From sequence record OL631479.1: a stretch of DNA of 64,000 nucleotides, one strand, 5' to 3'. Position numbers and translations under genes: made by a program. Below, one piece after another: positions 1-64,000 of this stretch. The notes under the pieces are model-generated. The model was not told the DNA's origin. It saw only the letters and a list, made by a program, of their open reading frames with translations, and made no database searches. Positions within the stretch are counted from its first letter, which is position 1; every line of letters begins with the position of its first letter. The DNA is from Escherichia phage ECML-10.

Positions 1-1009
1 CTATCCACTCTGGGACAAACACTGATGGAAAATCTGTTTCAGAATACCCTTTGGTCGGACTAGTGAATCTGCCAGTTATTGTGTTGGATCTTTTGTCAAA
101 TGAGGCTTCCGGATAGATCTTTACCTCACCACAGACACAATCCTCACTCAGTGTCATTGTTGCCGGGCCATAATATGCACCGACCAGCAAACCATACTTA
201 CCAGCTACATAGCTGAGATCTGCTCCACAAGCTTTCAGCATTTCTGCCATAATACTTGCGGGAGCCTCATCCATGTCAAACTCACCGTTAATGGTGTAAC
301 GTCGCTCACTGGTTCCGTCAGCGTTTTTTACCGCCTCGTCGCATATGTTAGCAGCTTCCTTGAAGGACTCCCAGTTGATGGTTTCGTCAGGACATTTAAG
401 GTACGTTCTTAAATAGTCTAGGATCACCAAGGCCGCGTTATTGGTATACACCTCTTTACTGATACGAGGATCATAGCATTTTTTACCAACCTTGACGAGT
501 GTAACGTTTGGCAACCCAAAAGGAAACTTGTTAGGGTCAAACTTGAAGCTGGCACGTAGCCAACTGATCCCTCTACCTATCATGTCTGGTGACCACGATG
601 GACAGTGTGTCCCCATGAAAGGATCAGCTGTTTTTCTGTCGTTATGTAGCTCCCACGATACCAGATCTCCATACGAGGAAATAGGATTACCGTCGATGAG
701 TATGTCTTCTATACCTTCCAGAGGATGATTGGCAAGAACAATAGCACAGTGGAGAGTTCTGTCTCTATCCTGCTCCAAAAACGCAAGCAATCCGGATGTG
801 CGTGTCTTCCCATACACTACAGAGCAAGGTGCAGCAGAAGATCTGAGAAGCTTTTGTCTATCTTGCTGACTTCTGTAAGATTTGTTGCCCTCAAAAATCT
901 TATCCAGAGTTCTGGTGGTAACAGTGTTCAGGCTGTCAGCCAGAGCTGCCTTGGATGCGTTCCAGTCATAACTTGAAGATCTTGCAGAAGCAACGATGTT
1001 ATCAATCAT
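1..1009 (-). CDS. Tail tip / host-specificity-like protein, partial (runs off window start)
   Basis: Minus-strand ATG at 1009 (MIDNIVASARSSSYDWN...); manual translation stays open to position 1; last gene of the tail module. Not in ORF track because truncated. Confidence 0.35.
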   Translation of the reverse strand, partial: MIDNIVASARSSSYDWNASKAALADSLNTVTTRTLDKIFEGNKSYRSQQDRQKLLRSSAAPCSVVYGKTRTSGLLAFLEQDRDRTLHCAIVLANHPLEGIEDILIDGNPISSYGDLVSWELHNDRKTADPFMGTHCPSWSPDMIGRGISWLRASFKFDPNKFPFGLPNVTLVKVGKKCYDPRISKEVYTNNAALVILDYLRTYLKCPDETINWESFKEAANICDEAVKNADGTSERRYTINGEFDMDEAPASIMAEMLKACGADLSYVAGKYGLLVGAYYGPATMTLSEDCVCGEVKIYPEASFDKRSNTITGRFTSPTKGYSETDFPSVFVPEWI

Positions 1010-1020
1010 TGCAATTGGCA

Positions 1021-1458
1021 TTAATACCTCCAGACATCAACAACGACAGAATCTTTCATATCGAACATAAATACCCCTTTATCACCTTTCGCCCAAATCT
1101 GGTTGTTCCAGAACACACCAGCGGTGAGCCCGTTCAGACCTTCGAAGATAACAATATCTCCACGCTGAACCTGTTTAGGAGTATCCAGCCTAGTCATAAA
1201 GAGATCAAAAATAGTAGGCAGGTGTGTGGTTTTGAAACGGAGCATGCACCATCTTTTGCTTTCCAACTCCGTTTTATACGTTCCTTCGAAGTTAGAAAGA
1301 AAATCTGTTCCGTATTGGGCATCAACACACTTAGCTGCAAAGGTGCAACAATCGTGGAATCCCCATTCAAAAGGTATGGTGGCCTCTTCGTCAAATACTT
1401 TCCACAATCTTTCTTGCCAGTCCACTAGACGAGGATGTGTGCTCATTAAACCTCCCAA
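1021..1458 (-). CDS. Hypothetical tail-associated protein, possible Cys/His peptidase-like
   Basis: 145 aa; FHDCC motif; position in distal tail module. Confidence 0.3.
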   Translation of the reverse strand: MGGLMSTHPRLVDWQERLWKVFDEEATIPFEWGFHDCCTFAAKCVDAQYGTDFLSNFEGTYKTELESKRWCMLRFKTTHLPTIFDLFMTRLDTPKQVQRGDIVIFEGLNGLTAGVFWNNQIWAKGDKGVFMFDMKDSVVVDVWRY

Positions 1459-2012
1459 ATGATCGGGCGGCTCGCCACCTGATCCACATATTTAAAAAAT
1501 CTGTCATTATCGTTTCTTGAGCTGTGGCTTTCCTCCGTGTACCGATAAGGAAAACCTCTTAACCAACTGTTGAAGATGGAAGAGATGGATATGGACAAAG
1601 CACTATTCTCACCAGTCTGAATAGCCATATCTGTTATAAGGCCGTCAAACAAGCCATTAGTTGTAACAGGCAGACCATTCTCCATAGCGGTAATGTACAA
1701 CGTGGCACGACAACCAGAATACTCCGTCTTCAGCAGATCACCCACATACTTAGGATCAAACCCGTTCAATGTCGCTACCACAGATCCGAAGTTGGTGGCA
1801 TCTTTCTCAGACACAGCAGTTAATGTTGCTGATCCACCTATCCCTATAAAATGTTGCCCCTCAATTACTACAACACCAGTGCCTGAGCACACCCTGACAG
1901 TTCCTGTCGGTAGCTCCAGCTTTGCAGCAATTAAGATCTCAACACCATCAAGCTCCAGCTTTTCAAGAAATAAATTATCTAATGGCGCTCTGATCATCTT
2001 AGAAATCCTCAA
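1446..2012 (-). CDS. Hypothetical tail protein
   Basis: 188 aa ORF co-oriented and overlapping neighbours in tail module. Confidence 0.3.
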   Translation of the reverse strand: MRISKMIRAPLDNLFLEKLELDGVEILIAAKLELPTGTVRVCSGTGVVVIEGQHFIGIGGSATLTAVSEKDATNFGSVVATLNGFDPKYVGDLLKTEYSGCRATLYITAMENGLPVTTNGLFDGLITDMAIQTGENSALSISISSIFNSWLRGFPYRYTEESHSSRNDNDRFFKYVDQVASRPIIWEV

Positions 2013-2589
2013 AGAAGTTGATAACTATATTATCACCTTTTTGCATAGCATCGACTTTTTGCTTAATTTTGTAAATATCTCTGATATGAAACCTACCCTT
2101 CGGAGATTGAGTTATTATCTTCATGGTGTCCCCTGCGGCAATAGGTTTTCTAAGTCTTGGAGATATGCCTATAACAGCAGACCCAACACCATCACTACGC
2201 ACTGGAGCTGTTACCACTTTCAATTCATCATTGACAGATATTTTATCCCCAGCTCTGGCTATGTCTCTGTTTGGCTCCCACCCAACAGTCCTCAAAAAAT
2301 CATCGTTACCAGTAGGACCAAGGGCGATTGGCTCATTAGCTGTAACTGAGTGACCGTAAGTTTTAATAAGAAAGATGTTTCCATCTTTATACACCTGGTC
2401 AACAAAGCTCTTAAGCTCTAGCAACTGTGATTCGCTGATATTGGAAACCGTCAAAGTGCCTTTCCAGTTAGGTGTGGCATAGGTTACTTTTTGCGTTTTA
2501 CCTGTAAACGGACTTTTAAACGTAACAATATCTGCCAGCAGCTCCAATCTAATATCTGGAAGGTATCTAGGCCTTTCCCATAAAAACAT
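1999..2589 (-). CDS. Hypothetical tail protein
   Basis: 196 aa ORF directly downstream of the long tail fiber gene. Confidence 0.3.
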   Translation of the reverse strand: MFLWERPRYLPDIRLELLADIVTFKSPFTGKTQKVTYATPNWKGTLTVSNISESQLLELKSFVDQVYKDGNIFLIKTYGHSVTANEPIALGPTGNDDFLRTVGWEPNRDIARAGDKISVNDELKVVTAPVRSDGVGSAVIGISPRLRKPIAAGDTMKIITQSPKGRFHIRDIYKIKQKVDAMQKGDNIVINFFEDF

Positions 2590-2688
2590 TGTGCCTCCAG
2601 GTTAAACAATCATGATAGTTATTTTACCAGATTTTGAGTTAATACGCAATACAAACAAAAAGCCCCCGCCGAAGCGAGGGCAAAACAG

Positions 2689-5600
2689 TTACTTCAGTTT
2701 CTCTTGCAACCCAGTAACAACCTCTGTCAATTTTTTAACCTGCTCCTCAAGGGCGGTTATTTTATCGTCCTGTTCCCTGCAAACCTGGACAAGCAAGCCT
2801 GTTACGGCTGCGTAATCCACGCTGTAGAATCTTTCCTCTGTTATCAAAGGAGTTCCATCTTGATCAGGGTTTGGGATTTCCTTTCTTTGCACGAAAGAGC
2901 TAACTGCTTCCGGCAGCGCTTCAAGCACTTCTTGTGCTATAACACCTGCATAAGGCATACCGTTCTCTTTAAGAGTGTAAGTATAACCCTTCATCTTCCG
3001 GATAGCTTCTAACGCATCAGGAATAACAGATATGTTGTCTTTCAGGTCTCTGTCAGAGCTCTGATTGACAGATGTGCAATTCACAGCACCGTTTACAGAA
3101 AGATATCTTGATTTATCCGGCAAGGTACCGCAATGCCATACCCAATTTGCTTGAGACTCGTCAAGAACCTTAAACTCTAACACGTTTGGACGATCCCCTG
3201 TGCTGCCGTTACCCCAATAGTGCATATGGGCGGCATTAGCAGGCATGTTGCCACCGTTATTAGTAACATGGCTTCCAGAAATATATACCTTTAACTCTGA
3301 GGTCGGTATTTCCCCTTCGGGAGTTGTTCCTCCATATCTGAAGCTAACACCATTGCCACCTGTTTGGGTCCACGGGCCCCAAGTGAAGGTTTGTCTCACC
3401 ATATTACCATAACGTATAAATCTATCGCCGTGATAGGTAATATACTCTTGAACACACCCATTACCGTTATTGGCGTTATTCTGCAACACAATAAGTGTTC
3501 CAGCTTCATTTACCGGATAATGACGATCATATGTTGCATCATTATTTGCCGATTGATGGTAAATGCCTTCCCACAACCCATTATAGGTGTCAAGGTCTGA
3601 GGTACCGAGACCCTGACCCCTGTGCTGCATAGCCTTATTCCAGGGGTGGTGATTACCGCCTTCTATAGACCTGGTGTATAAGTTACTTTGTCTGCCAGCA
3701 ATCTGGAAAGCGTAGTTTCCCGAGAATCCTACAGATAAACCTCCTACAACCATGGTGTCTTGTGGACCGTTAACATTACCAGCCATTATTTTTGACGGGT
3801 TATTAGGCCCGAACTGGTTGTTCCAGTCTCCACCAGTATGACATACAAAACCACCTGGGGCTGAAAAAGTACCATCCTTATTGAAGTTGTAGAATCTATG
3901 AGCTGTGCCCACAACATCTCGAACAATAACTTGACCAGCCTCTGGAGTAGACCTGAACTCTGCTTGACCTTTAAGGCCAGCACCATTACCGCATTTAGAG
4001 GTAAACGTGCCGTTAGTTAGATCCTCTGTTCCATCTGATGCACACTGGAATCCTGCGTTAGAGAATAGCGCCTTTCTAGGACCACTGTAGCACAAATAGT
4101 CAAAACCGTCAGCCCATAGCTCTACTTTAGGCATGTTCATTTTGCTCATTATCGCATAGCGTTCAGCAGTGCCTATATAGTGCCACTGTGTGCCGCCGCC
4201 AGTGTAGAACCCAGAGGTACCTTTGAAGTCAACAATAGGTCTGGTGTTGGTATTGTTATCTCCGAGAACAGCCAGATTTAAATCTGCTGACTGGAGAGGT
4301 GCAACGAACTTAACACCGTCCTGATTGTCTGTTACAGAGCCAACCTGGTAATCTTGCTCCCTGGTAAACACCTCGACAACATTTCTACTTGCGTATATGC
4401 TGACAGGGAAAGCACGCGCCTCTGCATAGAAAGCAACATATTCTTGTTTACCCCTTGTTGGAGCAACCATCCCAAGAAGTGCTTTTTCATTCTGGTAGAA
4501 ATTTACTACCCCGTAGAAAGAGTCTCCTCTGTCTGTCCAACCACCAGTTCTATAGTGACACTGTAAGGTAGCACAGTTCATAGGGTCATTTCCAGATGAC
4601 GATCTGGTAACTATGGTAATATCAGTACCAGTTGCTGGAGCATAGTACGGATCTGTTCTAACGATGATCGGGTAGTATTTCCCATCTTCCATCCCTGCGG
4701 TTCTTGGCAGTGTTAAGAAGTCTTTCACACCTGCTGCTATAGGAACTTTGAACAGATTCTGAGCATCTGCTAGAGTTGTAGCCCCGGTGCCACCTGCGGC
4801 TTGAGGTAGAGGTTCCCACTTGGCCTTCCGGTTGTTATAAACACCCCATTCCAGAGTGCCGTTACCGGATTCGTCCATCCAGCCATCCCAGATAACCATC
4901 TTGGCGGCTTTCTTAGATCCCCAGAAGCCTCTTTCTGCTCCTGAACTACGTATCCACTCTCCAAGTCCCCAGTTTGTCAGCTGACCAGTAAGATCCCCAA
5001 CCTGCATGTATTTAGGGCAGTCTAATACACCGTCTTCGCGGAAACCCAAATATCTATGAGTTTCAGATCCTTTTGCACCTTTGTGGAGGTGGATTGTCAA
5101 CCAAGCCTTATTGTCGTTTCTTACCTCAGAGTAGATCCTATATCCATGCTCAAGGACACCGTCAGCGCTGTATTTGTCCCCGTTAACAATACCGGATGCT
5201 GACTTAACATCAGCAGAACTTTGAGACAGGTAAAGGTGCCCGAAGGTAGGAGAATTTCTAGACCCGAGACCGATGTGCGATCTAAAGGTATCATCGTTAC
5301 GAGGTCTAACCATCGGCTGCCATGCAGTCCACTGATTTGTGTTGGCCTGATAGGTTCTCAAATACCAAACATCTACGTTAGAGAATGGGTAGTATTCCTG
5401 ACGACAACCTGTACCGCCGTTAGCATTGTTCTGCCAAACAATCAAGTGACCAGCACCAGAACCTGCAGGGTAACCATTTGCCTCAGTTGCATAAGCAGTC
5501 ATCGGCTGGTAGTATACACCATCCTGATTACCAGTCAAGTTATTGATATTGAAATTTGGCTCAAGGGCTGCACGTTGCTTATAGAAAGCACCGATATTGA

Positions 5601-6501
5601 TACGGACTCCAGCGGCATCTCTAGCCCCTGTGCCGCCTTGCTCTATAGCAAGAGGTTGCCACGAAGCTGTTTGTTGGTTCCACATACCCCAACGGCCTGT
5701 TGCATCAAGCTGCAAGTACCCTGCCGTATTTAAATCATCTCCAGCACGGATAACTGTTCTTGTTGGGTTGTTTGCCTCTAGGCGTTTAAATTCATCACGA
5801 AGTGCTATTCTTTTCGTTGTTGCTACACCGTTGGTTACTGCAATGGTGTACATGGCTCCGGTGGTAGCGCCACGGAAAATACCATCAACAGTTGTAGTAT
5901 CACGGCGAGATACCACACCGTTCAGAAATTTTTCACCAGCTGCTACAGAAGGGTAGTTGGTGGTTCTTCCCTCTTCAATAACTGCAGGGCCAACAAAGTT
6001 ATCAAGGTGAATAACATCGCCTACGGTGTGCACTGTACCAAAATCTACACGCTGTGCAAGTGCTTTAGCATCGTTAGCTGTCTGAACAGTAACATCCATT
6101 ACATCCTGGACAGACTGCCCTTCGGCTGTCATGATCATAGATGCGCCAATGGTAGATTCCAGCTCCTCCCTTAAGGACGGGTCAGTATATACCATCCATG
6201 CAGCGTCAGTAATCCCACCATCAGCGTACGGTGAAGACAGTGCAGGAACAGTGTGCGGAAATTCACCTTTCCAACGCAGGTAGAGGTCTTCCTCTTCGAA
6301 GTAGGCAAAATCCATTGGGCCGTTTAACTTACCACCTTCCTTAAAGGAGATTACATGAGAAACAGTCCCATCCACATGGACAACATCGCCAATTTTTACA
6401 CGACGGGTCAGGTCTGGTTGCTGAACAACCAGGTAATCATCCTCTGTCACTGCGGTAGTGGCAGGAAGAGATTCAATTCTGACAACTTTAATATCAGCCA
6501 T
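2689..6501 (-). CDS. Long tail fiber protein with C-terminal intramolecular chaperone (peptidase S74-like) domain
   Basis: 1270 aa; internal repeats with W-x-P-L...GGTGA motif; C-terminus SDRDLKDNISVIPDALEAIRKMKGYTYTLKE resembles tail-fiber auto-cleaving chaperone domain; N-terminal ~100 aa shared with the 9136-9804 protein. Confidence 0.75.
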   Translation of the reverse strand: MADIKVVRIESLPATTAVTEDDYLVVQQPDLTRRVKIGDVVHVDGTVSHVISFKEGGKLNGPMDFAYFEEEDLYLRWKGEFPHTVPALSSPYADGGITDAAWMVYTDPSLREELESTIGASMIMTAEGQSVQDVMDVTVQTANDAKALAQRVDFGTVHTVGDVIHLDNFVGPAVIEEGRTTNYPSVAAGEKFLNGVVSRRDTTTVDGIFRGATTGAMYTIAVTNGVATTKRIALRDEFKRLEANNPTRTVIRAGDDLNTAGYLQLDATGRWGMWNQQTASWQPLAIEQGGTGARDAAGVRINIGAFYKQRAALEPNFNINNLTGNQDGVYYQPMTAYATEANGYPAGSGAGHLIVWQNNANGGTGCRQEYYPFSNVDVWYLRTYQANTNQWTAWQPMVRPRNDDTFRSHIGLGSRNSPTFGHLYLSQSSADVKSASGIVNGDKYSADGVLEHGYRIYSEVRNDNKAWLTIHLHKGAKGSETHRYLGFREDGVLDCPKYMQVGDLTGQLTNWGLGEWIRSSGAERGFWGSKKAAKMVIWDGWMDESGNGTLEWGVYNNRKAKWEPLPQAAGGTGATTLADAQNLFKVPIAAGVKDFLTLPRTAGMEDGKYYPIIVRTDPYYAPATGTDITIVTRSSSGNDPMNCATLQCHYRTGGWTDRGDSFYGVVNFYQNEKALLGMVAPTRGKQEYVAFYAEARAFPVSIYASRNVVEVFTREQDYQVGSVTDNQDGVKFVAPLQSADLNLAVLGDNNTNTRPIVDFKGTSGFYTGGGTQWHYIGTAERYAIMSKMNMPKVELWADGFDYLCYSGPRKALFSNAGFQCASDGTEDLTNGTFTSKCGNGAGLKGQAEFRSTPEAGQVIVRDVVGTAHRFYNFNKDGTFSAPGGFVCHTGGDWNNQFGPNNPSKIMAGNVNGPQDTMVVGGLSVGFSGNYAFQIAGRQSNLYTRSIEGGNHHPWNKAMQHRGQGLGTSDLDTYNGLWEGIYHQSANNDATYDRHYPVNEAGTLIVLQNNANNGNGCVQEYITYHGDRFIRYGNMVRQTFTWGPWTQTGGNGVSFRYGGTTPEGEIPTSELKVYISGSHVTNNGGNMPANAAHMHYWGNGSTGDRPNVLEFKVLDESQANWVWHCGTLPDKSRYLSVNGAVNCTSVNQSSDRDLKDNISVIPDALEAIRKMKGYTYTLKENGMPYAGVIAQEVLEALPEAVSSFVQRKEIPNPDQDGTPLITEERFYSVDYAAVTGLLVQVCREQDDKITALEEQVKKLTEVVTGLQEKLK

Positions 6502-6515
6502 TCTTTCTCCTGAAA

Positions 6516-6532
6516 GGGGGCAAACAGCCCCC
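6516..6532 (-). terminator. Hairpin (GGGGGCUGUUUGCCCCC on minus strand) between 865-aa gene and long fiber gene
   Basis: GC stem 5 nt after stop of 6537-9134 gene, followed by short U-run then RBS AGGAGAAAG of fiber gene. Confidence 0.4.
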
Positions 6533-6536
6533 TATG

Positions 6537-9134
6537 TTAAAGGTACAATCCACGGTATTGAGCATAAAGGCCCAGACCGCGAAGGATTTCGCCAGAGTGA
6601 TAGCCAACCGGATCAGAAACTGCCCAGCAGCCGTTTAAAATATTATCCCCATTAATGAAGTGGTGCTTTTGCAGTAGCTTCACACAGGCTTCTACAACAA
6701 TATCTATTTGAGGTATTGTCTCTGAATATCCGCACAGACCTAGCCAGCAGCAACCTGCAAGCCATTCACCTACCACCCACATCCTGTCTCCTCTGTCCTG
6801 ATAAGAATATCCCCCAGAGGTGTTAAAGTCTGTAGGCAGATTTCCTGAATGAGATGACTGGAATCTGTTGAGGAACCATGCCCATTTCTGGCAGAACAGG
6901 AATAGTCTTTCATCAACAGGTTCTTTATGTTTCTTGAGCTCATATATTGTGCGGCACGCAGCAACAAAAGATCTTGACTGGAGCTTAGAGTTATCTACCA
7001 TCTCCCACCAACCAGTCAACCCTTCATTACCTCTTTGCCATACATAACGTGAGGCAACTGGACCCTCTGTCTTAAATGTATTATTATACCAGACTTGAGC
7101 GTCATACAGAAAGCCTATTGTATTTGACAATCTATGGCGATCTATGTTTTCTGCACCCATGCAGTAGACTGCTGGGTATTGCATGCCAGGGTAGGGCCAA
7201 TTTGGCTTTTCCTCTAAGAGATAGTTTTCCTTATCTATCACCTTTCCGGCAGGGAACACACCCGGTGTGTGCCTGTATGCACCTTGCTTGTAGTTTCTGA
7301 CATAGCAATCTCCAACCTTAGCGGTTGATTCTGTCTTGCTTGCCATCCATACACTAAACCAGATTAGATAAGCATCCCTATCTGCAATATAGAATTGCGG
7401 CAGCGTGTTGACGCAATATAGATCAAACAAGCCATTACCTATCTGCCTGTCGCTTAGGCTGAAATCCACAGAGGTGAGCCCCTTAGGATTAGCAAAGAAA
7501 GGTTTAATCTCTTCTTCGGTGTGATGAGGTTGTGTCGGATCTAGTTTGAAATCTCCTAGAGTAAGAGTTTCTGTTATCCATTGTCCATTAGTGGCATATA
7601 GATCAGCATACCATAACCACCTGTCTTTGTCAAGAAATTTGACCCTTACCATCTCATCATCTGATCGATAAGTTACTGAGTTTAAAGAAATCTCTCTTCC
7701 AAAATTGAAAGTTACTTTACCTCTTGCTATATTACAACGGGTGAAGTTGTCAGAGTGGTTGTAAATGTCGGTATCATACTGCATACTGACACTAGCGCCA
7801 CCGCTCACGGCAATGTTTTCCTCTTTAGGTAAGAGATACGGATTACCGTCTTTACCAACCACCTCTACGAAATCGGTAACCTTGGCAACTATTTCTGTTA
7901 CCTCTGCCCCTCCAAAAGGAACCCCTATCCTGTACTGTTTTTTGTTATTGTTGCCATCATTAAGGATGAAATGTGGCTGGAACAGAACCCCTTCTCCTCC
8001 GAAATTCATAACAATTTCAGCATCTCTGCCTATTTTGTATGTAGTCCCTTTTTGGATTATTTCGCAAGGCTGGCGTGCGTTCATTCTAAAATTGATATAC
8101 CCGTCACTGTCCCTGCTCATGACAGGAACTGTTCCTGCAACAAGACAAGTACCATCTGTAAACGGTGCCTTAATCAACGTGGTCTTTCTAAACAGTTTGT
8201 CGTAGGCGTTTATATCACTGAAATTAAGCAACTTGTTGTAAGACTGTTCAAACGCGGTGTAATACTTTTCCTCACCTGTTAAGGTGTAGAGTTGATAACA
8301 AGCGTCACACCACATCTCTTCCCCGTCCAACTCTGGGGCTTGATTATCTGCAACCACGTTTATAGGATTTACAATTACAGGCGATCCTGCAGGTATCACC
8401 GATCCACCCTGCTCTTGGGGTAATCTTACACAATAGGTCACCTTGTGGCTGCCTGTAACACCCTTATCTTGTAATTGGATTGTGCCGAACTCTACAGACG
8501 TATGACCACTGTCGGCTATGCTACCGTTAGCCCAATAGCGGTTACCATCCCATGCTATATACCACTCAACCCACCAACTTAATCCAGATGTTGTCCAATC
8601 TGGGTTAGCATCTGTGCCGCCGTAAACATCAGCGTCTACAGTGTTTCTTCCTAACACACCGTTATATGCTTGGAAGGCCTTGTCCAGGTATTCTCCCCAT
8701 GTCGGAGATCCAGCTGGGATTTTTCCTCTACCGTTAGTAAAAGACACCACCACATCTTTAAACCCACCATGTGATGGGACCCCGTCTGTGGATAGAGGGT
8801 AGTGGGACAATCTTTGCATTTTACTTTCTACAGCATATGCGCCCAGAAGATGACTATTGTAAGCTTCCCAAGCATCTTTTGCCCTATCCAGATAGAAATC
8901 GCTTTTCGATGCCCTGTATGCTTCAATGTATCCCAGAATCAACACAGCTTGGGACTCATGCATTGCCCAATCATTATTTATCTTATTACCTGCCCACCCT
9001 GCAGCTATAAGACCATCAGGGTTTACTAGCTTATTTTGTGTAGGGGTGTTGGTAATACCTGTGTTGTTATCGAGGCACTTCCTGTGCCCCTCAATCATCT
9101 GAAATACGTTATCAATGTTGTGTTGAATACGCAT
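6537..9134 (-). CDS. Tail fiber/spike-like protein, possibly enzymatic (glycosidase-like)
   Basis: 865 aa, Trp/Gly/Tyr-rich, between two fiber genes; no recognised anchor domain. Confidence 0.45.
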   Translation of the reverse strand: MRIQHNIDNVFQMIEGHRKCLDNNTGITNTPTQNKLVNPDGLIAAGWAGNKINNDWAMHESQAVLILGYIEAYRASKSDFYLDRAKDAWEAYNSHLLGAYAVESKMQRLSHYPLSTDGVPSHGGFKDVVVSFTNGRGKIPAGSPTWGEYLDKAFQAYNGVLGRNTVDADVYGGTDANPDWTTSGLSWWVEWYIAWDGNRYWANGSIADSGHTSVEFGTIQLQDKGVTGSHKVTYCVRLPQEQGGSVIPAGSPVIVNPINVVADNQAPELDGEEMWCDACYQLYTLTGEEKYYTAFEQSYNKLLNFSDINAYDKLFRKTTLIKAPFTDGTCLVAGTVPVMSRDSDGYINFRMNARQPCEIIQKGTTYKIGRDAEIVMNFGGEGVLFQPHFILNDGNNNKKQYRIGVPFGGAEVTEIVAKVTDFVEVVGKDGNPYLLPKEENIAVSGGASVSMQYDTDIYNHSDNFTRCNIARGKVTFNFGREISLNSVTYRSDDEMVRVKFLDKDRWLWYADLYATNGQWITETLTLGDFKLDPTQPHHTEEEIKPFFANPKGLTSVDFSLSDRQIGNGLFDLYCVNTLPQFYIADRDAYLIWFSVWMASKTESTAKVGDCYVRNYKQGAYRHTPGVFPAGKVIDKENYLLEEKPNWPYPGMQYPAVYCMGAENIDRHRLSNTIGFLYDAQVWYNNTFKTEGPVASRYVWQRGNEGLTGWWEMVDNSKLQSRSFVAACRTIYELKKHKEPVDERLFLFCQKWAWFLNRFQSSHSGNLPTDFNTSGGYSYQDRGDRMWVVGEWLAGCCWLGLCGYSETIPQIDIVVEACVKLLQKHHFINGDNILNGCWAVSDPVGYHSGEILRGLGLYAQYRGLYL

Positions 9135-9135
9135 C

Positions 9136-9804
9136 TTAGATAGCTCCTGCGATAATCAGTGCCCCGTACCAAGTTAACCCGTTGTCGTAGGTTTCCAACT
9201 TGAAAATGTCTGTTGCACCAGCCGTGAATGTTAGGATAGGATCTCTTCCATAAGCCCATTTAACATTATCAGGCCAATAGACTTTGTTGCCGCCAGAGGT
9301 CTGCGTAATGCATACGGTTATAGTTCTCGCCACCCCTTCAAGACCTTCTGTTTGATTTTCAAAAGAGATTGTGGTATTTGAAGTTAGTCGAACTTTAAAG
9401 GTATCCGCAACTTCAAGATCCATATCAAGCTGACCACCGATAGATCCGTAATCAACTATTCTGCCAGAAGAAGTTGCAGCAAGCTCACCAAAAACAGACC
9501 AGGCATTTGCAGACACACCCCCAGCACCCTCTACAGTGGAGTCTGGGAGGATTATTTTAGGATAATCCCCGTTCCACGTGTAGTAGCGCTTAGTTTCGGG
9601 GTCGTAAGCAAAGTCCTTCTTGCTCTTAAGATAACCACCCTCTGTGAAATAGACTATCTTAGTAATGCTAAGATCGTTGACAACATCGTCAATCTTAGCC
9701 TTTCTTGTCCCATCAGTCTGGTTGACAACCAAGAAGTCATCACTCAGGACTGTTTCTGCATCTTCAAGATCTGGAATTGGTATTGTAGGATAAGCTACAG
9801 CCAT
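9136..9804 (-). CDS. Short tail fiber/spike protein sharing N-terminal anchor domain with long fiber
   Basis: 222 aa; N-terminus (DDFLVVNQTDGTRKAKIDDVV...YFTEGGYLKSKKDFAY) aligns with N-terminus of 2689-6501 product. Confidence 0.5.
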   Translation of the reverse strand: MAVAYPTIPIPDLEDAETVLSDDFLVVNQTDGTRKAKIDDVVNDLSITKIVYFTEGGYLKSKKDFAYDPETKRYYTWNGDYPKIILPDSTVEGAGGVSANAWSVFGELAATSSGRIVDYGSIGGQLDMDLEVADTFKVRLTSNTTISFENQTEGLEGVARTITVCITQTSGGNKVYWPDNVKWAYGRDPILTFTAGATDIFKLETYDNGLTWYGALIIAGAI

Positions 9805-9813
9805 GATTTCTCC

Positions 9814-10530
9814 TTAGTTAACATCAATAGCACGACCAGACTGGTTGGCAATAGCCTCATCGTTGGAGGTAGCAATAACACCAGAGTATTCGCGCTCATC
9901 TGGAGCAAGCGTCCAGGTATTGCGGTTAATGGTTTGTTCTGCCTCAGTCATCAGCAGATCTTTATCCTGAGTCAACAGAGAGCCTACAGGGATCGGGTTT
10001 TCCATCTCAGGACCAGCATACTGGTTCCACCATGTGGCATCTCCGGTTCTAGGCAACCTGAAGTTGATCAGATAGTACAGTTTATTAGCCCACTTAATCC
10101 AACCCTCATCATCACAGAGAGAGGTTGTCCCAGAATCAGGCTGTGGGTAGGTGAACTGATCAAGACCTACGAAAGCCAGTCTTACAATCTCGTTCTCTTT
10201 GGTAACAACCTCAAAGAACGCTTGGTATGTTCTCGATCTTCGATCCATGGTAGACTGGAAGTTTATGATGTTTAGCACATCCGGCTCTTGTCTTGCCACT
10301 TCCATGATCTTGTTATCAAGAACAGTCTTCATGACCTTCTTACTGAGAAAGTCCATATAAGGGAAGCCAAACAACTCGTCAAAGTACCAGCTCCCCTTCC
10401 ACGTATTAAACCTCATCCACAAGCGCTGGCGCAGACTTACCTGGTTTGAATCTATCAACTCAAGACCTTTGTCTATCGCCAAATCGCCTGTCTGTGGGTC
10501 CATCAATATATCACTATAAAGCGTAGCCAT
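9814..10530 (-). CDS. Putative baseplate protein
   Basis: 238 aa ORF between spike-like protein and fibers. Confidence 0.35.
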   Translation of the reverse strand: MATLYSDILMDPQTGDLAIDKGLELIDSNQVSLRQRLWMRFNTWKGSWYFDELFGFPYMDFLSKKVMKTVLDNKIMEVARQEPDVLNIINFQSTMDRRSRTYQAFFEVVTKENEIVRLAFVGLDQFTYPQPDSGTTSLCDDEGWIKWANKLYYLINFRLPRTGDATWWNQYAGPEMENPIPVGSLLTQDKDLLMTEAEQTINRNTWTLAPDEREYSGVIATSNDEAIANQSGRAIDVN

Positions 10531-10542
10531 GAAAGCCCTCTA

Positions 10543-11220
10543 TTAGTGCGGTCCACTTGTCTCGCCATCAGGGCAAGAGTGGGTATGACCTTTATATTCT
10601 GCATAGAATGAATCCAAATCCACACCAGCAGCAGTTATAATTCTACCAGATGGGTCTATTGTGGCACCATTCATTCTGATATTTCCATCCACAGCAGCTC
10701 GCAAATTGGCAGCCCCGTTAGTGAAAGAAAACTCCCCACTGCTGTCGCACCGTAATGTCCCACCAGGTGTTTGAAGCTCAAAATCGCCAGAAGGTGTCAG
10801 TTTAAAATAAACCCTATCATTCCATAACTCTACGTTATCAGGATCGATCTGTAAAGCGTTTGAGTCTGAATGAACAGAGGTGATTGCCCACCCTGGAAAC
10901 AGGCCGTGAGTTTGTTGATCGTCGTTATTGTTTTCATTTCTCTCTGAAAACTGCAATCCTACAACATCTCCGGCCTTAATAGGAAGTGTTAACCTTGCCT
11001 TTCCGCTGTTTGCGGACATCACTTGGATTGGAACGTCATAGATAAGAGGGTATCTCTCCACATCTCCGTCATCAAACGTGGTTTCAGCTATTGGCTGCAC
11101 GGCTGCAGAAGGTATACTGTAGTCAACACTGACAACTCTGGCCCTGATACTTGTGTGGTAGTCCCTCATCATTTTTTCTATGAAGGATCTTACAGCAGCA
11201 TCTTTCCTATTTATTGCCAT
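10543..11220 (-). CDS. Putative baseplate central spike protein
   Basis: 225 aa; Gly/Asn-rich beta-helix-like repeats and C-terminal His/Cys cluster (GHTHSCPDGETSGPH). Confidence 0.35.
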   Translation of the reverse strand: MAINRKDAAVRSFIEKMMRDYHTSIRARVVSVDYSIPSAAVQPIAETTFDDGDVERYPLIYDVPIQVMSANSGKARLTLPIKAGDVVGLQFSERNENNNDDQQTHGLFPGWAITSVHSDSNALQIDPDNVELWNDRVYFKLTPSGDFELQTPGGTLRCDSSGEFSFTNGAANLRAAVDGNIRMNGATIDPSGRIITAAGVDLDSFYAEYKGHTHSCPDGETSGPH

Positions 11221-12224
11221 TATACCTCCTCAGTTTTGTCAACAACTCCACCCACTGTTTCCCCAAGGCCAAGCTCTGTAGTGTAATCACCTCCTTCTAT
11301 GGTGCCCTTATGATGCACCGTGATCACCTTATAGAATCCTGTATATTGCTTGCTTTTAAGATAAATAGTGGACTCTGGGAGGATAGCTCCGTTAAGGCAG
11401 GTGGTTACAGTAAGGCCAACATCCTCTCTCGGGTTTTTCTTTTTCTTTTTAGATGTCGAACCACCTTTGGCAGCAGCTTTAGCTTTTCGTTTTTTAGCAG
11501 GTTCTGGGTTTTTAGGGGTAGGCGATCCGTGCATCCCAGACTCTGCACTTATTTCAAACACAGAGTCTTTGAACCTTTTTCCAACCTTGGTCCAATACAA
11601 AGCTCCATCCTGAACGCTAAATGTGGAGTTGGTCAGCCTTGCAAACCTGCGGAGGTTCTCTGCAGTGTTTCCAGAGAAAGCCATAGAGTATTGCAAAGTC
11701 TGGTTTCCAAAACCAACAACCCTACCTTTTGGCAAGTTCATATCCTTCAGTAGGTCATTAAGCACAGAGTTCAGAGGTGTGCCTTTCTGATAAGATCTTG
11801 TGCTTTGGCACTTAATGATGTTCTCAGTACCATCCCCGAAGATGAACTTAGTTTTTCTGGTCGGACCTTCCCATCTGTCTTCAACAAACTCTACAGTTCC
11901 GGAGAATATCAACTGGTTCTCATCATCATAGCCAGCTTCAAACATAACTGCAAGGGCATCAGCCTGATGCATATCCAGATAGTTAACTGTATCGTCAGAC
12001 AGGTTGTAAACTGTCACATAACCTTTGTTTGGCTCTTTGGTATTGTCCTTTTGTATGTCAAACTCTATATTGGCGGCACCAGTGTCTGAGCTAACTTCAT
12101 AAACTCCGGAATCACTCTCCCCTTTCTTTTCAACAGATTTTGGGATATTGGTTTTTGATTTACCGCCATGCTCTACCGGACGACCAAACAATAATCGCCA
12201 TGTTCTACGTCTGTACTCTGCCAT
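11220..12224 (-). CDS. Putative baseplate/tail hub protein
   Basis: 334 aa with Lys-rich internal linker; position after tape measure. Confidence 0.3.
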   Translation of the reverse strand: MAEYRRRTWRLLFGRPVEHGGKSKTNIPKSVEKKGESDSGVYEVSSDTGAANIEFDIQKDNTKEPNKGYVTVYNLSDDTVNYLDMHQADALAVMFEAGYDDENQLIFSGTVEFVEDRWEGPTRKTKFIFGDGTENIIKCQSTRSYQKGTPLNSVLNDLLKDMNLPKGRVVGFGNQTLQYSMAFSGNTAENLRRFARLTNSTFSVQDGALYWTKVGKRFKDSVFEISAESGMHGSPTPKNPEPAKKRKAKAAAKGGSTSKKKKKNPREDVGLTVTTCLNGAILPESTIYLKSKQYTGFYKVITVHHKGTIEGGDYTTELGLGETVGGVVDKTEEV

Positions 12225-12604
12225 TATTCTAACCCTTGCTGTTCCTTGTAAAGATCAACCGGGGTGCCGTATACAAGTTGTAGCTCAGATCTCGCCCCAA
12301 GGTTATATCTTCCAACCCTACCCCAATATTGATCGTCTTTAAACGACAGCGCCATCAGTCTACCTTTCGGTAAATCATCTCTGTAATGCAGTCCGTCTAA
12401 AATATCTTGACAAGCTGTTACTTTTCTGGTTACTAAAGGGCTGTCACCTACTGGACCAAGAGATAACCACCAGGACTCATCCCTCTCATTCCATTGCATA
12501 CGCATTTCATACGTTTCATTGTCTAAAACAACACGCATGGTTTGATCAGGAAAGCCGTCAATGTCCCACACAAAGGTAATTATGCACCAATCTTTAAGCT
12601 CCAT
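12224..12604 (-). CDS. Hypothetical tail protein
   Basis: 126 aa ORF in baseplate block. Confidence 0.3.
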   Translation of the reverse strand: MELKDWCIITFVWDIDGFPDQTMRVVLDNETYEMRMQWNERDESWWLSLGPVGDSPLVTRKVTACQDILDGLHYRDDLPKGRLMALSFKDDQYWGRVGRYNLGARSELQLVYGTPVDLYKEQQGLE

Positions 12605-12616
12605 TATACGCTCTCC

Positions 12617-13501
12617 TTATTTCCCGTTAACTTTGTTGTAGTTTCCCTGCTCAGAGGGGACTATGGTAGAAGGTCTTCCATATTCCTGATAATACCAATC
12701 CGCAGCCGATTGGGTAACACCGTTTTCATCTGTCCACATCATAGATTTGTATGGCTGCCACTCCTCTGCAGCGTTTGTGGATGCAGTGTCTGCGAATGCT
12801 CCTGTGTCCCTCTTGTTACCCACGTTACTGCCATTCTTACAGTCGTTGACAGCACCTTTTTGCTGGGTTTTGCCTACTTTCTTAGGATTGCTGTATACAG
12901 TTGCATTAACAACCTTATTCAAGTAGAATGTGCGGAACTCTGTAAGCTCTACATCAAACACCATTGCAGCGCCTTCACCAACAGACTTGTTGGCAGAAAG
13001 ACTGGTTATGATGTAGTTCTCAAGAAGTCTCTCCTCGGTAACCAAAGAAACCAACTGTCGCTTATTGATAATCTCAGTCAAAGCCTCCAATGCAGCGCCT
13101 GGTCGCATAGATGCTGCAGGGTTTTTAGAGTCAGTATTCCTATCAATGTAGTTTTGCTCATAAATTATGTGTGGGGATGTATTTACCCTACCAGTAAAAG
13201 AAAATACACCATCTTTAATTACAGCGTGGTCTGACAGGGTAGATTTATCTTCCACCGCAAACCCAGTCTTATCAACAGAATGTTTGAAAGAGTAATTCTC
13301 AACCTGATCGAAGATAATGGCAAGATCGTTAGTAAAGTTTTTACCCTTCATCTCCGTATTGCGACCGCCATAGTTAAGACCGCTGACAAACATAGTGTAC
13401 TTTACATCGCTTTCAGTTTGCTGCTCTGCCTTTTCAGCCTTTGGAGATTTAACCTCTTGAGGCTTGTACAGGTCTTTTTCATCAACTATATTGCTTGGCA
13501 T
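12617..13501 (-). CDS. Hypothetical tail/baseplate protein
   Basis: ORF trimmed to ATG at 13501 (RBS GGAGAGG) because promoter -10 lies at 13535-13540. Confidence 0.3.
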   Translation of the reverse strand: MPSNIVDEKDLYKPQEVKSPKAEKAEQQTESDVKYTMFVSGLNYGGRNTEMKGKNFTNDLAIIFDQVENYSFKHSVDKTGFAVEDKSTLSDHAVIKDGVFSFTGRVNTSPHIIYEQNYIDRNTDSKNPAASMRPGAALEALTEIINKRQLVSLVTEERLLENYIITSLSANKSVGEGAAMVFDVELTEFRTFYLNKVVNATVYSNPKKVGKTQQKGAVNDCKNGSNVGNKRDTGAFADTASTNAAEEWQPYKSMMWTDENGVTQSAADWYYQEYGRPSTIVPSEQGNYNKVNGK

Positions 13502-13534
13502 AACCTCTCCAGGACACTCCGATACCATCTAGAT

Positions 13535-13563
13535 ATTGTATCATAAAATAGCCGTTTTTACAA
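13535..13563 (-). promoter_or_regulatory. Sigma70-like promoter (TTGTAA-N17-TACAAT)
   Basis: Minus-strand hexamers with 17-nt spacer upstream of 13501 start. Confidence 0.4.
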
Positions 13564-13566
13564 CAC

Positions 13567-13594
13567 CGATAAAATAAAGGGGGCCGGAGCCCCC
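13567..13594 (-). terminator. Rho-independent terminator after tape measure gene
   Basis: Minus-strand GC hairpin (GGGGGGCUCCGGCCCCC) followed by UUUUAUUUU. Confidence 0.5.
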
Positions 13595-13606
13595 CTGCAC
13601 AGTTTA

Positions 13607-15943
13607 TTACCAAAGGTCGGTAGACATGAAGTTGATATCTTTATTGTTCTCCCACTCAAGTTTTGCATCAAATATTTTGTTAAACTCACCCTCATCTATT
13701 GAAATCGTGATTTTCCCATCACTGATCTCTAAAGGTAGCATTTCCATAGTTCTTAATTGAGAAGCAAAACCAGGGCCACCCGGCAACGGAAGAGTCCCGC
13801 CCGGTAAGGTGTCCAAAGGATTAACAAACCCGTTACCTCCCGATATGATATCTTTGCGAATCATATCGCTGATAGTATCCAGCTGCTGATTTCTTTCACT
13901 TAGTGGGTTGTAACGGTCATTAAATAATTCCCCGGCGCTTAGTATTGTACCGATAATGCCCAGCTTACCGAGCAGACCAACTTTGCCACCAGGTGTCTTG
14001 AGGCCACCTCCACCTTTTCCTGCCGGAGCTCCACCACCAGATCCTTCTGTAGTAGCGGCACCCGCTGCTCCAGCTGCACCCCTTAGAGAGTTAAGGAATT
14101 TAAAGGTTTTTACAAGCATAGATGCCATGACAAAACCTTTTGTTAGGGCGTTGACGACCAGCATGATGGCAGCAGCAAACCCTGCCCATTTAGCATAGCT
14201 AAAGGTGTCATGAAGCTCTTCAGAATATTCCTTCGTCTTGGCTGTTATGAACCCCCATTTAATCCCCCATTCAAGGAAAAACATGCGGATCTTGACTATA
14301 GTGTTGTTTAGTTCACCAACTACCCAGTTAAGGCCTCTCACAAACCCGCTAACAAAATCACCAGAGGCATCCCACACAAATTGCAGAGTCTCACCAGTGC
14401 GGATTAGTGTATAATAGAACTCTGTTAGTTCGTCAGACCAACGGGTGAACAGTTTCTGACGAGTCAGTTCGATAAAGGTTTTCAGTCTGTTTTCTGCCAG
14501 CACGTTAGACTTCTGCATTCTTTCATAACCAGCTGCAGATGCCTCGTTCATGTACTTAGCCACATACTTCATGATCTTGGCTGTTTTAACCTCGCCTTTC
14601 TTCATCATATCCATGAACTGATCCATGGAGAGTTCAGAAAGACCAAAAGCCTCTTTGGTGGCCTTGATAAAAGGTTCGTATGCACCAGGCAATGCTTCAG
14701 CAAGCTGTTGCTTCAGTTCCTCGGACATTACTTGTCCCTTGCCAAGCATCTGTTGGATTGCCATAATACCGCGCTGGTATTTTACCTCATCGGCACCATA
14801 AGCAGCAGCATACTGGGAGTATGCAGAAAACAGCTCATGCACTTCCTGATTTGTCATCTGGTTTTTGGCGTTTACCGACATCTGGGCGTAACCTTGAAGA
14901 CCAGATTTGAGATCAAAACCAAGACGCATAGCCTCTTGCTGGACAAACGCAACCTCACTGTTGGCTTTGTTTGGATCTCCAGTAACAGCAGTAAGAGCAG
15001 CACTTGCCCCCTCCATCATGTGACCGGATCTGTTAACCGCAGCAAATCCAGAAAAAGCTGTATACGCAGCTGTTGCATTAATAACAGATCTACGTAAGTC
15101 TCTCATGGCATCGCCTAGTGTAAGCGTTTGACTGGTGGCGCTTTTAAACCCAGACTGCAGCGCTGACAGGTGGGCGTTAAAGGTTGACTTCTTCATCTCC
15201 CCGCGAGCAAACCTGGACTCTAACTCTGAGTATCCTGGCAAGCTTCCACGGAATCCGGCCCCATACTTGGCAGAAAGTCTTATCGCGGAGTTGTAGAGGT
15301 GGGTTCTCCTTGCCTCACGATCCGACATAAGCCTATTATCCATACCAGCTTTACTGTCTCTTCTTAGCTGTCTATGATAACGATTCATAGCGGCTGTCTG
15401 AGCTTTCACAAGGTTAGGGTCGGAAGCCACACCACCCATATTAGGGTTACCGGGGATATATTTGAAAGATTTGGCATTAGCCAAAACTCTTGCCTTAGGT
15501 GCCTTATAACCACCGTAAGACACTGGTGCAGATTTGGCAGCCTTTTTGGCCTCTTTAGCTTGCTGCTGGTAGAACTTACGCATCCTAGCCATTTCTGGAT
15601 TTTTAGCGGTAAGATTACCTACAGCTTGTTTACGTCTCGCATTCTCCCTACGTTCTATTGCAGCCCTTACTGCAGCCTCTTTCTTGGCCTGTGCTACGCT
15701 CTCTCTGTGCAGTTTAGCATTTGCCTGAGATTGCTGTCTGGCAACCCTCTGCATTGTCTGCTGGGTTTTAACAGCTACCGCCTGCCATCTACTCATGGGG
15801 TTGGCTGAGTTAAAATCCTCGCCCAGTTTCCTGAACTCCCTCCCAATACTGCGAATTTTCTCTACAGCTTTTTTGTAGGAGGAGTTCTCTATCTCAAAGC
15901 CAATCTTGTTGACTGTTGTGGCAACTATTTTGTTTGTAGCCAT
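13607..15943 (-). CDS. Tail tape measure protein
   Basis: 778 aa, coiled-coil-rich with Gly-rich segment (GGGAPAGKGGGGLKTPGGKVG); between chaperone ORFs and baseplate genes. Confidence 0.7.
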   Translation of the reverse strand: MATNKIVATTVNKIGFEIENSSYKKAVEKIRSIGREFRKLGEDFNSANPMSRWQAVAVKTQQTMQRVARQQSQANAKLHRESVAQAKKEAAVRAAIERRENARRKQAVGNLTAKNPEMARMRKFYQQQAKEAKKAAKSAPVSYGGYKAPKARVLANAKSFKYIPGNPNMGGVASDPNLVKAQTAAMNRYHRQLRRDSKAGMDNRLMSDREARRTHLYNSAIRLSAKYGAGFRGSLPGYSELESRFARGEMKKSTFNAHLSALQSGFKSATSQTLTLGDAMRDLRRSVINATAAYTAFSGFAAVNRSGHMMEGASAALTAVTGDPNKANSEVAFVQQEAMRLGFDLKSGLQGYAQMSVNAKNQMTNQEVHELFSAYSQYAAAYGADEVKYQRGIMAIQQMLGKGQVMSEELKQQLAEALPGAYEPFIKATKEAFGLSELSMDQFMDMMKKGEVKTAKIMKYVAKYMNEASAAGYERMQKSNVLAENRLKTFIELTRQKLFTRWSDELTEFYYTLIRTGETLQFVWDASGDFVSGFVRGLNWVVGELNNTIVKIRMFFLEWGIKWGFITAKTKEYSEELHDTFSYAKWAGFAAAIMLVVNALTKGFVMASMLVKTFKFLNSLRGAAGAAGAATTEGSGGGAPAGKGGGGLKTPGGKVGLLGKLGIIGTILSAGELFNDRYNPLSERNQQLDTISDMIRKDIISGGNGFVNPLDTLPGGTLPLPGGPGFASQLRTMEMLPLEISDGKITISIDEGEFNKIFDAKLEWENNKDINFMSTDLW

Positions 15944-15997
15944 GGTTTCCTCATAATAAAAAGGGCCAGATCCCAGAAAAGGAATCCGGCCCTTAGA

Positions 15998-16246
15998 TTA
16001 TCCTCTCCTGCGCTTAGCTTTCGCAGCAGCTGCGGCAGCCTTCTGCTCCCGCTCCATTTCCCTGTTTTGGACGGTATCTAGGAATTCTTCGATATCAAGA
16101 TACTCACAGAGCTTCAGGAAATACGCCATATCTGCAAGATTTAGCGATTCAAAATTTTCCCCTTTGAAATTCTTGAGCACCCTGCACCAAAGAAAGTCGA
16201 ACCAGTTGAGTGAACTGTTCTTGGCTGCCCACTCACTGGCCCTCAC
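15998..16246 (-). CDS. Putative tail assembly chaperone (small)
   Basis: 82 aa ORF immediately upstream of tape measure. Confidence 0.35.
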   Translation of the reverse strand: MRASEWAAKNSSLNWFDFLWCRVLKNFKGENFESLNLADMAYFLKLCEYLDIEEFLDTVQNREMEREQKAAAAAAKAKRRRG

Positions 16247-16257
16247 AACAACCTTGC

Positions 16258-16731
16258 TTATTCCTGCTCTTCCGGAGTCTGATCCAGGTTGTTCACCTGC
16301 TGAATCATACCCATCTGCTGTAACATCTCCAGAAGGCTTCCTAAACCGTCTTGTGTGAAAAAACAGCCGTAGTTAACCTCCAGAACCTTACCTGCCAGCT
16401 TAATCATCTCCAGCAGATGCCCTGCAAACACAACATCCGGGTTAAGCTTATCCACACCATCTACGGTAATATCTTCGAACAAGATTTTAAATAGCTCTTC
16501 AATAGAGTTATCATCAAGTTCTTGGAACAGGTAAGCCAGAGCTGTAGGAAGGACCTCTGCCATGTTCTGACCGCCTGAGATAATAGATCCACCGATAGCA
16601 CCTAGCGGGACAGCCACAATCTTACCGATTTTAGGCATGTTTTTCATTGCTTTCATCGGTCCCCAGTGGGTGATCACAAAGTTGTGCCCTGCTAAATCAA
16701 TCTCTGTTGTAGGTCTAAAGTTTATAGCCAT
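16258..16731 (-). CDS. Putative tail assembly chaperone
   Basis: 157 aa acidic ORF between tube and tape measure genes. Confidence 0.35.
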   Translation of the reverse strand: MAINFRPTTEIDLAGHNFVITHWGPMKAMKNMPKIGKIVAVPLGAIGGSIISGGQNMAEVLPTALAYLFQELDDNSIEELFKILFEDITVDGVDKLNPDVVFAGHLLEMIKLAGKVLEVNYGCFFTQDGLGSLLEMLQQMGMIQQVNNLDQTPEEQE

Positions 16732-16774
16732 TTTATAGCATCCTTATTAGTCATGTTGTGCACCATATTTGTGT

Positions 16775-16803
16775 ATTTTACCATGATTATGGTGCATTGT
16801 CAA
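16775..16803 (-). promoter_or_regulatory. Sigma70-like promoter (TTGACA-N17-TAAAAT) flanked by inverted repeats
   Basis: Minus-strand hexamers upstream of 16731 start; GCACCAT / ATGGTGC inverted repeats flank the -10. Confidence 0.45.
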
Positions 16804-16852
16804 TTTAACCTTTCAAGCAATTCAAGAACGTGTGTCAAAACCATAAAAGCAA

Positions 16853-16884
16853 AAAGCCCCACCCGAAGGTGAGGCTTATGCTAA
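16853..16884 (-). terminator. Rho-independent terminator after tube gene
   Basis: Minus-strand 8-bp stem with UUCG tetraloop (GCCUCACC-UUCG-GGUGGGGC) followed by UUUUUGCUUUU. Confidence 0.6.
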
Positions 16885-16893
16885 AGTGTGCCC

Positions 16894-17367
16894 TTAGATA
16901 ATACCTGCAAGACCTGCGAGGCCAGTAAGAGCACCAGTGATGTTATCACGGTTGAGCCATGCATCCAGAATACCGATATCCCAGTCCAGCTGACCTACTT
17001 CGGTTCCGTAAGTCAGGTCAGGCTGTTTCTGGATCCAACCAATTGTGGAAATACCAGGGCCCTGGCTACCTTCCAGCAGAACCGGGAAGAATACCAGGCC
17101 AGTAATCGATGCCTGTTTCTGCCAGTCAGAAAGGTAAGCGTTCCATACAGAAGTGTTCTGCAAAGATACAGTCATAACACCAGATTGGTTACGAGACAGG
17201 GCAGCAGACATTTCGCCATCCACACCAACGTGAGGGTAGATGTTGTCTTCGTTTCTTGAAACAACGATCTTGGTGTCAGCAGCGAAGCCAGTGACACGCT
17301 GCTGCATCAGATACAGTTTGACCTTTTTAGGATCATAAGCATAAGGAGTTAAAATTTGAGTTTCCAT
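16894..17367 (-). CDS. Putative tail tube protein
   Basis: 157 aa ORF directly downstream of the putative sheath gene and followed by a strong terminator. Confidence 0.5.
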   Translation of the reverse strand: METQILTPYAYDPKKVKLYLMQQRVTGFAADTKIVVSRNEDNIYPHVGVDGEMSAALSRNQSGVMTVSLQNTSVWNAYLSDWQKQASITGLVFFPVLLEGSQGPGISTIGWIQKQPDLTYGTEVGQLDWDIGILDAWLNRDNITGALTGLAGLAGII

Positions 17368-17377
17368 CTAGTCTTCC

Positions 17378-18754
17378 TTATTCAGTCATTGCAACAGCAT
17401 TGGTGGATTTAGAACCAACTTTGTCCAGAAGGACGTTGATCCGGATACGAACGAAGTGCAGGGCGTTGTTATACACCAGTTCTACTTTCACACCTTCCAG
17501 AACACGAGCAGCCAACTGATTGGTTGGAATCTCTGCACGTTTAGGAACTGTGATGATCGGGTCGTAGAACACATTGTTGTCTTCGTCAAAACCTGTCAGG
17601 ATCGCACCATTCTTAATGCCAGTGTTGATTGGGTTGTTCATCAGGACAGACTTGATGACCGGAAGATCATCATCAGACATCTTCATGCTTAAACCCATGT
17701 TGGAGCGACGATGCATGTACCCAAACATAGATTCTTCAGATCTGAACTTGATCCAGTGTGCAAAACGAATAGCGTCTGCATACTGACCTGAAGCACACTT
17801 ACCTTCCCAGAAAGCGCCAACACCGTTAATCATTCTGTAGAAGTTAACGTGGTTTTCCCAAATAGCCATACGCTGAGTTAAAGTCAGAGACGGTGCAATC
17901 ACACCTGGCATCTGTTTTAAGTGCAAGCTGTCGCCGTAGGACGGATCGTTGGATGCCATAGCACCTATGATACCACCCTCCGGGAAGTCCTTATCTGCAC
18001 GAGGATCGTACATGCCAACACTGTCATATTGTGCAGCTTTCAGTTTGGTAGCGATGTTACTATCTTTGCCAGTCACATCTTCTGCAGTAGAGTAGACGTG
18101 CAGCTTGTAGTTGGCCTGAGCCCACTTAGCACATGCTTCAATGTCGGTGTGGTCTTCATGGCACAGGAAGTACCAATTGTCCCGCTCAGCATTGATCTTA
18201 TCAACTACTGTAGAAGGTTTTTCAGCATTGGCGATATTTTTAATTGTATAGTTACCAGTATGATAACCTACAGTGCAGTCACCAGTGATGGTGATAACAC
18301 CGTCTTCAGCCGCTACAGTGATATCGTCCAAGTTATCATCTGCTTCGATTTTAGTCTTCATGGACTCTGCGATCTGAGTTGCAGCTGTCCCACCAGAGAT
18401 AGGAACTATCAAAGAGGTATTGTAGCCACCTTTTGCAATAGTCATTACTACATCGGTATCAGCTGCGGCAGCAATACCTTTAAAATCTACAGTGGTTTTT
18501 TCTTTGGCCTGTCTGCCGATCATAACATATTGTGGAGGGAATACACCACCAAAAGCTTTTGCTGCAAACTCATACGCTGCAGAGCCTTGTGCGAAACCAT
18601 CTTCCACCATCTGATCCAGCTCCGCATATACGCGAGCTCGCTCAGTAAAGTTGTTGTGGATAGCGATGAACAGGGGAGTTTCGAAACCTACAGTGTCAAT
18701 AGGTTGGGTTCCGAGGTTAACTGTAACATCTACCACTTTATCTAAATATGGCAT
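17378..18754 (-). CDS. Putative tail sheath (major tail) protein
   Basis: 458 aa; sheath-tube-chaperone-tape measure gene order typical of contractile tails. Confidence 0.5.
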   Translation of the reverse strand: MPYLDKVVDVTVNLGTQPIDTVGFETPLFIAIHNNFTERARVYAELDQMVEDGFAQGSAAYEFAAKAFGGVFPPQYVMIGRQAKEKTTVDFKGIAAAADTDVVMTIAKGGYNTSLIVPISGGTAATQIAESMKTKIEADDNLDDITVAAEDGVITITGDCTVGYHTGNYTIKNIANAEKPSTVVDKINAERDNWYFLCHEDHTDIEACAKWAQANYKLHVYSTAEDVTGKDSNIATKLKAAQYDSVGMYDPRADKDFPEGGIIGAMASNDPSYGDSLHLKQMPGVIAPSLTLTQRMAIWENHVNFYRMINGVGAFWEGKCASGQYADAIRFAHWIKFRSEESMFGYMHRRSNMGLSMKMSDDDLPVIKSVLMNNPINTGIKNGAILTGFDEDNNVFYDPIITVPKRAEIPTNQLAARVLEGVKVELVYNNALHFVRIRINVLLDKVGSKSTNAVAMTE

Positions 18755-18826
18755 TTGTTTCCTCTTAATATCTGTGCACGGATATCAAACACGCAGTGTA
18801 ATCATTACACTACACAATTATAACGA

Positions 18827-19378
18827 TTACTGACCACTGTCTGTAACCGATTTATCAGAATTGGGTGAAGGGAAGTGTGTGGTTATTTCAGCCTTAATTC
18901 CCTGAAGATCCTCAAAAGCCCCAATGTCTGTCTCAACAAACCTTACGTTAAATGTCAGCATTACCGTGGCTCTATTTTCATACGTCTGCTTATTCAACGG
19001 CACTCTTTGAGGTGAGATTGTTGAATTGTTAGAGTAGGCAAAGCACGATCCCAGAGGGAAATACTTGTCATAAAACATTGGAAGGTTTATTGCTTGCAAT
19101 ACTCTGCTAAGTGCAGCATATGCCCTGCCGCGATAAGCTGTTAACAGATAAGTAACAGTGTAACTGTGGGTGACGTAAGCATTACCTTCCGCATCTTGAA
19201 ACTCATTATCTTCCCAAGTGGTGGGATTGATCGCCAGGGTTTGCAAAAGTACAAACTCACCTTCCGGCTTCGGTATGGTAGAGCTTTCTGCCAGAACTAC
19301 AGTTCTTCCTGTGGCAACCTTGACAAGCTTAGCGATGGTTGTTTCAAGATCAGAAAAAACTTTTTCGAAAGCTTCCAT
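18827..19378 (-). CDS. Hypothetical neck/tail-completion protein
   Basis: 183 aa ORF between capsid and tail genes. Confidence 0.3.
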   Translation of the reverse strand: MEAFEKVFSDLETTIAKLVKVATGRTVVLAESSTIPKPEGEFVLLQTLAINPTTWEDNEFQDAEGNAYVTHSYTVTYLLTAYRGRAYAALSRVLQAINLPMFYDKYFPLGSCFAYSNNSTISPQRVPLNKQTYENRATVMLTFNVRFVETDIGAFEDLQGIKAEITTHFPSPNSDKSVTDSGQ

Positions 19379-19803
19379 CAGTTTTCTCCTTCAGGCTCTT
19401 CTACCACAAAAAATCTATATCTTCCACCACCAGACGTGACATAAGCATCACATTTTAAAACGGTAAACCACTTCAGGTCACCACGGATGTCAGGCAGTTG
19501 AATTTGATCAGCCATTGCATATGTTCCTTCGTCTGGACTATACAACTTGGTTGAGGAGTAAACTGTAAAAGCCTCGTACTGTCTGTCACCCTCAGGATTT
19601 ATCTGGGAGGAGTAATCTTTAGCTGCCCTTCCTGTCAACGGCTGCACAACACACTCTAAGACATCAAACTCTTCATACTCAAGTTCTAACCCCTCGTTGG
19701 CAAAAGGGCCACCAACTGTTTTGTTATACACTCTGTGGCGACCTTTGAATGTTTTACGAGGTATTAGTCTGTTCTTTCCTATCAGCTTATAACCTGCTGC
19801 CAC
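19378..19803 (-). CDS. Hypothetical head-tail joining protein
   Basis: 141 aa ORF, start overlaps stop of upstream gene. Confidence 0.3.
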   Translation of the reverse strand: MAAGYKLIGKNRLIPRKTFKGRHRVYNKTVGGPFANEGLELEYEEFDVLECVVQPLTGRAAKDYSSQINPEGDRQYEAFTVYSSTKLYSPDEGTYAMADQIQLPDIRGDLKWFTVLKCDAYVTSGGGRYRFFVVEEPEGEN

Positions 19804-19819
19804 TCAACCCCCCTTATTT

Positions 19820-20290
19820 TTACTGTCCGATTTTAAAGGTTGCAGATTCAAGCAGCACATCGTAATGCCGCATAGCCTCGTTGAAGCCTTTCTCTTGTGC
19901 CCACTGCTCGCTAACAGTAGGATTACTAAACTGCCCAGCCTCAATAACAAACTGGATAGCTTTGGCCCCTGTGTCCCCCATCTGCTTAAGAATAGCCTCT
20001 GCACTCGATCCCCTAGCCATAGCTCTCAACAATTTTTCTGTCAAGGTCTGTAGTTGAGTACTATGAAATGCAAAAGCTGTCTCCATGAAATTGCGAACAG
20101 GCAGCCCGTTCCAACCGAAGTTGTGAATGGCTGCCAATGTTGCCATATTTAAGCCTGACGGGTGAGGTTCGTCATAAAAGCCGTAGGTTATTGTTTTACT
20201 TTCAAGTCTCACAAGCTCTTTGTAGAAGCGATCTAAACGCTTTAGGTTGAACCTTGTTTGACATTTAACCTTTAGCATTATATCCCTCAC
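19820..20290 (-). CDS. Hypothetical head-tail joining protein
   Basis: 156 aa ORF in connector region. Confidence 0.3.
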   Translation of the reverse strand: MRDIMLKVKCQTRFNLKRLDRFYKELVRLESKTITYGFYDEPHPSGLNMATLAAIHNFGWNGLPVRNFMETAFAFHSTQLQTLTEKLLRAMARGSSAEAILKQMGDTGAKAIQFVIEAGQFSNPTVSEQWAQEKGFNEAMRHYDVLLESATFKIGQ

Positions 20291-20331
20291 TAATGTATTT
20301 TACCACAAAGATGCATCAAAAGCAACAATTT

Positions 20332-21009
20332 TTAAAAACTGCGTTTGCGTCTTGGGTGGCGAGGAGGTTGGTTATTTAGACCACTGATAGGTGTAATCCC
20401 CTGGACATCGAACGGTCCGTTGCTGTTTTCATTAAATTTAACCCGAATTCCTTCGTCTACACGAACACCACCAATGATAATCATTCTGCTGTAAGCATCT
20501 AACTCAGAATCTACATAGTCTGGGTGTGCCAGCAGCCAATCAAGAAAATCCTTCCATTGGGCGTAGGAAGATCCACCACGAATCTCTATGGTCTCATCAC
20601 CTATTTTTTCCAGACGGGAAGTTATACTTGCATTACCACTGGACACTTCCTGCATCATCAGCCACCGCACAAGTTGCACAAGAACATTGTACTTAAGCAG
20701 CGGTAGCTTATCAGGATCTGCCGGATAATTTAGTTTCAACTTCTCCATGTCAAGGAATGTTTTAATTACCTCATCAGGGAGAGTTTCCTCATCAACATTG
20801 CCAAGCAATAACCTCATAATATCAATAAGAGGTTGGTCTGGATCAGGTTCCGGAGGCACAGGATCTTCTTTTGGTGGTTCTTCTGGGGTATCGACTACAC
20901 CATCATGGTTAGGCGGTGACGGGATAATCTCTTCATCTTCATACCATGCCATTTGAAAATACCTCGTAAAAATAAAGCCCCATTCCTGATTTGGAAGGGG
21001 CCTTAACAA
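20332..21009 (-). CDS. Hypothetical virion protein
   Basis: 225 aa with Pro/Glu-rich linker (PPEPDPDQP). Confidence 0.3.
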   Translation of the reverse strand: MLRPLPNQEWGFIFTRYFQMAWYEDEEIIPSPPNHDGVVDTPEEPPKEDPVPPEPDPDQPLIDIMRLLLGNVDEETLPDEVIKTFLDMEKLKLNYPADPDKLPLLKYNVLVQLVRWLMMQEVSSGNASITSRLEKIGDETIEIRGGSSYAQWKDFLDWLLAHPDYVDSELDAYSRMIIIGGVRVDEGIRVKFNENSNGPFDVQGITPISGLNNQPPRHPRRKRSF

Positions 21010-21011
21010 AA

Positions 21012-21839
21012 TTATGCCAGTGCAGCCTCAAAATCTTTCATCATATTTTGGAAAGTTTTTGCCTTACTTAAGGTAACACCGTACTCTTTAGCGAAGGTTT
21101 GGAGTGCATCTTTTGAACCACTTTTGTCATCTTCGTTGTTAAGAGCTGCGGCCTGTTTAAGGATTTCATCCTTATTCTCAACGGTTACAAATGAGGAAGA
21201 GGATACAGTCACATCTTGCGGATCTGCTACAGTAACTTCACCGTCACCACCAGGTTCAGTAGGACCTACAGGTGGCTCCGGCTCTGGTTCAGGCGGTGGA
21301 GCTATCGTAGAGACCAGTCCAAGATTTACAACCTGAGAACGTTTCTTAGGCCACTCAATGGTGAAAGTTTGGGTATCTTCTTCATAAACAATGTTGCATT
21401 GCTCATCGTTTATGGTCACTTTTTTAGGCATCCCTACAGGGTCCCATAGATGGCCCTCTGCCACGGAAACTTGGAAAGCCGCATCTACCTCTTTAAACAC
21501 TGACGGGGTGAGTGTGATATTGACATCACCGCTTTGCAGTGTTAAAGTGCTTTCATCAAGGTTCTCTGTGAAGAACAGAAGAATAACACCCATACGAATA
21601 GTTGAGATACCAGTATCAATTGGCAGGCCTGTGTGTTTTGCAATCTTCTCGAAGAAGTCTACAATCGTTCTGCACGGATAGTGAACACTGCCAATAACGA
21701 ATTCTGTTGGTGGCAGCAGGGCTGATAAACCAACATTGATTTCTGGATTGTATTGTGATAAAAATTGATAAAAACTTAACTGATTGTTGAAAACTCTTAA
21801 TAGAGGATCATACTCGACTGGATATACAGCTCTCTTCAC
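21012..21839 (-). CDS. Hypothetical virion protein
   Basis: 275 aa with Pro/Glu-rich linker (PPPEPEPEPPVGPTEPGG). Confidence 0.3.
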   Translation of the reverse strand: MKRAVYPVEYDPLLRVFNNQLSFYQFLSQYNPEINVGLSALLPPTEFVIGSVHYPCRTIVDFFEKIAKHTGLPIDTGISTIRMGVILLFFTENLDESTLTLQSGDVNITLTPSVFKEVDAAFQVSVAEGHLWDPVGMPKKVTINDEQCNIVYEEDTQTFTIEWPKKRSQVVNLGLVSTIAPPPEPEPEPPVGPTEPGGDGEVTVADPQDVTVSSSSFVTVENKDEILKQAAALNNEDDKSGSKDALQTFAKEYGVTLSKAKTFQNMMKDFEAALA

Positions 21840-21860
21840 GGGACACTCCTGTTAAACCCT

Positions 21861-21900
21861 AATAAATAAAAAGGGGAGGGGAGAACCCCCTCCCCCCCCC
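21861..21900 (-). terminator. Rho-independent terminator after major capsid gene
   Basis: Minus-strand long GC hairpin (GGGGGGGGGAGGGGGUUCUCCCCUCCCC) followed by UUUUUAUUUAUU. Confidence 0.55.
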
Positions 21901-21924
21901 ATATGGGATGAATCACCTTAGTGA

Positions 21925-22932
21925 TTATTCACTTTTCAGAGTTACTTTAACAACCAGCTCTGGACGGGTGTTAACTGCCAGCATAGAAGTTTCAGATTCA
22001 ATCTTCTCTTCACGCAGGTATGCAGAGTGTTTATACCACATGTACAGTTCCTGTGCTGGAGTGTTTGCTTCGTTAACATCGTCTGCCGGAGCAAAGTGCA
22101 GCTGGAACATCTGATCAATACCCATCGGCAGAATGCGAGCTTCTTTCTTAGGAATATTGCCAGAGATATCTTCGATAAAGGTGATACCTTTATGCTCAAA
22201 CACACGGTATACGCTGTCTTGACCGCCAGCACCCAGACGGCGACGCAGAGGTTCCTGAGCAGAGCCGTAATAGGTGTATGCCAGTTCTACCAGCGGGTGA
22301 TGAGTAACAGCACTGAAGAACTCCGGTGAGCACAGGGCTACAATGCGATAGCCAGCTGCGTTATCACCAGCTTGCAGTGCGATGTGCAGACGAGCTTCTT
22401 CCAGAACCTCCATAGGATCCTGATCTGCTTTTGCAGGGTCGATCTCAACAGACTTCTGAGACACACCCCACAGAGTGTAGTAATCATACTGGCAGGTAGC
22501 GTCACCAGGTGCATAGGATTTACCCAGAATAGCCTGGAACAGCGCTTTCTCACGCAGTGCTTCATGGGAAACACGGATACGGCGAACAACGCGGGTCACT
22601 ACGTCCTGAACAGTTTTCGGAGCATCAGGGGTGAAGTAACGACGGAAGTTCTGGACATCTGCAGCAGTGATGCCTTTATCCAGAGGGAAGAACGGGATGT
22701 TCAGGTTTTTAACCTGAGCACGTTCATTACCAACGTAGTTACGCTCACCACCACGACGGCGTGCTGGAATGTCGGTTACAACTTCATCAACACGCTCAAT
22801 CTGAGCAATTGTTGAGGTGCCGAGACGAGTTTCGAACAGATCCATACCGGTAATCAGGCGAAATTGACGCGGAACAAGGTCCAGAGTAGCACCTAAATCG
22901 ACAATGCCAAATTCATCTTTACGAGTAATCAT
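21925..22932 (-). CDS. Major capsid protein (lambda gpE-like)
   Basis: 335 aa; follows decoration gene and precedes strong terminator; resemblance to lambda E family from memory. Confidence 0.7.
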   Translation of the reverse strand: MITRKDEFGIVDLGATLDLVPRQFRLITGMDLFETRLGTSTIAQIERVDEVVTDIPARRRGGERNYVGNERAQVKNLNIPFFPLDKGITAADVQNFRRYFTPDAPKTVQDVVTRVVRRIRVSHEALREKALFQAILGKSYAPGDATCQYDYYTLWGVSQKSVEIDPAKADQDPMEVLEEARLHIALQAGDNAAGYRIVALCSPEFFSAVTHHPLVELAYTYYGSAQEPLRRRLGAGGQDSVYRVFEHKGITFIEDISGNIPKKEARILPMGIDQMFQLHFAPADDVNEANTPAQELYMWYKHSAYLREEKIESETSMLAVNTRPELVVKVTLKSE

Positions 22933-22984
22933 TTATTTCTCCAAAGTAAAACTTAAATATTTTTCCCGAACAATTTAGGGCTTA

Positions 22985-23371
22985 TTATTCACCAATAGTC
23001 TGGACGTGAACTTTGTTACCTAAAGCTTCCAACTTATCCAGAATTCTTTGGTCTGCTTTAGCTCCATCTGCACCTAACAGCATGTCTTTTGCAAAGGTGA
23101 CACCATGGACGGCAACAACCAGGTTATAGGATTGTCCTACTTCTAACGGTTTTGCAAGATGAACCGTACCAGCATCTTTGACAAGAGCACGGTCAACAAG
23201 AACGCCGTACACATCAGAACCGTCTGCGTTAGCGATGGTACCTGTTTTTGTTACAACAGTGCCAGCGTGGTGATGCTCTGTCAGTGTTACCTTAATCTCT
23301 TTAAAATTGTAGCCAGCATCGCTAGAATCAACTTTGCCGAGCACGATATCAGAATATTGAGCGGTAATCAT
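22985..23371 (-). CDS. Head decoration protein (lambda gpD-like)
   Basis: 128 aa ORF immediately upstream of major capsid gene. Confidence 0.5.
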   Translation of the reverse strand: MITAQYSDIVLGKVDSSDAGYNFKEIKVTLTEHHHAGTVVTKTGTIANADGSDVYGVLVDRALVKDAGTVHLAKPLEVGQSYNLVVAVHGVTFAKDMLLGADGAKADQRILDKLEALGNKVHVQTIGE

Positions 23372-23391
23372 TTATTTCCCCCGTTAATGTC

Positions 23392-24369
23392 TTATTTGTT
23401 AGATTCTGCACGTGCACGAGCAAGTGCTTTTGCAACGTTTTCAGCAAGAATTTCTTCTGCGGATTTTGCAATATCATCCACAACAGGTTCGCCATCATTA
23501 CCATGTTCAGTGGTGGCAAACTCTTCTTTAGTTTTATGCACCTCTGCTTCCAGCTCTTCAATTTTTGCTTGAGCTTTCTCCAGCATAGCTACGATAGGTT
23601 CGTTAGCTTTTTCCAGCATGAAGTCAACCAGGGTTGCGTGATCTTCTTCACCAACAAAGCTTAAAGCTTGAGCCTTAGTCAGCATTTTAGCTTTTTCAAC
23701 TTCAACCTGGGCCTTGATGATTTCTTCAGCTTTACTCTGGGTTGCTTTCAGCTCTTCTACTTGCTTCAGCAGATCCAGATACTCTTTAGTTTTGGTTACG
23801 TCCACCGGATTCTCCTCGGTATTTGCGGATTTTGCAACATCATCCACCTCGGTAGTTTTATCCACCTCAGCAGGTTCCTGTACCGCCTTGATCAGGTTCC
23901 CTTCTTTATCGAAGAGATCAGCGGTTACTTGTTCAAAAATCTGTTGTGTTTTTAACAGGCTGTACTGATCTACCACACTAAGCTGCTTGCCTTCTTTTGC
24001 AGCCTTATGAATGGTCACGTTATCACAACGCTCTTCCAGCCATGCAATACAAGACTCTGCGTCAGCTTGCGCCCATTCCCAATCAGGATGCTCTTTAGCC
24101 CAAGCCTCCTCTTCAATCTCAAAACCAAGCATGTGTGCAAGTGCTTTAGCATCATCATACCACATATCGAAGAAACGACGCAGGTATTCTTCAAAACTAA
24201 GCTCCACAGTAACTTGGCGAAGTGCCTTAACAATATCGTCTGTTAACTGCTCAGGCTTAAGATCACTCTTCATCAAAAGAGATACAGGTCTATTGTTAGC
24301 GCTATAGCCTTGCGCCTTGTGGCACAGGGCAATCCCCTTCTCTTTAATAGTAATCGTTTTTTCAGACAT
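23392..24369 (-). CDS. Putative scaffolding protein
   Basis: 325 aa with Glu/Lys-rich coiled-coil C-terminal half; between portal and capsid genes. Confidence 0.45.
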   Translation of the reverse strand: MSEKTITIKEKGIALCHKAQGYSANNRPVSLLMKSDLKPEQLTDDIVKALRQVTVELSFEEYLRRFFDMWYDDAKALAHMLGFEIEEEAWAKEHPDWEWAQADAESCIAWLEERCDNVTIHKAAKEGKQLSVVDQYSLLKTQQIFEQVTADLFDKEGNLIKAVQEPAEVDKTTEVDDVAKSANTEENPVDVTKTKEYLDLLKQVEELKATQSKAEEIIKAQVEVEKAKMLTKAQALSFVGEEDHATLVDFMLEKANEPIVAMLEKAQAKIEELEAEVHKTKEEFATTEHGNDGEPVVDDIAKSAEEILAENVAKALARARAESNK

Positions 24370-24800
24370 TATTCATTGCCCTCTTCTACAACACTGATCC
24401 CGAAGTTTACGTTGGTAATTTCACCAGTTTCTTCATCAACATTACCTGTTGCCTGAATGCTTAGGCCACCAACAATGCCAGCCTTCTTAGCTTCCCATAG
24501 TTCAGGATTATTGTATTTAACTTTAGCAACCCAAGAGCCAGCCTTGATGACCTGCTCAGTGCCAATCACTACAACATCAAACTCTTCTTGAATCCACGTC
24601 TTTTCAATGGTGAAAGCATCTGTAGAGGTCAAGTGGAAAAGGTTCTCAGAAACTAGGCCTGCGGCGTATGCTGCGTCCCAGTTATCTTTGGCCTTTTTGA
24701 TGGTGTCTTTACTCATCCACTCCCCGTGAGCATCTTTAGTGTCAGGTTCGTAGATGATTTCGTAGGAAATCATTTCTTCCTGTGGCATCTTATTCCCCAT
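24369..24800 (-). CDS. Hypothetical head morphogenesis protein
   Basis: ORF trimmed to internal ATG (24800 or 24788) to avoid overlap with portal. Confidence 0.3.
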   Translation of the reverse strand: MGNKMPQEEMISYEIIYEPDTKDAHGEWMSKDTIKKAKDNWDAAYAAGLVSENLFHLTSTDAFTIEKTWIQEEFDVVVIGTEQVIKAGSWVAKVKYNNPELWEAKKAGIVGGLSIQATGNVDEETGEITNVNFGISVVEEGNE

Positions 24801-24855
24801 GTGGATTATTTTATCACGCCAAAGGAGGTTTTGCAACCCCCTGTGTTGATAATTT

Positions 24856-26412
24856 TTAATTTTCCATGTTGGATATGGAATTATCTCTGGTTGATGACAT
24901 CTTAGAAGTGCCGTTGCCAGTGGATCCTGCAGCCATTCCATCACCAGCCCTACTGATGTCCTGGCCCAAGAGCTTCATCAGCTCTTCCTGATCCATGTCC
25001 TCGTCAAATCTTTCATCAAACCCGCCTACTTCAAGAATCTTATTAATTACTGCAGGAGTTTTTGGCAAGTAACCTACAGCACCGATCCTCTGGACAAACT
25101 TGGAGAAGCTCTCCATGTCCACTTCTTCAATCAGACCAGGTTTCAGTTTAGGCATATCATCATCCTCAAGGATGATACCATTCAATGCCAGAAGCTGTGG
25201 AATAAGATCTTTATTGAAGGCCTCAGTGATAATATCTATATCACGCTGAACAAAATGACCATGAATAGATTGTTTTGACTCAGACAGAGAGAAGGATCCA
25301 ACGTTATCGTTACCAAGGTTAATAAAGCCAGCACCGAAACGGTCAAGAATCGCCTTCTTACGGGCATCAATCAAATCTTTAGTGGAATACTGCTTACCCA
25401 TACCGTCAACCCCCTTCAGGGTCATGGAGTAAAGCTCTTTACCAGACTTATCTCTATCAGACGGAAGTATAAAGAAACTTTGCTCACCACTATGGGCGTT
25501 TGCTGCGTCAAGCATAAGGTCTGCAACCATTCTCCCTTCCATTGAATTCGGGTCAATGCTGGCCTTGTTCAAAATATTGGAAGGAATTTTCAGCTCAAGC
25601 ACACCACCAAGGTCTTTGGAACAGCCAACAACCTCAAGGTTTTCAATCAGAACTTTCTCACGGAAAGATCTGTAGCAACCTATCATCGGTGACACACCTG
25701 CAGGGTTAGATTCTGTTCCTGACAGGGTCATGAGCATAAGCTTTTTAGCAGGGATGAAAATTTCAGGCTCATTAAAGCCTTTTGAAGGCATTGCAGCAAG
25801 AGGTCCAGCCCAGCGTGCATTCTGAGTGTTTAGAAATGCATTAGGTGACTGATAAATACCTGTCAGTGTTCTACTATTCTTGTCAAAGACAAACGGCTCT
25901 GATCTGGACAAACTGGCCTGAGGTCGGAATGCAATTTTATCAATAAGAAGCATCCCGGCATATTTACCTTCTTTCTCTCTGCGGTATACTTTCTCAAACA
26001 GTGAAAAACCATACTCGTTAAAGGTAGCTGCGCTTCTTGCAATATCTCGAAGAGTTTGTTGGTTTGCCAAATTACGCAAAGAATACTCTATAAGCTCGGC
26101 AGCTTTCTTAGAGTCTTCACTTTTAACATTGTAAAGGATCTTAAAATCATTGAATGCTTTCGTGATGAAAACATATTTTGTATCTAAGGCAGTAGCAACT
26201 GTGGAATCACATTTCATAGTCTCCACTGTGGCAATCAGCTGAGGCCAACGCAATTCCTCAACCATCATAGATTGCGATTCTGCCATAATTTGGGAAAGTG
26301 CGCCAGAACCGATCTCACTCATACGAACATTATGAGTTGGTGCGCCTGCGTTCCCAGATTTATTCACAGTTTTGGCTGTGGCGTTGTGTTTCCTGCGGTT
26401 CTTTTTGGACAC
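24856..26412 (-). CDS. Portal protein
   Basis: 518 aa ORF immediately downstream of terminase, upstream of scaffold/capsid genes. Confidence 0.6.
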   Translation of the reverse strand: MSKKNRRKHNATAKTVNKSGNAGAPTHNVRMSEIGSGALSQIMAESQSMMVEELRWPQLIATVETMKCDSTVATALDTKYVFITKAFNDFKILYNVKSEDSKKAAELIEYSLRNLANQQTLRDIARSAATFNEYGFSLFEKVYRREKEGKYAGMLLIDKIAFRPQASLSRSEPFVFDKNSRTLTGIYQSPNAFLNTQNARWAGPLAAMPSKGFNEPEIFIPAKKLMLMTLSGTESNPAGVSPMIGCYRSFREKVLIENLEVVGCSKDLGGVLELKIPSNILNKASIDPNSMEGRMVADLMLDAANAHSGEQSFFILPSDRDKSGKELYSMTLKGVDGMGKQYSTKDLIDARKKAILDRFGAGFINLGNDNVGSFSLSESKQSIHGHFVQRDIDIITEAFNKDLIPQLLALNGIILEDDDMPKLKPGLIEEVDMESFSKFVQRIGAVGYLPKTPAVINKILEVGGFDERFDEDMDQEELMKLLGQDISRAGDGMAAGSTGNGTSKMSSTRDNSISNMEN

Positions 26413-26436
26413 AAGCTTTACCCCTCAAAACAGTAT

Positions 26437-26463
26437 AACAAAATAGCCCTCGTGTTAGAGGGC
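26437..26463 (-). terminator. Hairpin terminator between terminase and portal genes
   Basis: Minus-strand GCCCUC-UAACAC-GAGGGC stem-loop followed by UAUUUUGUU. Confidence 0.45.
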
Positions 26464-26514
26464 CAGTATCTCCGATTACTCTATTCTACCACATCTAATT
26501 AAGATTGGCAACAC

Positions 26515-27321
26515 TTAGATAAAACGCTTGAACATAGAAGGTGATGAGATTGATGGAATCACACAAGGAAGTGCTACCTCCTCTTTCTCCAGGAAATTAA
26601 TCGCAGAAGCTACACAGTCGGCCCAGTCGTCTTTCCTGTTAAATGTTGATCTTTCCCCGTTGAATTTTTCAAGTTCAGTCAGAAATGCTTCCAGAGTATC
26701 AGGATGGAAACTGGATTTTACAATCCTAACCATTCCTTGTTGGGCAAGATTGGCAAAAGGTGAGAACCTTGTCAGTTTAGATTTGTTGGAAGGCATTGGG
26801 TCTTCTTCAACCCTAAACCCTTCGGCGAGCAAGGATCTGGAGGATGTTAAGAACTCACTCTTACCTGCCTGACCAGGGTCCACAGAGAATACGATTATAC
26901 AATCATCACCATCAAACTGCGCCTGTTTCCTGATGATCACATCTCGTTCACCAGCCTTTTTACAGAACTTACCTTCCAGACCTGTGGAATACCTCCCGTC
27001 ATCAACGTTCTCAGGACAATAATCACCGGACAGGTAATAAAAGCCGTCGCTATCCTTACTTACCTTAACACTGGCTGTAAAGTCAGGAAATTTATTACCG
27101 GAAGTTCTCTCGGTTCCTGCCTTATCCCATGCCCTGCAAGATACTGATCCAAGGGGTACTCTATCGGCATCACGAAGGAAAGATCTTTGAAAATAGTTTG
27201 CACCCTCAGGCTTTGCAAACCAGTTGCCATGAAGAAGCTGGGCTTTTTCAAGCTCGGGCAGACCTTCAAGAAAAGCAAGGTATTCTGGGTTGTCTCTTAA
27301 GCAGACAGGATTATCGAATCC
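26515..27321 (-). CDS. terL: Terminase large subunit, C-terminal nuclease part (putative exon 2)
   Basis: Frame open from 27321 to 26515 (269 codons, longer than the 141-aa track ORF); RAWDKAGT and DFTAS motifs typical of terminase nuclease domain. Confidence 0.65.
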   Translation of the reverse strand, partial: GFDNPVCLRDNPEYLAFLEGLPELEKAQLLHGNWFAKPEGANYFQRSFLRDADRVPLGSVSCRAWDKAGTERTSGNKFPDFTASVKVSKDSDGFYYLSGDYCPENVDDGRYSTGLEGKFCKKAGERDVIIRKQAQFDGDDCIIVFSVDPGQAGKSEFLTSSRSLLAEGFRVEEDPMPSNKSKLTRFSPFANLAQQGMVRIVKSSFHPDTLEAFLTELEKFNGERSTFNRKDDWADCVASAINFLEKEEVALPCVIPSISSPSMFKRFI

Positions 27322-28291
27322 TTATATTCAAAGGTGGTCGCAACACCACCTTCCGCACCTTTACGTGCTGCTGCATGTTACCATGCAGAGTAGACTATAT
27401 CACCACCCATTTCAGGGTGCTTCGCTTTTCGAGCGCCATAAGCTTGCGCCCTACTCCCTCTCGGGATAGTCGTTGAACTACATTACCAATCGTAATTGTT
27501 TGAAATATAGGTGTAAGTCTTACGGTCTTTTATTCCTTTAACAACACTAAAACTTACTCCCCACTTCTTAGCTATTTTATTTACACACAAGACCTTATCA
27601 CTAAGATCCTCGCAGATACCTATTATCTTGTGCTCACTTATCCGATTAGAGGTTGGCACTTTTCTAAAGTTAAACTCTTTAGAAATATCTGGGTATACTG
27701 AGCCATTCTTTATACCACTTACAAGTGGTTGATTGACACCAAACATTTCACAAATGTCTTTTACCCTTGCGCCTTGCTCTAACAGCCTACATATTTCAAG
27801 AGCAGTGGCATCATCCAGAGACCTGTATTTATTGACATAGTCCTTTTTAAGTCCCATTTCATGAGCGTGATGTGTGTTTTCCTCAGGCGTTGTCCACTCA
27901 AGGTTCCATGCGGCGTTATTCAACTTATTACCATCTAGGTGGTTTACTTGAGTTTTTACGCTGGGATTGTCATTATCAACAAAAGTCATAGCAATCACTC
28001 TGTGAACGAGCACTTGGAACTTTTTACCGTCCTCGCACAAAGTTACCATAGCATAGCCAGTCTTTTTCTGCACATTAGGATGGAGGAATTTATTAGAATA
28101 CAGACTGTAAATTCTGCCATCGTATGTAGCACAATAATGATTGTAGCCTAAAAAGCCTAAATTTTTCATTTCAAACATCTCCCTACTACAGGTTCGGAAG
28201 GGTAATTATAGCTGCTGATTGTCCGTTTAGCAATCGGATTTCCCAGCAATTAACGAAGTTATTCGACGTGCATTTCTGCACGAAGCCACTA
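27322..28291 (-). other. Intervening sequence in terL, putative group I intron carrying an HNH ORF
   Basis: ~970 bp between the two terminase halves; same-strand HNH ORF; 3' part contains a GATATAGTCT-like element. Boundaries approximate. Confidence 0.45.
27483..28178 (-). CDS. HNH homing endonuclease
   Basis: 231 aa; HNH motif VNHLDGNKLNNAAWNLEWTTPEEN; located inside interrupted terminase gene. Confidence 0.8.
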   Translation of the reverse strand: MFEMKNLGFLGYNHYCATYDGRIYSLYSNKFLHPNVQKKTGYAMVTLCEDGKKFQVLVHRVIAMTFVDNDNPSVKTQVNHLDGNKLNNAAWNLEWTTPEENTHHAHEMGLKKDYVNKYRSLDDATALEICRLLEQGARVKDICEMFGVNQPLVSGIKNGSVYPDISKEFNFRKVPTSNRISEHKIIGICEDLSDKVLCVNKIAKKWGVSFSVVKGIKDRKTYTYISNNYDW

Positions 28292-29041
28292 TCATTTAAT
28301 GGTTGCGCCTATGAACGAGAATGACAACGGTCTTGGCTTGATCTCTACACCCAGTCCGTTAACCGTGGTGTATTTCTCTATCAACTCTTCTTTAGAGTCT
28401 CCCCATATAAATTCACCGTCGCGTCGGATAAAATATCTTTTCTTACCGCATTTCTCCGGATCTGGATACCCTTCATCGTCCAACCACCATCTAACCAGTT
28501 TGGCAAGCATGTGTTCTGAATCGGGGTTACAGCTGATAACCATTCTTGATGGATACTTTGACTGAGATCGCAGACGAGACATCAGATAGTCTATCTGCTC
28601 CCATTCGAACTGCGTGCCCTCATCGAAGCAAACCATGGTGTACTCAAGCCCCTGATGGTTAAGCTTATCTTGTACATACTCCATGTGGCAGTATTTTACA
28701 ACAGCTCCCTTTTTGCTTCTATCCCACTTGCCAGTGCTCGGATCAAACCGTGGAAAAATGAACTTATGATCCTTCTCTCTGAACTTTGGCTTAATGTTTT
28801 CAGGCAGATCACTATAAATAGCTACTGCTTTAGGCCATAGTCCACCCTCACCTTCCAACTGTGGGGTTGTTCTTCGGAACATAACCACAGAGCTGTGGGG
28901 GTCATCAATAATTTTAAGTGGCATCAACTGCAAGAGGAACGACTTGCCAGACCCTGCGGCACCGCCGATTACCAAAATATCTGCATCGTTTTCTAGGATC
29001 ATCTTCTGCTTTTCAGAACACGGTCCGTAAATCTTAGACAT
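28292..29041 (-). CDS. terL: Terminase large subunit, N-terminal ATPase part (putative exon 1)
   Basis: Walker A GGAAGSGKS, Walker B-like VCFDEG; 249 aa. Confidence 0.75.
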   Translation of the reverse strand: MSKIYGPCSEKQKMILENDADILVIGGAAGSGKSFLLQLMPLKIIDDPHSSVVMFRRTTPQLEGEGGLWPKAVAIYSDLPENIKPKFREKDHKFIFPRFDPSTGKWDRSKKGAVVKYCHMEYVQDKLNHQGLEYTMVCFDEGTQFEWEQIDYLMSRLRSQSKYPSRMVISCNPDSEHMLAKLVRWWLDDEGYPDPEKCGKKRYFIRRDGEFIWGDSKEELIEKYTTVNGLGVEIKPRPLSFSFIGATIK

Positions 29042-29328
29042 TAACCTCTCTCCTTTGGAAACAGTGTTCTAATATAGTCTTGCAAAATGATCAATTTAGC
29101 TCTATCATTGCTACAAGACAGATTATTATCCCTCATAATGCCAGAGTTCACTGCATCTGGCGCACCTTTCTTCAAAGGCATAGCTTTAGCAGGTGGTTTC
29201 ATGGCACCTTCTGGGGGTTTAACAATCAACCTTCCTACATCTGGAGGGTCAATCTTGTATTCTTTCTCAACACTGGTTGCACACCCACATAATAACAAGC
29301 ACGCAATAAACAGTGTAGCAACTCTCAT
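29041..29328 (-). CDS. Putative o-spanin (outer-membrane lipoprotein)
   Basis: 95 aa; N-terminal signal with Cys cluster (FIACLLLCGC), Pro-rich mature region; follows i-spanin-like gene with 4-nt overlap. Confidence 0.5.
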   Translation of the reverse strand: MRVATLFIACLLLCGCATSVEKEYKIDPPDVGRLIVKPPEGAMKPPAKAMPLKKGAPDAVNSGIMRDNNLSCSNDRAKLIILQDYIRTLFPKERG

Positions 29329-29723
29329 CGATCCTCCTGATTGATACTCTCATTATAAATATCTATAAGCTGATCAGGAAGTGTTGACTTCTTACCTTCA
29401 GGTGATTGGAGGTAGATAATCTGCTTTTCTCTACCTGCCCTCTCAGCTATATTTAATTTATCCTGCAAATCAGAAAGAGATTTTTCAAGGTTTTTAACCT
29501 CCTCTGCGTGGCCCATTTTAATTTTGTCGGCCTGCTTTTGTTGCTGATCAAGGATCCGTTCCCACTTTAACTCTGTTGCTGACACACCCTCTTGGTAGGC
29601 ATCATTAAGCTTAGAGTTAAACCAATACACGGCCCCAAGATAAGCTGCACCTATAGCCGCTGCAAAAACTAAACCTTTTATGATCCCTTTATACCTACTC
29701 AGCCATGTTAAAACTGAAATCAT
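29325..29723 (-). CDS. Putative i-spanin
   Basis: 132 aa; N-terminal TM helix (GLVFAAAIGAAYLGAVYWF) followed by charged coiled-coil region. Confidence 0.5.
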   Translation of the reverse strand: MISVLTWLSRYKGIIKGLVFAAAIGAAYLGAVYWFNSKLNDAYQEGVSATELKWERILDQQQKQADKIKMGHAEEVKNLEKSLSDLQDKLNIAERAGREKQIIYLQSPEGKKSTLPDQLIDIYNESINQEDR

Positions 29724-29828
29724 TTTAAGGCTCCAGAAACGAAAAAACCCCGCAGCTATGCAGCTAACGGGGCGGGTTAAAATTGAGTAACCTAAATAGA
29801 TCGAAACTAACTAAAAGGAGACTAATAC

Positions 29829-30098
29829 TTATCGAGGCACTCGGTGGATGATTCTAACAGTAACTGCATTTTCATTCATCAAGTATGCATCTACATCTCT
29901 GTAAATATAAAACTTCTGCTCACTATCAACAACACAAGCTACCGCCCCTTCAGAGTTGTCTTCAAAAAAGACCACCACTGCATCGCAGCTGAGTTCATGA
30001 TATGACTCTCGAAGATTTACAGCCAGAGGATTGAAATCGTCACGAAAATCTACGGTATGGGTTGGATTTACACGCTCTACAATTTTAAGTGTATACAT
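29829..30098 (-). CDS. Hypothetical protein
   Basis: Track ORF 29829-30188 trimmed to ATG at 30098 (RBS AAAGGAAC) because upstream part overlaps tRNA-Pro. Confidence 0.3.
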   Translation of the reverse strand: MYTLKIVERVNPTHTVDFRDDFNPLAVNLRESYHELSCDAVVVFFEDNSEGAVACVVDSEQKFYIYRDVDAYLMNENAVTVRIIHRVPR

Positions 30099-30143
30099 TT
30101 TAAAGGTTCCTTTTGTTTGTATATGTTTAAAGTATAACTGAAA

Positions 30144-30221
30144 GTGGTCTCCACGGAGTGATTCGAACACTCGACCTCCTGATCCCAAATCAGGCGCTCT
30201 ACCAAGCTGAGCTACGCGGAG
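30144..30221 (-). tRNA. tRNA-Pro (anticodon UGG)
   Basis: Hand-folded cloverleaf: 7-bp acceptor, T-loop TTCGAAT, anticodon loop UUUGGGA, encoded CCA. Confidence 0.75.
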
Positions 30222-30232
30222 TATTCATTATT

Positions 30233-30307
30233 TGGTGGCCCTGGGTGGAATTGAACCACCGTCTGGCGATTATGAGTCGCTTGCTTGAACCTTCCAGCTA
30301 CAGGGCC
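30233..30307 (-). tRNA. tRNA-Met (anticodon CAU; could be Ile-lysidine type)
   Basis: Acceptor GGCCCTG/CAGGGCC, T-loop TTCAATT, anticodon loop CUCAUAA, CCA encoded. Confidence 0.7.
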
Positions 30308-30308
30308 A

Positions 30309-30384
30309 TGGTGCTGATGGCAGGACTTGAACCTGCAACCTATTGATTACAAATCAATTGCACTACCAATTGTGCTACATCAGC
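30309..30384 (-). tRNA. tRNA-Thr (anticodon UGU)
   Basis: Acceptor GCTGATG/CATCAGC, D-stem GCAC/GTGC, anticodon loop UUUGUAA, T-loop TTCAAGT, CCA encoded. Confidence 0.7.
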
Positions 30385-30390
30385 AAAAAG

Positions 30391-30488
30391 GTGCTAGGTG
30401 ATGGAATCGAACCACCTATGTATTCAACGACTACCTCGTCTATTTTCAGGATTAAAAATCCTCGCCCTTGCCAAAGGGCTTACCTAGC
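30391..30488 (-). tRNA. Atypical tRNA-like gene (~98 nt), isotype unresolved
   Basis: Perfect 7-bp acceptor and 4-bp D-stem, T-loop TTCGATT; anticodon arm has only 4 bp with loop UUUUUAA (UUU) and a ~30-nt variable region. Confidence 0.4.
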
Positions 30489-30596
30489 TCAGTATGTTGA
30501 CCATGTTGCTAGTCGGCGATGACGACTGTAACATTTGATAATCCGGTTCTGCTTCCGGCTTTCGCTTAATTACAAGGTCAACAATATGGCAGAGGA

Positions 30597-30686
30597 TAAT
30601 GGAATCGAACCATCATCGAGTCATCCTCAACGGGACGGTTTTCAAGACCGCTTGAGCACCATTGCTCCCTACCCTCTTTTATAAAC
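30597..30686 (-). tRNA. tRNA-Ser (anticodon UGA)
   Basis: Type II tRNA with long variable arm; anticodon loop CUUGAAA; T-loop TTCGATT; CCA encoded. Confidence 0.65.
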
Positions 30687-30791
30687 AATACTGATAATGA
30701 CACTGATTTTCGAGCAGTTAGTGACTAGTATAAACGACGATAAATATCAATGCCATTATCTGTATGATTTATGCATTTAAAAATATAAATT

Positions 30792-30879
30792 TGGTGGTGA
30801 GTGATGGAGTCGAACCACCAGAATCGCAATGATAACAGATTTACAGTCTGCCCCGCTACCCCTACGGAATTAACTCACC
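30792..30879 (-). tRNA. tRNA-Tyr (anticodon GUA)
   Basis: Acceptor GGTGAGT/ACTCACC, anticodon loop CUGUAAA, long variable arm, T-loop TTCGACT, CCA encoded. Confidence 0.7.
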
Positions 30880-31009
30880 TAAATACTAATATTTAAATTC
30901 TTTTTAAAATAGCTAGTGTTCTCACCACTAACTATGAGGTATCGGTAAAGTGGTTACCGCCACTTGCCGAAGATTTACTCTGCTAAAGTAAGCTACATTA
31001 AAAAGAACT

Positions 31010-31084
31010 TGGCACCCCGTACTGGACTCGAACCAGTGTCAACGGCTTAGAAGGCCGCTGCTTTATCCACTAAGCTAACAGGGC
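31010..31084 (-). tRNA. tRNA-Arg (anticodon UCU)
   Basis: Acceptor with two G-U pairs, D-stem GCTT/AAGC, anticodon loop CUUCUAA, T-loop TTCGAGT, CCA encoded. Confidence 0.65.
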
Positions 31085-31180
31085 ACTGGGTGGCTTTCTT
31101 TTACACCTTAGCCGCCAGAAAAGGTGGGAGACCATGTTTACAATATTACACTGTTAAGCAAAGTTTGTCAAGAAAATATT

Positions 31181-31516
31181 TTAGCTATTGCTAACAGGCT
31201 GTATTTCTGTAGTAAATGGCATAAAAGGTGCTGGTTTTTCAGCCTCTTCCACTACCATCTCTTCCTCTTCACCAAACATCTCATCATATTCTTCCTGCAT
31301 TCGGTCTGCCTTATCAAGAACATACTCTGCAATGCTTTGACGAATATTTTGTTTGGTTTTCGGGTCCAACATCATCTCTCTTAAAACTTTGTGAGCTTCT
31401 GGAACCATCGCTATAAAAGATTCCTTCATATCAAGGATGTTCTTCTCTAGCTGAATGGCGTTGGACTCCTCTTTCAGAGGTCTGCCTCTACGGCGACGCT
31501 TTTTAGTTGTATCCGC
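31181..31516 (-). CDS. Hypothetical protein with basic AT-hook-like N-terminus
   Basis: Start chosen at MADTTKKRRRRGRPLK; acidic C-terminus. Confidence 0.3.
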   Translation of the reverse strand, partial: ADTTKKRRRRGRPLKEESNAIQLEKNILDMKESFIAMVPEAHKVLREMMLDPKTKQNIRQSIAEYVLDKADRMQEEYDEMFGEEEEMVVEEAEKPAPFMPFTTEIQPVSNS

Positions 31517-31865
31517 CATGTTTCCTCCATTATCACGTGATAGGTGGATTTTATCATAGCAAATACTGATTGTCAAGTTCGCCGCAGGGTGGTATTCCCT
31601 GCGACTTGTCCAGCGTCCTGGACCAGCAAGACCCAACAAGTGGGTTACCAGAGGCCTATTACCCGCGCTTCGGCTCGACCTTGTTACAGGTTGGCTGGGG
31701 TCACATCGTCATGTGCTGGCTGCCCCTACCATTTTAAGTGTGGTGCACTATCAAGCCCTCTAAGGGGAACTCAGTCTTCTCCGAACCCTGTTTCAAAGCA
31801 TCCGGAGATAAAGCCATCAAATTCATCTTTAAATTGGATATTCATCATGATACACGAAAACAACC

Positions 31866-32108
31866 TCATTGTAAAGCACAAATAAATAAAACATACTTAA
31901 TTTGTTTGTTATCAGGCTCAGGGTAGAAGTAGAAGATCTTGCTATCACCGATCTGAACACCACCATCCCAACAGCATAGCCCATAACCTGTATTCATACA
32001 AGCTAAGTCGTTGGCAAAATCTATTGCATCATCCAGTGCACGAAATTCACCTTCATCTTCTAAATAATCCTCATTCATGGAACGAAAAACGAGCTTAACC
32101 TTAAACAT
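31866..32108 (-). CDS. Hypothetical protein
   Basis: 80 aa ORF, co-oriented. Confidence 0.25.
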   Translation of the reverse strand: MFKVKLVFRSMNEDYLEDEGEFRALDDAIDFANDLACMNTGYGLCCWDGGVQIGDSKIFYFYPEPDNKQIKYVLFICALQ

Positions 32109-32184
32109 AGCATTACCTGTAGACCTCGTAAGTTAAAATTGTAGCACATCATATTGCAGATCTTATCAGGTAACATTATTTTTG

Positions 32185-32394
32185 TCAACAGATTCCGGCC
32201 TTATCTCGCCTGTCTGCGTATTCTTTAATCGCAACCTCATCTGCATTAGTGACCAGGTCTTCAAAGTAACTCTCAAGCTCCTCGTCAATGTCAGGAGACC
32301 AGCTCTTTTTCCTGTCAGTGTGAATTGCAGACTTGTTGAACTTATTACAGTTCTTTGCTACCGGATTATTCATTAAGCGCTCCTCAGCGTTCAT
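32185..32394 (-). CDS. Hypothetical protein
   Basis: 69 aa ORF overlapping upstream gene end. Confidence 0.25.
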   Translation of the reverse strand: MNAEERLMNNPVAKNCNKFNKSAIHTDRKKSWSPDIDEELESYFEDLVTNADEVAIKEYADRRDKAGIC

Positions 32395-32962
32395 AGTAAA
32401 TTTTATTTAACATTACCTCATCCTTTGCAGAAAGAATACCGAGATATGCATCACCGAATCTACCTGCAACAACCTCTGCGTGATACATCACTTCGTTAAT
32501 ATCGTCAAGAGTGATAACTGGATGACCGTATCTCTCTGAGTATTGTCTCAGAGTGCGATGTAGGGAGTCATCATCATAGGCAGACTTTTTAATATCACAA
32601 ACACGACGAATAGCCTTGATGTCGAAAAACCCTGTACGATACCAACCAAGAAAAAGGTTTCGTGCAGTGTCAACATCTACATCAATACCATCAAGAACCT
32701 TATCTACAAGATAGCTGTCATCCTTTGGACCTGCTTCCTTAGTGCGAATGTAGTTGCCATCTTTTCCAGGTGACAGCTCCTTCTCATCACCAACCTGAAT
32801 GCCATCATTTGGCGGTGTTAACCACTTATCCGGATGCTTACGATCACGAGCGTTAGAATGATTACGCTGGAAACCTGGCTTCCACTTGAAAGTTTTCTCC
32901 ATCTGTTCTTCATTCTGATAACGTTTTGCAATCTTTTCACGGTCATCTTTGCGTGAGCTCAT
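32384..32962 (-). CDS. Hypothetical protein
   Basis: 192 aa ORF downstream of the non-coding repeat region. Confidence 0.3.
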   Translation of the reverse strand: MSSRKDDREKIAKRYQNEEQMEKTFKWKPGFQRNHSNARDRKHPDKWLTPPNDGIQVGDEKELSPGKDGNYIRTKEAGPKDDSYLVDKVLDGIDVDVDTARNLFLGWYRTGFFDIKAIRRVCDIKKSAYDDDSLHRTLRQYSERYGHPVITLDDINEVMYHAEVVAGRFGDAYLGILSAKDEVMLNKIYYER

Positions 32963-33465
32963 AGCTGCCTCCTCTTCAAGTTATAGAAAAACTCACTGTA
33001 TCGCTTTGTAACGAGCTTTTCTATCAAACTGGTGCGATTGCATTACTTGGTATGGTTTATACAGCTGTGGAGCGATTTAGGGGCCTCATTATCCGTTTCC
33101 ACACATAAACTTTATCCAAACTCGCGCGGGAGTCTCTCAACCGACTCCTTACGGCGCTGGCAAGCTTTCGTCGGTGGCCCACATTAGTGCTCGGCCTTTG
33201 GCCTGCGCTATCGCTTCGCTCCCACACATGTTAACAGACCTGCATGTATGCACTTCTGTTATTGTGTGCACTATGGAGGCCCGGCATCTCGCCCCCTCGT
33301 AGGCGAGTGCCAATGAAGGGCCGACACTACCTATAGAAAGTAATAAATTTAAAACATGGTACTTAGGATCTAGTATATTCTACATAAGTTAAGTATATGT
33401 ACTTAGTACCATAAGTACTAGATCTTTTATTTTTTATTATTTAGTTATTTTAGTTATATTCTTTA

Positions 33466-33549
33466 TGTGTCCGTATCACGGACAGTTAGTGTCCGTATTA
33501 CGGGCAGATGTGTCCGCGTGACGGACAGTAGTGTCCGTATCACGGACAG
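33466..33549. repeat. Four tandem 21-bp palindromic repeats (consensus TGTCCGT-NNN-ACGGACA), candidate iterons/operators
   Basis: Units at ~33466, 33487, 33508, 33529, each an internal inverted repeat; preceded by AT-rich tract 33421-33465. Confidence 0.7.
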
Positions 33550-33623
33550 TTACTAGCCTCTGTTCCAGGGCGAACATAAAACATACGAATCCTTATAGTA
33601 CAGATATTTAAGTTTTTACTGGT

Positions 33624-33974
33624 CTAACCAGTTGTTGACATCCGAATAACTTCTTCTGGTGGCAAAACTTTGGAAAATGTGCATCTTTTACCTCTCCCTT
33701 GTGTGGATATTTCAACCACTCCCGCACATTCTAAAGTTTTAACGCACGCTGCTGCTTTTGTTTTCTTTATCCCAACATCTGCTGCAATTTTCCTTGTGCT
33801 GGGTGTGAAGCGTGAATTTCCTCCAAGCTTATACCAGTTGTGCAGGTAGCAGTATACAATCTTGTCATACAAGTCAAGAACAACAACCTCTCCAGTTGTG
33901 TCATTCAAAACTTTTGACATAGACAGTATTTCAAGGGGGACTTTAAGATATAGCAGCTTATCCCCATCTTTCAT
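33624..33974 (-). CDS. Hypothetical protein, possible DNA-binding
   Basis: 116 aa ORF ending ~75 bp upstream of the palindromic repeat array; basic segment RKIAADVGIKKTKAAACVKTLE. Confidence 0.3.
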   Translation of the reverse strand: MKDGDKLLYLKVPLEILSMSKVLNDTTGEVVVLDLYDKIVYCYLHNWYKLGGNSRFTPSTRKIAADVGIKKTKAAACVKTLECAGVVEISTQGRGKRCTFSKVLPPEEVIRMSTTG

Positions 33975-34021
33975 ATCTCCTGATTCTCCTTGTGTGGCAA
34001 TTTTCTTTAAAATAGCAGGGA

Positions 34022-34576
34022 TTACTCCCCGCTGTCAATAGCAAGACTCATTGCAATACGGTATGCCTCTTCTAATGGTAAGAGTCTCCCCCACACATCC
34101 CAACCGACATCAAGCTGCCTGCCAAACAACTGTTGTGTGGTTCCGTGAGCATGACCGAACAGTTGGACTGATCCATGAGGCTTTCTGTTCCACTTTGCAA
34201 ACTGGTAATGGCTCATACAGATCAAATTCTTGTTGTGGCGAAGCTCGTAATAATCTACAACCTCGTGATAGAACTCTTTCATAATTCTGACAGTCGTCCT
34301 TGTGTCATGGTTGCCACGAACAAGAATAATATGTCCGTTCAACATATTTAGAATATCCGGGAGTAAGTTGTTGATATTCTTATCATTAGTGCACGCAATA
34401 TCTCCCAAGTGGAACACAGTGTCTGCAGGTGACACAACAGAGTTCCACTCGGCGATGATTCCTGCATTCATACTGTCAAGATTGTGATCATACTGAGATC
34501 TGTGTTTTTGACATGAATCAAACTCCATGACCCGCTGGTGGAGAAAGTGTGTGTCGCTTGTTACAAAGTATTTCAT
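34022..34576 (-). CDS. Calcineurin-like metallophosphoesterase
   Basis: Motifs GDIACTND, GNHD, GHAHG; start at ATG 34576 (RBS GAGGAA) just after kinase gene stop. Confidence 0.65.
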   Translation of the reverse strand: MKYFVTSDTHFLHQRVMEFDSCQKHRSQYDHNLDSMNAGIIAEWNSVVSPADTVFHLGDIACTNDKNINNLLPDILNMLNGHIILVRGNHDTRTTVRIMKEFYHEVVDYYELRHNKNLICMSHYQFAKWNRKPHGSVQLFGHAHGTTQQLFGRQLDVGWDVWGRLLPLEEAYRIAMSLAIDSGE

Positions 34577-34583
34577 ACATTCC

Positions 34584-34994
34584 TCATTTAAGTTTAATGC
34601 AGTTTTTAAGCTGGCGTTCCATACGATCCACAACCCTGTCTGGAACATCATGAATGCTTTTATTACCGTGGCGGTTTTCAACCACGATCACGGTATAACT
34701 ATACCCATGACTGATTGCCATGTCAATATATTCTTGCACATGTTTTTCTTTTGTAAACGTATTACTTACCACGATACGGTCGTATCCCATACGCATCATA
34801 TCTTCTACGTTATCTTTGCACCATTTTGCTGCAAGTGTTACTTTACTTGCATCCCAGTTGTAATTTCCGTCATCGTCGTACCAGAACATGTCGTTCTCAA
34901 AATGTGGATACAGACCTTCTAAAGATAGAGCATTTGCCAGTGTTGATTTGCCAGACCCTGGTATACCACGCACGATATATAGCATTTTAGACAT
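34584..34994 (-). CDS. P-loop polynucleotide kinase-like protein
   Basis: Walker A GIPGSGKST near N-terminus like T4 Pnk kinase domain; start ATG 34994 with RBS GGGGGA. Confidence 0.5.
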   Translation of the reverse strand: MSKMLYIVRGIPGSGKSTLANALSLEGLYPHFENDMFWYDDDGNYNWDASKVTLAAKWCKDNVEDMMRMGYDRIVVSNTFTKEKHVQEYIDMAISHGYSYTVIVVENRHGNKSIHDVPDRVVDRMERQLKNCIKLK

Positions 34995-35022
34995 AGCAAT
35001 CCCCCGTTTTAATTTTAATGAT

Positions 35023-35051
35023 AGTATACCTAACTGTTTTGTTAATTTCAA
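35023..35051 (-). promoter_or_regulatory. Sigma70-like promoter (TTGAAA-N17-TATACT) for kinase/phosphoesterase genes
   Basis: Minus-strand hexamers in divergent intergenic region. Confidence 0.4.
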
Positions 35052-35054
35052 GTG

Positions 35055-35084
35055 TTGACACTAGGTTGTTTGTGTGGCAGGATA
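35055..35084 (+). promoter_or_regulatory. Candidate promoter for RNA ligase operon (TTGACA, weak -10)
   Basis: TTGACA at 35055-35060; -10 region diverged; shares leading GTTGACA with other plus-strand promoters. Confidence 0.3.
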
Positions 35085-35094
35085 GACTGACAAA

Positions 35095-36030
35095 ATGACA
35101 AATGAGGAACGTATGATGAAGTATTTTAATGCAGACGATCTAGTTGACAAAGGTCTTGTAACCAGTCGATATTATCCAGATCTTGGATTAAAGATCTATA
35201 AATATGCCAGAAAAGTATTCTACAACAATCTGTGGCATTTGTCCCCTCGTTTGCTGGAGTGCCGAGGCATTGTTGTCGGTAATGAAGGAAATGTTGTGGC
35301 ATGGCCCTTCACAAAAGTGTTTAACTTGGGAGAAAATCACACCAACCTGCCTGACAATAAGCTTGTGACGGCGGTAGAGAAAAAGAACGGATTCCTCGGC
35401 GTGGTGTCATCTCATAAAGGTGAACTATTGTTCTCAACAACCGGATCTCTTGATTCCCCATATTGTAACCTCGCAAAGGAAACCATCCGGGAGCAATGTG
35501 GTAATTTAGATCTTATCAAGAAGGTTATGGGCAATGAAAACATGACATTCATGTTTGAAATTTGTCACCCTTCAGATCCGCATATTGTTCAGGAAGATCA
35601 TGGCGCATATTTGATAGGTTGCAGATATAATGATTCTGGAATAATGCTGCCAGAAGCAGCTTTAGATGGGATTGCCAAATACCTTGGCGCAAAACGTCCT
35701 CACACTGTGCGTGAAATTCCGTTCAGCTATGCAAAAGAATTGGCTGCAGAAACAAGAGGTGAAGGGTATATGATTCGTAAGCCTTACTACCCTTATGATC
35801 TGCAGCTGAAGATCAAGTCTCCATACTATCTGGCACGGAAGGCCGTAATGAGGGGTAAAGCTTGGAAGATTTGGGATGATGATATCTTTAAACGTGTTGA
35901 CGAAGAGTTTTACGGCATGGTAAACTTCATTCGTAGCAATTACACAGAAGATGTGTGGAACTGCCTACTGGAGCAGGAACGCAGGGAGATACTCGACCAC
36001 TATTTCCACAACGAGGACTATATGCAATGA
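35095..36030 (+). CDS. rnlA: RNA ligase 1 (T4 RnlA-like)
   Basis: LLECRGIVV, FTKVFNLGEN, VEKKNGFLGVV (motif I), GEGYMIRK (motif IV), LKIKS (motif V); matches T4 Rnl1 as recalled. Alternative start ATG 35113. Confidence 0.7.
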   Translation: MTNEERMMKYFNADDLVDKGLVTSRYYPDLGLKIYKYARKVFYNNLWHLSPRLLECRGIVVGNEGNVVAWPFTKVFNLGENHTNLPDNKLVTAVEKKNGFLGVVSSHKGELLFSTTGSLDSPYCNLAKETIREQCGNLDLIKKVMGNENMTFMFEICHPSDPHIVQEDHGAYLIGCRYNDSGIMLPEAALDGIAKYLGAKRPHTVREIPFSYAKELAAETRGEGYMIRKPYYPYDLQLKIKSPYYLARKAVMRGKAWKIWDDDIFKRVDEEFYGMVNFIRSNYTEDVWNCLLEQERREILDHYFHNEDYMQ

Positions 36031-36377
36031 AGAAGTTGATTGTGTGGCTGGATGATTTGAGAGATCCGTCAAATTATGGACTCCCAGACGCTGTTTGGCT
36101 GAAGAATTCCTCCGAGTTTATGGATTTTATTAACGATAAGGGAAAGCTCTACAGACGCGTTTCTGAGTGGCATATGGACAACGACTTAGGAGAAGTATTC
36201 GAAGGATATGATTGCCTATCCATGTTGGAGGAAAAATTTGTATTCGGTAAGCCTCCAGTGGTTGACAACGTGAAGATTTTCGTACATACTTCTAATCCAT
36301 CAGCGGCTCGTAAATTCATGCTTGCAGCTGACTCGTTTAAAAAGTTTGGAATAGAGATTAAACAAAACATCTACTGA
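36027..36377 (+). CDS. Hypothetical protein (receiver-like N-terminus), translationally coupled to rnl and sir2
   Basis: ATG overlaps rnl stop (ATGA); begins MKKLIVWLDDLRDP. Confidence 0.3.
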   Translation: MKKLIVWLDDLRDPSNYGLPDAVWLKNSSEFMDFINDKGKLYRRVSEWHMDNDLGEVFEGYDCLSMLEEKFVFGKPPVVDNVKIFVHTSNPSAARKFMLAADSFKKFGIEIKQNIY

Positions 36378-36385
36378 GGACACTT

Positions 36386-37147
36386 ATGCGACGACTGATT
36401 ATTATCTCCGGTGCTGGTTTGAGCGCTGAATCTGGTATTCCCACTTTCCGATCTGGTAGCACTGCAATGTGGGAGAATTTCAGCATCGATGAGGTGTGCA
36501 ACATCCACACCTTTGCCAAGAACTACTATAAGGTGCATGACTTTTACAATGCACGTCGTGTAGCTCTGGGCAGTGTTGATCCTAACCTTGCACATCTTCG
36601 GATCGCTGAGTGGTATTCCCGCTGGTCTGGTCGTGTGATCAACCTTACCACCAATGTAGATGATTTGCTGGAGCGTGCTGGTGTAAAACATGAAGATATT
36701 TTACATGTCCACGGGTATTTGCCTGAAATCACCTACGAAGATGCTGAAGGTAATGATGTAATTAAAAATATCGGATACACGGAGGTAGATACAGGTAAGT
36801 ATACCTGGGTTAAGCCCAATGTAGTGTTCTTCGGTGAGGTTGCTCCTAAGTATACAGACATGTATGACCTGTTGACATCTCTCACAAGCAATGATATGGT
36901 GATCCTGGTAGGTTGTTCTAACACAGTTATTAATTTTAACTGGGAATTGTTTCCTGCTACTTGTAAAGGCACAAAACTGCTGATTGTAAACAAGTATGAT
37001 TCGCAGAGTGCAGATGGAAGTGGCATTTCACGTAGCGACCTTTATCAATATGAGGATCGCGGGATCCCTGTATGGTTTAACGGTGCTGTTGACGCTTTCT
37101 CTGATAAAGTATTTATTGAAACTGTAGAAAACTTTATGGAACTTTAA
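36386..37147 (+). CDS. Sir2-family NAD-dependent protein (sirtuin-like, no zinc ribbon)
   Basis: GAGLSAESGIPTFR, TTNVDDL, HVHGY, VVFFGE, LVGCSNTV motifs; no CxxC pairs. Confidence 0.75.
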   Translation: MRRLIIISGAGLSAESGIPTFRSGSTAMWENFSIDEVCNIHTFAKNYYKVHDFYNARRVALGSVDPNLAHLRIAEWYSRWSGRVINLTTNVDDLLERAGVKHEDILHVHGYLPEITYEDAEGNDVIKNIGYTEVDTGKYTWVKPNVVFFGEVAPKYTDMYDLLTSLTSNDMVILVGCSNTVINFNWELFPATCKGTKLLIVNKYDSQSADGSGISRSDLYQYEDRGIPVWFNGAVDAFSDKVFIETVENFMEL

Positions 37148-37160
37148 AAGGAGACCTTTA

Positions 37161-37874
37161 ATGCTGAATACTAAACTGATCGACAACCTGGAAAAACTGT
37201 CTCAGCCTGAAAACTACCTTTGGTCTGCCAACTGGGTGGAAAACTGGAACCGTGTGGCAGCTAAGGTGAAAAAATCATACACACCATTCGAATTACAGCT
37301 TAGCTTCATTGAGGAAGAGTTCAATGAAGTTTTGGAAGAGCTGGAGAAAGGTGATGGTGGAGATCACTTGCTAAAAGAGGCCTGCGATCTTCATGTTGTC
37401 ACAAGTTATGCCGCTTATCTTGTTAATGACAATCACGAAAAGTGGTCAAACCTGTTTGATAATCCACGAGGTATTAAGTTCAAGATTGGTGAGTTCTATG
37501 ATACACTGATCGCTGCGAAAAACACCTCTAAGCAAAGAGCGTCTGCTTACCGCTTAGCAGAGTTGTCAACAGCTTTGCTGTTCCAGCTTCGCGGTGATGT
37601 GTGCGGGATGATGCGTAAGGTTCTCAAATCGAATGACAGCAAGTTTGCACGGGTCAACCATCTACGGTATTCACACGGTGCCAGTGCAGATATGCCTGCT
37701 GAACAACTCATCGAGTTGGAGATTAAAGATCTTGAGCGACGCTTTGATGGTCGATATGAAGGTTTTGTTGCCAAGGAAGAATTCTACAACGGTAATAAAG
37801 TTATCATATTCCTTGACAGTAAAGGTAAGATCATGAAGCCTTCAAGCTTCAAGGATGTAACAGAGTATATTTAA
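37161..37874 (+). CDS. Hypothetical protein, possibly MazG-like nucleotide pyrophosphohydrolase
   Basis: Glu-rich helix IEEEFNEVLEELEKGD; assignment tentative. Confidence 0.3.
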   Translation: MLNTKLIDNLEKLSQPENYLWSANWVENWNRVAAKVKKSYTPFELQLSFIEEEFNEVLEELEKGDGGDHLLKEACDLHVVTSYAAYLVNDNHEKWSNLFDNPRGIKFKIGEFYDTLIAAKNTSKQRASAYRLAELSTALLFQLRGDVCGMMRKVLKSNDSKFARVNHLRYSHGASADMPAEQLIELEIKDLERRFDGRYEGFVAKEEFYNGNKVIIFLDSKGKIMKPSSFKDVTEYI

Positions 37875-37880
37875 CAACAT

Positions 37881-37905
37881 AGCCGGGTGATCCCGGCTTT
37901 ACTTG
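37881..37905 (+). terminator. Rho-independent terminator ending the rnl-sir2 operon
   Basis: Hairpin AGCCGGG-UGAU-CCCGGCU followed by UUACUUGUUG. Confidence 0.45.
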
Positions 37906-37937
37906 TTGTGGAAAGTATGCAAGTGAGGCAGATAGTT

Positions 37938-38246
37938 ATGTACAAGCACTCTAGAGATCTTGAAAACGATGCTGTGTTTGGGGATCAGATGAAAGAGTTG
38001 GTTAAACTCATAGACAGGATAGAGGATAAGTTTGACACTAAGATCTACATCGACAGCAAAGTATTCAACCACAAAATATGGACAAATCTGTGTGTTGGGC
38101 TACATGGTGATAAAGATATTGTAAATTTGGTTGTAATAAAGTTCATAGTGTGGCAGAATAAGACTATACGTTATTCCGATCCACACTTACTTGTTTATCC
38201 TATAAAAGACCTACTACAGAAGGAGGACTGCAATGCCGTTATTTAA
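37938..38246 (+). CDS. Hypothetical protein
   Basis: Start trimmed to ATG 37938 (RBS GAGG) downstream of terminator. Confidence 0.3.
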   Translation: MYKHSRDLENDAVFGDQMKELVKLIDRIEDKFDTKIYIDSKVFNHKIWTNLCVGLHGDKDIVNLVVIKFIVWQNKTIRYSDPHLLVYPIKDLLQKEDCNAVI

Positions 38247-38502
38247 TCTTGCTAAACCTGTAGAAGCCCACCAGTTTGACGGAAGCTCTTCATCAGTATC
38301 TGATCTGCAACGGTGGATTGATACAGGTGTGTTTACATCGTCACCTGTTCGGACCAGAGATCTTCGTCGCATGTGTGAGCTTGTCGAGCCTTTTGGTAAC
38401 CTTGTCTTGTACCAGGGAGATTGGCTAGTTGACTTTATGGGAGACTGGTTGGTAATGAGTAAAGAAGAGATGTTTAAAATTTTTAAGGAAGAGGCCGAGT
38501 AA
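38233..38502 (+). CDS. Hypothetical protein
   Basis: 89 aa ORF, overlaps neighbours by a few nt. Confidence 0.3.
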   Translation: MPLFNLAKPVEAHQFDGSSSSVSDLQRWIDTGVFTSSPVRTRDLRRMCELVEPFGNLVLYQGDWLVDFMGDWLVMSKEEMFKIFKEEAE

Positions 38503-39785
38503 TGCATCAAATCAAAACAACACTGTACGCACTGAACAAAGATGGCAGCTACCAACAGTGGAAAGTATTCACTGATGGCGAAAAGGTTATCGTAGAGTTT
38601 GGCAAGCTTGACGGTAAATTGCAGTACAAAGAGACGGTATGCACACCTAAGAACGTAGGTCGTGCCAATGAGACTACAGCTGAGCAACAGGCCGAGCTTG
38701 AGGCTATCAGCAAGTGGGAAAAACAAGTCCGTCTGGGGTATGTTGAAAACATGGAAGATTGCGAGCAGGGTGTTGATCTTTTACCCATGCTGGTGCATGA
38801 CTACCTGAAGCGTGGCAAGGCACTTAAATTACCTTGCTGGATCTTGCGTAAGTTAGATGGCCTTCGTCTGCTTGTTGTTTTCCAAAATGGTGAGCCTAAA
38901 TTTATTTCCCGTGGTAATAAGTCCTATCCTATTCAAGGAAAGCTTTTAGAGCAACTTCGTTCTTTCCATTCTACCACTGGGATTAAACAACTTGATGGGG
39001 AACTATACATTCATGGTCTTCCTTTGCAGAAAATAGTGTCTCTTGCTAAACGGTGGCGCACACAGGAAGAGATTCAGGCCGAGATCGATAAAGACTATGA
39101 GGCAGATAAAAAACGCCGTCATGCCGCAATTAAGGCAGGCTTATCAACATACAAAAACTTCAACAAGGTAGATATTCCTGTCGATGTTGAGCCTGTTCGT
39201 GATGATTTGCGTTACGGTGGGTACTGTAGCTACGATCTTGAGTATCACATTTTTGATATTCCTAGCGACAAGGTGTGGTGGGATCCAGAAACAGAGTCTG
39301 GACGCTGCAAGGATCTTATGGATGCAGAGGATACCGTTACCACTCTGATGCTTGACCATATCAAGGTTGTTGACGCAGAGCTTGCGTACACAGTTGATCA
39401 TTGCGAAGAATCTGTTGGTATATTCATGTCCGAAGGATATGAAGGTACCATTATGCGTAACTTCTGTGGTAAATATGAGTATGGTCAGCGAACATCTGAA
39501 GCATTGAAATGGAAAAAGTTCAACGACGCAGAGGTGAAAGTTATTGACGTTGAGAAAGATAAGAATGATGAAGGTGTTCTTATCTGTGTTGACAAGGAAG
39601 GTGTTGTTGTTAAAATGAAGATGAAAGGCACGCACGAGGAGCGTAGCTATGACAGGATGCAGAAAATGATCGGCAAGTTTGTCACCTTCAAATATCAAGC
39701 AAGGACAGAAGACAACAACTACCAATTCCCTGTCGGTATCTGCGTCCGAAATGTTAACCCAGACACTTGGGAGGTTCTGGAATGA
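38502..39785 (+). CDS. ATP-dependent DNA ligase
   Basis: 427 aa; motif I RKLDGLR (KxDG), DGELYIHG, EGTIMRN; nucleotidyltransferase layout. Confidence 0.65.
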   Translation: MHQIKTTLYALNKDGSYQQWKVFTDGEKVIVEFGKLDGKLQYKETVCTPKNVGRANETTAEQQAELEAISKWEKQVRLGYVENMEDCEQGVDLLPMLVHDYLKRGKALKLPCWILRKLDGLRLLVVFQNGEPKFISRGNKSYPIQGKLLEQLRSFHSTTGIKQLDGELYIHGLPLQKIVSLAKRWRTQEEIQAEIDKDYEADKKRRHAAIKAGLSTYKNFNKVDIPVDVEPVRDDLRYGGYCSYDLEYHIFDIPSDKVWWDPETESGRCKDLMDAEDTVTTLMLDHIKVVDAELAYTVDHCEESVGIFMSEGYEGTIMRNFCGKYEYGQRTSEALKWKKFNDAEVKVIDVEKDKNDEGVLICVDKEGVVVKMKMKGTHEERSYDRMQKMIGKFVTFKYQARTEDNNYQFPVGICVRNVNPDTWEVLE

Positions 39786-39912
39786 TGTAGGATGGTTTAG
39801 TAGATAACGGTAGCCAATTGAATGATGGTTTTTCAATTGGCACCTACATAACCACACTATGCAGTGTTGTTGTTGATCGGGTTAGTTATGAGTAAACTGG
39901 AGAGTATGAAAA

Positions 39913-40410
39913 ATGAAACTTGATAAAAATGTTCAACGAAAAGCTTTCTTGGATCTTATTGGCTGGGCAGAGGGAACAACAACCCACCCTGCCACCAAAT
40001 GTGGAGGATACGATGTTGTAGCATACGGGATGGACGGAAAACCTGAAATCTTTACAGATTTTTCTACGCACCCTTTTGCAAACGGTCGCCCTGGTAAAGT
40101 GTTTAACTCAAAAGGGCAAAGAACTACAGCCTGCGGTAAATATCAATTTCTTGTCAAATACTGGGAACACTACAAAAAACAGCTTAAGTTGCCGGATTTT
40201 GGACCAGATAGCCAGGATAAGTGGGCAATCCAGTTGATCAGGGAACGTAAAGCACTTGAAGACATAGATAACGGTCATATTAAATCTGCTATACGTAAGA
40301 CCTCAAATATTTGGGCTTCGTTCCCATACAACCAGTACGACCAAAATCCAAAAACCATTGACAAGTTGCTTAAGAAATTTGTAGAGTTTGGAGGTGTTGT
40401 TCTGGATTAA
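39913..40410 (+). CDS. Endolysin, lambda R-like lytic transglycosylase
   Basis: 165 aa; QRKAFLD, EGT, GYDV, GKYQ, SQDKWAIQLIRERKAL, NIWAS align with lambda R as recalled. Confidence 0.85.
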   Translation: MKLDKNVQRKAFLDLIGWAEGTTTHPATKCGGYDVVAYGMDGKPEIFTDFSTHPFANGRPGKVFNSKGQRTTACGKYQFLVKYWEHYKKQLKLPDFGPDSQDKWAIQLIRERKALEDIDNGHIKSAIRKTSNIWASFPYNQYDQNPKTIDKLLKKFVEFGGVVLD

Positions 40411-40464
40411 TGATCAAAAGGTAGGCCACTCGCCTACCTTTCTACACCAGAGGTGTGTTGAGAT

Positions 40465-41226
40465 ATGAAGATACATTTCTTTTTTAATGATCACTATCCT
40501 TATTGGTACAAGGATGGTGATCTAATCTTTTGGAAACCTGGCTACAGTAGGAATGGAAATAGGGCTGGACACTACAACAAAAAGACTGGATATTTCCAAG
40601 TGTACAATAAGCTGACAAATGTTAAACGTGGCAGACATAGGGAAATTTTTGACATGTTTTACGGATGTGTCACAGATACTTGGCATATCGATCATATCGT
40701 CTCTAAGAAAAATTCTACTAACGGAGTGCCTGTAGACAAGATAGAAAACCTTCAAATGTTGAAGCCTTGGGATAACTACTGTAAGAGAGCCTTGGAAAAT
40801 GTGCAAAGCAATAACACCTCTACAGTGACTGGTGTGGTATGGCTGAAAAGAGAGGGTAAGTGGAGGGCAAGTAGAAGGATAAATAGGGTAAATGTTAGGT
40901 TGGGAGATTTTGACACTTTCGAAGAGGCTAAGTCTAGGGTTGAATGGTCAATAGCCAACCCGGAAGAGGCTTTAAAGATAGTTCCAAACCCGCACAAGAA
41001 TAATATCCTGCCAGGTATTGATTGGTCTAAGAAAGATACCTGTTGGAGGGCACGAGATAACAAAGGAAGAAACTTAAGATGCTTCAACGACAGGAAGTGG
41101 CTAAATCCGTGGTGGGAGGCAGTTTGTGCAAGAAAGTCTTGGGAAGTAAACTGTCTCTACGGAGGGATGTCACTAACTGAGTGGAAGTTATCCAGAGGCT
41201 ATCCAAGACCTTGTGTTGAGGATTGA
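40465..41226 (+). CDS. HNH homing endonuclease with AP2-like DNA-binding domain (free-standing)
   Basis: HNH motif WHIDHIVSKKNSTNG...NLQML; AP2-like segment GVVWLKREGKWRASRRINRVNVRLGDFDTFEEA. Confidence 0.75.
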   Translation: MKIHFFFNDHYPYWYKDGDLIFWKPGYSRNGNRAGHYNKKTGYFQVYNKLTNVKRGRHREIFDMFYGCVTDTWHIDHIVSKKNSTNGVPVDKIENLQMLKPWDNYCKRALENVQSNNTSTVTGVVWLKREGKWRASRRINRVNVRLGDFDTFEEAKSRVEWSIANPEEALKIVPNPHKNNILPGIDWSKKDTCWRARDNKGRNLRCFNDRKWLNPWWEAVCARKSWEVNCLYGGMSLTEWKLSRGYPRPCVED

Positions 41227-41289
41227 TCATTGACATAACCACACGGACGTGGTACTGTTACCTCATAAAATGTTTGAGGGGGTTTAACC

Positions 41290-41496
41290 ATGAAAGATTT
41301 TCTGTTGGCAATTTTGTTCATGGCGGCATGTCTGGCCTGTGGTGTCGTGTTTGCAGGTGAAACAGCGTATCTTGTCGATGTATATCGTGACAATGGTAAA
41401 CGTATTTGCCTTTATGAGACAAGCCAAGGTGAGCTCTACGAGCTTGTGAAACAAGGTGAGGCAGGTTCCTGCCCTCGCACCAATTTCTTTGAATGA
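41290..41496 (+). CDS. Small signal-peptide protein
   Basis: 68 aa; hydrophobic N-terminus LLAILFMAACLACGVVFA. Confidence 0.35.
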   Translation: MKDFLLAILFMAACLACGVVFAGETAYLVDVYRDNGKRICLYETSQGELYELVKQGEAGSCPRTNFFE

Positions 41497-41505
41497 GGGA
41501 GAACA

Positions 41506-41971
41506 CGTGGAAGACGGACGTTTAATGAAGTCTGAACGAAGGCTTATTGTGCAACTGATCCCAGAAACAGCTTGGTATAATAACCTCCGAAACGCTGTGA
41601 AGAAGAGTGAGTGGGATAAGATCCGCAAGAAGTGCTATAGAGAAGCCAACTACACCTGTGAGGTGTGCGGCGGTAAAGGCAGCAAACACCCAGTGGAGTG
41701 TCATGAACTTTACACTTTCGAAGAGGGAGTGATCCGGCTTGTCGGACTGATAGCACTGTGCCCGGATTGTCACACATCGGTGCATCCTGGGTTAGCAAAT
41801 ATCCGTGGAAAGTATGCTCAGGCAGTTAATCAGTTGGCTAAGGTGAATAAGATCACCAAGAGTATGGCAGAGGCGTATTACCGAGACTGCTTTGCAGAGT
41901 GGCGTGAGCTTAGTAAAGTTCCAGAATGGAAGACTGACTTTTCGTGGATAGAGGGTTACCTTGATGGCTAA
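41506..41971 (+). CDS. Zinc-finger protein, possible HNH-like nuclease
   Basis: GTG 41506 preceded by RBS GAGGGAG; CEVCG...ECHEL...CPDCH pattern. Confidence 0.3.
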
Positions 41972-42254
41972 GAGACCTGTAAAAGAGAAATTCGATAAGA
42001 CAGCTTTTGTATTCGATACACCTCTGGACGACATCATTAGAGGTATGCAATCATTGTATCGGAAGGCTGAATCTGAGCAGCTGTCGGAATCAGAACTTTA
42101 CTGGCTCGGTTGGTGGGAGTTAAACCTGCCTAAAGCTGAAAGTTCTTCTCTGAGAACTGTTAAAACGTGCGCCCAAGAAAACGCTGCACTTGGAATCTAC
42201 CACAAAAGGAAAAGATCAACAAAAAGCTCTCCAAGAAAGACTAAAAAGTCTTGA
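41961..42254 (+). CDS. Hypothetical protein
   Basis: 97 aa ORF with basic C-terminus. Confidence 0.25.
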   Translation: MMAKRPVKEKFDKTAFVFDTPLDDIIRGMQSLYRKAESEQLSESELYWLGWWELNLPKAESSSLRTVKTCAQENAALGIYHKRKRSTKSSPRKTKKS

Positions 42255-42280
42255 CAAAAGTGTTATTAATCTGATATTAT
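42251..42280 (+). promoter_or_regulatory. Sigma70-like promoter (TTGACA-N18-TATTAT)
   Basis: Consensus -35; member of recurring GTTGACAAA...AGATATTATCGG family. Confidence 0.5.
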
Positions 42281-42313
42281 CGGTCAGATATCTATAAACT
42301 AGGAGAACTAGAT

Positions 42314-42622
42314 ATGCTTAAAATTTTTATTGTTGAAGATAAAGATATTGTCCAGTTGTATGCAAACGAGAATCATAAAGGTATGATTCTGAAGAAGGCA
42401 AGCAACCTTCATGAAAACACAATTCAACCTGGCGATGTAATTAAGATCTGTGGTTATATGATACCAGACTCCTTGATGAAAATAACCCACCACTGGGGGT
42501 CTAATCCGTTCCTTTTTGAAAAGTATTGGGATGTTGAGTCACTTATTGCAGAGAGTGATGATGCATTCCATTACAGCATCCAACCATCTTGCAGAATAAC
42601 TAACAGGAGGGTCTTTGAGTAG
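42314..42622 (+). CDS. Hypothetical protein
   Basis: 102 aa ORF with RBS AGGAGAA. Confidence 0.3.
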   Translation: MLKIFIVEDKDIVQLYANENHKGMILKKASNLHENTIQPGDVIKICGYMIPDSLMKITHHWGSNPFLFEKYWDVESLIAESDDAFHYSIQPSCRITNRRVFE

Positions 42623-43754
42623 AGAATATCCACTTATTGAGTCCATAGATTGTCTGGCTGATCTTCTTGAACCTGACGCTATAGTTTATTATGACTTCGA
42701 TCAGGTTGCATATCAAGCTGCAGCAAGTTGTGAAAAAAGGACAATTGAGGTAACACACAAAGCCTCCGGACGTAAGAAGATGTTTAAAACACGAACAGAG
42801 TTCTGGGGGCGGCAGAAGAACACAGTTGGTGGTTGGTTAAAAGCTGAGAATACCAACCGTGAAGCTGCATGTAAAAAGGCTGGCAAGGAGTTTATTCCGT
42901 GGACACGAGAAGATTTCGATGTCTTGGATATCCAAACCCCTGATCCTGTAGAGAACTGCTTGCACACAATTAAGTGTAAAGCGAATGCAGTCCTTAATTA
43001 TCTCGGTATTCCGGAAGATCGGTGCGTGGGGGTACTTGGAGGCACAGGTAATTTCAGACTAGATCTTCCCATGCCGGAAAGATATAAAGCCAACCGTAAC
43101 AATACTCTTCGACCACTGCTGCTTGGAGATGCAAGACAGTATCTCCAAAAGCAGTATAATGCTCAAGTGATCAACGGTATCGAGGCTGACGACTGGTTAG
43201 CTATCCAGCAATTTGAAGGTTGGAACCACTACCAAAAAACAGGTAAGTTCAACAAGTTTATTATCTCTATTGATAAGGACCAAAGAACACTGCCGGGGCT
43301 TGTGTTCGATCCCATGCGAAACGATAAGGGAGATTTTGTAAGGGAAACCCCTATGCTGATCGATAACGGTATGGGGAACATCTTCATGAAGCCTAATGGA
43401 GAGGTTGGTGGTTACGGAATGCTGTTCTTCGGATACCAAATGCTGTGTGGTGACTCTGCCGACAATATCAAGCCGTATCAAGGACTTATCGGTAAGGGTA
43501 AGTTCGGGGATGCCTCAGCATTCTACCTACTGTCTCAGTGCAGCACTCCAAAGGAGATGTGGGTGGCTATTATTGATCAGTACAAGAAGTGGTTCCCGAA
43601 AGGTGTTGTTAAGTATACTGACTTCAATGGTGTTGATCGTAGAATTTCCGTAGGTCAATGGATGAGTATAATTTTTGACTGTTTGTATATGAAGCGAACA
43701 TTCAATGATCAAACAAAACTTGTTAACGTTCTTAGAAATGTTGGAGCAATTTGA
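42615..43754 (+). CDS. 5'-3' exonuclease / flap endonuclease
   Basis: GIEADDWLA and LCGDSADNIKPYQGLIGKGKFGDAS (H3TH-like) motifs. Confidence 0.65.
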   Translation: MSREYPLIESIDCLADLLEPDAIVYYDFDQVAYQAAASCEKRTIEVTHKASGRKKMFKTRTEFWGRQKNTVGGWLKAENTNREAACKKAGKEFIPWTREDFDVLDIQTPDPVENCLHTIKCKANAVLNYLGIPEDRCVGVLGGTGNFRLDLPMPERYKANRNNTLRPLLLGDARQYLQKQYNAQVINGIEADDWLAIQQFEGWNHYQKTGKFNKFIISIDKDQRTLPGLVFDPMRNDKGDFVRETPMLIDNGMGNIFMKPNGEVGGYGMLFFGYQMLCGDSADNIKPYQGLIGKGKFGDASAFYLLSQCSTPKEMWVAIIDQYKKWFPKGVVKYTDFNGVDRRISVGQWMSIIFDCLYMKRTFNDQTKLVNVLRNVGAI

Positions 43755-44086
43755 TGACTAAAAATTCTGTAGATAGTGCAATTATGGAAGCTGTTTTTGA
43801 GGATGATCATACAACAGGGACACTTAAAACAAAAAATACATTCGTTGTTGCCACAGGTATGTGGCGGTTGTATGAAGATGACACCATTTCATACATCCTG
43901 TACACTGATGATTACGCAGATGACCGTGTATGGTCTGCTGTTTTAAAAGAGGATTGTGAACTGATTGAGGGCGAGCGGTTATGCATGTTCCCCAGTGTGG
44001 AAACAGATGTTAAGCTTTGCTCTCTCGTCTTGTTCAAAGATAAGGCTTATGCTCCTGATGAAGGAGAGGAGGATGAGGAAGTATGA
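43751..44086 (+). CDS. Hypothetical acidic protein
   Basis: 111 aa ORF, overlapping start/stop with neighbours. Confidence 0.25.
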   Translation: MMTKNSVDSAIMEAVFEDDHTTGTLKTKNTFVVATGMWRLYEDDTISYILYTDDYADDRVWSAVLKEDCELIEGERLCMFPSVETDVKLCSLVLFKDKAYAPDEGEEDEEV

Positions 44087-44712
44087 GAGAGCGTCTATTA
44101 TCCATAGACCAGTCGTTGACACACACAGCTTGCGTTGTATGGGACGATGGAAAGCCTGTTCATAAGGTTGTGTTACGAACTCAAAGCTCATCTGCAAAAG
44201 AGAAGAAACCAGGGACGGTTTCTTTTGCAACAGCTGCTGAGCGTATTGACTGGATCTGCAAACAGGTCAGATATTATATCCACACGCACGGAGTTGACAC
44301 CGTGGTTATGGAAGGACTTTCCTTCGGATCTCGCGGGGATGCCACACGTGAACTGGCTGGGTTGTTTTACGGTCTCGAAGTTATGCTTTGGGATGCTTTA
44401 GCTGATTGTGAAAATGACGGCCTGTTTAAGGTTCACACAGTGACACCAACAACTGCCAAAAAGTTTGCTCGTAGTCATCTTCCTGAAGAACTTGCTTTTG
44501 AGGAGAAGAAAAAGCTTGACAAAAAGACAGGTAAAGAGCATACTGTGAAGAAACCTGTTACGATGGATAAAAAGTTGATGGTTAAGGCCTGCGAAGTATC
44601 TGAACCAGGGTTCCTAGATGGGATCAATTTGGTACAAGGTAAGGCCGATCTCGCAGATGCTTATTGGATAGGCAGGGCGCATCTGGAGGGGTTATCGCAA
44701 AGCGTAAAATAA
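44083..44712 (+). CDS. RuvC-like Holliday junction resolvase
   Basis: N-terminal LLSIDQSLTHTACVVWDDGK and C-terminal KADLADAYWIGRAH resemble RuvC motifs. Confidence 0.5.
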   Translation: MRERLLSIDQSLTHTACVVWDDGKPVHKVVLRTQSSSAKEKKPGTVSFATAAERIDWICKQVRYYIHTHGVDTVVMEGLSFGSRGDATRELAGLFYGLEVMLWDALADCENDGLFKVHTVTPTTAKKFARSHLPEELAFEEKKKLDKKTGKEHTVKKPVTMDKKLMVKACEVSEPGFLDGINLVQGKADLADAYWIGRAHLEGLSQSVK

Positions 44713-45269
44713 GAAAGAAAGCTGTCAAAGCCCCCGTTCATAGCGGGTGGCTAAAAGATTCTAAGGACATAGCCAACTTTCGAAAAGAATTGTCAGAGGA
44801 GCAGGATGGTCTTGATCCGATCTTGTGCGAGCCACTTCGTAAGCCTTGTTTAGATCATGATCATCTGACTGGTCGTTGCAGGGGTGTTTTGTCTCAGTGC
44901 ACTAATACCTTTGAGGGGTATGTGCTTAAATACTGGATGAAATACTGTAACGAGTATACAGATTGCAGTTTATCAGAGGCGTTGCGCCGGATGGCTGACT
45001 ATCTGGAGAAAGACTACAGCGACTTCCCGCTCCACAAAAACTACAGAGATGATATGACAAAGTTCTTGAGGAGATGCTCTAAAGCTACGATTATTGCACG
45101 AGCAGAATCAGATCTCAATCTTGTCATTAATCCAGAGTGCACCAAGCATGAGGCTATTGAGTCCTACATGCAGGAGTTTATAAAGAAAACTGAGGAGAGA
45201 GATTTCTATGGGGATGAAAAAGGTATTCAATCCTTGCGACTCAGTCCTGATCAGGATGAAATACCGTAA
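44664..45269 (+). CDS. Endonuclease VII-like (T4 gp49-type) resolvase
   Basis: CLDHDHLTGRCRGVLSQCTN motif; start uncertain (TTG 44664 overlapping upstream gene, no early in-frame ATG). Confidence 0.65.
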   Translation: MDRQGASGGVIAKRKIRKKAVKAPVHSGWLKDSKDIANFRKELSEEQDGLDPILCEPLRKPCLDHDHLTGRCRGVLSQCTNTFEGYVLKYWMKYCNEYTDCSLSEALRRMADYLEKDYSDFPLHKNYRDDMTKFLRRCSKATIIARAESDLNLVINPECTKHEAIESYMQEFIKKTEERDFYGDEKGIQSLRLSPDQDEIP

Positions 45270-45429
45270 CTGGAAAGGTGTTGTTGCAGATCGCTGCGTT
45301 ACTGAGCCTAATTTATGGTTTGGCTCTACAGAGTATCATAAAGAAGAGCAGTGGTTGATGCATGCCTTTGATGTAGACAAGGGCGAATATCGTGACTTCG
45401 CTTTAAAAGACATTCTTCAGTTTTACTAA
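45208..45429 (+). CDS. Hypothetical small protein
   Basis: 73 aa ORF overlapping 3' end of preceding gene in another frame. Confidence 0.2.
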   Translation: MGMKKVFNPCDSVLIRMKYRNWKGVVADRCVTEPNLWFGSTEYHKEEQWLMHAFDVDKGEYRDFALKDILQFY

Positions 45430-45441
45430 GGAATTTTGACG

Positions 45442-46425
45442 ATGATGGCAAAGTTAACTCTTGAGCAAATTTTAACACTAAAGCAGCAGGGATACACTAA
45501 TAGACAAATTGCTCGTGAATTTTTAGGCCGTGAGTCACGTGAGAGTTGGATCCGACTACAGCTTAAACGTGCACAAGAGAATATGTCAGAGATTGTAGGA
45601 GAAGCAACGGAGCGCTTCCTTGAAGAACACAAAGGAGCTAAAGTTTGGGTGTATGATACAGAAACATCACCAACAAACGGCTGGTTCTTTGGGCACTATA
45701 AGACCAACATTCAAACCTGCGGTATTGAAATTATGCCCTATATGCTAACTTTCGCAGGTAAGTGGTTAGACAGTCCTAGTGTGGTTGACTGCGCTCTTCC
45801 CGATTACAAAATGTGGGATGAGGATATTCACAATGACCTCGAATTGATTCAGGACTTGTGGTATTATCTGGATAAATGTGATGTCGCAGTAGCCCACAAT
45901 TCAGGTTTTGACTGTGGGTGGGCAAACCAACGATTTGCATTTCACGGGTTGCCTCCAACAAGCCCATACAAAGAGGTTGACACCCTTAAAATGATCAAGA
46001 AGGCATTCCGTTTGAATGCAAACACTTTGGAGTATGCATGCAAATACTTCCAACTTGCCAGACAGAAACTGATTGACCACACATTTGAAATGTGGATCAA
46101 GTGTGTTCATGGTGATCTTGAGGCGTTTAAACAGATGCGGGAGTACAATGTTGGTGATATCCTATCTCTGGAAGGCCTGTATTTGCTGGCACGCCCGTTT
46201 GCTAAGCAGCACCCCAACATGTCATTGTACTACCAGGATGAGGAGCCAAAAGTTCGTTGCCCACGCTGCGGTGGAGAACACCTTCACGAGGAAGAAGCTT
46301 TGGCGTATACTCAACTGAGTGCATTTAAAACATATCGCTGCGAAGGTTGTGGATCTGTTGTTCGTGACCGTAACAACATCCGTACCAGAGAAGAAATGAA
46401 AAACACCCTGATTCAGATAATCTAA
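45442..46425 (+). CDS. HTH / DEDD-family 3'-5' exonuclease / Zn-ribbon fusion protein
   Basis: N-terminal HTH-like LKQQGYTNRQIAREF; VWVYDTETSP, AHNSGFD, EYNVGD exonuclease motifs; C-terminal CPRCG...CEGCG. Confidence 0.5.
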   Translation: MMAKLTLEQILTLKQQGYTNRQIAREFLGRESRESWIRLQLKRAQENMSEIVGEATERFLEEHKGAKVWVYDTETSPTNGWFFGHYKTNIQTCGIEIMPYMLTFAGKWLDSPSVVDCALPDYKMWDEDIHNDLELIQDLWYYLDKCDVAVAHNSGFDCGWANQRFAFHGLPPTSPYKEVDTLKMIKKAFRLNANTLEYACKYFQLARQKLIDHTFEMWIKCVHGDLEAFKQMREYNVGDILSLEGLYLLARPFAKQHPNMSLYYQDEEPKVRCPRCGGEHLHEEEALAYTQLSAFKTYRCEGCGSVVRDRNNIRTREEMKNTLIQII

Positions 46426-46434
46426 TCAAGTATA

Positions 46435-46462
46435 GGGAGGCTTGCGCCTCCCTTTTCCTTTT
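46435..46462 (+). terminator. Rho-independent terminator
   Basis: Hairpin GGGAGGC-UUGC-GCCUCCC followed by UUUUCCUUUU. Confidence 0.5.
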
Positions 46463-46471
46463 GGAGGCACT

Positions 46472-47290
46472 TTGAGCAAGAAAGAGTCCAACGACAAATA
46501 TTACACAAACCCTGAGTATGCAGAATATCTTGTTGGTAAAGTAAAAGATAAGTATGGAAATTGTGCATACGTTGAGCCTTCTGCTGGAAGGGGTTCTTTT
46601 TCAAAACTATTTTCAGAGATACTGTCTTACGATCTAGTACCAGATCCTGAATTTGAAGGACCAACACCGTGCATTCAGGCAAACTTCTTGGAGGTGCATC
46701 CCAAGGCAGATGTCTTCATAGGTAACCCACCATTTGGCAAGAATTCATCTTTAGCTTGCAAATTCTTTAACCATTGTGCATCATTGCTAGAGCTTGGAGG
46801 GGCTATAGCCTTCATCTTGCCACGGACATTTGAAAAAATATTTTTTGCAAACAAACTGGACATGTCGATGCACCTTGTCTACAGTGAAAGGTGCCCTAAG
46901 AACTCGTTTCTACTTAATGGCAAACCTTATGACGTGCCGTGTGTTTTCCAAATTTGGGAGAAAAAGGCGTGCAACAGGGATCCTGTAGAGATTGGGGAGA
47001 ATAAGTTATTTTCTTTTAGCACTCCAGATGACTACGACTTCTGTGTAAGACGTGTTGGGTATAATGCTGGAAAAGTATTGGGGGAGGATGACCCAAAATC
47101 TGAAGAATCAACATATTTCATAAAATCTTTAGTTGACGGTGTTGACAGAGTGTTTGCTGAATGCTATTCTTCTTTTCAAGAAGAAGCAGGTAAGACTGCC
47201 GGAATGAAGAGTATAGGTAAGAAAGAACTACAATACATTTTGGAGACTAGGTATGATCAAAAGCATAGACTTGACCAAAGAACTTACTGA
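46472..47290 (+). CDS. N6-adenine DNA methyltransferase
   Basis: Motif I-like VEPSAGRGSF and motif IV NPPFG; start TTG 46472 after GGAGG (no early in-frame ATG). Confidence 0.6.
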   Translation: MSKKESNDKYYTNPEYAEYLVGKVKDKYGNCAYVEPSAGRGSFSKLFSEILSYDLVPDPEFEGPTPCIQANFLEVHPKADVFIGNPPFGKNSSLACKFFNHCASLLELGGAIAFILPRTFEKIFFANKLDMSMHLVYSERCPKNSFLLNGKPYDVPCVFQIWEKKACNRDPVEIGENKLFSFSTPDDYDFCVRRVGYNAGKVLGEDDPKSEESTYFIKSLVDGVDRVFAECYSSFQEEAGKTAGMKSIGKKELQYILETRYDQKHRLDQRTY

Positions 47291-47711
47291 TGCAAAAGCT
47301 TTTGGTGAGACAGCGGTACAAAGGGGGCAGGCGATGGGACTGGCACTACCTTTCGTATTAAAAGAGCACTTTACAGATTTTCAACTTATCAAGGGTGATA
47401 AGGGAATGCTTATCCTGGAGCATAAGTTGAGTAAGAAACGCTATAAAGTTGTTTTTAATTCTAAAGCTCCAACAAAACTGGGATTCAGAACTTACAATCT
47501 TAACCCATCCTACACTAAGGGTGTTGGAAGGGTAGAACAACAGCATTTCAGTGCCAGAGCTTCTTTAGCCCCTTTGATGCTAAATTTCTCAGGGGTGGCT
47601 TTAGGATACCTTGATAAGAAAAGAGTTCTTCATGTCCGTTTCACAGACTTTGTAACGCTTCTAGCCAACAACGAGGTTGATGAAAAGGGACGTGTAAAAA
47701 CAAACTTCTAA
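47253..47711 (+). CDS. Hypothetical protein
   Basis: 152 aa ORF overlapping end of methyltransferase gene. Confidence 0.3.
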   Translation: MIKSIDLTKELTDAKAFGETAVQRGQAMGLALPFVLKEHFTDFQLIKGDKGMLILEHKLSKKRYKVVFNSKAPTKLGFRTYNLNPSYTKGVGRVEQQHFSARASLAPLMLNFSGVALGYLDKKRVLHVRFTDFVTLLANNEVDEKGRVKTNF

Positions 47712-47738
47712 TAACGCATAGTATGATTGGAGAACGCA

Positions 47739-47930
47739 ATGACACTAAAGTTAACAATTCCAGACAGCTTTTCAGAAGACTTTATCCCAGAAATGATGGG
47801 TAAGATGCGATCATTGCTTGATCAGATCGAGGAAGCTGTTTGGGAAGACGATGCTGTAGTGGCTAACGAGCTGGTAGATAAGTGTAAAAGTATTATTGAT
47901 GCAGTTGAAGAATACCACGGAGGTTTTTGA
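47739..47930 (+). CDS. Hypothetical small acidic protein
   Basis: ATG 47739 with RBS GGAGAA. Confidence 0.25.
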   Translation: MTLKLTIPDSFSEDFIPEMMGKMRSLLDQIEEAVWEDDAVVANELVDKCKSIIDAVEEYHGGF

Positions 47931-48544
47931 TGGATATTATTGTTCTTAACGCCCCACCCAGCAGTGGTAAGGATCACATTGCAGATCTCTTGTTGGAAGC
48001 TATTCCTAACTCACACCACCGTGAGGTTAAGGAGATGCTCTTCAGTGTGGCAATTAAGGCAGCTGGTGTAACTCCTCAACTCTGGAATGCACTTTATGAC
48101 CGCCACTACAAAGAAGAGCCTTGCCCTTTCTTAATGATAGACGGCAAGCATGTTTCTCCGCGAGAATGGATGATCCATTGTAGTGAAAATCTGATTAAAC
48201 CTATCTTTGGTGAAGATGCTTTCGGTAAAGCCGCAGTCGCATCTTTGAAGAAAGATTTCCCTAAAGGTAAAGGGGTTGTTGTTTACTCCGATGGTGGATT
48301 CAAAGAGGAGCTGGCATGCCTTAGCGAGTACGCGTACAGCACAGGTGGAGATCTGTTGTTGTTCCGTATTCACCGTGTCGGATATGACTGGGGAAATGAT
48401 TCCAGAACCTATCTAAGTCTGGAAAAGAACGGAATAAAAGGAATTGAGTTCGATGTTGTAAACCCTGAAGGTGCACCTTGGGAATGTGCATCGGAGATTG
48501 TGTGCAAGTATATTGATGCTAAAGAGGCCCAAGAAGAATGTTAA
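47930..48544 (+). CDS. Putative deoxynucleoside monophosphate kinase
   Basis: N-terminal P-loop variant NAPPSSGKD resembling T4 gp1-type kinases; RBS GGAGG. Confidence 0.4.
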   Translation: MDIIVLNAPPSSGKDHIADLLLEAIPNSHHREVKEMLFSVAIKAAGVTPQLWNALYDRHYKEEPCPFLMIDGKHVSPREWMIHCSENLIKPIFGEDAFGKAAVASLKKDFPKGKGVVVYSDGGFKEELACLSEYAYSTGGDLLLFRIHRVGYDWGNDSRTYLSLEKNGIKGIEFDVVNPEGAPWECASEIVCKYIDAKEAQEEC

Positions 48545-49131
48545 TCGGTATTGATGTAGATTTGACACTGGTAGATTCAGGAACAGCATGGTGGGAGTGG
48601 TTGGAGCGTTTATATGGTCCAGCCAGTAAGACAGTCACTAAACCTTCTAATGGGTTAATGTATTACGATCTGTCAAAGTATTGGCCTGATCGCCCCAAAG
48701 AAAACATCATAGGGCCTTTTGATTTCTGGAGTGACCCGTTCCTCTACGACTTTCTTAAGCCTGAAGAGGGGGCTATTGAGGTTATGAAAGATTTGGTGGC
48801 TCGTGGTCACAAGCTTGCATTTATCTCGGTATGCAAGAAAGGTCACCTTGCATCTAAATCAAGGTTCTTAAAGCGTTGGACTAGTGATTTTATGGATCTG
48901 GACGATCACACCCAGGGTCACGGCTTCTACGCCACGCATTTCAAGGGAAATGTGGCTGTAGATGTTATAATTGACGACAGGCATGAATACCTGAACCAAT
49001 TCGCTTCACGCCCTGAAGTTATTAAAATCCTAAAAGATACGCCTTATGAGCAATTTGAGGAGTTAAAGGTTAGTGTTGACTATACCGCTAATAGCTGGTA
49101 TAAAATAGGAAAGTTTTTAGAAGGTATTTGA
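48538..49131 (+). CDS. HAD-family phosphatase / 5'-nucleotidase-like
   Basis: N-terminal HAD motif I IGIDVDLTLV. Confidence 0.45.
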   Translation: MLIGIDVDLTLVDSGTAWWEWLERLYGPASKTVTKPSNGLMYYDLSKYWPDRPKENIIGPFDFWSDPFLYDFLKPEEGAIEVMKDLVARGHKLAFISVCKKGHLASKSRFLKRWTSDFMDLDDHTQGHGFYATHFKGNVAVDVIIDDRHEYLNQFASRPEVIKILKDTPYEQFEELKVSVDYTANSWYKIGKFLEGI

Positions 49132-49132
49132 A

Positions 49133-49333
49133 ATGGGCAGATGTTCTAAAGGTGGCGATCCTGTAGTCAGATACGGTGACTGGCTAGAGGTGTATGATCT
49201 GGGAGGTAAGCTGGTGTATGCCTCCAGGATCACCCAAGACATGTGCTCCGATATGTTCAACAGATACCTTGCATTTAAGGCCAACATAAACCCAGACGAA
49301 ATTTCCAAAATTAAAACAAGGAGAGCTAAATAA
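49133..49333 (+). CDS. Hypothetical small protein
   Basis: 66 aa ORF tightly packed between neighbours. Confidence 0.25.
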   Translation: MGRCSKGGDPVVRYGDWLEVYDLGGKLVYASRITQDMCSDMFNRYLAFKANINPDEISKIKTRRAK

Positions 49334-50316
49334 TGCTAAAACTGTGCACTGCAAAGATCATTGCTGACAGCATTTCCGAGAAAGGTAAGCGCATCACAAC
49401 TTTTGAGCTAGAGTATCCTCGAATTATTCACTCAGAGCTTATGACGCACCGAGTGTTCAGCCGAAACGCCATGTCTTCCCGTGCAGTGCCTGTCGGAAAG
49501 ATGCTGCAACAGATTGTGGAGAATCCGGCAATGCCAGTTCGCTTCGGTGTAAATAAGCGAGGAATGGAAGATGGTGGGGAACACGATCAAAAGATCCGTG
49601 TAGAGTACACTGATATGGAGCTAACTCCGGAAGAGTTTTGGAAAGAAGCTGCAAAAAACGCCGCTTGGCATGCAGAGAAGTTTGCCCTTGCTGGTTACCA
49701 TAAGCAAGTATGTAACCGCTTAGTGGAGCCTTTTCAGCGCATGAAAACAGTTGTAACAAGCACCGAGTGGAATAATTTTTTCCACCTCCGTTGCTGGCAC
49801 GATGCGGATCCTACGATTCAGATGTTAGCTAATTGTATGTGGGAGGCTCTTGTGAATAGCACTCCTGAAATCCTTAAACCGGGTCAATGGCACACTCCAT
49901 ATGTAGAGCACGTTTATTTGGACGGGGAGTTTAACTACGCTGTACGTGACACAGAAGGAAAGCTCTGCATTCTCGATACTAAAGAAGCTCTGTCTATCAG
50001 TGCTAGTTGCTGTGCACAAGTATCTTATCGAAATATTGACAGCACGTTTGAAAAGGCAGACAGTGTGGCTAAAAAATTGATTGGTGGGGATCGTATTCAT
50101 GCAAGCCCTTACGAGCACCAGGCAACACCTATGGATCACGATAACGCAATGGAACGTTTAAACTACTACCTGTCTTCATGTGAAATCACACAAGACATCA
50201 GTACTTGGCAGGAAGGTGTAACCCATCAAGACCGTGATGGTAAATTCTGGTCTGCCAACTTTTGTGGGTGGGTTCAGCACAGACAACTGCTTAATAACCA
50301 CTTCGTGAAAGGTTAA
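49333..50316 (+). CDS. thyX: Flavin-dependent thymidylate synthase ThyX
   Basis: SELMTHRVFSRNAMSSRA matches ThyX signature (ELVRHRxxSxxxxSxR) as recalled. Confidence 0.7.
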   Translation: MLKLCTAKIIADSISEKGKRITTFELEYPRIIHSELMTHRVFSRNAMSSRAVPVGKMLQQIVENPAMPVRFGVNKRGMEDGGEHDQKIRVEYTDMELTPEEFWKEAAKNAAWHAEKFALAGYHKQVCNRLVEPFQRMKTVVTSTEWNNFFHLRCWHDADPTIQMLANCMWEALVNSTPEILKPGQWHTPYVEHVYLDGEFNYAVRDTEGKLCILDTKEALSISASCCAQVSYRNIDSTFEKADSVAKKLIGGDRIHASPYEHQATPMDHDNAMERLNYYLSSCEITQDISTWQEGVTHQDRDGKFWSANFCGWVQHRQLLNNHFVKG

Positions 50317-50317
50317 T

Positions 50318-50344
50318 CCTATCACAGCGATAGGTAACTTTTGT
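50318..50344 (+). terminator. Hairpin after thyX
   Basis: CCTATC-ACAGC-GATAGG stem-loop followed by TAACTTTTGTG. Confidence 0.35.
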
Positions 50345-50345
50345 G

Positions 50346-50374
50346 TTGACTAATAGTATTAGATAATCTATAAT
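50346..50374 (+). promoter_or_regulatory. Sigma70-like promoter (TTGACT-N17-TATAAT)
   Basis: Near-consensus hexamers with 17-nt spacer. Confidence 0.6.
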
Positions 50375-50414
50375 AATGGCTCACTTTGTTGGTGAGCCAG
50401 AAATGGAGACAGAT

Positions 50415-50876
50415 ATGAGTAATGTTATGATTCCTAAAAAGACATTTATTTCAGTTACTTTGGATTTCCTATCTACCGTTCCCGGGTTTAACGTTCGCAC
50501 ACGAAACGGTCTCCGAGCTGCACTCTTTGCCGTAGGGTTTGATTTAAAAAGTATTGATGTTCTTCGTGGAAAAAACGTTCGATGCAAAAATAAGCCAACA
50601 CATTATCGAAAGGCAGATGTATTTGCTGGTGTCATGCGTGCAGACTTTAGATACCCGCAAATGTATAACGGTGTAGATATTTTAGATGTGGATAAAGCAC
50701 CTGGTGAGGCAATGCTTGTTCAAGATCTTCCGTATGATATTCCTGTAGAGGATCGTGTTAATGTAAGAAAGTATACAAAACAATCTGAAAAGGCTGAAGA
50801 TATTCATATTGTTGATGAACCTTTCAATTTTGAAGATCTGCATCGCCTGGAAAAATTATTCGGTATTGAAAGCTAA
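50415..50876 (+). CDS. Hypothetical protein
   Basis: Track ORF trimmed to ATG 50415 because promoter -10 ends at 50374. Confidence 0.3.
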   Translation: MSNVMIPKKTFISVTLDFLSTVPGFNVRTRNGLRAALFAVGFDLKSIDVLRGKNVRCKNKPTHYRKADVFAGVMRADFRYPQMYNGVDILDVDKAPGEAMLVQDLPYDIPVEDRVNVRKYTKQSEKAEDIHIVDEPFNFEDLHRLEKLFGIES

Positions 50877-50886
50877 GGTGGTGAAG

Positions 50887-51117
50887 ATGAGTCATAACTC
50901 CAAGTGGAAGGATCTTGGTTTTGCAAGTCGGTCAGAGTATGTTGGTTGGCTTTGGTTCAACGGCCTGACAAATGATATTAAAATGTATGATGATGTTTAT
51001 TATGACGAGTATACAGGCAAAATTATAAATATCTCTGTAGAAGAGGATACCTTTATCCAGCAAGATACTGATACCTGCCTTGATAAATACGTTGATGAAG
51101 TGGAGGAAGCAAATTGA
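50887..51117 (+). CDS. Hypothetical small protein
   Basis: ATG 50887 with RBS AAGGTGGTG; stop overlaps nrdA start. Confidence 0.25.
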   Translation: MSHNSKWKDLGFASRSEYVGWLWFNGLTNDIKMYDDVYYDEYTGKIINISVEEDTFIQQDTDTCLDKYVDEVEEAN

Positions 51118-53429
51118 TCACCAAGGTAATTAAAAGCAACGGATGTGAAGTGGCATTCGATCCAGAACGTTTAAATAAGGCAGCTATTTTCGGTGACGAC
51201 GGTAACGGCAATTGGTCACATATTGCACTGGATGCATACAAACGACTGTATGATGGATGTACAACCAAAGAAGTTAACCAAGCTATCATAGACTCCTGTG
51301 TTAGCCGTAAAGACGAAGCACATTCCTGTATGGCTGGTCGTGTTCTTATTGGTCAGATTTATAAAGAGGCTTTTGGAGGGTTTACAAAGATCCCTTCCTT
51401 ACCATCATTTTACAACGACATGGTTGAGAAAGGGTATTGGGAGGATATGGGATATAGCTTTACCGAGCTAAACACTTTAGACGCTGTTATTGACCACAGT
51501 AAAGATCTCGGTTATGGCTATGCAGTCCTTAAACAGTTTCGCGACAAATACGGGATCAAGGATACTCTTAAAGACACCTTGTTTGAATCTCCCCAGATGA
51601 TGTTTATGGGGATAGCAATGGCTGTCATGAAGAATATGCCGAAAGAACGTCGTATCAACGATGTTGTAAAATTATACACTTATCTGTCCGACTTAAAGAT
51701 CAATGCCCCGACACCGTACTTAAACGGGCTGCGCACAGGTAAGACAGGGTATGCATCTTGTTGTGTAATAAAAGCTGACGATACAGCAAAATCTATTGGT
51801 GTGGCACGTGAAGTTGCGTACACAATGACGGTTAACCAAGCAGGTATCGGCTACTATTTATCATCAAGATCTGCAGGTGATGGTGTTCGCGGTAACACTA
51901 TTAAACACATGGGTAAGATTCCATATTATCGAGGTATTGACGCTGGGGTTAAGGAGAACAGGCAACAATCACGTGGCGGTTCTGCAACAGTATCATTCCT
52001 TGCACTAGACCCGCAGATTGATGAGCTAATCCGCTTGAGAAACCCTATGACTGTTGCTTCAAAAAGAATCAACACCATGGACTACTCCATCGGTATTAAT
52101 AGGTCGTTTATCAACCGTGTGGCTAAGAATTTAGATTGGATGCTTGTTTCTTATAAGCACGCTCCTCAACTGCATGAGGGTATCTTCACCATGTCTATGG
52201 AGGAGTTTGATGCAGAGGTTGATCGTATTGCTAAAGATGACAGTATCCCTAAAACATGGATCCGAGCCAGAGATCTTGCTGTTGAACTGATCACGCAGCG
52301 TACTGAGGTGGGAAGGCTGTATGTATACTGGACAGATGAGATGAATAGACATACACCTTTTAAAGATGTGATCTATTCAAGTAACCTGTGTGCAGAAATA
52401 GCCCTCCCTACAAAAGGCTATTCAGATATGCGTAATATCTTCAAGTACGATGCTGATGATGGAGAGGTTGCATTGTGCTTCCTGTCATCTCTTGTAGCTG
52501 GAAGGGTTACTCCAGAGGAGTATGAGGATGTTGCATACTACACGGTGCTTATGATTGACAATGTTATGGAAATCATGACATATCCGTATGAAAATATGGA
52601 AAGCACAGTTAAAAAACGCAGATCCATCGGGGTTGGCCTTACCAATGTTGCACATTTTATTGCCAGCCACAAGGTTACTTACGGATCTCCTGAAAGTAAA
52701 CAGCTTGTTCACGATCTTGCAGAACTTCACAGCTACAGCTTGCATAAGGCAAGTTTACGGTTGGCAAAAGAGCGTGGTGTCTGCGAGTGGATGCATAAAA
52801 CAAAATATCCAGAAGGTTGGTTACCAATCGACACCTATAACAAAGAGGTCGATAGCGTGGTGAAAGATCCTTCTCTTAAACAGGATTGGGAAGGGTTACG
52901 TAAAGAAATTATTGAAAATGGTGGGCTACGTAATAGCGTTCTTGAAGCATATATGCCTAATGAAAGCTCTTCGCTGGCAACAAACACCACTAACGGGGTT
53001 TATCCTGTCCGTGAGCACATTATCTTTAAAAAGTCGCCACAAGGGCAGGTGCTGTTTATCGTTCCTGACTATGATGAGTTGAAAGAGTATTACACCTCGG
53101 CTTGGGACGTTGATACTAACGACATGATCGATATGTATGCTGTGATTCAAAAATTTACAGGTCAGGCAATCAGCGCGGATTTATACATAGACTACACCAA
53201 GTTGAAAGATGGTAAAATTTCAATGAAGGAGCAGCTAGGGTACCTTATCCGTGCCACTAAATTCGGGATGAAGACATGGTATTATTTAAACTCCAGGGTT
53301 GGTGCTGGTGACTCATTGGCAGAGGAACTTCATGCCAAGAAACAGGCTGAAGATGAAACCAGAAAGAACTACCCTTTGATTGCAGATAGTTCGGTTGAAG
53401 ATCCGTATTGCGAAAGTTGTGCACTATAA
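51114..53429 (+). CDS. nrdA: Ribonucleotide reductase class Ia alpha subunit NrdA
   Basis: 771 aa; ATP-cone N-terminus, NLCAEIALPT active-site motif, C-terminal CESCAL; TTG start after RBS GGAGGAAG. Confidence 0.9.
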   Translation: MITKVIKSNGCEVAFDPERLNKAAIFGDDGNGNWSHIALDAYKRLYDGCTTKEVNQAIIDSCVSRKDEAHSCMAGRVLIGQIYKEAFGGFTKIPSLPSFYNDMVEKGYWEDMGYSFTELNTLDAVIDHSKDLGYGYAVLKQFRDKYGIKDTLKDTLFESPQMMFMGIAMAVMKNMPKERRINDVVKLYTYLSDLKINAPTPYLNGLRTGKTGYASCCVIKADDTAKSIGVAREVAYTMTVNQAGIGYYLSSRSAGDGVRGNTIKHMGKIPYYRGIDAGVKENRQQSRGGSATVSFLALDPQIDELIRLRNPMTVASKRINTMDYSIGINRSFINRVAKNLDWMLVSYKHAPQLHEGIFTMSMEEFDAEVDRIAKDDSIPKTWIRARDLAVELITQRTEVGRLYVYWTDEMNRHTPFKDVIYSSNLCAEIALPTKGYSDMRNIFKYDADDGEVALCFLSSLVAGRVTPEEYEDVAYYTVLMIDNVMEIMTYPYENMESTVKKRRSIGVGLTNVAHFIASHKVTYGSPESKQLVHDLAELHSYSLHKASLRLAKERGVCEWMHKTKYPEGWLPIDTYNKEVDSVVKDPSLKQDWEGLRKEIIENGGLRNSVLEAYMPNESSSLATNTTNGVYPVREHIIFKKSPQGQVLFIVPDYDELKEYYTSAWDVDTNDMIDMYAVIQKFTGQAISADLYIDYTKLKDGKISMKEQLGYLIRATKFGMKTWYYLNSRVGAGDSLAEELHAKKQAEDETRKNYPLIADSSVEDPYCESCAL

Positions 53430-53436
53430 TTTTAAA

Positions 53437-53456
53437 GGGGCTTCGGCCCCATTTTA
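53437..53456 (+). terminator. Hairpin after nrdA (GGGGC-UUCG-GCCCC + AUUUUA)
   Basis: Short GC stem with UUCG loop and U-rich tail between nrdA and nrdB. Confidence 0.45.
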
Positions 53457-53468
53457 GAGGTTAGAATA

Positions 53469-54557
53469 ATGGCTGTATTTAATGCTGAGAACACCGCTCA
53501 TAAAACTGGTGACTATCCGCTGTTTCTAGGACAGCAAATGGGTATGTATGACTCTATCAACAAAAAATATCCACAACTGTTTGAACTATACAAAAAACAA
53601 AAAGAGCAAGATTGGGCAGAGGATGAAGTGGATTTGTCGCAATCTATTTCAGATTTTGTAACATGCTCCAAGTCAACTTATGACGTGATGGTGCAGACCT
53701 TGATGTGGCAATGGGAGGCTGATAGCGTTGCGGCAAGATCGATCATCTGCCTCTTTTCACCATTCATCACTAATAGTGAGCTTTTCACTCTATTGATGAA
53801 ACAGTCAGAGATTGAAGTTCTTCACGCACTAACTTACTCAGAGATTGTTAGACAATGCCTCCCCAATGCCCGTGAGATTATAGAAGAGATTCAGGAAAAC
53901 CAAAACGTTCTGAGCAGATCTGGCGTTATTGTCAAATACATGCAAGAGCTCGAGGTTATTGGTGCAAAATACCGACTGGATCCTTCTAGTGTTGAAGAAG
54001 ATGTTGTGCGGAAATGCATTCTTAGAGCGCTTTTTGCACTTTTAGCCCTGGAAAGTATTGAGTTTATTGCAAGTTTTGCATGCACTTTCGCAGTAGCTGA
54101 ACAGGGTATCTTTGTTCAGGTGGCGCAGCTTGTTCAAAAAATCATGCTTGACGAAATGCTACATTCGAAAGGTGATTTTGCCATCATTGATATCCTGCTT
54201 AATGATCCCACATGGGAGAAAAGCTTCCTTGAGATAAAGGGGGAGTTAAAAGAGATTCTTGATGAAGTACGAACCAAAGAGTACGGTTGGAGTGACTATA
54301 TTTTCAGCGAAGGAAGGGCGATTATAGGTCTTAACTCACCGTTGCTTAAAGAATGGGTTGACTATAACTGCTCACCGATTTATGATTACTACGACATCGA
54401 CAAAGACTTTGTGCCGCCAACAAAGGACCCGCTACCGTTTATGCAGGTGTGGATGAAACCTTCATTGCAACAGACGGCGAACCAAGAAATGTCGAACACT
54501 GACTACCGCGTCAACACAACTGTTAACGACGCTGAAGAAGAAATTTGGGAGTTTTAA
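53469..54557 (+). CDS. nrdB: Ribonucleotide reductase class Ia beta subunit NrdB
   Basis: 362 aa ferritin-like protein directly after nrdA; acidic aromatic C-terminal tail (EEEIWEF). Confidence 0.85.
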   Translation: MAVFNAENTAHKTGDYPLFLGQQMGMYDSINKKYPQLFELYKKQKEQDWAEDEVDLSQSISDFVTCSKSTYDVMVQTLMWQWEADSVAARSIICLFSPFITNSELFTLLMKQSEIEVLHALTYSEIVRQCLPNAREIIEEIQENQNVLSRSGVIVKYMQELEVIGAKYRLDPSSVEEDVVRKCILRALFALLALESIEFIASFACTFAVAEQGIFVQVAQLVQKIMLDEMLHSKGDFAIIDILLNDPTWEKSFLEIKGELKEILDEVRTKEYGWSDYIFSEGRAIIGLNSPLLKEWVDYNCSPIYDYYDIDKDFVPPTKDPLPFMQVWMKPSLQQTANQEMSNTDYRVNTTVNDAEEEIWEF

Positions 54558-54560
54558 TAT

Positions 54561-54839
54561 ATGAGCTGCGAAAAATCTTTTTTCATCATCATTTACGGTA
54601 AGGATAACTGCCCACATTGTGTCAGAGCAAAAGAATTTGCAATCAGCAAAGGTCTGCCTTTTGTATATAAGACACTTGGCGAGGGCTACACAAAAGAAGA
54701 GCTTATTGAGAAGTGTAGTCCAATCGTCCCCCGAACGTTGCCGCAGATCTTCTTAGAAAGCGATCTTGACAGTATCCATATAGGCGGTGCCGACGATTTC
54801 ATCTCTTTTGTTAAGAATGGTTTTGGAGAGAAAAAGTGA
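54561..54839 (+). CDS. Glutaredoxin-like protein
   Basis: 92 aa; CPHC redox motif; between nrdB and nrdD. Confidence 0.75.
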   Translation: MSCEKSFFIIIYGKDNCPHCVRAKEFAISKGLPFVYKTLGEGYTKEELIEKCSPIVPRTLPQIFLESDLDSIHIGGADDFISFVKNGFGEKK

Positions 54840-55699
54840 AAGTTGTAAAACGGGACGGTAGAGAAGAGTTCTATAACGGAATTAAGGTGATCAAGGCGGC
54901 AGAGTCCGCCTTATTTGAGTCTGGACATACTGAAGAAGAAGCTTACCGGATCGCCTGCGAGGTTAATGAAGTTGTTGCTAACAATCTACCAACCGACCAG
55001 TGCACGATCTCTGTAAAAAATATCCATATCCTTGTTGAAGACGCTCTTATGGATATGGGTTTAAAATGTGCAGCCAGAGAATACATCCAGTATAGGCAGA
55101 CAAGAGATAATAACAGAGAGGCAGGTGGAAAACTGCTCGCAGATATTAGTGGCTTCTTGGATCGCACTTGTGATGAATTTACAAAAGAAAACGCAAATAA
55201 GCCTACCAATCATGTACACACTCATCGTGACCTGCTTGCAGGCATCCTTAGCAAACACCTTGCATCAACACAGATCCTGCCAGACCGTGTCTCAGAAGAG
55301 CACAATAAAGGCTTCATCCATGTGCATGATCTTGACTACTTGATCAGTCCGTTAACAAACTGTTGTTTGGTAAATTATCCAGATATGTTGGAAAACGGAT
55401 TCAACATTGGTAACGCCCATGTCAGTAAGCCGAAGTCAATAGGGGTTGCAACAACAATCCTTAGCCAAATCTCTAGTGCGGTAGCTAGTGCTCAATATGG
55501 GGGTCAGACTATGAGCCATATTGATCATTATCTGGCACAGTATGCTGAAGCGACCTATGAGAAGAACCTTAAATTTTGCCAGGAACATTGGTTGCCAGAT
55601 GCTGAGACTGTTGCAATGCAAATGACAGATAAAGACGTATTTGACAGTATGCAGACATTACTTTATCAAATCAACACGTTAACCTCTGTCAACGGTTAA
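54836..55699 (+). CDS. nrdD: Anaerobic ribonucleotide reductase NrdD, N-terminal part (putative exon 1)
   Basis: ATP-cone-like N-terminus MKVVKRDGREEFYNGIKV; ORF ends at in-frame stop presumably inside intron. Confidence 0.75.
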   Translation: MKVVKRDGREEFYNGIKVIKAAESALFESGHTEEEAYRIACEVNEVVANNLPTDQCTISVKNIHILVEDALMDMGLKCAAREYIQYRQTRDNNREAGGKLLADISGFLDRTCDEFTKENANKPTNHVHTHRDLLAGILSKHLASTQILPDRVSEEHNKGFIHVHDLDYLISPLTNCCLVNYPDMLENGFNIGNAHVSKPKSIGVATTILSQISSAVASAQYGGQTMSHIDHYLAQYAEATYEKNLKFCQEHWLPDAETVAMQMTDKDVFDSMQTLLYQINTLTSVNG

Positions 55700-56547
55700 C
55701 AAACTGGCCGTTGTAAAACTCTCCTAACCTCATAAGAGGGGTCGGTAAATCCGGCTAACGGGGAACGCTAAGGCGAAAGCTATGCCAATCCCGTGACTAG
55801 TTCTTACAGGAGTTGGAACGGTTGTAACGACTAACGAAAGGCAGAGATGCTTGACAAACATTTCTGAACCAAGTAGTGTAGGGGTTAGTTGAAATACTAA
55901 CTTCGAAATGGAGAGGCTCTATGAAAAAGATCATTCTTAATGGTGAAGAATCAAACTATGTGATTGATGAGGTTGGAAACGTATACGGAAAACGTGGAAT
56001 GCTACACCCAATATTGTGGGGAGGTTATGGAAAAGGTAACAAGCATGTTAAACGCCGTTATATGTACTCTTTCAACCACAAAGGTAAAAAGATTCGAATC
56101 CAAACCTCAAGGATTGTTGCCTTGTATTGTTTGCCGGATGTCCCAGAAGACCCTGAAAACTGGGAAGTGAATCATAAAGATGGCAATACATTGAATGATC
56201 ATCCGTCTAACCTAGAGTGGGTTTTGCCGGAAGATAATAAGAGACATGCTTTCCGAACAGGACTTTGTCCAGGTAAGTGCTATAGGAAAGTGCAGGCATA
56301 CAAAGGGAAAACCTTGGTGGGTGAATATCCTTCACTCTATGCCTGTGCAAAAGCCTTAAATTTGAACGTAGGTAACGTTCATAGGGCTATCGAAGGAAAT
56401 GCCGAAGGTAAGCATCTCACAATAAAGGGTTATTATCTTATTGAAGTAGAGTAAGAGATAGTCTGGCCCTGTGGAAACACAGGGAGGAGACAGCAGACTC
56501 CATTCATCACATTAAGTTTAGGACTGGATACCTCGGTCTTTGGTAGA
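55700..56547 (+). other. Putative group I intron in nrdD carrying an HNH ORF
   Basis: ~850 bp between the two nrdD parts with ~220 nt structured leader before the HNH ORF. Boundaries approximate. Confidence 0.5.
55921..56454 (+). CDS. HNH homing endonuclease (intron-encoded)
   Basis: 177 aa; HNH motif VNHKDGNTLNDHPSNLEWVLPEDN. Confidence 0.8.
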   Translation: MKKIILNGEESNYVIDEVGNVYGKRGMLHPILWGGYGKGNKHVKRRYMYSFNHKGKKIRIQTSRIVALYCLPDVPEDPENWEVNHKDGNTLNDHPSNLEWVLPEDNKRHAFRTGLCPGKCYRKVQAYKGKTLVGEYPSLYACAKALNLNVGNVHRAIEGNAEGKHLTIKGYYLIEVE

Positions 56548-57756
56548 ATGATTACCAAAAACTACTTGAAAGTCCACAAAATGGGTCTTGGTGAAGAACG
56601 TATCACACCTGTGTTCCCTAAAGTGCTGTTCTTCCTAGAAGAGGGTGTCAACATGAACCCTGGAGATCCTAACTATGATTTGAAACGATTAGCTCTGGAA
56701 TGCTCTGCAGAGCGGATTTATCCTGACTTTGTTTCTGTTCCACTAAATCGTAAAGTGACAGGCTCGACAGATGGTAAAGTAACGAGCATGGGTTGCCGGA
56801 GTTTTCTTAGCAAATACAATGACTTGGAAACAGGCGAGGAGAAATACCTTGGTAGATTTAACTTAGGCGTTGTTAGCCTTAACCTGCCAATGATTGCGGC
56901 AAAAGCTAAGACGGAAGGTGTTGATTTCTTTGCCGTTCTTGACGAGTATCTGGATTTGGCATATGAAGCTCACCTTGTAAGGGTTAACCGTCTGAAAGGC
57001 ACCAAAGCAGGGCAGAACCCTATCATGTGGTGTGAAGGCGCTCTTGCTCGCCTGGATCCTGAAGAGAGTATTGATAAACTCTTCTATGACGGGTACGCTT
57101 CCATCAGTATTGGGTATATTGGTGTGTATGAAACCTGTCAGATTTTGGGCAGGGAGGGTGACAAGGCTTTAGCTCTTGGAATACTTCAGCACATGAGAGA
57201 TGCTTGTGAGCGATACAAGAAGGAAAGTAGACTAGCGTTTAGCTTGTACGGCACCCCTTCTGAGAGTCTATGCTATAAAGCTGCAACCTGTCTGGATCGT
57301 GAATATCCTGAAGTGTTGAAGCACGAGCATGAATATCTCACCAACAGTTTCCATCAGCCAGTATGGATCAATAGCTCTCCTTTTGATAAGTGGGAGTATG
57401 AGGAAGGTTTTGCTATGATCTCCTCTGGTGGCAACATCGGATACGTAGAGACACCAAATCTGAAAAACAACTTAGATGCTTTGGAAGCTCTTGTTGATTT
57501 CGGATATAAACACATTATGTATTTTGGTATCAACCAGCCTGTGGATAAATGTCTCAAGTGTGGTTTCTCTGGTGAGTTCAGTGCAACAGCTAAAGGCTTT
57601 GTATGCCCAGAGTGCGGAAACCATGAAGAGGGAACGATCAGCGTAATTCGACGTGTGTCTGGATACCTTTCCAGTCCTAACTCTCGTCCTTACAATAAAG
57701 GTAAGCAAGCGGAAGTTATCGAGCGAGTTAAGCACTACGGAAGTTGTGGTTGCTGA
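56548..57756 (+). CDS. nrdD: Anaerobic ribonucleotide reductase NrdD, C-terminal part (putative exon 2)
   Basis: Glycyl-radical motif RRVSGYLS near C-terminus; Zn-ribbon CLKCG...CPECG. Confidence 0.8.
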   Translation: MITKNYLKVHKMGLGEERITPVFPKVLFFLEEGVNMNPGDPNYDLKRLALECSAERIYPDFVSVPLNRKVTGSTDGKVTSMGCRSFLSKYNDLETGEEKYLGRFNLGVVSLNLPMIAAKAKTEGVDFFAVLDEYLDLAYEAHLVRVNRLKGTKAGQNPIMWCEGALARLDPEESIDKLFYDGYASISIGYIGVYETCQILGREGDKALALGILQHMRDACERYKKESRLAFSLYGTPSESLCYKAATCLDREYPEVLKHEHEYLTNSFHQPVWINSSPFDKWEYEEGFAMISSGGNIGYVETPNLKNNLDALEALVDFGYKHIMYFGINQPVDKCLKCGFSGEFSATAKGFVCPECGNHEEGTISVIRRVSGYLSSPNSRPYNKGKQAEVIERVKHYGSCGC

Positions 57757-57822
57757 TACTTGACAAAAGCCACAAGGATGTGGCACACTTAGTTCAAAGA
57801 TTAGAGCTAAGAAGGTTCAGCA

Positions 57823-58950
57823 GTGTCCAGAAAACTTACAACAGATGAGTTTATAAAGAGGGCAAAAGCAGTTCATGGAGATAAGTATGATTACTCTAAG
57901 GTTGAGTATGTAAATGCCTGCACCAAGGTTATAATTATCTGCCCATATCATGGAGAATTTGAACAAGCTACCCACCAACACCTTGCAGGACGAGGCTGCC
58001 GGGAATGTGGAAAGCTAAAAATGGCACAAAGCCACATTATACCACATAAGGAGTGGTTGAATGTTATCCAAGAGGTCAATCCTTATGTCGAAGTGATTGG
58101 AGAAATAATAAGCTGCAGAACAAAAGTGCCGTGCCGCTGCAAAATTTGCAGTCATGAATGGTCAGCAATGCCTTATCTTCTTAAACAAGGACATGGGTGC
58201 CCTAGATGCGGCAAGCTAAAATTCGCACAAAGCAGAGCTATAGCCCATACCGAGTGGGTCGAGGACATAACGAAGAAAAATACATATATTGAAATAGTAG
58301 AAAGGGTTAAAAATAGCGATACACCAGTATTGGCACGATGCAAAATTTGTAGTCATGAATGGTTAGCAAGACCATCCCATCTTAAACGAGGGCATGGGTG
58401 CCCTAGATGTAAAGGCAATGCAAAGAGATCCCATGTGGAATGGGTAGGGCATATAAAGGTTGTCAATCCAAGTATTAAAGTGCTTGGAAAAATTAAAAAC
58501 GGCAGTGCAAAAGTATTATGTAGGTGTAAGATTTGTGATTATGAATGGTCTCCTGCTCCTATTAGGCTCAAGCAAGGACATGGGTGCCCTAGATGTGCTA
58601 ACTACGGCTTTTTATCGTACAATCACGGCAAACTTTACATTATGGTTGATGACTTAGAAGTACCAACACTTATGAAGATCGGTATTAGCGTCAGTGTCGA
58701 AGAGAGAAAAGATAGGATATTGAAAAGTGCCAAAAGGGCAGGGGTAGGTATTTATGATCTCTACCTGGCGAAAACGTGGGAAGGATCAACTCAAAACATG
58801 GCAGATTTAGAAAAATCTGTGCATAAGGCCTTCAGCAAGTATAAAATAAACTTCCCTGTAAAATTTGATGGTAGCACAGAATTCTTCTACTACAGGCCTG
58901 AAGTGTTTGACACGGTGGAAGAAGTATACAGGAAGATTTGTGGTAAATGA
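57823..58950 (+). CDS. Zinc-finger repeat protein with C-terminal GIY-YIG/T5orf172-like domain (putative nuclease)
   Basis: Four ~60-aa repeats (C-x-C-K-I-C...HEW...GHGCPRC) also visible as nucleotide repeats; C-terminal KLYIMVDD...MKIGIS; GTG start. Confidence 0.35.
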   Translation: MSRKLTTDEFIKRAKAVHGDKYDYSKVEYVNACTKVIIICPYHGEFEQATHQHLAGRGCRECGKLKMAQSHIIPHKEWLNVIQEVNPYVEVIGEIISCRTKVPCRCKICSHEWSAMPYLLKQGHGCPRCGKLKFAQSRAIAHTEWVEDITKKNTYIEIVERVKNSDTPVLARCKICSHEWLARPSHLKRGHGCPRCKGNAKRSHVEWVGHIKVVNPSIKVLGKIKNGSAKVLCRCKICDYEWSPAPIRLKQGHGCPRCANYGFLSYNHGKLYIMVDDLEVPTLMKIGISVSVEERKDRILKSAKRAGVGIYDLYLAKTWEGSTQNMADLEKSVHKAFSKYKINFPVKFDGSTEFFYYRPEVFDTVEEVYRKICGK

Positions 58951-59002
58951 TCGTAGAAAGATATGCATATCTTAAATATGCTATTAACTAAGGAGGTTCA
59001 GT

Positions 59003-59119
59003 ATGTCATCGGGTATCTATAAAATCTGCAAGTGCGGTTGTCATTGTAATCTTCGTTGGTGCAAGGCACTGGACGATTTTATTTGGCATTGCCCTAAATG
59101 TGATGCGGAGTATCTATGA
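59003..59119 (+). CDS. Small Cys-rich zinc-ribbon-like protein (38 aa), not in ORF track
   Basis: RBS AAGGAGG 7 nt before ATG; MSSGIYKICKCGCHCNLRWCKALDDFIWHCPKCDAEYL; stop overlaps nrdG ATG. Confidence 0.4.
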   Translation: MSSGIYKICKCGCHCNLRWCKALDDFIWHCPKCDAEYL

Positions 59120-59589
59120 ACATTGCCGGATACACAGAAATATCTTACACCGAAGGGCCAGGTATTAGAACTGCCTTATGGGTATCTGGGTGCCCACACG
59201 CCTGCCCTGGTTGCTTTAATCAGGCATTTTGGTCAAAAGATAAAGGAAGAGAGTTCACTGAAGAAGACTTGCAAAAAATCTTGTCAGATTTAGATAACCC
59301 GTCTGTGTGCGGTATCTCTCTGCTGGGTGGAGAACCCTTAGCATACTATAATGAGCCAGATATTATTAACCTGATGGAGAAAATTAAGGAAAAATTTGGT
59401 GACAAGAAAACTATTCTTGTATATACTGGGTTCACATTTGACCATATCTCTAGCGATGTTCTTAAACTGGCTGATATCATCATTGACGGTAAGTATGTAA
59501 AAGATTTACCAACCAAGAAACCGTTCCGAGGTAGCGATAACCAAAGAATGTTTAAAAAAGTATCAGGCGGTTGGGTTCAGGTAGACTAG
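59116..59589 (+). CDS. nrdG: Anaerobic ribonucleotide reductase activating protein NrdG
   Basis: 157 aa; radical-SAM CxxxCxxC motif CPHACPGC. Confidence 0.8.
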   Translation: MNIAGYTEISYTEGPGIRTALWVSGCPHACPGCFNQAFWSKDKGREFTEEDLQKILSDLDNPSVCGISLLGGEPLAYYNEPDIINLMEKIKEKFGDKKTILVYTGFTFDHISSDVLKLADIIIDGKYVKDLPTKKPFRGSDNQRMFKKVSGGWVQVD

Positions 59590-59592
59590 TTG

Positions 59593-59622
59593 TTGACAAA
59601 GCTTTGTTTAGATAGGTATAAT
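59593..59622 (+). promoter_or_regulatory. Sigma70-like promoter (TTGACA-N18-TATAAT)
   Basis: Consensus hexamers; same family as 42251, 50346, 60986. Confidence 0.6.
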
Positions 59623-59653
59623 TATCGTAAAATGAAAGCAGAGGAGGTGCCAA

Positions 59654-59767
59654 ATGGCTAAAAAAGCCTTGAAGAAGGCGTACAAGAAAGAGATTGCGCT
59701 TGAGCTTAAGAAAAAACACAAGCGTGAAAAGAAACATCATGAGGATGAAGAGGGGGTGCAACAGTGA
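59654..59767 (+). CDS. Small Lys-rich basic protein (37 aa), not in ORF track
   Basis: RBS GAGGAGG; MAKKALKKAYKKEIALELKKKHKREKKHHEDEEGVQQ; stop overlaps GTG start of next ORF. Confidence 0.35.
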   Translation: MAKKALKKAYKKEIALELKKKHKREKKHHEDEEGVQQ

Positions 59768-60114
59768 CACAAGAACGTATCGATTTGGCTAATAAGTTTG
59801 TAGATCTCATTTTGCCACGGTTAGTTACTCAACATGCAGACGCTATTTCTACTAATCTTGATGGCTTACGTCTAATGCTAAATCGCACAGATGACCCTCG
59901 TATTCGGGCTGATTTAGAAGCCTCTGCCAACAAACTGGAAAAGTTCTTGCAAGTAGATACGCAAGAAGCCTTACACAAGATTATGGTGGAAGGTTTCTCT
60001 AAAGAATTTACCATTAAAGAGCTTAAGGAGCTGATCCACCAAGAAGAGATGAATATCCGAGTTCAGGCTGTTGCAAGCAGCATGGAGGCGGCTATTGAAA
60101 AACTGTTGCAGTAA
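59764..60114 (+). CDS. Hypothetical protein
   Basis: 116 aa helical ORF, GTG start. Confidence 0.3.
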   Translation: MTQERIDLANKFVDLILPRLVTQHADAISTNLDGLRLMLNRTDDPRIRADLEASANKLEKFLQVDTQEALHKIMVEGFSKEFTIKELKELIHQEEMNIRVQAVASSMEAAIEKLLQ

Positions 60115-60152
60115 AAGTACTTGGCACATCTCAATCTGAAAGGAGTCCCAAC

Positions 60153-60941
60153 ATGGGTCGAGCTAAAGAAACAAAACGCATGCGTGATGAAGCTAGAGAG
60201 GCTCGCAAATCTGATCGCCTGCGTAAGGCTGCTGAGAAATTTGCTGACGAACGAGAGCACACCGCTCCAGCTCTCCGACCAATGAATAAAAAGCAGCAAA
60301 AGTATCTTGATTATCTAGGGTCACGTAAGATTATTATTGTAAACGGTGTGTTTGGATCCGGTAAGACATTCATGGCATCTGCATATGCAGGTGATCTTCT
60401 GCGTAAGAATGAGATTGATAAGATCATTGTTGCACGTCCTTATGTACAGACCGGAAAATCAAGCGGATACAAACCGGGAACGTCAATGCAGAAGCTTTGG
60501 CCTTACCTTCGTAGTATGATGGACACGATTTGTCGTCGTGTTGGCAAAGGTGCTTTTGCCGCAATGCTGGGAGACGGTCAGAACAGCCGTATCGAGATTT
60601 GTGAAGTTGAAAGCATTCGTGGTCGTAGTTTCGATGAGCGATGCTTTGTCCTGATTGACGAGGCACAGCAAACTAACCCTGAAGAAATGTTGTCAATTAT
60701 CACAAGGATCTCTGATCAGGCCACCCTTGTAATTATGGGCGATAATAGCCAACGTGACATCCCTGGTAAATCTGGCCTTGCATGGGTGACGGATTTCTTT
60801 ACTCGTCATCCAGATCCTGAGGTTGGAATGATCAGCTTTGATAGTCCAGACGATGTCGTTCGTTCCGGGTTGGGTCGTCAGATTGCACTCAATCTTATTG
60901 AGGATCGTGCAAATCATATTTGGACCCCTGTTTCCGAGTAA
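60153..60941 (+). CDS. phoH: PhoH-like ATPase
   Basis: 262 aa; Walker A GVFGSGKTF and PhoH-like downstream motifs. Confidence 0.85.
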   Translation: MGRAKETKRMRDEAREARKSDRLRKAAEKFADEREHTAPALRPMNKKQQKYLDYLGSRKIIIVNGVFGSGKTFMASAYAGDLLRKNEIDKIIVARPYVQTGKSSGYKPGTSMQKLWPYLRSMMDTICRRVGKGAFAAMLGDGQNSRIEICEVESIRGRSFDERCFVLIDEAQQTNPEEMLSIITRISDQATLVIMGDNSQRDIPGKSGLAWVTDFFTRHPDPEVGMISFDSPDDVVRSGLGRQIALNLIEDRANHIWTPVSE

Positions 60942-60985
60942 TACAGAAGGGTGGTTATTCCACCCTTAAATATCTAAAACAGTTG

Positions 60986-61014
60986 TTGACAAATAGGCAA
61001 GCTTTAGATATTAT
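60986..61014 (+). promoter_or_regulatory. Sigma70-like promoter (TTGACA-N17-TATTAT)
   Basis: Follows hairpin 60947-60967; -10 context GATATTATTATCGG resembles promoter at 42251. Confidence 0.55.
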
Positions 61015-61041
61015 TATCGGACAAAACAAGGAGAAGGACAG

Positions 61042-61354
61042 TATGGCCACAATACAAGAGAAACTGAATAAAATATACTGCCTGTTTGTCTATAACGGCG
61101 AGACAATTTTGGCATATAAAGGATCCAAGAATGTATGGATCAAGGACAGTGGTGGTAATATAATCAATTTAGCGTTGCTACGTGAGCGCCGACACAGATT
61201 CTTTATCGAGTCTAGAATTATTGAAAGTAGTACCTGCTACAGAACAGGCGATAAAGTAATTGTTGACAATGATACGTGGTATGTGGTAGACTGGCAATCA
61301 TTGAGCTGTGATGCTTCTGACAATCGTAAGTACTCTATAGTGATTGCTAAATAA
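61042..61354 (+). CDS. Hypothetical protein
   Basis: Start ATG 61042 with RBS AAGGAGAAGG downstream of promoter. Confidence 0.3.
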
Positions 61355-61414
61355 AGGTAAATGTGAATCAGGTTTAAATAAATAGCTTTCAACTTCCAAT
61401 ATTAAGGATTTCTC

Positions 61415-62464
61415 ATGAATTTAACACCTCGCAGCACCATGGTACACGGCATGAAAGAAAAACAGAACGGTTTCGAACCTATGAGTAATAAAATGTTCGG
61501 TATGCCGGGTGGTATTATGGAAACATACAGCTACCCAACACCAGTTGTTGACCACGTTCTTTATATCGACGATTTGGAAGACTTACAAGATCATATGTCT
61601 CGTCTGCAGACGATCCGTATGGCTCAGCCGGAAGAAAGCATTCGGGTGATCATCAATAGCCCTGGGGGTTGCGTGCACATTGCAATGGCTTATCTGCAGG
61701 CATTCCGCGAGTCTCAGGCAAGCGTTGTTGCACATGCTGAAGGGATGTGTTGCTCTGCTGGAACAATCTTATGGCTTGGTTGCAAAGAACGTACTGTGGC
61801 TCCGGACACAGAATTTATGTTCCACTACTATCAAGGTGGCACTTATGGTAACGGTGTGAACATGAATACTCAGGTCAGCTACTGGAAAAAACGTTTTGAA
61901 CGCCTGATCGAAAAATACTACGGTGAGGTGCTGACAGAAGATGAGATCGCATCCATCACAGCTGGTGGCGAAGTGTGGTTGGACGGAGAAGAGCTGGCAG
62001 CACGCACTGGAGCTATTATTCTGGATGAAGGCAACATACAACGCATCCAGAACGGACAAAAACCGAAAAAGCTTCTGGCAAAAGGTGATGAGGAAGGCGT
62101 GTTAGGTGAAGCAGGTCTTCCGGAGATTCACCAGTGCACATCTTTAGATGAGTTAGTTCATGCTGTTGAATCTGCAAAAGAGGGTGGTTCGAAAGGTGAT
62201 GTTCACACTGTGTTCCTGAATCTGCAGATGGAAAGTGGCGAGACCGTCCGAATTGCCCTGGGTGAGATTACTTCAGAAGATCTGCAGAGATTCTCTGTCG
62301 TTGAACTTCAGGATATTCTGTCTCAATTGAAGACCACTCTGAACGGCGGTGAAGAGGTTAAGGTGAAAGATAAGACTCGCAAGCGTCTTGTGGACAATAT
62401 TATTAAAACAGCAAAAGAGCTCAATGAAAAAATCCTGGGTGCAGGAATTGTCGAAGAAGCTTAA
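61415..62464 (+). CDS. ClpP-like serine protease (S14 family) with C-terminal extension
   Basis: VIINSPGGCVHIAMA and HAEGMCCSAGT (catalytic Ser context); ~150 aa Glu-rich C-terminal extension. Confidence 0.7.
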   Translation: MNLTPRSTMVHGMKEKQNGFEPMSNKMFGMPGGIMETYSYPTPVVDHVLYIDDLEDLQDHMSRLQTIRMAQPEESIRVIINSPGGCVHIAMAYLQAFRESQASVVAHAEGMCCSAGTILWLGCKERTVAPDTEFMFHYYQGGTYGNGVNMNTQVSYWKKRFERLIEKYYGEVLTEDEIASITAGGEVWLDGEELAARTGAIILDEGNIQRIQNGQKPKKLLAKGDEEGVLGEAGLPEIHQCTSLDELVHAVESAKEGGSKGDVHTVFLNLQMESGETVRIALGEITSEDLQRFSVVELQDILSQLKTTLNGGEEVKVKDKTRKRLVDNIIKTAKELNEKILGAGIVEEA

Positions 62465-62476
62465 ACATTAATTCTA

Positions 62477-62500
62477 AAGCCCTCTTCGGAGGGCTTTTAT
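62477..62500 (+). terminator. Rho-independent terminator after ClpP-like gene
   Basis: Hairpin AAGCCCUC-UUCG-GAGGGCUU followed by UUAU. Confidence 0.55.
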
Positions 62501-62515
62501 GATCTGGAGATTTGC

Positions 62516-63049
62516 ATGACTTGTGCTAGAAAACCTGATGAACAACGTAACGCATACGATGAGTATGTGACACCGGAGTGGTGTGCAGAAGGGCTGTATG
62601 ACCTCATTCCGTTCCCAGAAGATTGGACCTATTTGGAGCCTTGCAGAAATAGCGCCTCAGGCGTGTTCTACTCCCGTATGCCGTTAGGATCTGCATGGGG
62701 AGAAATCCAAGAAGGTGTTGACTATCTGAATACAGAATACAACCATGTTGACTGTATTATCACCAACCCACCGTACAGCTTGGCTCGTGAGTTTGTAGAC
62801 AAGGCGTTGAAAGATGCTGACGTAGTTATTATGCTTTTGCGTCTTAATTTTCTGGAAAGCAAAGCCAGATTTGAATGGTGGCTTGATAATGCACCTACCA
62901 CTGTGATCACAATATCTAAGCGTCCATCATTCCAATCGAATGGCAGAACTGACGGGCAAGCATATGCATATTTTGTATGGGACAAGAAAAACCGTCTAGA
63001 CTTGCCGCCATTTATGTGGTTGGCACCACCAGAGGCAGATTTGAAATGA
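62516..63049 (+). CDS. Small N6-adenine methyltransferase-like protein
   Basis: 177 aa; DCIITNPPY (motif IV) and EPCRNSASGVF (motif I-like). Confidence 0.4.
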   Translation: MTCARKPDEQRNAYDEYVTPEWCAEGLYDLIPFPEDWTYLEPCRNSASGVFYSRMPLGSAWGEIQEGVDYLNTEYNHVDCIITNPPYSLAREFVDKALKDADVVIMLLRLNFLESKARFEWWLDNAPTTVITISKRPSFQSNGRTDGQAYAYFVWDKKNRLDLPPFMWLAPPEADLK

Positions 63050-63330
63050 AAATGAGTGCTAAGGACAAGTTGCACCAGTTAGCGCTAAAACGTCCTGTAA
63101 CGCTCCCTGACGAGCTTAACTCCATTTATGATGCGATTGTAGGGGAGATACAAAATAAAGCGTTAGCAGGCTTTCTGGGATGCGGATTTTCGATAAATCT
63201 ACCCTCACATCTCTCAGATTACTTCCCGCATATTGTTGGGGATTTGAGGGCAGGAGGTCTGCAGGTAGATGTTGTTGGCATCTCTCCAGAGAAAAATAAC
63301 ACGGTTGCCTACTTGACAGTAACCTGGTAG
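63046..63330 (+). CDS. Hypothetical protein
   Basis: ATG overlaps upstream stop (ATGA). Confidence 0.25.
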   Translation: MKMSAKDKLHQLALKRPVTLPDELNSIYDAIVGEIQNKALAGFLGCGFSINLPSHLSDYFPHIVGDLRAGGLQVDVVGISPEKNNTVAYLTVTW

Positions 63331-63364
63331 TTGTGTATTGTTGTTATCAACAAGGGGGTCATTT

Positions 63365-63604
63365 ATGTACAAGTCATTTTCAATTTACTCAAGACAGGCG
63401 AAACACTACACAGAGATCCTGATTACTCAGAAAAAATCTGTAGAGGGTGAGTGGGAGTATCACCATAAAATGTTGCGTCCAGCTTGGGTTTTTGATAGAC
63501 TTATTGCTATGATCCCTCTTGGAGAAGTATACCCTCTGACAGGTCATAGGGATGCTTGGGATTTAATTGATTACATAGATTCATTTAAGGAGCCCAGTGT
63601 ATGA
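63365..63604 (+). CDS. Hypothetical protein
   Basis: ATG 63365 with RBS AAGGGGG. Confidence 0.25.
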   Translation: MYKSFSIYSRQAKHYTEILITQKKSVEGEWEYHHKMLRPAWVFDRLIAMIPLGEVYPLTGHRDAWDLIDYIDSFKEPSV

Positions 63605-63999
63605 AGATTGAGATCACTAAAGAAGGTAAGAAAGTGTCTGGAGACTATGCAACAGTAATTCGAGATTTAATGTTTGAAACCACCAAGTTCGGCACATCTA
63701 AAGTTGGTCAAACGGTGAGTGTGCAAGGTAATATCACCTCAGGAGAGAAGATAATCATCGTGATCAAAGGACAAGATCCTGTGGAAGGAACAGTGGGCCG
63801 AGGAGGCTACCTGTGCATTTCTGAAGAACCGCGCATGCTGGTTGCTGATGACTCCACAGGTAAAAAGCGGGTATGTAACACTGACGAGGTGATGATTATC
63901 TATCCAGTCAACCCAGATGATCCTGCAACATGGATTGTGGGGAATGAAATCTTCTCTTTAGAAGAGTTATCCTTCCCAGCTCCGCGCTCTGTTCAGTAA
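63601..63999 (+). CDS. Hypothetical protein
   Basis: 132 aa ORF, start overlaps upstream stop. Confidence 0.25.
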   Translation: MKIEITKEGKKVSGDYATVIRDLMFETTKFGTSKVGQTVSVQGNITSGEKIIIVIKGQDPVEGTVGRGGYLCISEEPRMLVADDSTGKKRVCNTDEVMIIYPVNPDDPATWIVGNEIFSLEELSFPAPRSVQ

Positions 64000-64000
64000 T

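Follow-up and report, generated by a model that had tools for sequence, protein, structure and literature searches.

ClpP-fold proteases in bacteria and phages

The described systems closest to the gene studied here are bacterial ClpP (MEROPS family S14; E. coli ClpP, PDB 1tyf/3mt6), the ClpP-related head-maturation proteases of phages (curated families NF045542 and NF045540; PHROGs 1684, 94, 2976, and 133), and the short, non-structural ClpP-like proteases of phages (PHROG 1827: ICP1 ORF211, Barba gp072, phiPsa374_045, and the KVP40/K571 type). In bacterial ClpP, the hydrophobic apical pocket that accommodates the IGF loop of ClpX or the IGL loop of ClpA was mapped by cryo-electron microscopy of ClpAP to residues L23, L48, F49, A52, Y60, Y62, F82, I90, M92, F112, L114, and L189 (bioRxiv 10.1101/820209). 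As for the phage enzymes, patchily distributed ClpP proteases, such as the "ClpP serine protease" of jumbo phages, have been proposed to target host proteins (Iyer et al. 2021). In the literature on phage-encoded ClpP homologues, rV5 ORF122, and ICP1 ORF211, we found annotation-level mentions only and no functional study.

Identification of the ClpP-like gene

The window, i.e., the whole stretch of 64,000 nucleotides analyzed here, comes from Escherichia phage ECML-10 (OL631479.1) and is that of an rV5-like Vequintavirus. Its ClpP-like gene is the counterpart of rV5 ORF122, whose product is gp122, and of bas54_0171 in the related genome of MaxBurger. The label "ClpP protease subunit" of rV5 ORF122 dates from 2006, and the protein encoded in the window is 99.4% identical to the "putative ClpP ATP-dependent protease subunit" of JES2013. 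The gene and its parts are as follows.

61404..61409, plus strand: Shine-Dalgarno sequence TAAGGA, with its AAGGA core 6 nt 5' of the ATG at 61415 (direct reading; SD scan)
61415..62464, plus strand: ClpP-like protease gene, 349 aa (ORF list; Pfam CLP_protease; phrog_5410)
61415..61546, plus strand: N-terminal region, residues 1 to 44, predicted to be disordered (AF2 pLDDT, 31 to 39)
61547..62056, plus strand: ClpP-fold protease domain, residues 45 to 214 (AF2 pLDDT, ~90; Foldseek)
61754..61756, plus strand: codon of the catalytic Ser114, within CCSAG (aligned with E. coli ClpP S97)
61823..61825, plus strand: codon of the catalytic His137 (aligned with E. coli ClpP H122)
61970..61972, plus strand: codon of Glu186, the residue aligned with Asp171 of the ClpP triad (HMMER alignment of ERDFWL with GGEVWL)
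62057..62206, plus strand: variable, mostly disordered linker, residues 215 to 264 (pLDDT below 50 at 223 to 242 and 257 to 263)
62207..62440, plus strand: orphan C-terminal module, residues 265 to 342 (~78 aa), with a beta-hairpin, a short helix, and two long helices

From its INSPGG and CCSAGT motifs (residues 80 to 85 and 112 to 117, respectively), an earlier note on this DNA had recognized a ClpP-like protease extended by some 150 aa at the C terminus, and this description is borne out, as the protein has a ClpP fold and exceeds the E. coli ClpP precursor (207 aa) by 142 aa. Pfam CLP_protease (PF00574) is matched with an E value of 1.1e-12 and a score of 48.7 bits (gathering score, 20.2), and the ClpP-fold families of the SppA/NfeD/SDH type stay below their Pfam cutoffs (NfeD1b_N, 18.9 versus 40 bits; SDH_protease, 15.7 versus 31.3 bits). 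When the AF2 model was compared with the PDB by Foldseek, the best 50 matches were all ClpP, with E values of about 1e-10 and TM-scores of about 0.7 (TMt, 0.63 to 0.74). Among phage protein groups, the profile of phrog_5410, a long phage "ATP-dependent protease," is matched with an E value of 3.7e-155 from residue 24 to residue 345 (profile positions 4 to 322 of 323), a match which spans the protein including its C-terminal module, while phrog_1827, the non-structural ClpP-like group, matches residues 52 to 200 of the gp122-type protein (E=2.6e-40). None of the PADLOC anti-phage defence models matched the protein. The gene is real and was catalogued in phages before; its product is a serine protease of the ClpP fold that carries an additional domain as a tail.

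Catalytic residues of the protease domain

The family statistics given here refer to 27 members, whose residues were mapped onto E. coli ClpP by hmmalign. Across them, the protease domain has a mean pairwise identity of 75% and a length fixed at 170 to 171 aa. With bacterial ClpP it shares the fold, the catalytic Ser and His, the oxyanion Gly, and the Gly-rich strand: Ser114 and His137 are each conserved in 27/27 members, with invariant equivalents in distant phage lineages, and both the oxyanion-hole Gly85 and the substrate-binding Gly-rich handle strand are invariant in the family. It differs from ClpP at the third triad position, which is Gln in 22/27 members and Glu in 5/27, including the protein studied here, and Asp in none; the same position is Asp in ICP1, a T5-like phage, and Xoo-sp13. 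The earlier note had named a catalytic triad missing from the alignment as grounds for refutation, and the outcome is mixed, with Ser and His kept and Asp replaced. The third triad residue has drifted from an ancestral Asp to Glu or Gln, and the Gln of most members could entail a low or conditional activity. A comparable case is Listeria monocytogenes ClpP1, a Ser-His-Asn variant occurring in the hetero-complex 4ryf. This natural ClpP-fold enzyme likewise bears an amide at the triad Asp position but, unlike gp122, is a cellular paralogue that docks ATPases via its partner ClpP2 and has no added domain.

The predominance of Gln would suit a catalytically attenuated ClpP-like protein acting chiefly by binding, as a decoy, an inhibitor, or a chaperone-like assembly factor. 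So would the invariant polar residues of surface type R77, E99, H107, and E109, which, together with the conservation of the tethered module, suggest that surfaces for contact with other proteins have been maintained. However, attenuation is hard to reconcile with the invariance of Ser114, His137, Gly85, and the Gly-rich strand, which is difficult to explain without catalysis, and we regard a role chiefly by binding as very improbable.

Comparison with the ClpX/ClpA docking pocket of ClpP

Seven of the 12 pocket residues of E. coli ClpP can be aligned with the family, and six of those are replaced by polar or small residues, Y62 alone staying hydrophobic (V/I). Five of the replacements are found in 27/27 members, namely, Y60 to R77, F82 to E99, I90 to H107, M92 to E109, and F112 to T127, and L114 is replaced by S or A. 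L48, F49, and A52 fall in a five-residue segment of helix B that is absent from the family, while L23 and L189 are not alignable. Residues 1 to 47 of E. coli ClpP, with the axial loops and helix A that gate its pore and contact the unfoldase, have no aligned counterpart in the ClpP-like protein; its own N-terminal region, modelled as disordered over residues 1 to 42, conserves N25, F28, G29, Y40, and P41.

These differences bear on the possibility that gp122 is a true ClpP subunit, as its GenBank label "ATP-dependent protease subunit" has it, which would use host ClpX/ClpA, either by itself or in rings shared with host ClpP, and so redirect ATP-dependent proteolysis. The retained ClpP fold, with Ser, His, oxyanion Gly, and handle region, speaks for such a role, as do the Pfam score and the existence in nature of ClpP paralogues whose third triad residue is not Asp and which function in hetero-complexes, the ClpP1/2 complex 4ryf being among our structural matches. 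Against it stand the polar or small character of the docking pocket, with its invariant replacements and the loss of three residues with the helix-B segment, and the unalignable, predicted disordered axial-loop region at the N terminus. Moreover, the broad Pfam domain model is the only ClpP-type cutoff that is passed. All of the curated ClpP cutoffs of NCBIfam are missed by far (ClpP models, 33 to 40 versus 228 to 309 bits; TIGR00493, 33.5 versus 308.6 bits; PRK models, 22 to 40 versus 228 to 361 bits), so that gp122 is distinguished from bacterial ClpP by its equivalog scores as well as by its phage origin and by the additional ~135 aa of linker and C-terminal module. Finally, the annotation of MaxBurger lists no ClpX/ClpA homologue. 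Overall, gp122 is probably not a normal ClpXP subunit, and we give the true-ClpP reading a low probability.

C-terminal extension

The linker varies from 23 to 50 aa across the family with a mean identity of 21%, whereas the C-terminal module is conserved, has a stable length, and contains the invariant residues F293, E297, and R322. A conserved module on a freely varying linker fits a tethered functional domain. The earlier note had described the extension as acidic, which applies only weakly to the protein in the window, since its extension (pI 4.97, net charge -8) does not lie below the protease domain (pI 4.76), but holds for most relatives, in which the module is clearly acidic (net charge -6 to -15).

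The same note had called for a structure prediction of the extension. The predicted structure is a disordered linker followed by a compact alpha/beta module, which does not look scaffold-like, although a part in capsid targeting is conceivable. A phmmer search with the 150-aa extension against 1.84 billion representatives retrieved its own family only, apart from P0027 and P0028, two proteins of degenerate repeats, which we inspected and judged to be spurious. No scaffold match to the module was found in the PDB or BFVD, nor did the extension resemble the scaffold of the phage itself (E=0.3). An SD scan of the ClpP-like gene detected no SD-preceded internal start for a product in the style of lambda C/Nu3. 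We also considered the long tail of the ICP1 protein as a homologue of this extension and discarded it, as hhalign aligned the protease domain alone.

Head module and capsid maturation

The head genes lie on the minus strand in the order portal-protease-scaffold-MCP.

21925-22932, minus strand: MCP
23392..24369, minus strand: separate head scaffold, 325 aa, pI 4.69, between the protease and the decoration/MCP genes (MaxBurger "head scaffold protein")
24369..24788, minus strand: prohead protease XkdF/Peptidase_S78_2, 139 aa (PF14550, E=8.7e-18, 65 bits versus a cutoff of 24)
24856-26412, minus strand: portal

The ClpP-like gene is 35 to 39 kb (~37 kb) away from them, and its position far from the capsid genes and after phoH, which had drawn attention to it, is confirmed, PhoH being encoded one ORF upstream. 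The XkdF protease matches phrog_3017 ("head maturation protease"), corresponds to MaxBurger bas54_0006 ("prohead protease"), and has His21 and Ser110 in place.

One suggestion of the earlier note was that the gene might encode a prohead protease-scaffold fusion at a remote site. More broadly, gp122 might be a remote head-assembly protease, either a second prohead protease or a scaffold fusion with a module that targets the procapsid, by analogy with lambda gpC/Nu3 and protease-MCP fusions. Several observations lean this way. The top curated families are phage head-maturation proteases, and PHROGs 1684, 94, 2976, and 133 match with E values of 1e-22 to 1e-14 (phrog_1684, E=7e-22). Like gp122, these enzymes are phage encoded, have a ClpP fold, and frequently carry C-terminal extensions, such an extension being typical of protease-scaffold/MCP fusions. 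The MCP is not N-terminally processed. In addition, rV5 gp133 is an abundant virion protein whose gene belongs to the transcription unit of the ClpP-like gene, which demonstrates that virion proteins can come from this unit and makes location, taken alone, weak evidence.

The scores, however, stay under the family cutoffs (NF045542, 61.7 versus 120 bits; NF045540, 52.9 versus 475 bits), and an XkdF protease with its own scaffold already occupies the canonical order of the head module, so that a second prohead protease is unnecessary. All of the relatives examined encode the ClpP-like protein outside the head module and have the prohead-protease slot otherwise filled, and a head-module protease co-occurs with a ClpP-like protease also in Barbavirus and P26059A. 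The extension, which in the head-maturation enzymes may be scaffold-like, has no such likeness here and no internal start, and the orthologues of other lineages have no extension at all (182 to 236 aa). Furthermore, gp122 was not among the 19 loci detected in rV5 virions by mass spectrometry. Since prohead proteases are often missing from mature virions, this negative result discriminates weakly; gp62 and gp63 were likewise missing. With the replication-block synteny and the promoters described below, these findings disfavor a remote protease-scaffold fusion. A capsid-maturation role for gp122 is probably not the case, and we hold any part in head assembly to be unlikely.

Promoters and gene neighborhood

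The following features surround the ClpP-like gene; the promoters are called from consensus matches only.

59593-59622: sigma-70 consensus promoter, 12/12, equivalent to rV5 P118 (promoter scan; consensus match)
60153..60941, plus strand: PhoH-like ATPase (Pfam PhoH, E=6.4e-47), one ORF 5' of the ClpP-like gene
60986-61014, plus strand: sigma-70 consensus promoter, 11/12, equivalent to rV5 P121 (promoter scan; rV5 annotation)
61043..61354, plus strand: small, conserved ORF upstream, equivalent to rV5 ORF121, 103 aa (phrog_5456, PHROG E=1e-38; rV5 annotation)
62516..63049, plus strand: DNA methyltransferase-like gene, downstream (phrog_799, E=5.1e-67)

On the plus strand, no terminator-like site was found from P121 to position 61415, and ORF121 is probably cotranscribed with the ClpP-like gene. 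Exact copies of the late motif are confined to the structural region, and a copy with one mismatch is present at 61153-61162. In terms of the rV5 map, the ClpP-like gene belongs to transcription unit 82-163 and not to the late unit 27-66. Sigma-70-type promoters upstream, with the exact late motif absent, further set gp122 apart from the head-maturation proteases.

The neighborhood is preserved as well. The synteny of the RNR-glutaredoxin-PhoH-ClpP-like-methylase block is kept across genera, with the methyltransferase also 3' of the ClpP-like gene in 4MG, PBES02, KNP2, and Barba, and the synteny with nucleotide-metabolism genes and PhoH persists at identities as low as 40% and extends to unrelated genera. 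In other lineages, the ClpP-like gene is placed among replication genes, also in a T4-like phage, so that its constant setting is replication or nucleotide metabolism, which again argues against head assembly.

Proposed role of gp122

We are inclined, with only slightly better than even confidence, to regard gp122 as a non-virion, stand-alone ClpP-fold serine protease that acts on cytoplasmic proteins of the host or the phage and whose C-terminal module replaces the AAA+ partner. What follows on whether it is active, how it assembles, when it is expressed, and what it cleaves is inferred. The host sigma-70 RNA polymerase would transcribe the ClpP-like gene and the small upstream ORF within the RNR-glutaredoxin-PhoH-ClpP-like-methylase block, which would assign expression to the replication phase and not to that of the late head genes. 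The protease domains may self-assemble into a ClpP-like ring, and the C-terminal module, carried by the protein itself on a flexible linker, may stand in for an AAA+ partner in recognition or gating. Specific host or phage proteins of the cytoplasm would then be cleaved by the enzyme during takeover and replication, and capsid maturation would be left to the XkdF protease of the head module. That gp122 is aimed at host proteins, the second suggestion of the earlier note, fits the evidence and agrees with the independent proposal of Iyer et al. (2021).

Current ideas are not overturned by this reading, but the annotation is refined. The label "ClpP ATP-dependent protease subunit," which has been copied between phage records, appears misleading for this family on two counts, since the protein seems to have no surface for docking an ATP-dependent unfoldase and is probably not a head-maturation protease either. 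If gp122 does work as a stand-alone protease and is produced during replication, it becomes a candidate enzyme of host takeover or regulation in a group of phages that infect E. coli O157 and Klebsiella and are used in biocontrol and therapy.

Relatives in other phages and pairing with phoH

The short proteases of PHROG 1827 resemble gp122 in their homologous protease domain (hhalign of the family to ICP1, probability 99.6%) and in their siting in replication/nucleotide-metabolism modules, often adjoining PhoH. They differ from it in that they lack its C-terminal module, the members other than ICP1 having only 182 to 245 aa, and in that several of them keep the triad Asp; the long tail of ICP1 has no detectable homology to that of gp122.

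Among ten hand-sampled independent lineages, on which this count rests, PhoH adjoins the ClpP-like gene in five, namely, Vequintavirinae, ICP1, Barbavirus, Otagovirus, and P26059A. This recurrence raises the idea that the ClpP-like protease and PhoH form a conserved two-gene functional unit in large lytic phages, in which an SF1-helicase-like RNA/RNP ATPase would work with a self-contained protease, whose C-terminal module in the rV5 group would tether a substrate or nucleic acid. A resemblance of the C-terminal module to SAP/Rho-N (helix-extended-helix-like) would suit nucleic acid tethering, but it lies under the usual significance and is without Pfam support. PhoH, moreover, is a relative of SF1 helicases that acts on RNA and is not a known protein unfoldase, half of the sampled lineages have the ClpP-like gene without a nearby PhoH, and the synteny could descend from a common replication module. 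We therefore rate such a unit as quite unlikely. If true, it would be a previously unrecognized pairing of an SF1-helicase-like ATPase with a ClpP-fold protease, and the enigmatic phoH "auxiliary metabolic gene" would be given a definite partner and, with it, a role open to experiment. The recurrent pairing itself provides a handle on phoH, a widely used and functionally unexplained phage marker gene. As for the ORF between the two genes, the C-terminal motif VIVDxDxxxVxDW of ORF121 is common to the upstream ORFs of 4MG, KNP2, and PBES02.

A ClpP-like gene conserved in rV5-like phages

The open reading frame picked out in the earlier note for its ClpP motifs and its length is present as described there:

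61415..62464, plus strand: ClpP-like gene, 349 aa

Its ATG is preceded, at a distance of 6 nt, by an AAGGA Shine-Dalgarno sequence, and the product carries INSPGG at residues 80 to 85 and CCSAGT at residues 112 to 117. Residues 59 to 172 match Pfam CLP_protease (E = 1.1e-12; 48.7 bits against a gathering score of 20.2). In an AlphaFold2 model based on an alignment of 27 family sequences, residues 45 to 215 are confidently predicted (pLDDT of about 90), and the top Foldseek matches of this model in the PDB are all ClpP chains (E of about 1e-10; TM of about 0.7 on the target). Taken together, these results place the likeness to ClpP far beyond chance.

The gene is real and conserved. The 4-kb region around it shares 97 to 98% identity with rV5-like Escherichia phages (genus Vequintavirus; 122 matching records). 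The protein itself recurs at ≥95% identity in 118 phage records and has 99.4% identity to its JES2013 counterpart. Neither the gene nor its unusual length is new to the databases, with annotation in more than 100 records and a PHROG of its own: rV5 ORF122 is annotated as "ClpP ATP-dependent protease subunit" (Table S3, PMC3606486), the counterpart in BASEL phage MaxBurger (bas54_0171) is labelled "ClpP-like protease," and the match to PHROG 5410 ("ATP-dependent protease") spans the whole protein including its tail (E = 3.7e-155). A literature search for functional studies of the phage gene returned annotation-level mentions only. Among the matches to the region are 19 unannotated GenBank records (MG0656xx), about 96% identical, which are named "Campylobacter phage" with Campylobacter jejuni as host and which are likely mislabelled hosts or contaminating coliphages.

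Catalytic and docking residues

An E. coli ClpP reference sequence (207 of 207 residues identical to PDB 3mt6) was aligned to a profile of the protease domain of the family. The catalytic alignment, which the earlier note had named as a test, gave a divided outcome. S97, H122, and the oxyanion G68 of ClpP correspond to S114, H137, and G85, which are kept in 27 of 27 members, but the Asp of the triad is replaced, by Glu186 in our protein ("ERDFWL" versus "GGEVWL") and across the family by Gln (22/27) or Glu (5/27). Among other phages, ICP1, Xoo-sp13, and a T5-like Klebsiella phage have Asp at this position, Pakpunavirus has Glu, and Barba has Gln, from which we conclude that an ancestral Asp has drifted.

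The ClpX IGF/ClpA IGL pocket comprises L23, L48, F49, A52, Y60, Y62, F82, I90, M92, F112, L114, and L189 of ClpP (ClpAP cryo-EM, bioRxiv 10.1101/820209). The family departs from this hydrophobic pocket by the invariant replacements Y60 to R77, F82 to E99, I90 to H107, M92 to E109, and F112 to T127, and by Ser or Ala in place of L114; it also lacks the five-residue helix-B segment that contains L48, F49, and A52. The N-terminal axial-loop region of ClpP could not be aligned to the family, whose N terminus is modelled as disordered in our protein and yet holds invariant residues. The alignment thus shows the Ser-His pair and the oxyanion hole to be intact, the third residue degenerate, and the unfoldase-docking surface remodelled. 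A canonical subunit of ClpXP or ClpAP, as the rV5 annotation has it, is therefore unlikely despite the shared fold, and a pseudo-protease that only binds its targets, to which the degenerate triad might point, is very unlikely with the Ser-His pair kept throughout.

The NCBIfam ClpP equivalog TIGR00493 gives 33.5 bits against a cutoff of 308.6, and the highest scores come from the phage "head maturation protease, ClpP-related" model (61.7 bits; cutoff 120) and one for a ClpP-like protease/major capsid protein (MCP) fusion, so that no curated family cutoff is reached. The protein is a divergent form of a familiar type of enzyme: it has the ClpP fold but fails, on these comparisons, the defining tests of both an ATP-dependent ClpP subunit and a head-maturation protease.

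An orphan C-terminal module

Family alignments of 17 and 27 sequences (40 to 99% identity) divide the tail into a variable linker of 23 to 50 aa (21% mean pairwise identity), mostly disordered in the model, and a conserved module of 75 to 83 aa (residues about 265 to 342; 37% identity) with the invariant residues F293, E297, and R322. Modelled by itself, this module is predicted with confidence (pLDDT of 81 to 93) as a beta-hairpin, a short helix, and two long helices. The extension had been called acidic, and it is only mildly so (pI 4.97, net charge −8), much like the protease domain (pI 4.76); in most relatives, the module has a net charge of −6 to −15.

A conserved module without convincing relatives is thus tethered to a ClpP-fold domain. 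A BFVD search gave one significant match, a 303-aa protein (28% identity) evidently belonging to the family, and an exhaustive phmmer comparison with 1.84 billion representative proteins found only the family and two repeat proteins, judged spurious. No recurrent Pfam match to the module appeared in a permissive scan of all 27 members. The lambda C/Nu3 gene expresses its C-terminal part separately from an internal start. The idea that the tail is a scaffold was not borne out, since the prediction gave a disordered linker and a compact module, the module does not resemble the phage's own scaffold (E = 0.3), and no in-frame start preceded by a Shine-Dalgarno sequence was found in the gene.

The head module encodes its own protease

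The structural region contains the following genes:

24856-26412, minus strand: portal
24369-24788, minus strand: XkdF protease, 139 aa (Peptidase_S78_2/XkdF, E = 8.7e-18, 65 bits against a cutoff of 24)
23392-24369, minus strand: scaffold, 325 aa
22985-23371, minus strand: decoration protein
21925-22932, minus strand: MCP, lambda gpE-like (Pfam Phage_cap_E)

The XkdF protease also matches a PHROG head-maturation protease family and keeps His21 and Ser110; its MaxBurger counterpart is labelled "prohead protease" and adjoins a "head scaffold protein." The canonical portal-protease-scaffold-MCP arrangement is therefore already present in this phage. Likewise, Barbavirus has a head-module protease and a distant ClpP-like gene, and siphophage P26059A has both (XkdF, ORF10; ClpP, ORF116).

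Mass spectrometry of rV5 virions detected 19 loci, without 122 (PMC3606486), which is weak evidence because the scaffold (62) and the XkdF protease (63) were missing too. The first tryptic peptide of the rV5 MCP starts at residue 5 (Table S5), so the capsid protein is untrimmed at its N terminus, and head maturation probably consists of scaffold removal. The remote prohead protease-scaffold fusion considered in the earlier note is disfavoured by the protease and scaffold of the head module and by a tail for which no likeness to a scaffold was found. A remote protease of head assembly, to which the NCBIfam model names would point, is accordingly improbable.

Also in this region, the large terminase gene is apparently split (26515-26940 and 28292-29041, minus strand), with a 231-aa HNH homing-endonuclease ORF (27483-28178) between the fragments, in agreement with the heading "introns in terminase" of the rV5 paper and a two-piece annotation in MaxBurger.

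Neighboring genes

Directly 5' of the ClpP-like gene lies a small ORF:

61043-61354: rV5 ORF121 (phrog_5456)

It has a C-terminal motif, VIVDxDxxxVxDW, in common with ORFs of roughly 160 aa in Seunavirus, Mydovirus, and Certrevirus, which abut or overlap the protease start (relatives' loci L005:3538-4020, L006:3448-3942, and L007:3477-3953). ORF121 may be a conserved partner.

A PhoH-like gene lies zero to four genes 5' of the ClpP-like gene in 5 of 10 independent lineages sampled by hand, namely, Vequintavirinae and kin, ICP1, Barbavirus, Otagovirus, and P26059A (window 60153-62464; loci L008, L010, L013, L016, L018, and L020). The order in Barbavirus is PhoH, CLP protease, Dam methylase; in Otagovirus phiPsa374, an unannotated neighbor (L013:3148-3909) matches Pfam PhoH (E = 3.1e-45) and shares 8 nt with the start of the protease gene; and in P26059A, PhoH is ORF117 next to ClpP ORF116. 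PhoH was not found within 4 to 5 kb in Pakpunavirus, the T5-like phage, Xoo-sp13, T4-like K571 (DHFR, protease, DNA repair), or N4-like pYD6-A. The linkage is non-random enough to note. However, PhoH is an SF1-helicase-related, RNA helicase-type ATPase (Iyer et al. 2021) rather than an unfoldase. It is therefore unlikely to form a direct ATPase-protease machine, and we give little credence to a PhoH-coupled unit in general.

Genomic position and proposed role

Two sigma-70 consensus promoters precede the gene:

59593-59622: 12/12 matches, coinciding with rV5 P118
60986-61014: 11/12 matches, coinciding with rV5 P121

From the second promoter through ORF121 to the ClpP-like gene, no terminator-like site was found on the plus strand. 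The rV5 paper assigns gene 122 to transcription unit 82-163, apart from the late unit 27-66, and describes a T4-late-like motif 5' of late genes. This motif, TGGTAAAATA, has 15 matches at ≤1 mismatch in the window against 6.1 expected (0 of 100 shuffles reach 15). Exact copies (2620, 16774, and 20296) occur on the minus strand only, in the structural region, and one-mismatch copies at 24807 and 26482 (minus strand) lie just 5' of the genes for the portal and XkdF. The only copy near the ClpP-like gene has one mismatch and falls within ORF121.

The ClpP-like gene thus sits behind sigma-70-type promoters in a conserved replication/nucleotide-metabolism block. In this block, RNR alpha/beta, glutaredoxin, (endolysin), and PhoH come first, then one to four small ORFs and the ClpP-like gene, and in most cases a methyltransferase-like gene comes next. 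Vequintavirus, Seunavirus, Mydovirus, Certrevirus, and Erwinia phage Hena1 share this order, as do two metagenomic lineages down to 40% identity. Position alone is no proof of a non-structural role, since the same unit encodes gp133, which mass spectrometry places among the most abundant proteins of the rV5 virion (rV5 record 94702-95157, a few kilobases 3' of the ClpP-like gene and about 1.5 kb past the window end); in these phages, the late structural block is therefore not the only source of virion proteins.

We lean, by a little, toward a self-assembling protease with a built-in C-terminal element that cleaves specific cytoplasmic host or phage proteins. Its expression would precede that of the late head genes or be independent of it, and the protein would assemble via its ClpP core, with the module as a putative recognition or gating element. 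This reading agrees with the host-directed role that Iyer et al. 2021 suggested for phage ClpP genes of patchy distribution. To the existing annotations our analysis adds evidence against both labels, "ATP-dependent ClpP subunit" and "prohead protease," the definition of the orphan module, and the recurrent PhoH neighborhood.

GC skew turns from negative to positive at about 34 to 36 kb of the window, coinciding with the change from minus-strand structural genes to plus-strand genes. Just 5' of nrdG, a 375-aa ORF (57823-58950, plus strand) encodes a homing-endonuclease-like protein with three DUF4379/CapR treble-clef zinc-finger repeats and a T5orf172 domain; since rV5 has only three small ORFs (114-116) at this site, the ORF looks to have come in with a mobile element in this phage specifically.

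Follow-up and report, generated by a model that had tools for sequence, protein, structure and literature searches.

A 177-residue catalytic-domain protein of a Vequintavirus coliphage, probably an orphan N6-adenine DNA methyltransferase

Introduction

The window analyzed in this study, a stretch of 64,000 nucleotides from Escherichia phage ECML-10 (OL631479.1), belongs to the genome of a Vequintavirus (rV5-like) coliphage, with positions 61000-64000 exhibiting 98% identity to phage JES2013 and 97% identity to rV5. It raises a puzzle in that it contains two putative adenine methyltransferase genes, yet phages of this group stay highly sensitive to restriction. The smaller of these genes encodes a protein of 177 residues, and the question is what such a short protein would modify and how a catalytic domain of 160-190 residues that has no recognition domain would choose its target.

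The assignment of this protein as a methyltransferase is already public and hence no discovery, as it dates from deposit of the rV5 genome. The gene is the same as rV5 gp118/ORF123 (YP_002003620), with length, location after a ClpP-like gene and an overlapping downstream open reading frame (ORF) all alike. RefSeq names rV5 gp118 “DNA methyltransferase”, the BASEL phages carry it as “putative N6 adenine methyltransferase”, and Vequintavirus orthologues with 97-100% identity are annotated as DNA methyltransferase in more than 100 phage records. Those of JES2013, FFH2, ECP32 and MaxBurger are identical to the protein in the window. The public name of gp118 is one given on similarity alone. Our survey of the literature found no methylation or restriction data and no methylome for rV5-like phages or Vequintavirus beyond the BASEL restriction phenotypes, nor any biochemical data on a member of the family; methylation is not discussed in the rV5 genome paper, and nothing relevant was found in literature on K139. 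A ClaI result with the related phage CB7 was considered as evidence of phage methylation but was set aside since it is confounded by host Dam.

Results and Discussion

The methyltransferase gene and its flanking signals

The ORF at this locus had been noted from the sequence alone as a minimal adenine-methyltransferase-like gene on the basis of two segments, DCIITNPPY (residues 79-87) and EPCRNSASG (residues 41-49; nt 62636-62662), both of which are present and can be read directly (Table 1). PROSITE pattern PS00092, which we take in the form [LIVMAC]-[LIVFYWA]-{DYP}-[DN]-P-P-[FYW] to be the N6-methyltransferase signature, was run on the six-frame translation of the window (127,996 residues) and gave one match only, which falls within this ORF. 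Residues 1-172 additionally match PHROG 799, “DNA methyltransferase”, over the full length of the family with an E-value of 5.1e-67. Comparison of the window, rV5 and MaxBurger revealed 18-22 synonymous versus 0-2 non-synonymous codon differences, which indicates that the gene is under purifying selection and is kept by selection. Given the PHROG match, the single PS00092 match and this selection, the ORF and its motifs are beyond chance.

Upstream of the gene is a GC-rich hairpin (centroid -14.7 kcal/mol, z -2.5 versus shuffles by RNA folding) that probably serves as an intrinsic terminator, though a leaky one, or else stabilizes RNA. It was overlooked in a simple consensus terminator scan because its tail is too poor in T. 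No sigma-70-like promoter was seen between the hairpin and the start of the methyltransferase gene, so expression of the latter may depend on read-through. The ClpP-like protease gene that precedes the hairpin (61415-62464, + strand) encodes 349 residues (PHROG 5410), about 150 of which lie beyond the protease domain. On the other side, the 94-codon ORF that overlaps the methyltransferase stop codon is probably translationally coupled to it.

Table 1. Coordinates of features in the window that are discussed in the text.
Feature	Position	Strand	Basis and remarks
177-aa minimal methyltransferase CDS	62516..63049	+	ORF list, ATG start; rV5 gp118/ORF123 homologue, PHROG 799
Shine-Dalgarno-like GGAG	62506..62509	+	6 nt 5' of methyltransferase ATG, read from sequence
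GC-rich hairpin AAAGCCCUC-UUCG-GAGGGCUUU with U-rich tail	62476..62497	+	RNA fold; between clpP-like stop (62464) and methyltransferase start
Motif X, D15-E-Y17-V-T19-P20 (consensus D-x-Y-x-T-P)	62558..62575	+	Opposite M.TaqI ETP (residues 22-24)
Motif I, SAM-binding loop, L40-E-P-C-R-N-S-A-S-G49	62633..62662	+	Alignment of 41 relatives; opposite M.TaqI LEPACAHG
Motifs II and III, E63 and D69-Y70	62702..62725	+	Opposite M.TaqI E71 and D89-F90
Motif IV, catalytic loop, D79-C-I-I-T-N84-P-P-Y87	62750..62776	+	T83, N84, P85, P86 invariant in 41 relatives
Loop between strands 6 and 7, R136-P-S-F139...D146...Y150	62921..62965	+	R136, D146, Y150 invariant; P137, F139 at least 90% conserved
Downstream 94-aa ORF	63046..63330	+	rV5 gp119 homologue, PHROG 12158, function unknown; ATG overlaps methyltransferase stop (ATGA, 63046-63049)
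Other methyltransferase gene, 272 aa	46472..47290	+	Separate gene; PHROG 5172, PADLOC MTase_II E 1.3e-33

Motifs and fold of a gamma-class catalytic domain

Conservation was assessed with an alignment of 41 diverse relatives, in which T19, T83, N84, P85, P86, L107, R109, R118, R136, D146, Y150 and W155 are invariant and the consensus reads D-x-Y-x-T-P ... L-E-P-C-x-G-x-G ... E-I-x-E-G-x-D-Y-L ... I-I-T-N-P-P-Y-S-L-A ... L-L-R-L-N-F-L ... R-P-S-F. The motifs occur in the order of the gamma class, namely X (15-20), I (40-49), E63, D69-Y70 and NPPY (84-87). Within motif X, D15, Y17 and P20 are conserved in at least 90% of the sequences, as is D69. The NPP[Y/F/H] core is kept in 260 of a wider set of 262 relatives. 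A search of the PDB with the single 177-residue sequence returned noise only. The family profile gave an E-value of 1.2e-5 with M.TaqI, and the alignment brings motifs X, I, II, III and IV into register over M.TaqI residues 22-110. This was the best PDB value obtained, there being no close solved-structure match by sequence for either the family or the HP1 Dam type. The profile pairs T19-P20 with M.TaqI T23-P24 and NPPY with N105-Y108; established structures of M.TaqI identify the residues aligned here as those that bind SAM and adenine. The acidic residues of motifs II and III would be expected, from this alignment, to contact the ribose and adenine of SAM.

The structural model exhibits the seven-stranded alpha/beta fold of a class I Rossmann-like SAM-dependent methyltransferase, with the SAM-binding loop after strand 1, and 144 of its 177 residues superpose on the catalytic domain of M.TaqI. 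Together with the profile match to M.TaqI, this supplies the SAM-binding fold on which the original prediction had staked itself. The model consists of the catalytic domain alone. M.TaqI has 421 residues and a C-terminal recognition domain, whereas the phage chain ends 21 residues past the seventh core strand, where it adds just a single short strand (166-169), and nothing in it corresponds to a separate target-recognition domain of the M.TaqI type.

The SAM-binding loop had been called only motif I-like. It lies opposite M.TaqI LEPACAHG in the profile alignment and is a genuine motif I, though a peculiar one. The family consensus is LEPCxGxG, while in the Vequintavirus clade the first Gly is replaced by Ala and two residues, NS, are inserted. 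Most relatives have EPCxGxG and the rV5 group has EPCRASG; among the 262 relatives, EPCRASG was counted in 50 and EPCRNSA in 2. The additional NS is limited to the Vequintavirus clade among the relatives collected. Modelled confidence is lower in this block (pLDDT 83). One could ask whether the protein is catalytically weak or dead, a SAM-binding or structural remnant kept for some other role, or instead a glutamine or lysine protein methyltransferase like HemK/Mtq2. We regard this as highly improbable. M.TaqI also has Ala-x-Gly at this position, so the Ala is no sign of inactivity; equivalents of all M.TaqI contacts to SAM and adenine are present; NPPY is invariant and purifying selection is strong. 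As for a protein substrate, both DNA and RNA adenine enzymes rank above Mtq2 in sequence and in structure searches.

The loop between strands 6 and 7 (pLDDT 79-88) is a candidate for motif VIII, a putative substrate-contact loop, and is an insertion hot spot of the family. For example, one relative (P0097) has an insert with four Cys while two others (P0144 and P0200) have inserts of about 35 residues, and the family's target contacts may evolve in the loop that follows R-P-S-F. The P0097 insert, which comes after R-P-S-F at alignment columns of about 235-270, resembles a zinc ribbon, and those of P0144 and P0200, likewise after R-P-S-F, span residues of about 142-176.

Size and distribution of the family

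The original prediction had also described the protein as much shorter than typical methyltransferases. This holds against methyltransferases at large, but within its own family the size is the norm, as the median length of the 262 relatives is 187 residues, with 178 of the proteins at 160-199 residues. With this median, and with the NPP[Y/F/H] core so widely kept, the size of 177 residues does not reflect truncation. The family itself is large, comprising 22,084 representative clusters at E-values up to 0.001 and 1,715 at E-values up to 1e-30. A tblastn search located the gene in 579 records of phages that infect many hosts. No DNA match to the gene was present in 5,426 complete E. coli genomes, which indicates that E. 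coli prophages do not carry this clade. Matches to plasmids are mostly to large Aeromonas plasmids, plus a single “E. coli plasmid” of 137,565 bp (CP057073.1) that, given its Vequintavirus size and gene content, is probably a Vequintavirus genome with a wrong molecule label. Additionally, Campylobacter jejuni is given as the host in 34 phage records (for example MG065646, MG065650, MG065655, MG065662 and MG065689) whose sequences share 96-99% identity with Vequintavirus or Phapecoctavirus genomes from E. coli, and these host labels are probably wrong.

A solitary gene in replication-associated surroundings

The gene lies 3' of the ClpP-like protease gene, in a block with NrdD/NrdG and PhoH, both in the window and in every Vequintavirinae relative. 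The order of the ClpP-like and methyltransferase genes is also kept in Klebsiella, Proteus, Cronobacter and Pectobacterium relatives, as it is among the Vequintavirinae and in a metagenomic phage with 57% identity. In an unrelated phage the family gene is found between genes for peptide deformylase and primase, near DnaB and PolA; in K139-like Vibrio phages it is part of an early operon, directly 5' of rep; and in another unrelated context it occurs amid unannotated phage genes.

No endonuclease or specificity gene adjoins the methyltransferase in the window, rV5, MaxBurger or four unrelated contexts, and the gene is solitary in every context examined. We considered whether it could belong to a restriction-modification system and rejected this, as there is no endonuclease neighbour and the PADLOC match amounts to only 16.7 bits. 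The downstream 94-residue protein was likewise considered as a conserved partner or specificity subunit and rejected: the equivalently placed ORF of the 57%-identical relative has no similarity to it, and the neighbours in more distant relatives are unrelated as well. Lack of a restriction partner distinguishes the protein from M.TaqI and the other gamma-class N6-adenine DNA enzymes (Eco57I/MmeI, HsdM, BseCI, CamA).

DNA or RNA as the substrate

The closest characterized relative is the 173-residue Dam of phage HP1 (orf13), which was aligned by hhalign over 123 columns (95%, E 2.9e-8). PMC7556043 cites the Dam enzymes of HP1 and VT-2 as cloned phage Dam methyltransferases. HP1 Dam resembles the protein described here in being a minimal phage methyltransferase of about 170 residues that has no recognition domain and is encoded by an early or replication-region gene, as well as in the succession of an N-terminal D-x-(W/Y)-x-T-P, NPPY and an R-x-P-F segment. 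It differs in that identity is only 24% and LDTCA stands in place of the family's LEPCxGxG loop, and the GATC specificity of HP1 Dam cannot be transferred to the PHROG 799 family. An alignment with T1 Dam was confined to the surroundings of NPPY.

All Pfam matches of the 177-residue protein are to adenine DNA methyltransferases, and each is below threshold: EcoRI_methylase (PF13651; 20.1 bits versus a cut-off of 26.4), Dam (PF05869; 19.2 versus 28.1) and Eco57I (PF07669; 13.3 versus 25.3), with the EcoRI_methylase and Eco57I matches located around motif IV only. The phage N-6-adenine-methyltransferase model TIGR01712 likewise gave 16.1 bits against a cut-off of 97.05. Such sub-threshold DNA methyltransferase Pfams recur in 15, 10 and 8 of the 41 aligned members, while RrnaAD occurs in 1 of 41. 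It is the homology with HP1 Dam, these recurring Pfams and the replication context that point to DNA as the substrate.

An alternative is that the protein is an RNA N6-adenine methyltransferase of the Erm/KsgA/METTL5 kind that acts on host rRNA or tRNA or on phage transcripts. METTL5 and ErmC' as well as KsgA are of comparably small size and have a structural and profile similarity to the phage protein that is comparable to that of the DNA enzymes, with Erm, KsgA and METTL5 scores nearly equal to the score of M.TaqI. These enzymes do act on RNA, whereas the phage gene occurs in DNA replication modules. METTL5 requires TRMT112, and Erm and KsgA each have N-(I/L)-P-Y as their motif and a C-terminal domain that binds RNA. 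In the phage family, by contrast, N-P-P is invariant and there is no conserved TRMT112-like partner. Moreover, the closest characterized homologue, HP1 Dam, is a DNA enzyme, and it is DNA methyltransferase Pfams that recur below threshold. Weighing this evidence, we consider action on RNA quite unlikely. Beyond an RNA target, which is possible, nothing points to the non-canonical function that had been suggested for this gene.

Specificity and the sensitivity of these phages to restriction

A DNA adenine methyltransferase without a target-recognition domain could also be non-specific, providing broad cover against restriction in the manner of Hia5, Hin1523 or M.EcoGII. Several systems bear on this: EcoRI, EcoRV, EcoKI, EcoCFT_I, EcoCFT_II and EcoP1_I are all blocked by adenine methylation inside their sites. 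The BASEL Vequintavirinae, MaxBurger included, were “exceptionally susceptible” to these six restriction systems when tested (PMC8594841). As phages with the identical protein are so sensitive, non-specific methylation is unlikely. Phage and prophage enzymes of minimal specificity do exist (PMC3299994; PhiOS31_p25), and the absence of a recognition domain in the 177-residue protein would suit one. The Hia5 type, however, has 281 residues, DPPY, FxGxG and a divergent recognition region and so belongs to a different class (PMC3299994), and HP1 Dam, though equally small, is cited as a Dam (GATC) enzyme (PMC7556043). These observations, indirect as they are, make a non-specific enzyme very unlikely.

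Palindrome counts in the window provided no hint of a target for the methyltransferase, with GATC occurring as often as expected (345 sites, O/E 0.99). GTAC is strongly under-represented over positions 1-64000 (100 observed versus 197.5 expected, O/E 0.51, z -6.9), as is CTAG (O/E 0.58), and earlier pressure from restriction may account for the scarcity of GTAC.

The reading we favour, and consider probable from sequence comparison, is that the 177-residue protein, which comprises the catalytic domain only, acts as an orphan, sequence-specific and SAM-dependent N6-adenine DNA methyltransferase (EC 2.1.1.72). Some findings stand against it: there is no visible protection of these phages from the six restriction systems tested, and the protein misses every curated family threshold while its clade has an atypical SAM loop (Gly to Ala, with the NS insertion). 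In such an enzyme, judging solely by homology to M.TaqI, motif X (T19-P20), motif I (E41-P42...G49) and residues E63 and D69-Y70 would bind SAM, and N84-P-P-Y87 would form the pocket that receives the flipped-out target adenine. With no separate recognition domain, contact with DNA would have to come from the catalytic domain itself, for which R11, R109, R118 and R136, all of them invariant or nearly so, and the conserved loop 134-150 are candidates. The protein could also act as a homodimer, with one protomer assisting in the grip on the DNA. The gene would be transcribed together with replication and nucleotide-metabolism genes, and replicating phage DNA would then be methylated at a short specific motif distinct from those recognized by the restriction systems known to cut these phages. 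The pay-off, the weakest step of this proposal, may be evasion of particular restriction systems or marking of phage DNA.

Tandem fusions of the minimal module

Among the relatives, fusion partners are limited to tandem copies of the module or unannotated tails. Natural tandem duplications of the minimal module within one chain are present in two relatives, P0153 (560 residues) and P0204 (448 residues; L013:273-1619). In both, motif IV of the first copy is degenerate (TNPPH or IHPPS) while the second copy has an intact TNPPY. Both proteins begin with a segment that resembles a signal peptide (MRIKKFFSSVITALLGFSHSCIA...). The neighbour of the P0204 gene in L013 encodes a cation ATPase, so the gene probably resides on the chromosome of a low-GC bacterium. 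AlphaFold2 prediction of the P0204 fusion without an alignment gave a pLDDT of 34.9.

The tandem sequences hint that the module may function in pairs, with catalysis confined to one protomer. A stronger version, that the module is an obligate dimer in which one protomer catalyzes and the other holds the nucleic acid, much like METTL3-METTL14 or the Type III Mod dimer, or else that the real substrate is RNA and not DNA, strikes us as unlikely.

The second methyltransferase gene

The original prediction had counted two adenine-methyltransferase-like genes in this DNA, and this count is borne out, the two proteins being remote paralogues: the profile of the 41 relatives aligned with the 272-residue protein encoded at 46472-47290 over 148 columns (hhalign 94.7%). 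This second protein has the motifs YYTNP, VEPSAGRG and GNPPF, is covered over its full length by the PADLOC Type II methyltransferase model, and has a JES2013 homologue that is named “putative DNA N6-adenine methyltransferase” in RefSeq. It shares with the 177-residue protein the catalytic domain, including the S-F-x-x-N-G-K and W-(D/E)-K-K segments, with BLASTP identity of about 27% over 89 residues, but differs in having NPPF and about 100 extra C-terminal residues that could serve in target recognition. Its gene is directly 3' of that for a DNA polymerase exonuclease subunit and overlaps the next ORF (47253-47711, + strand) by 38 nt. In JES2013, genes annotated as HNH endonuclease, endonuclease and transposase-like are located 1.2-4.5 kb upstream of the counterpart gene.

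Significance

What this locus offers by way of discovery is slight, as the phage family is very common and its annotation already public. Should the substrate prove to be RNA, a large phage family that is labelled “DNA methyltransferase” would instead be a modifier of host or phage RNA.
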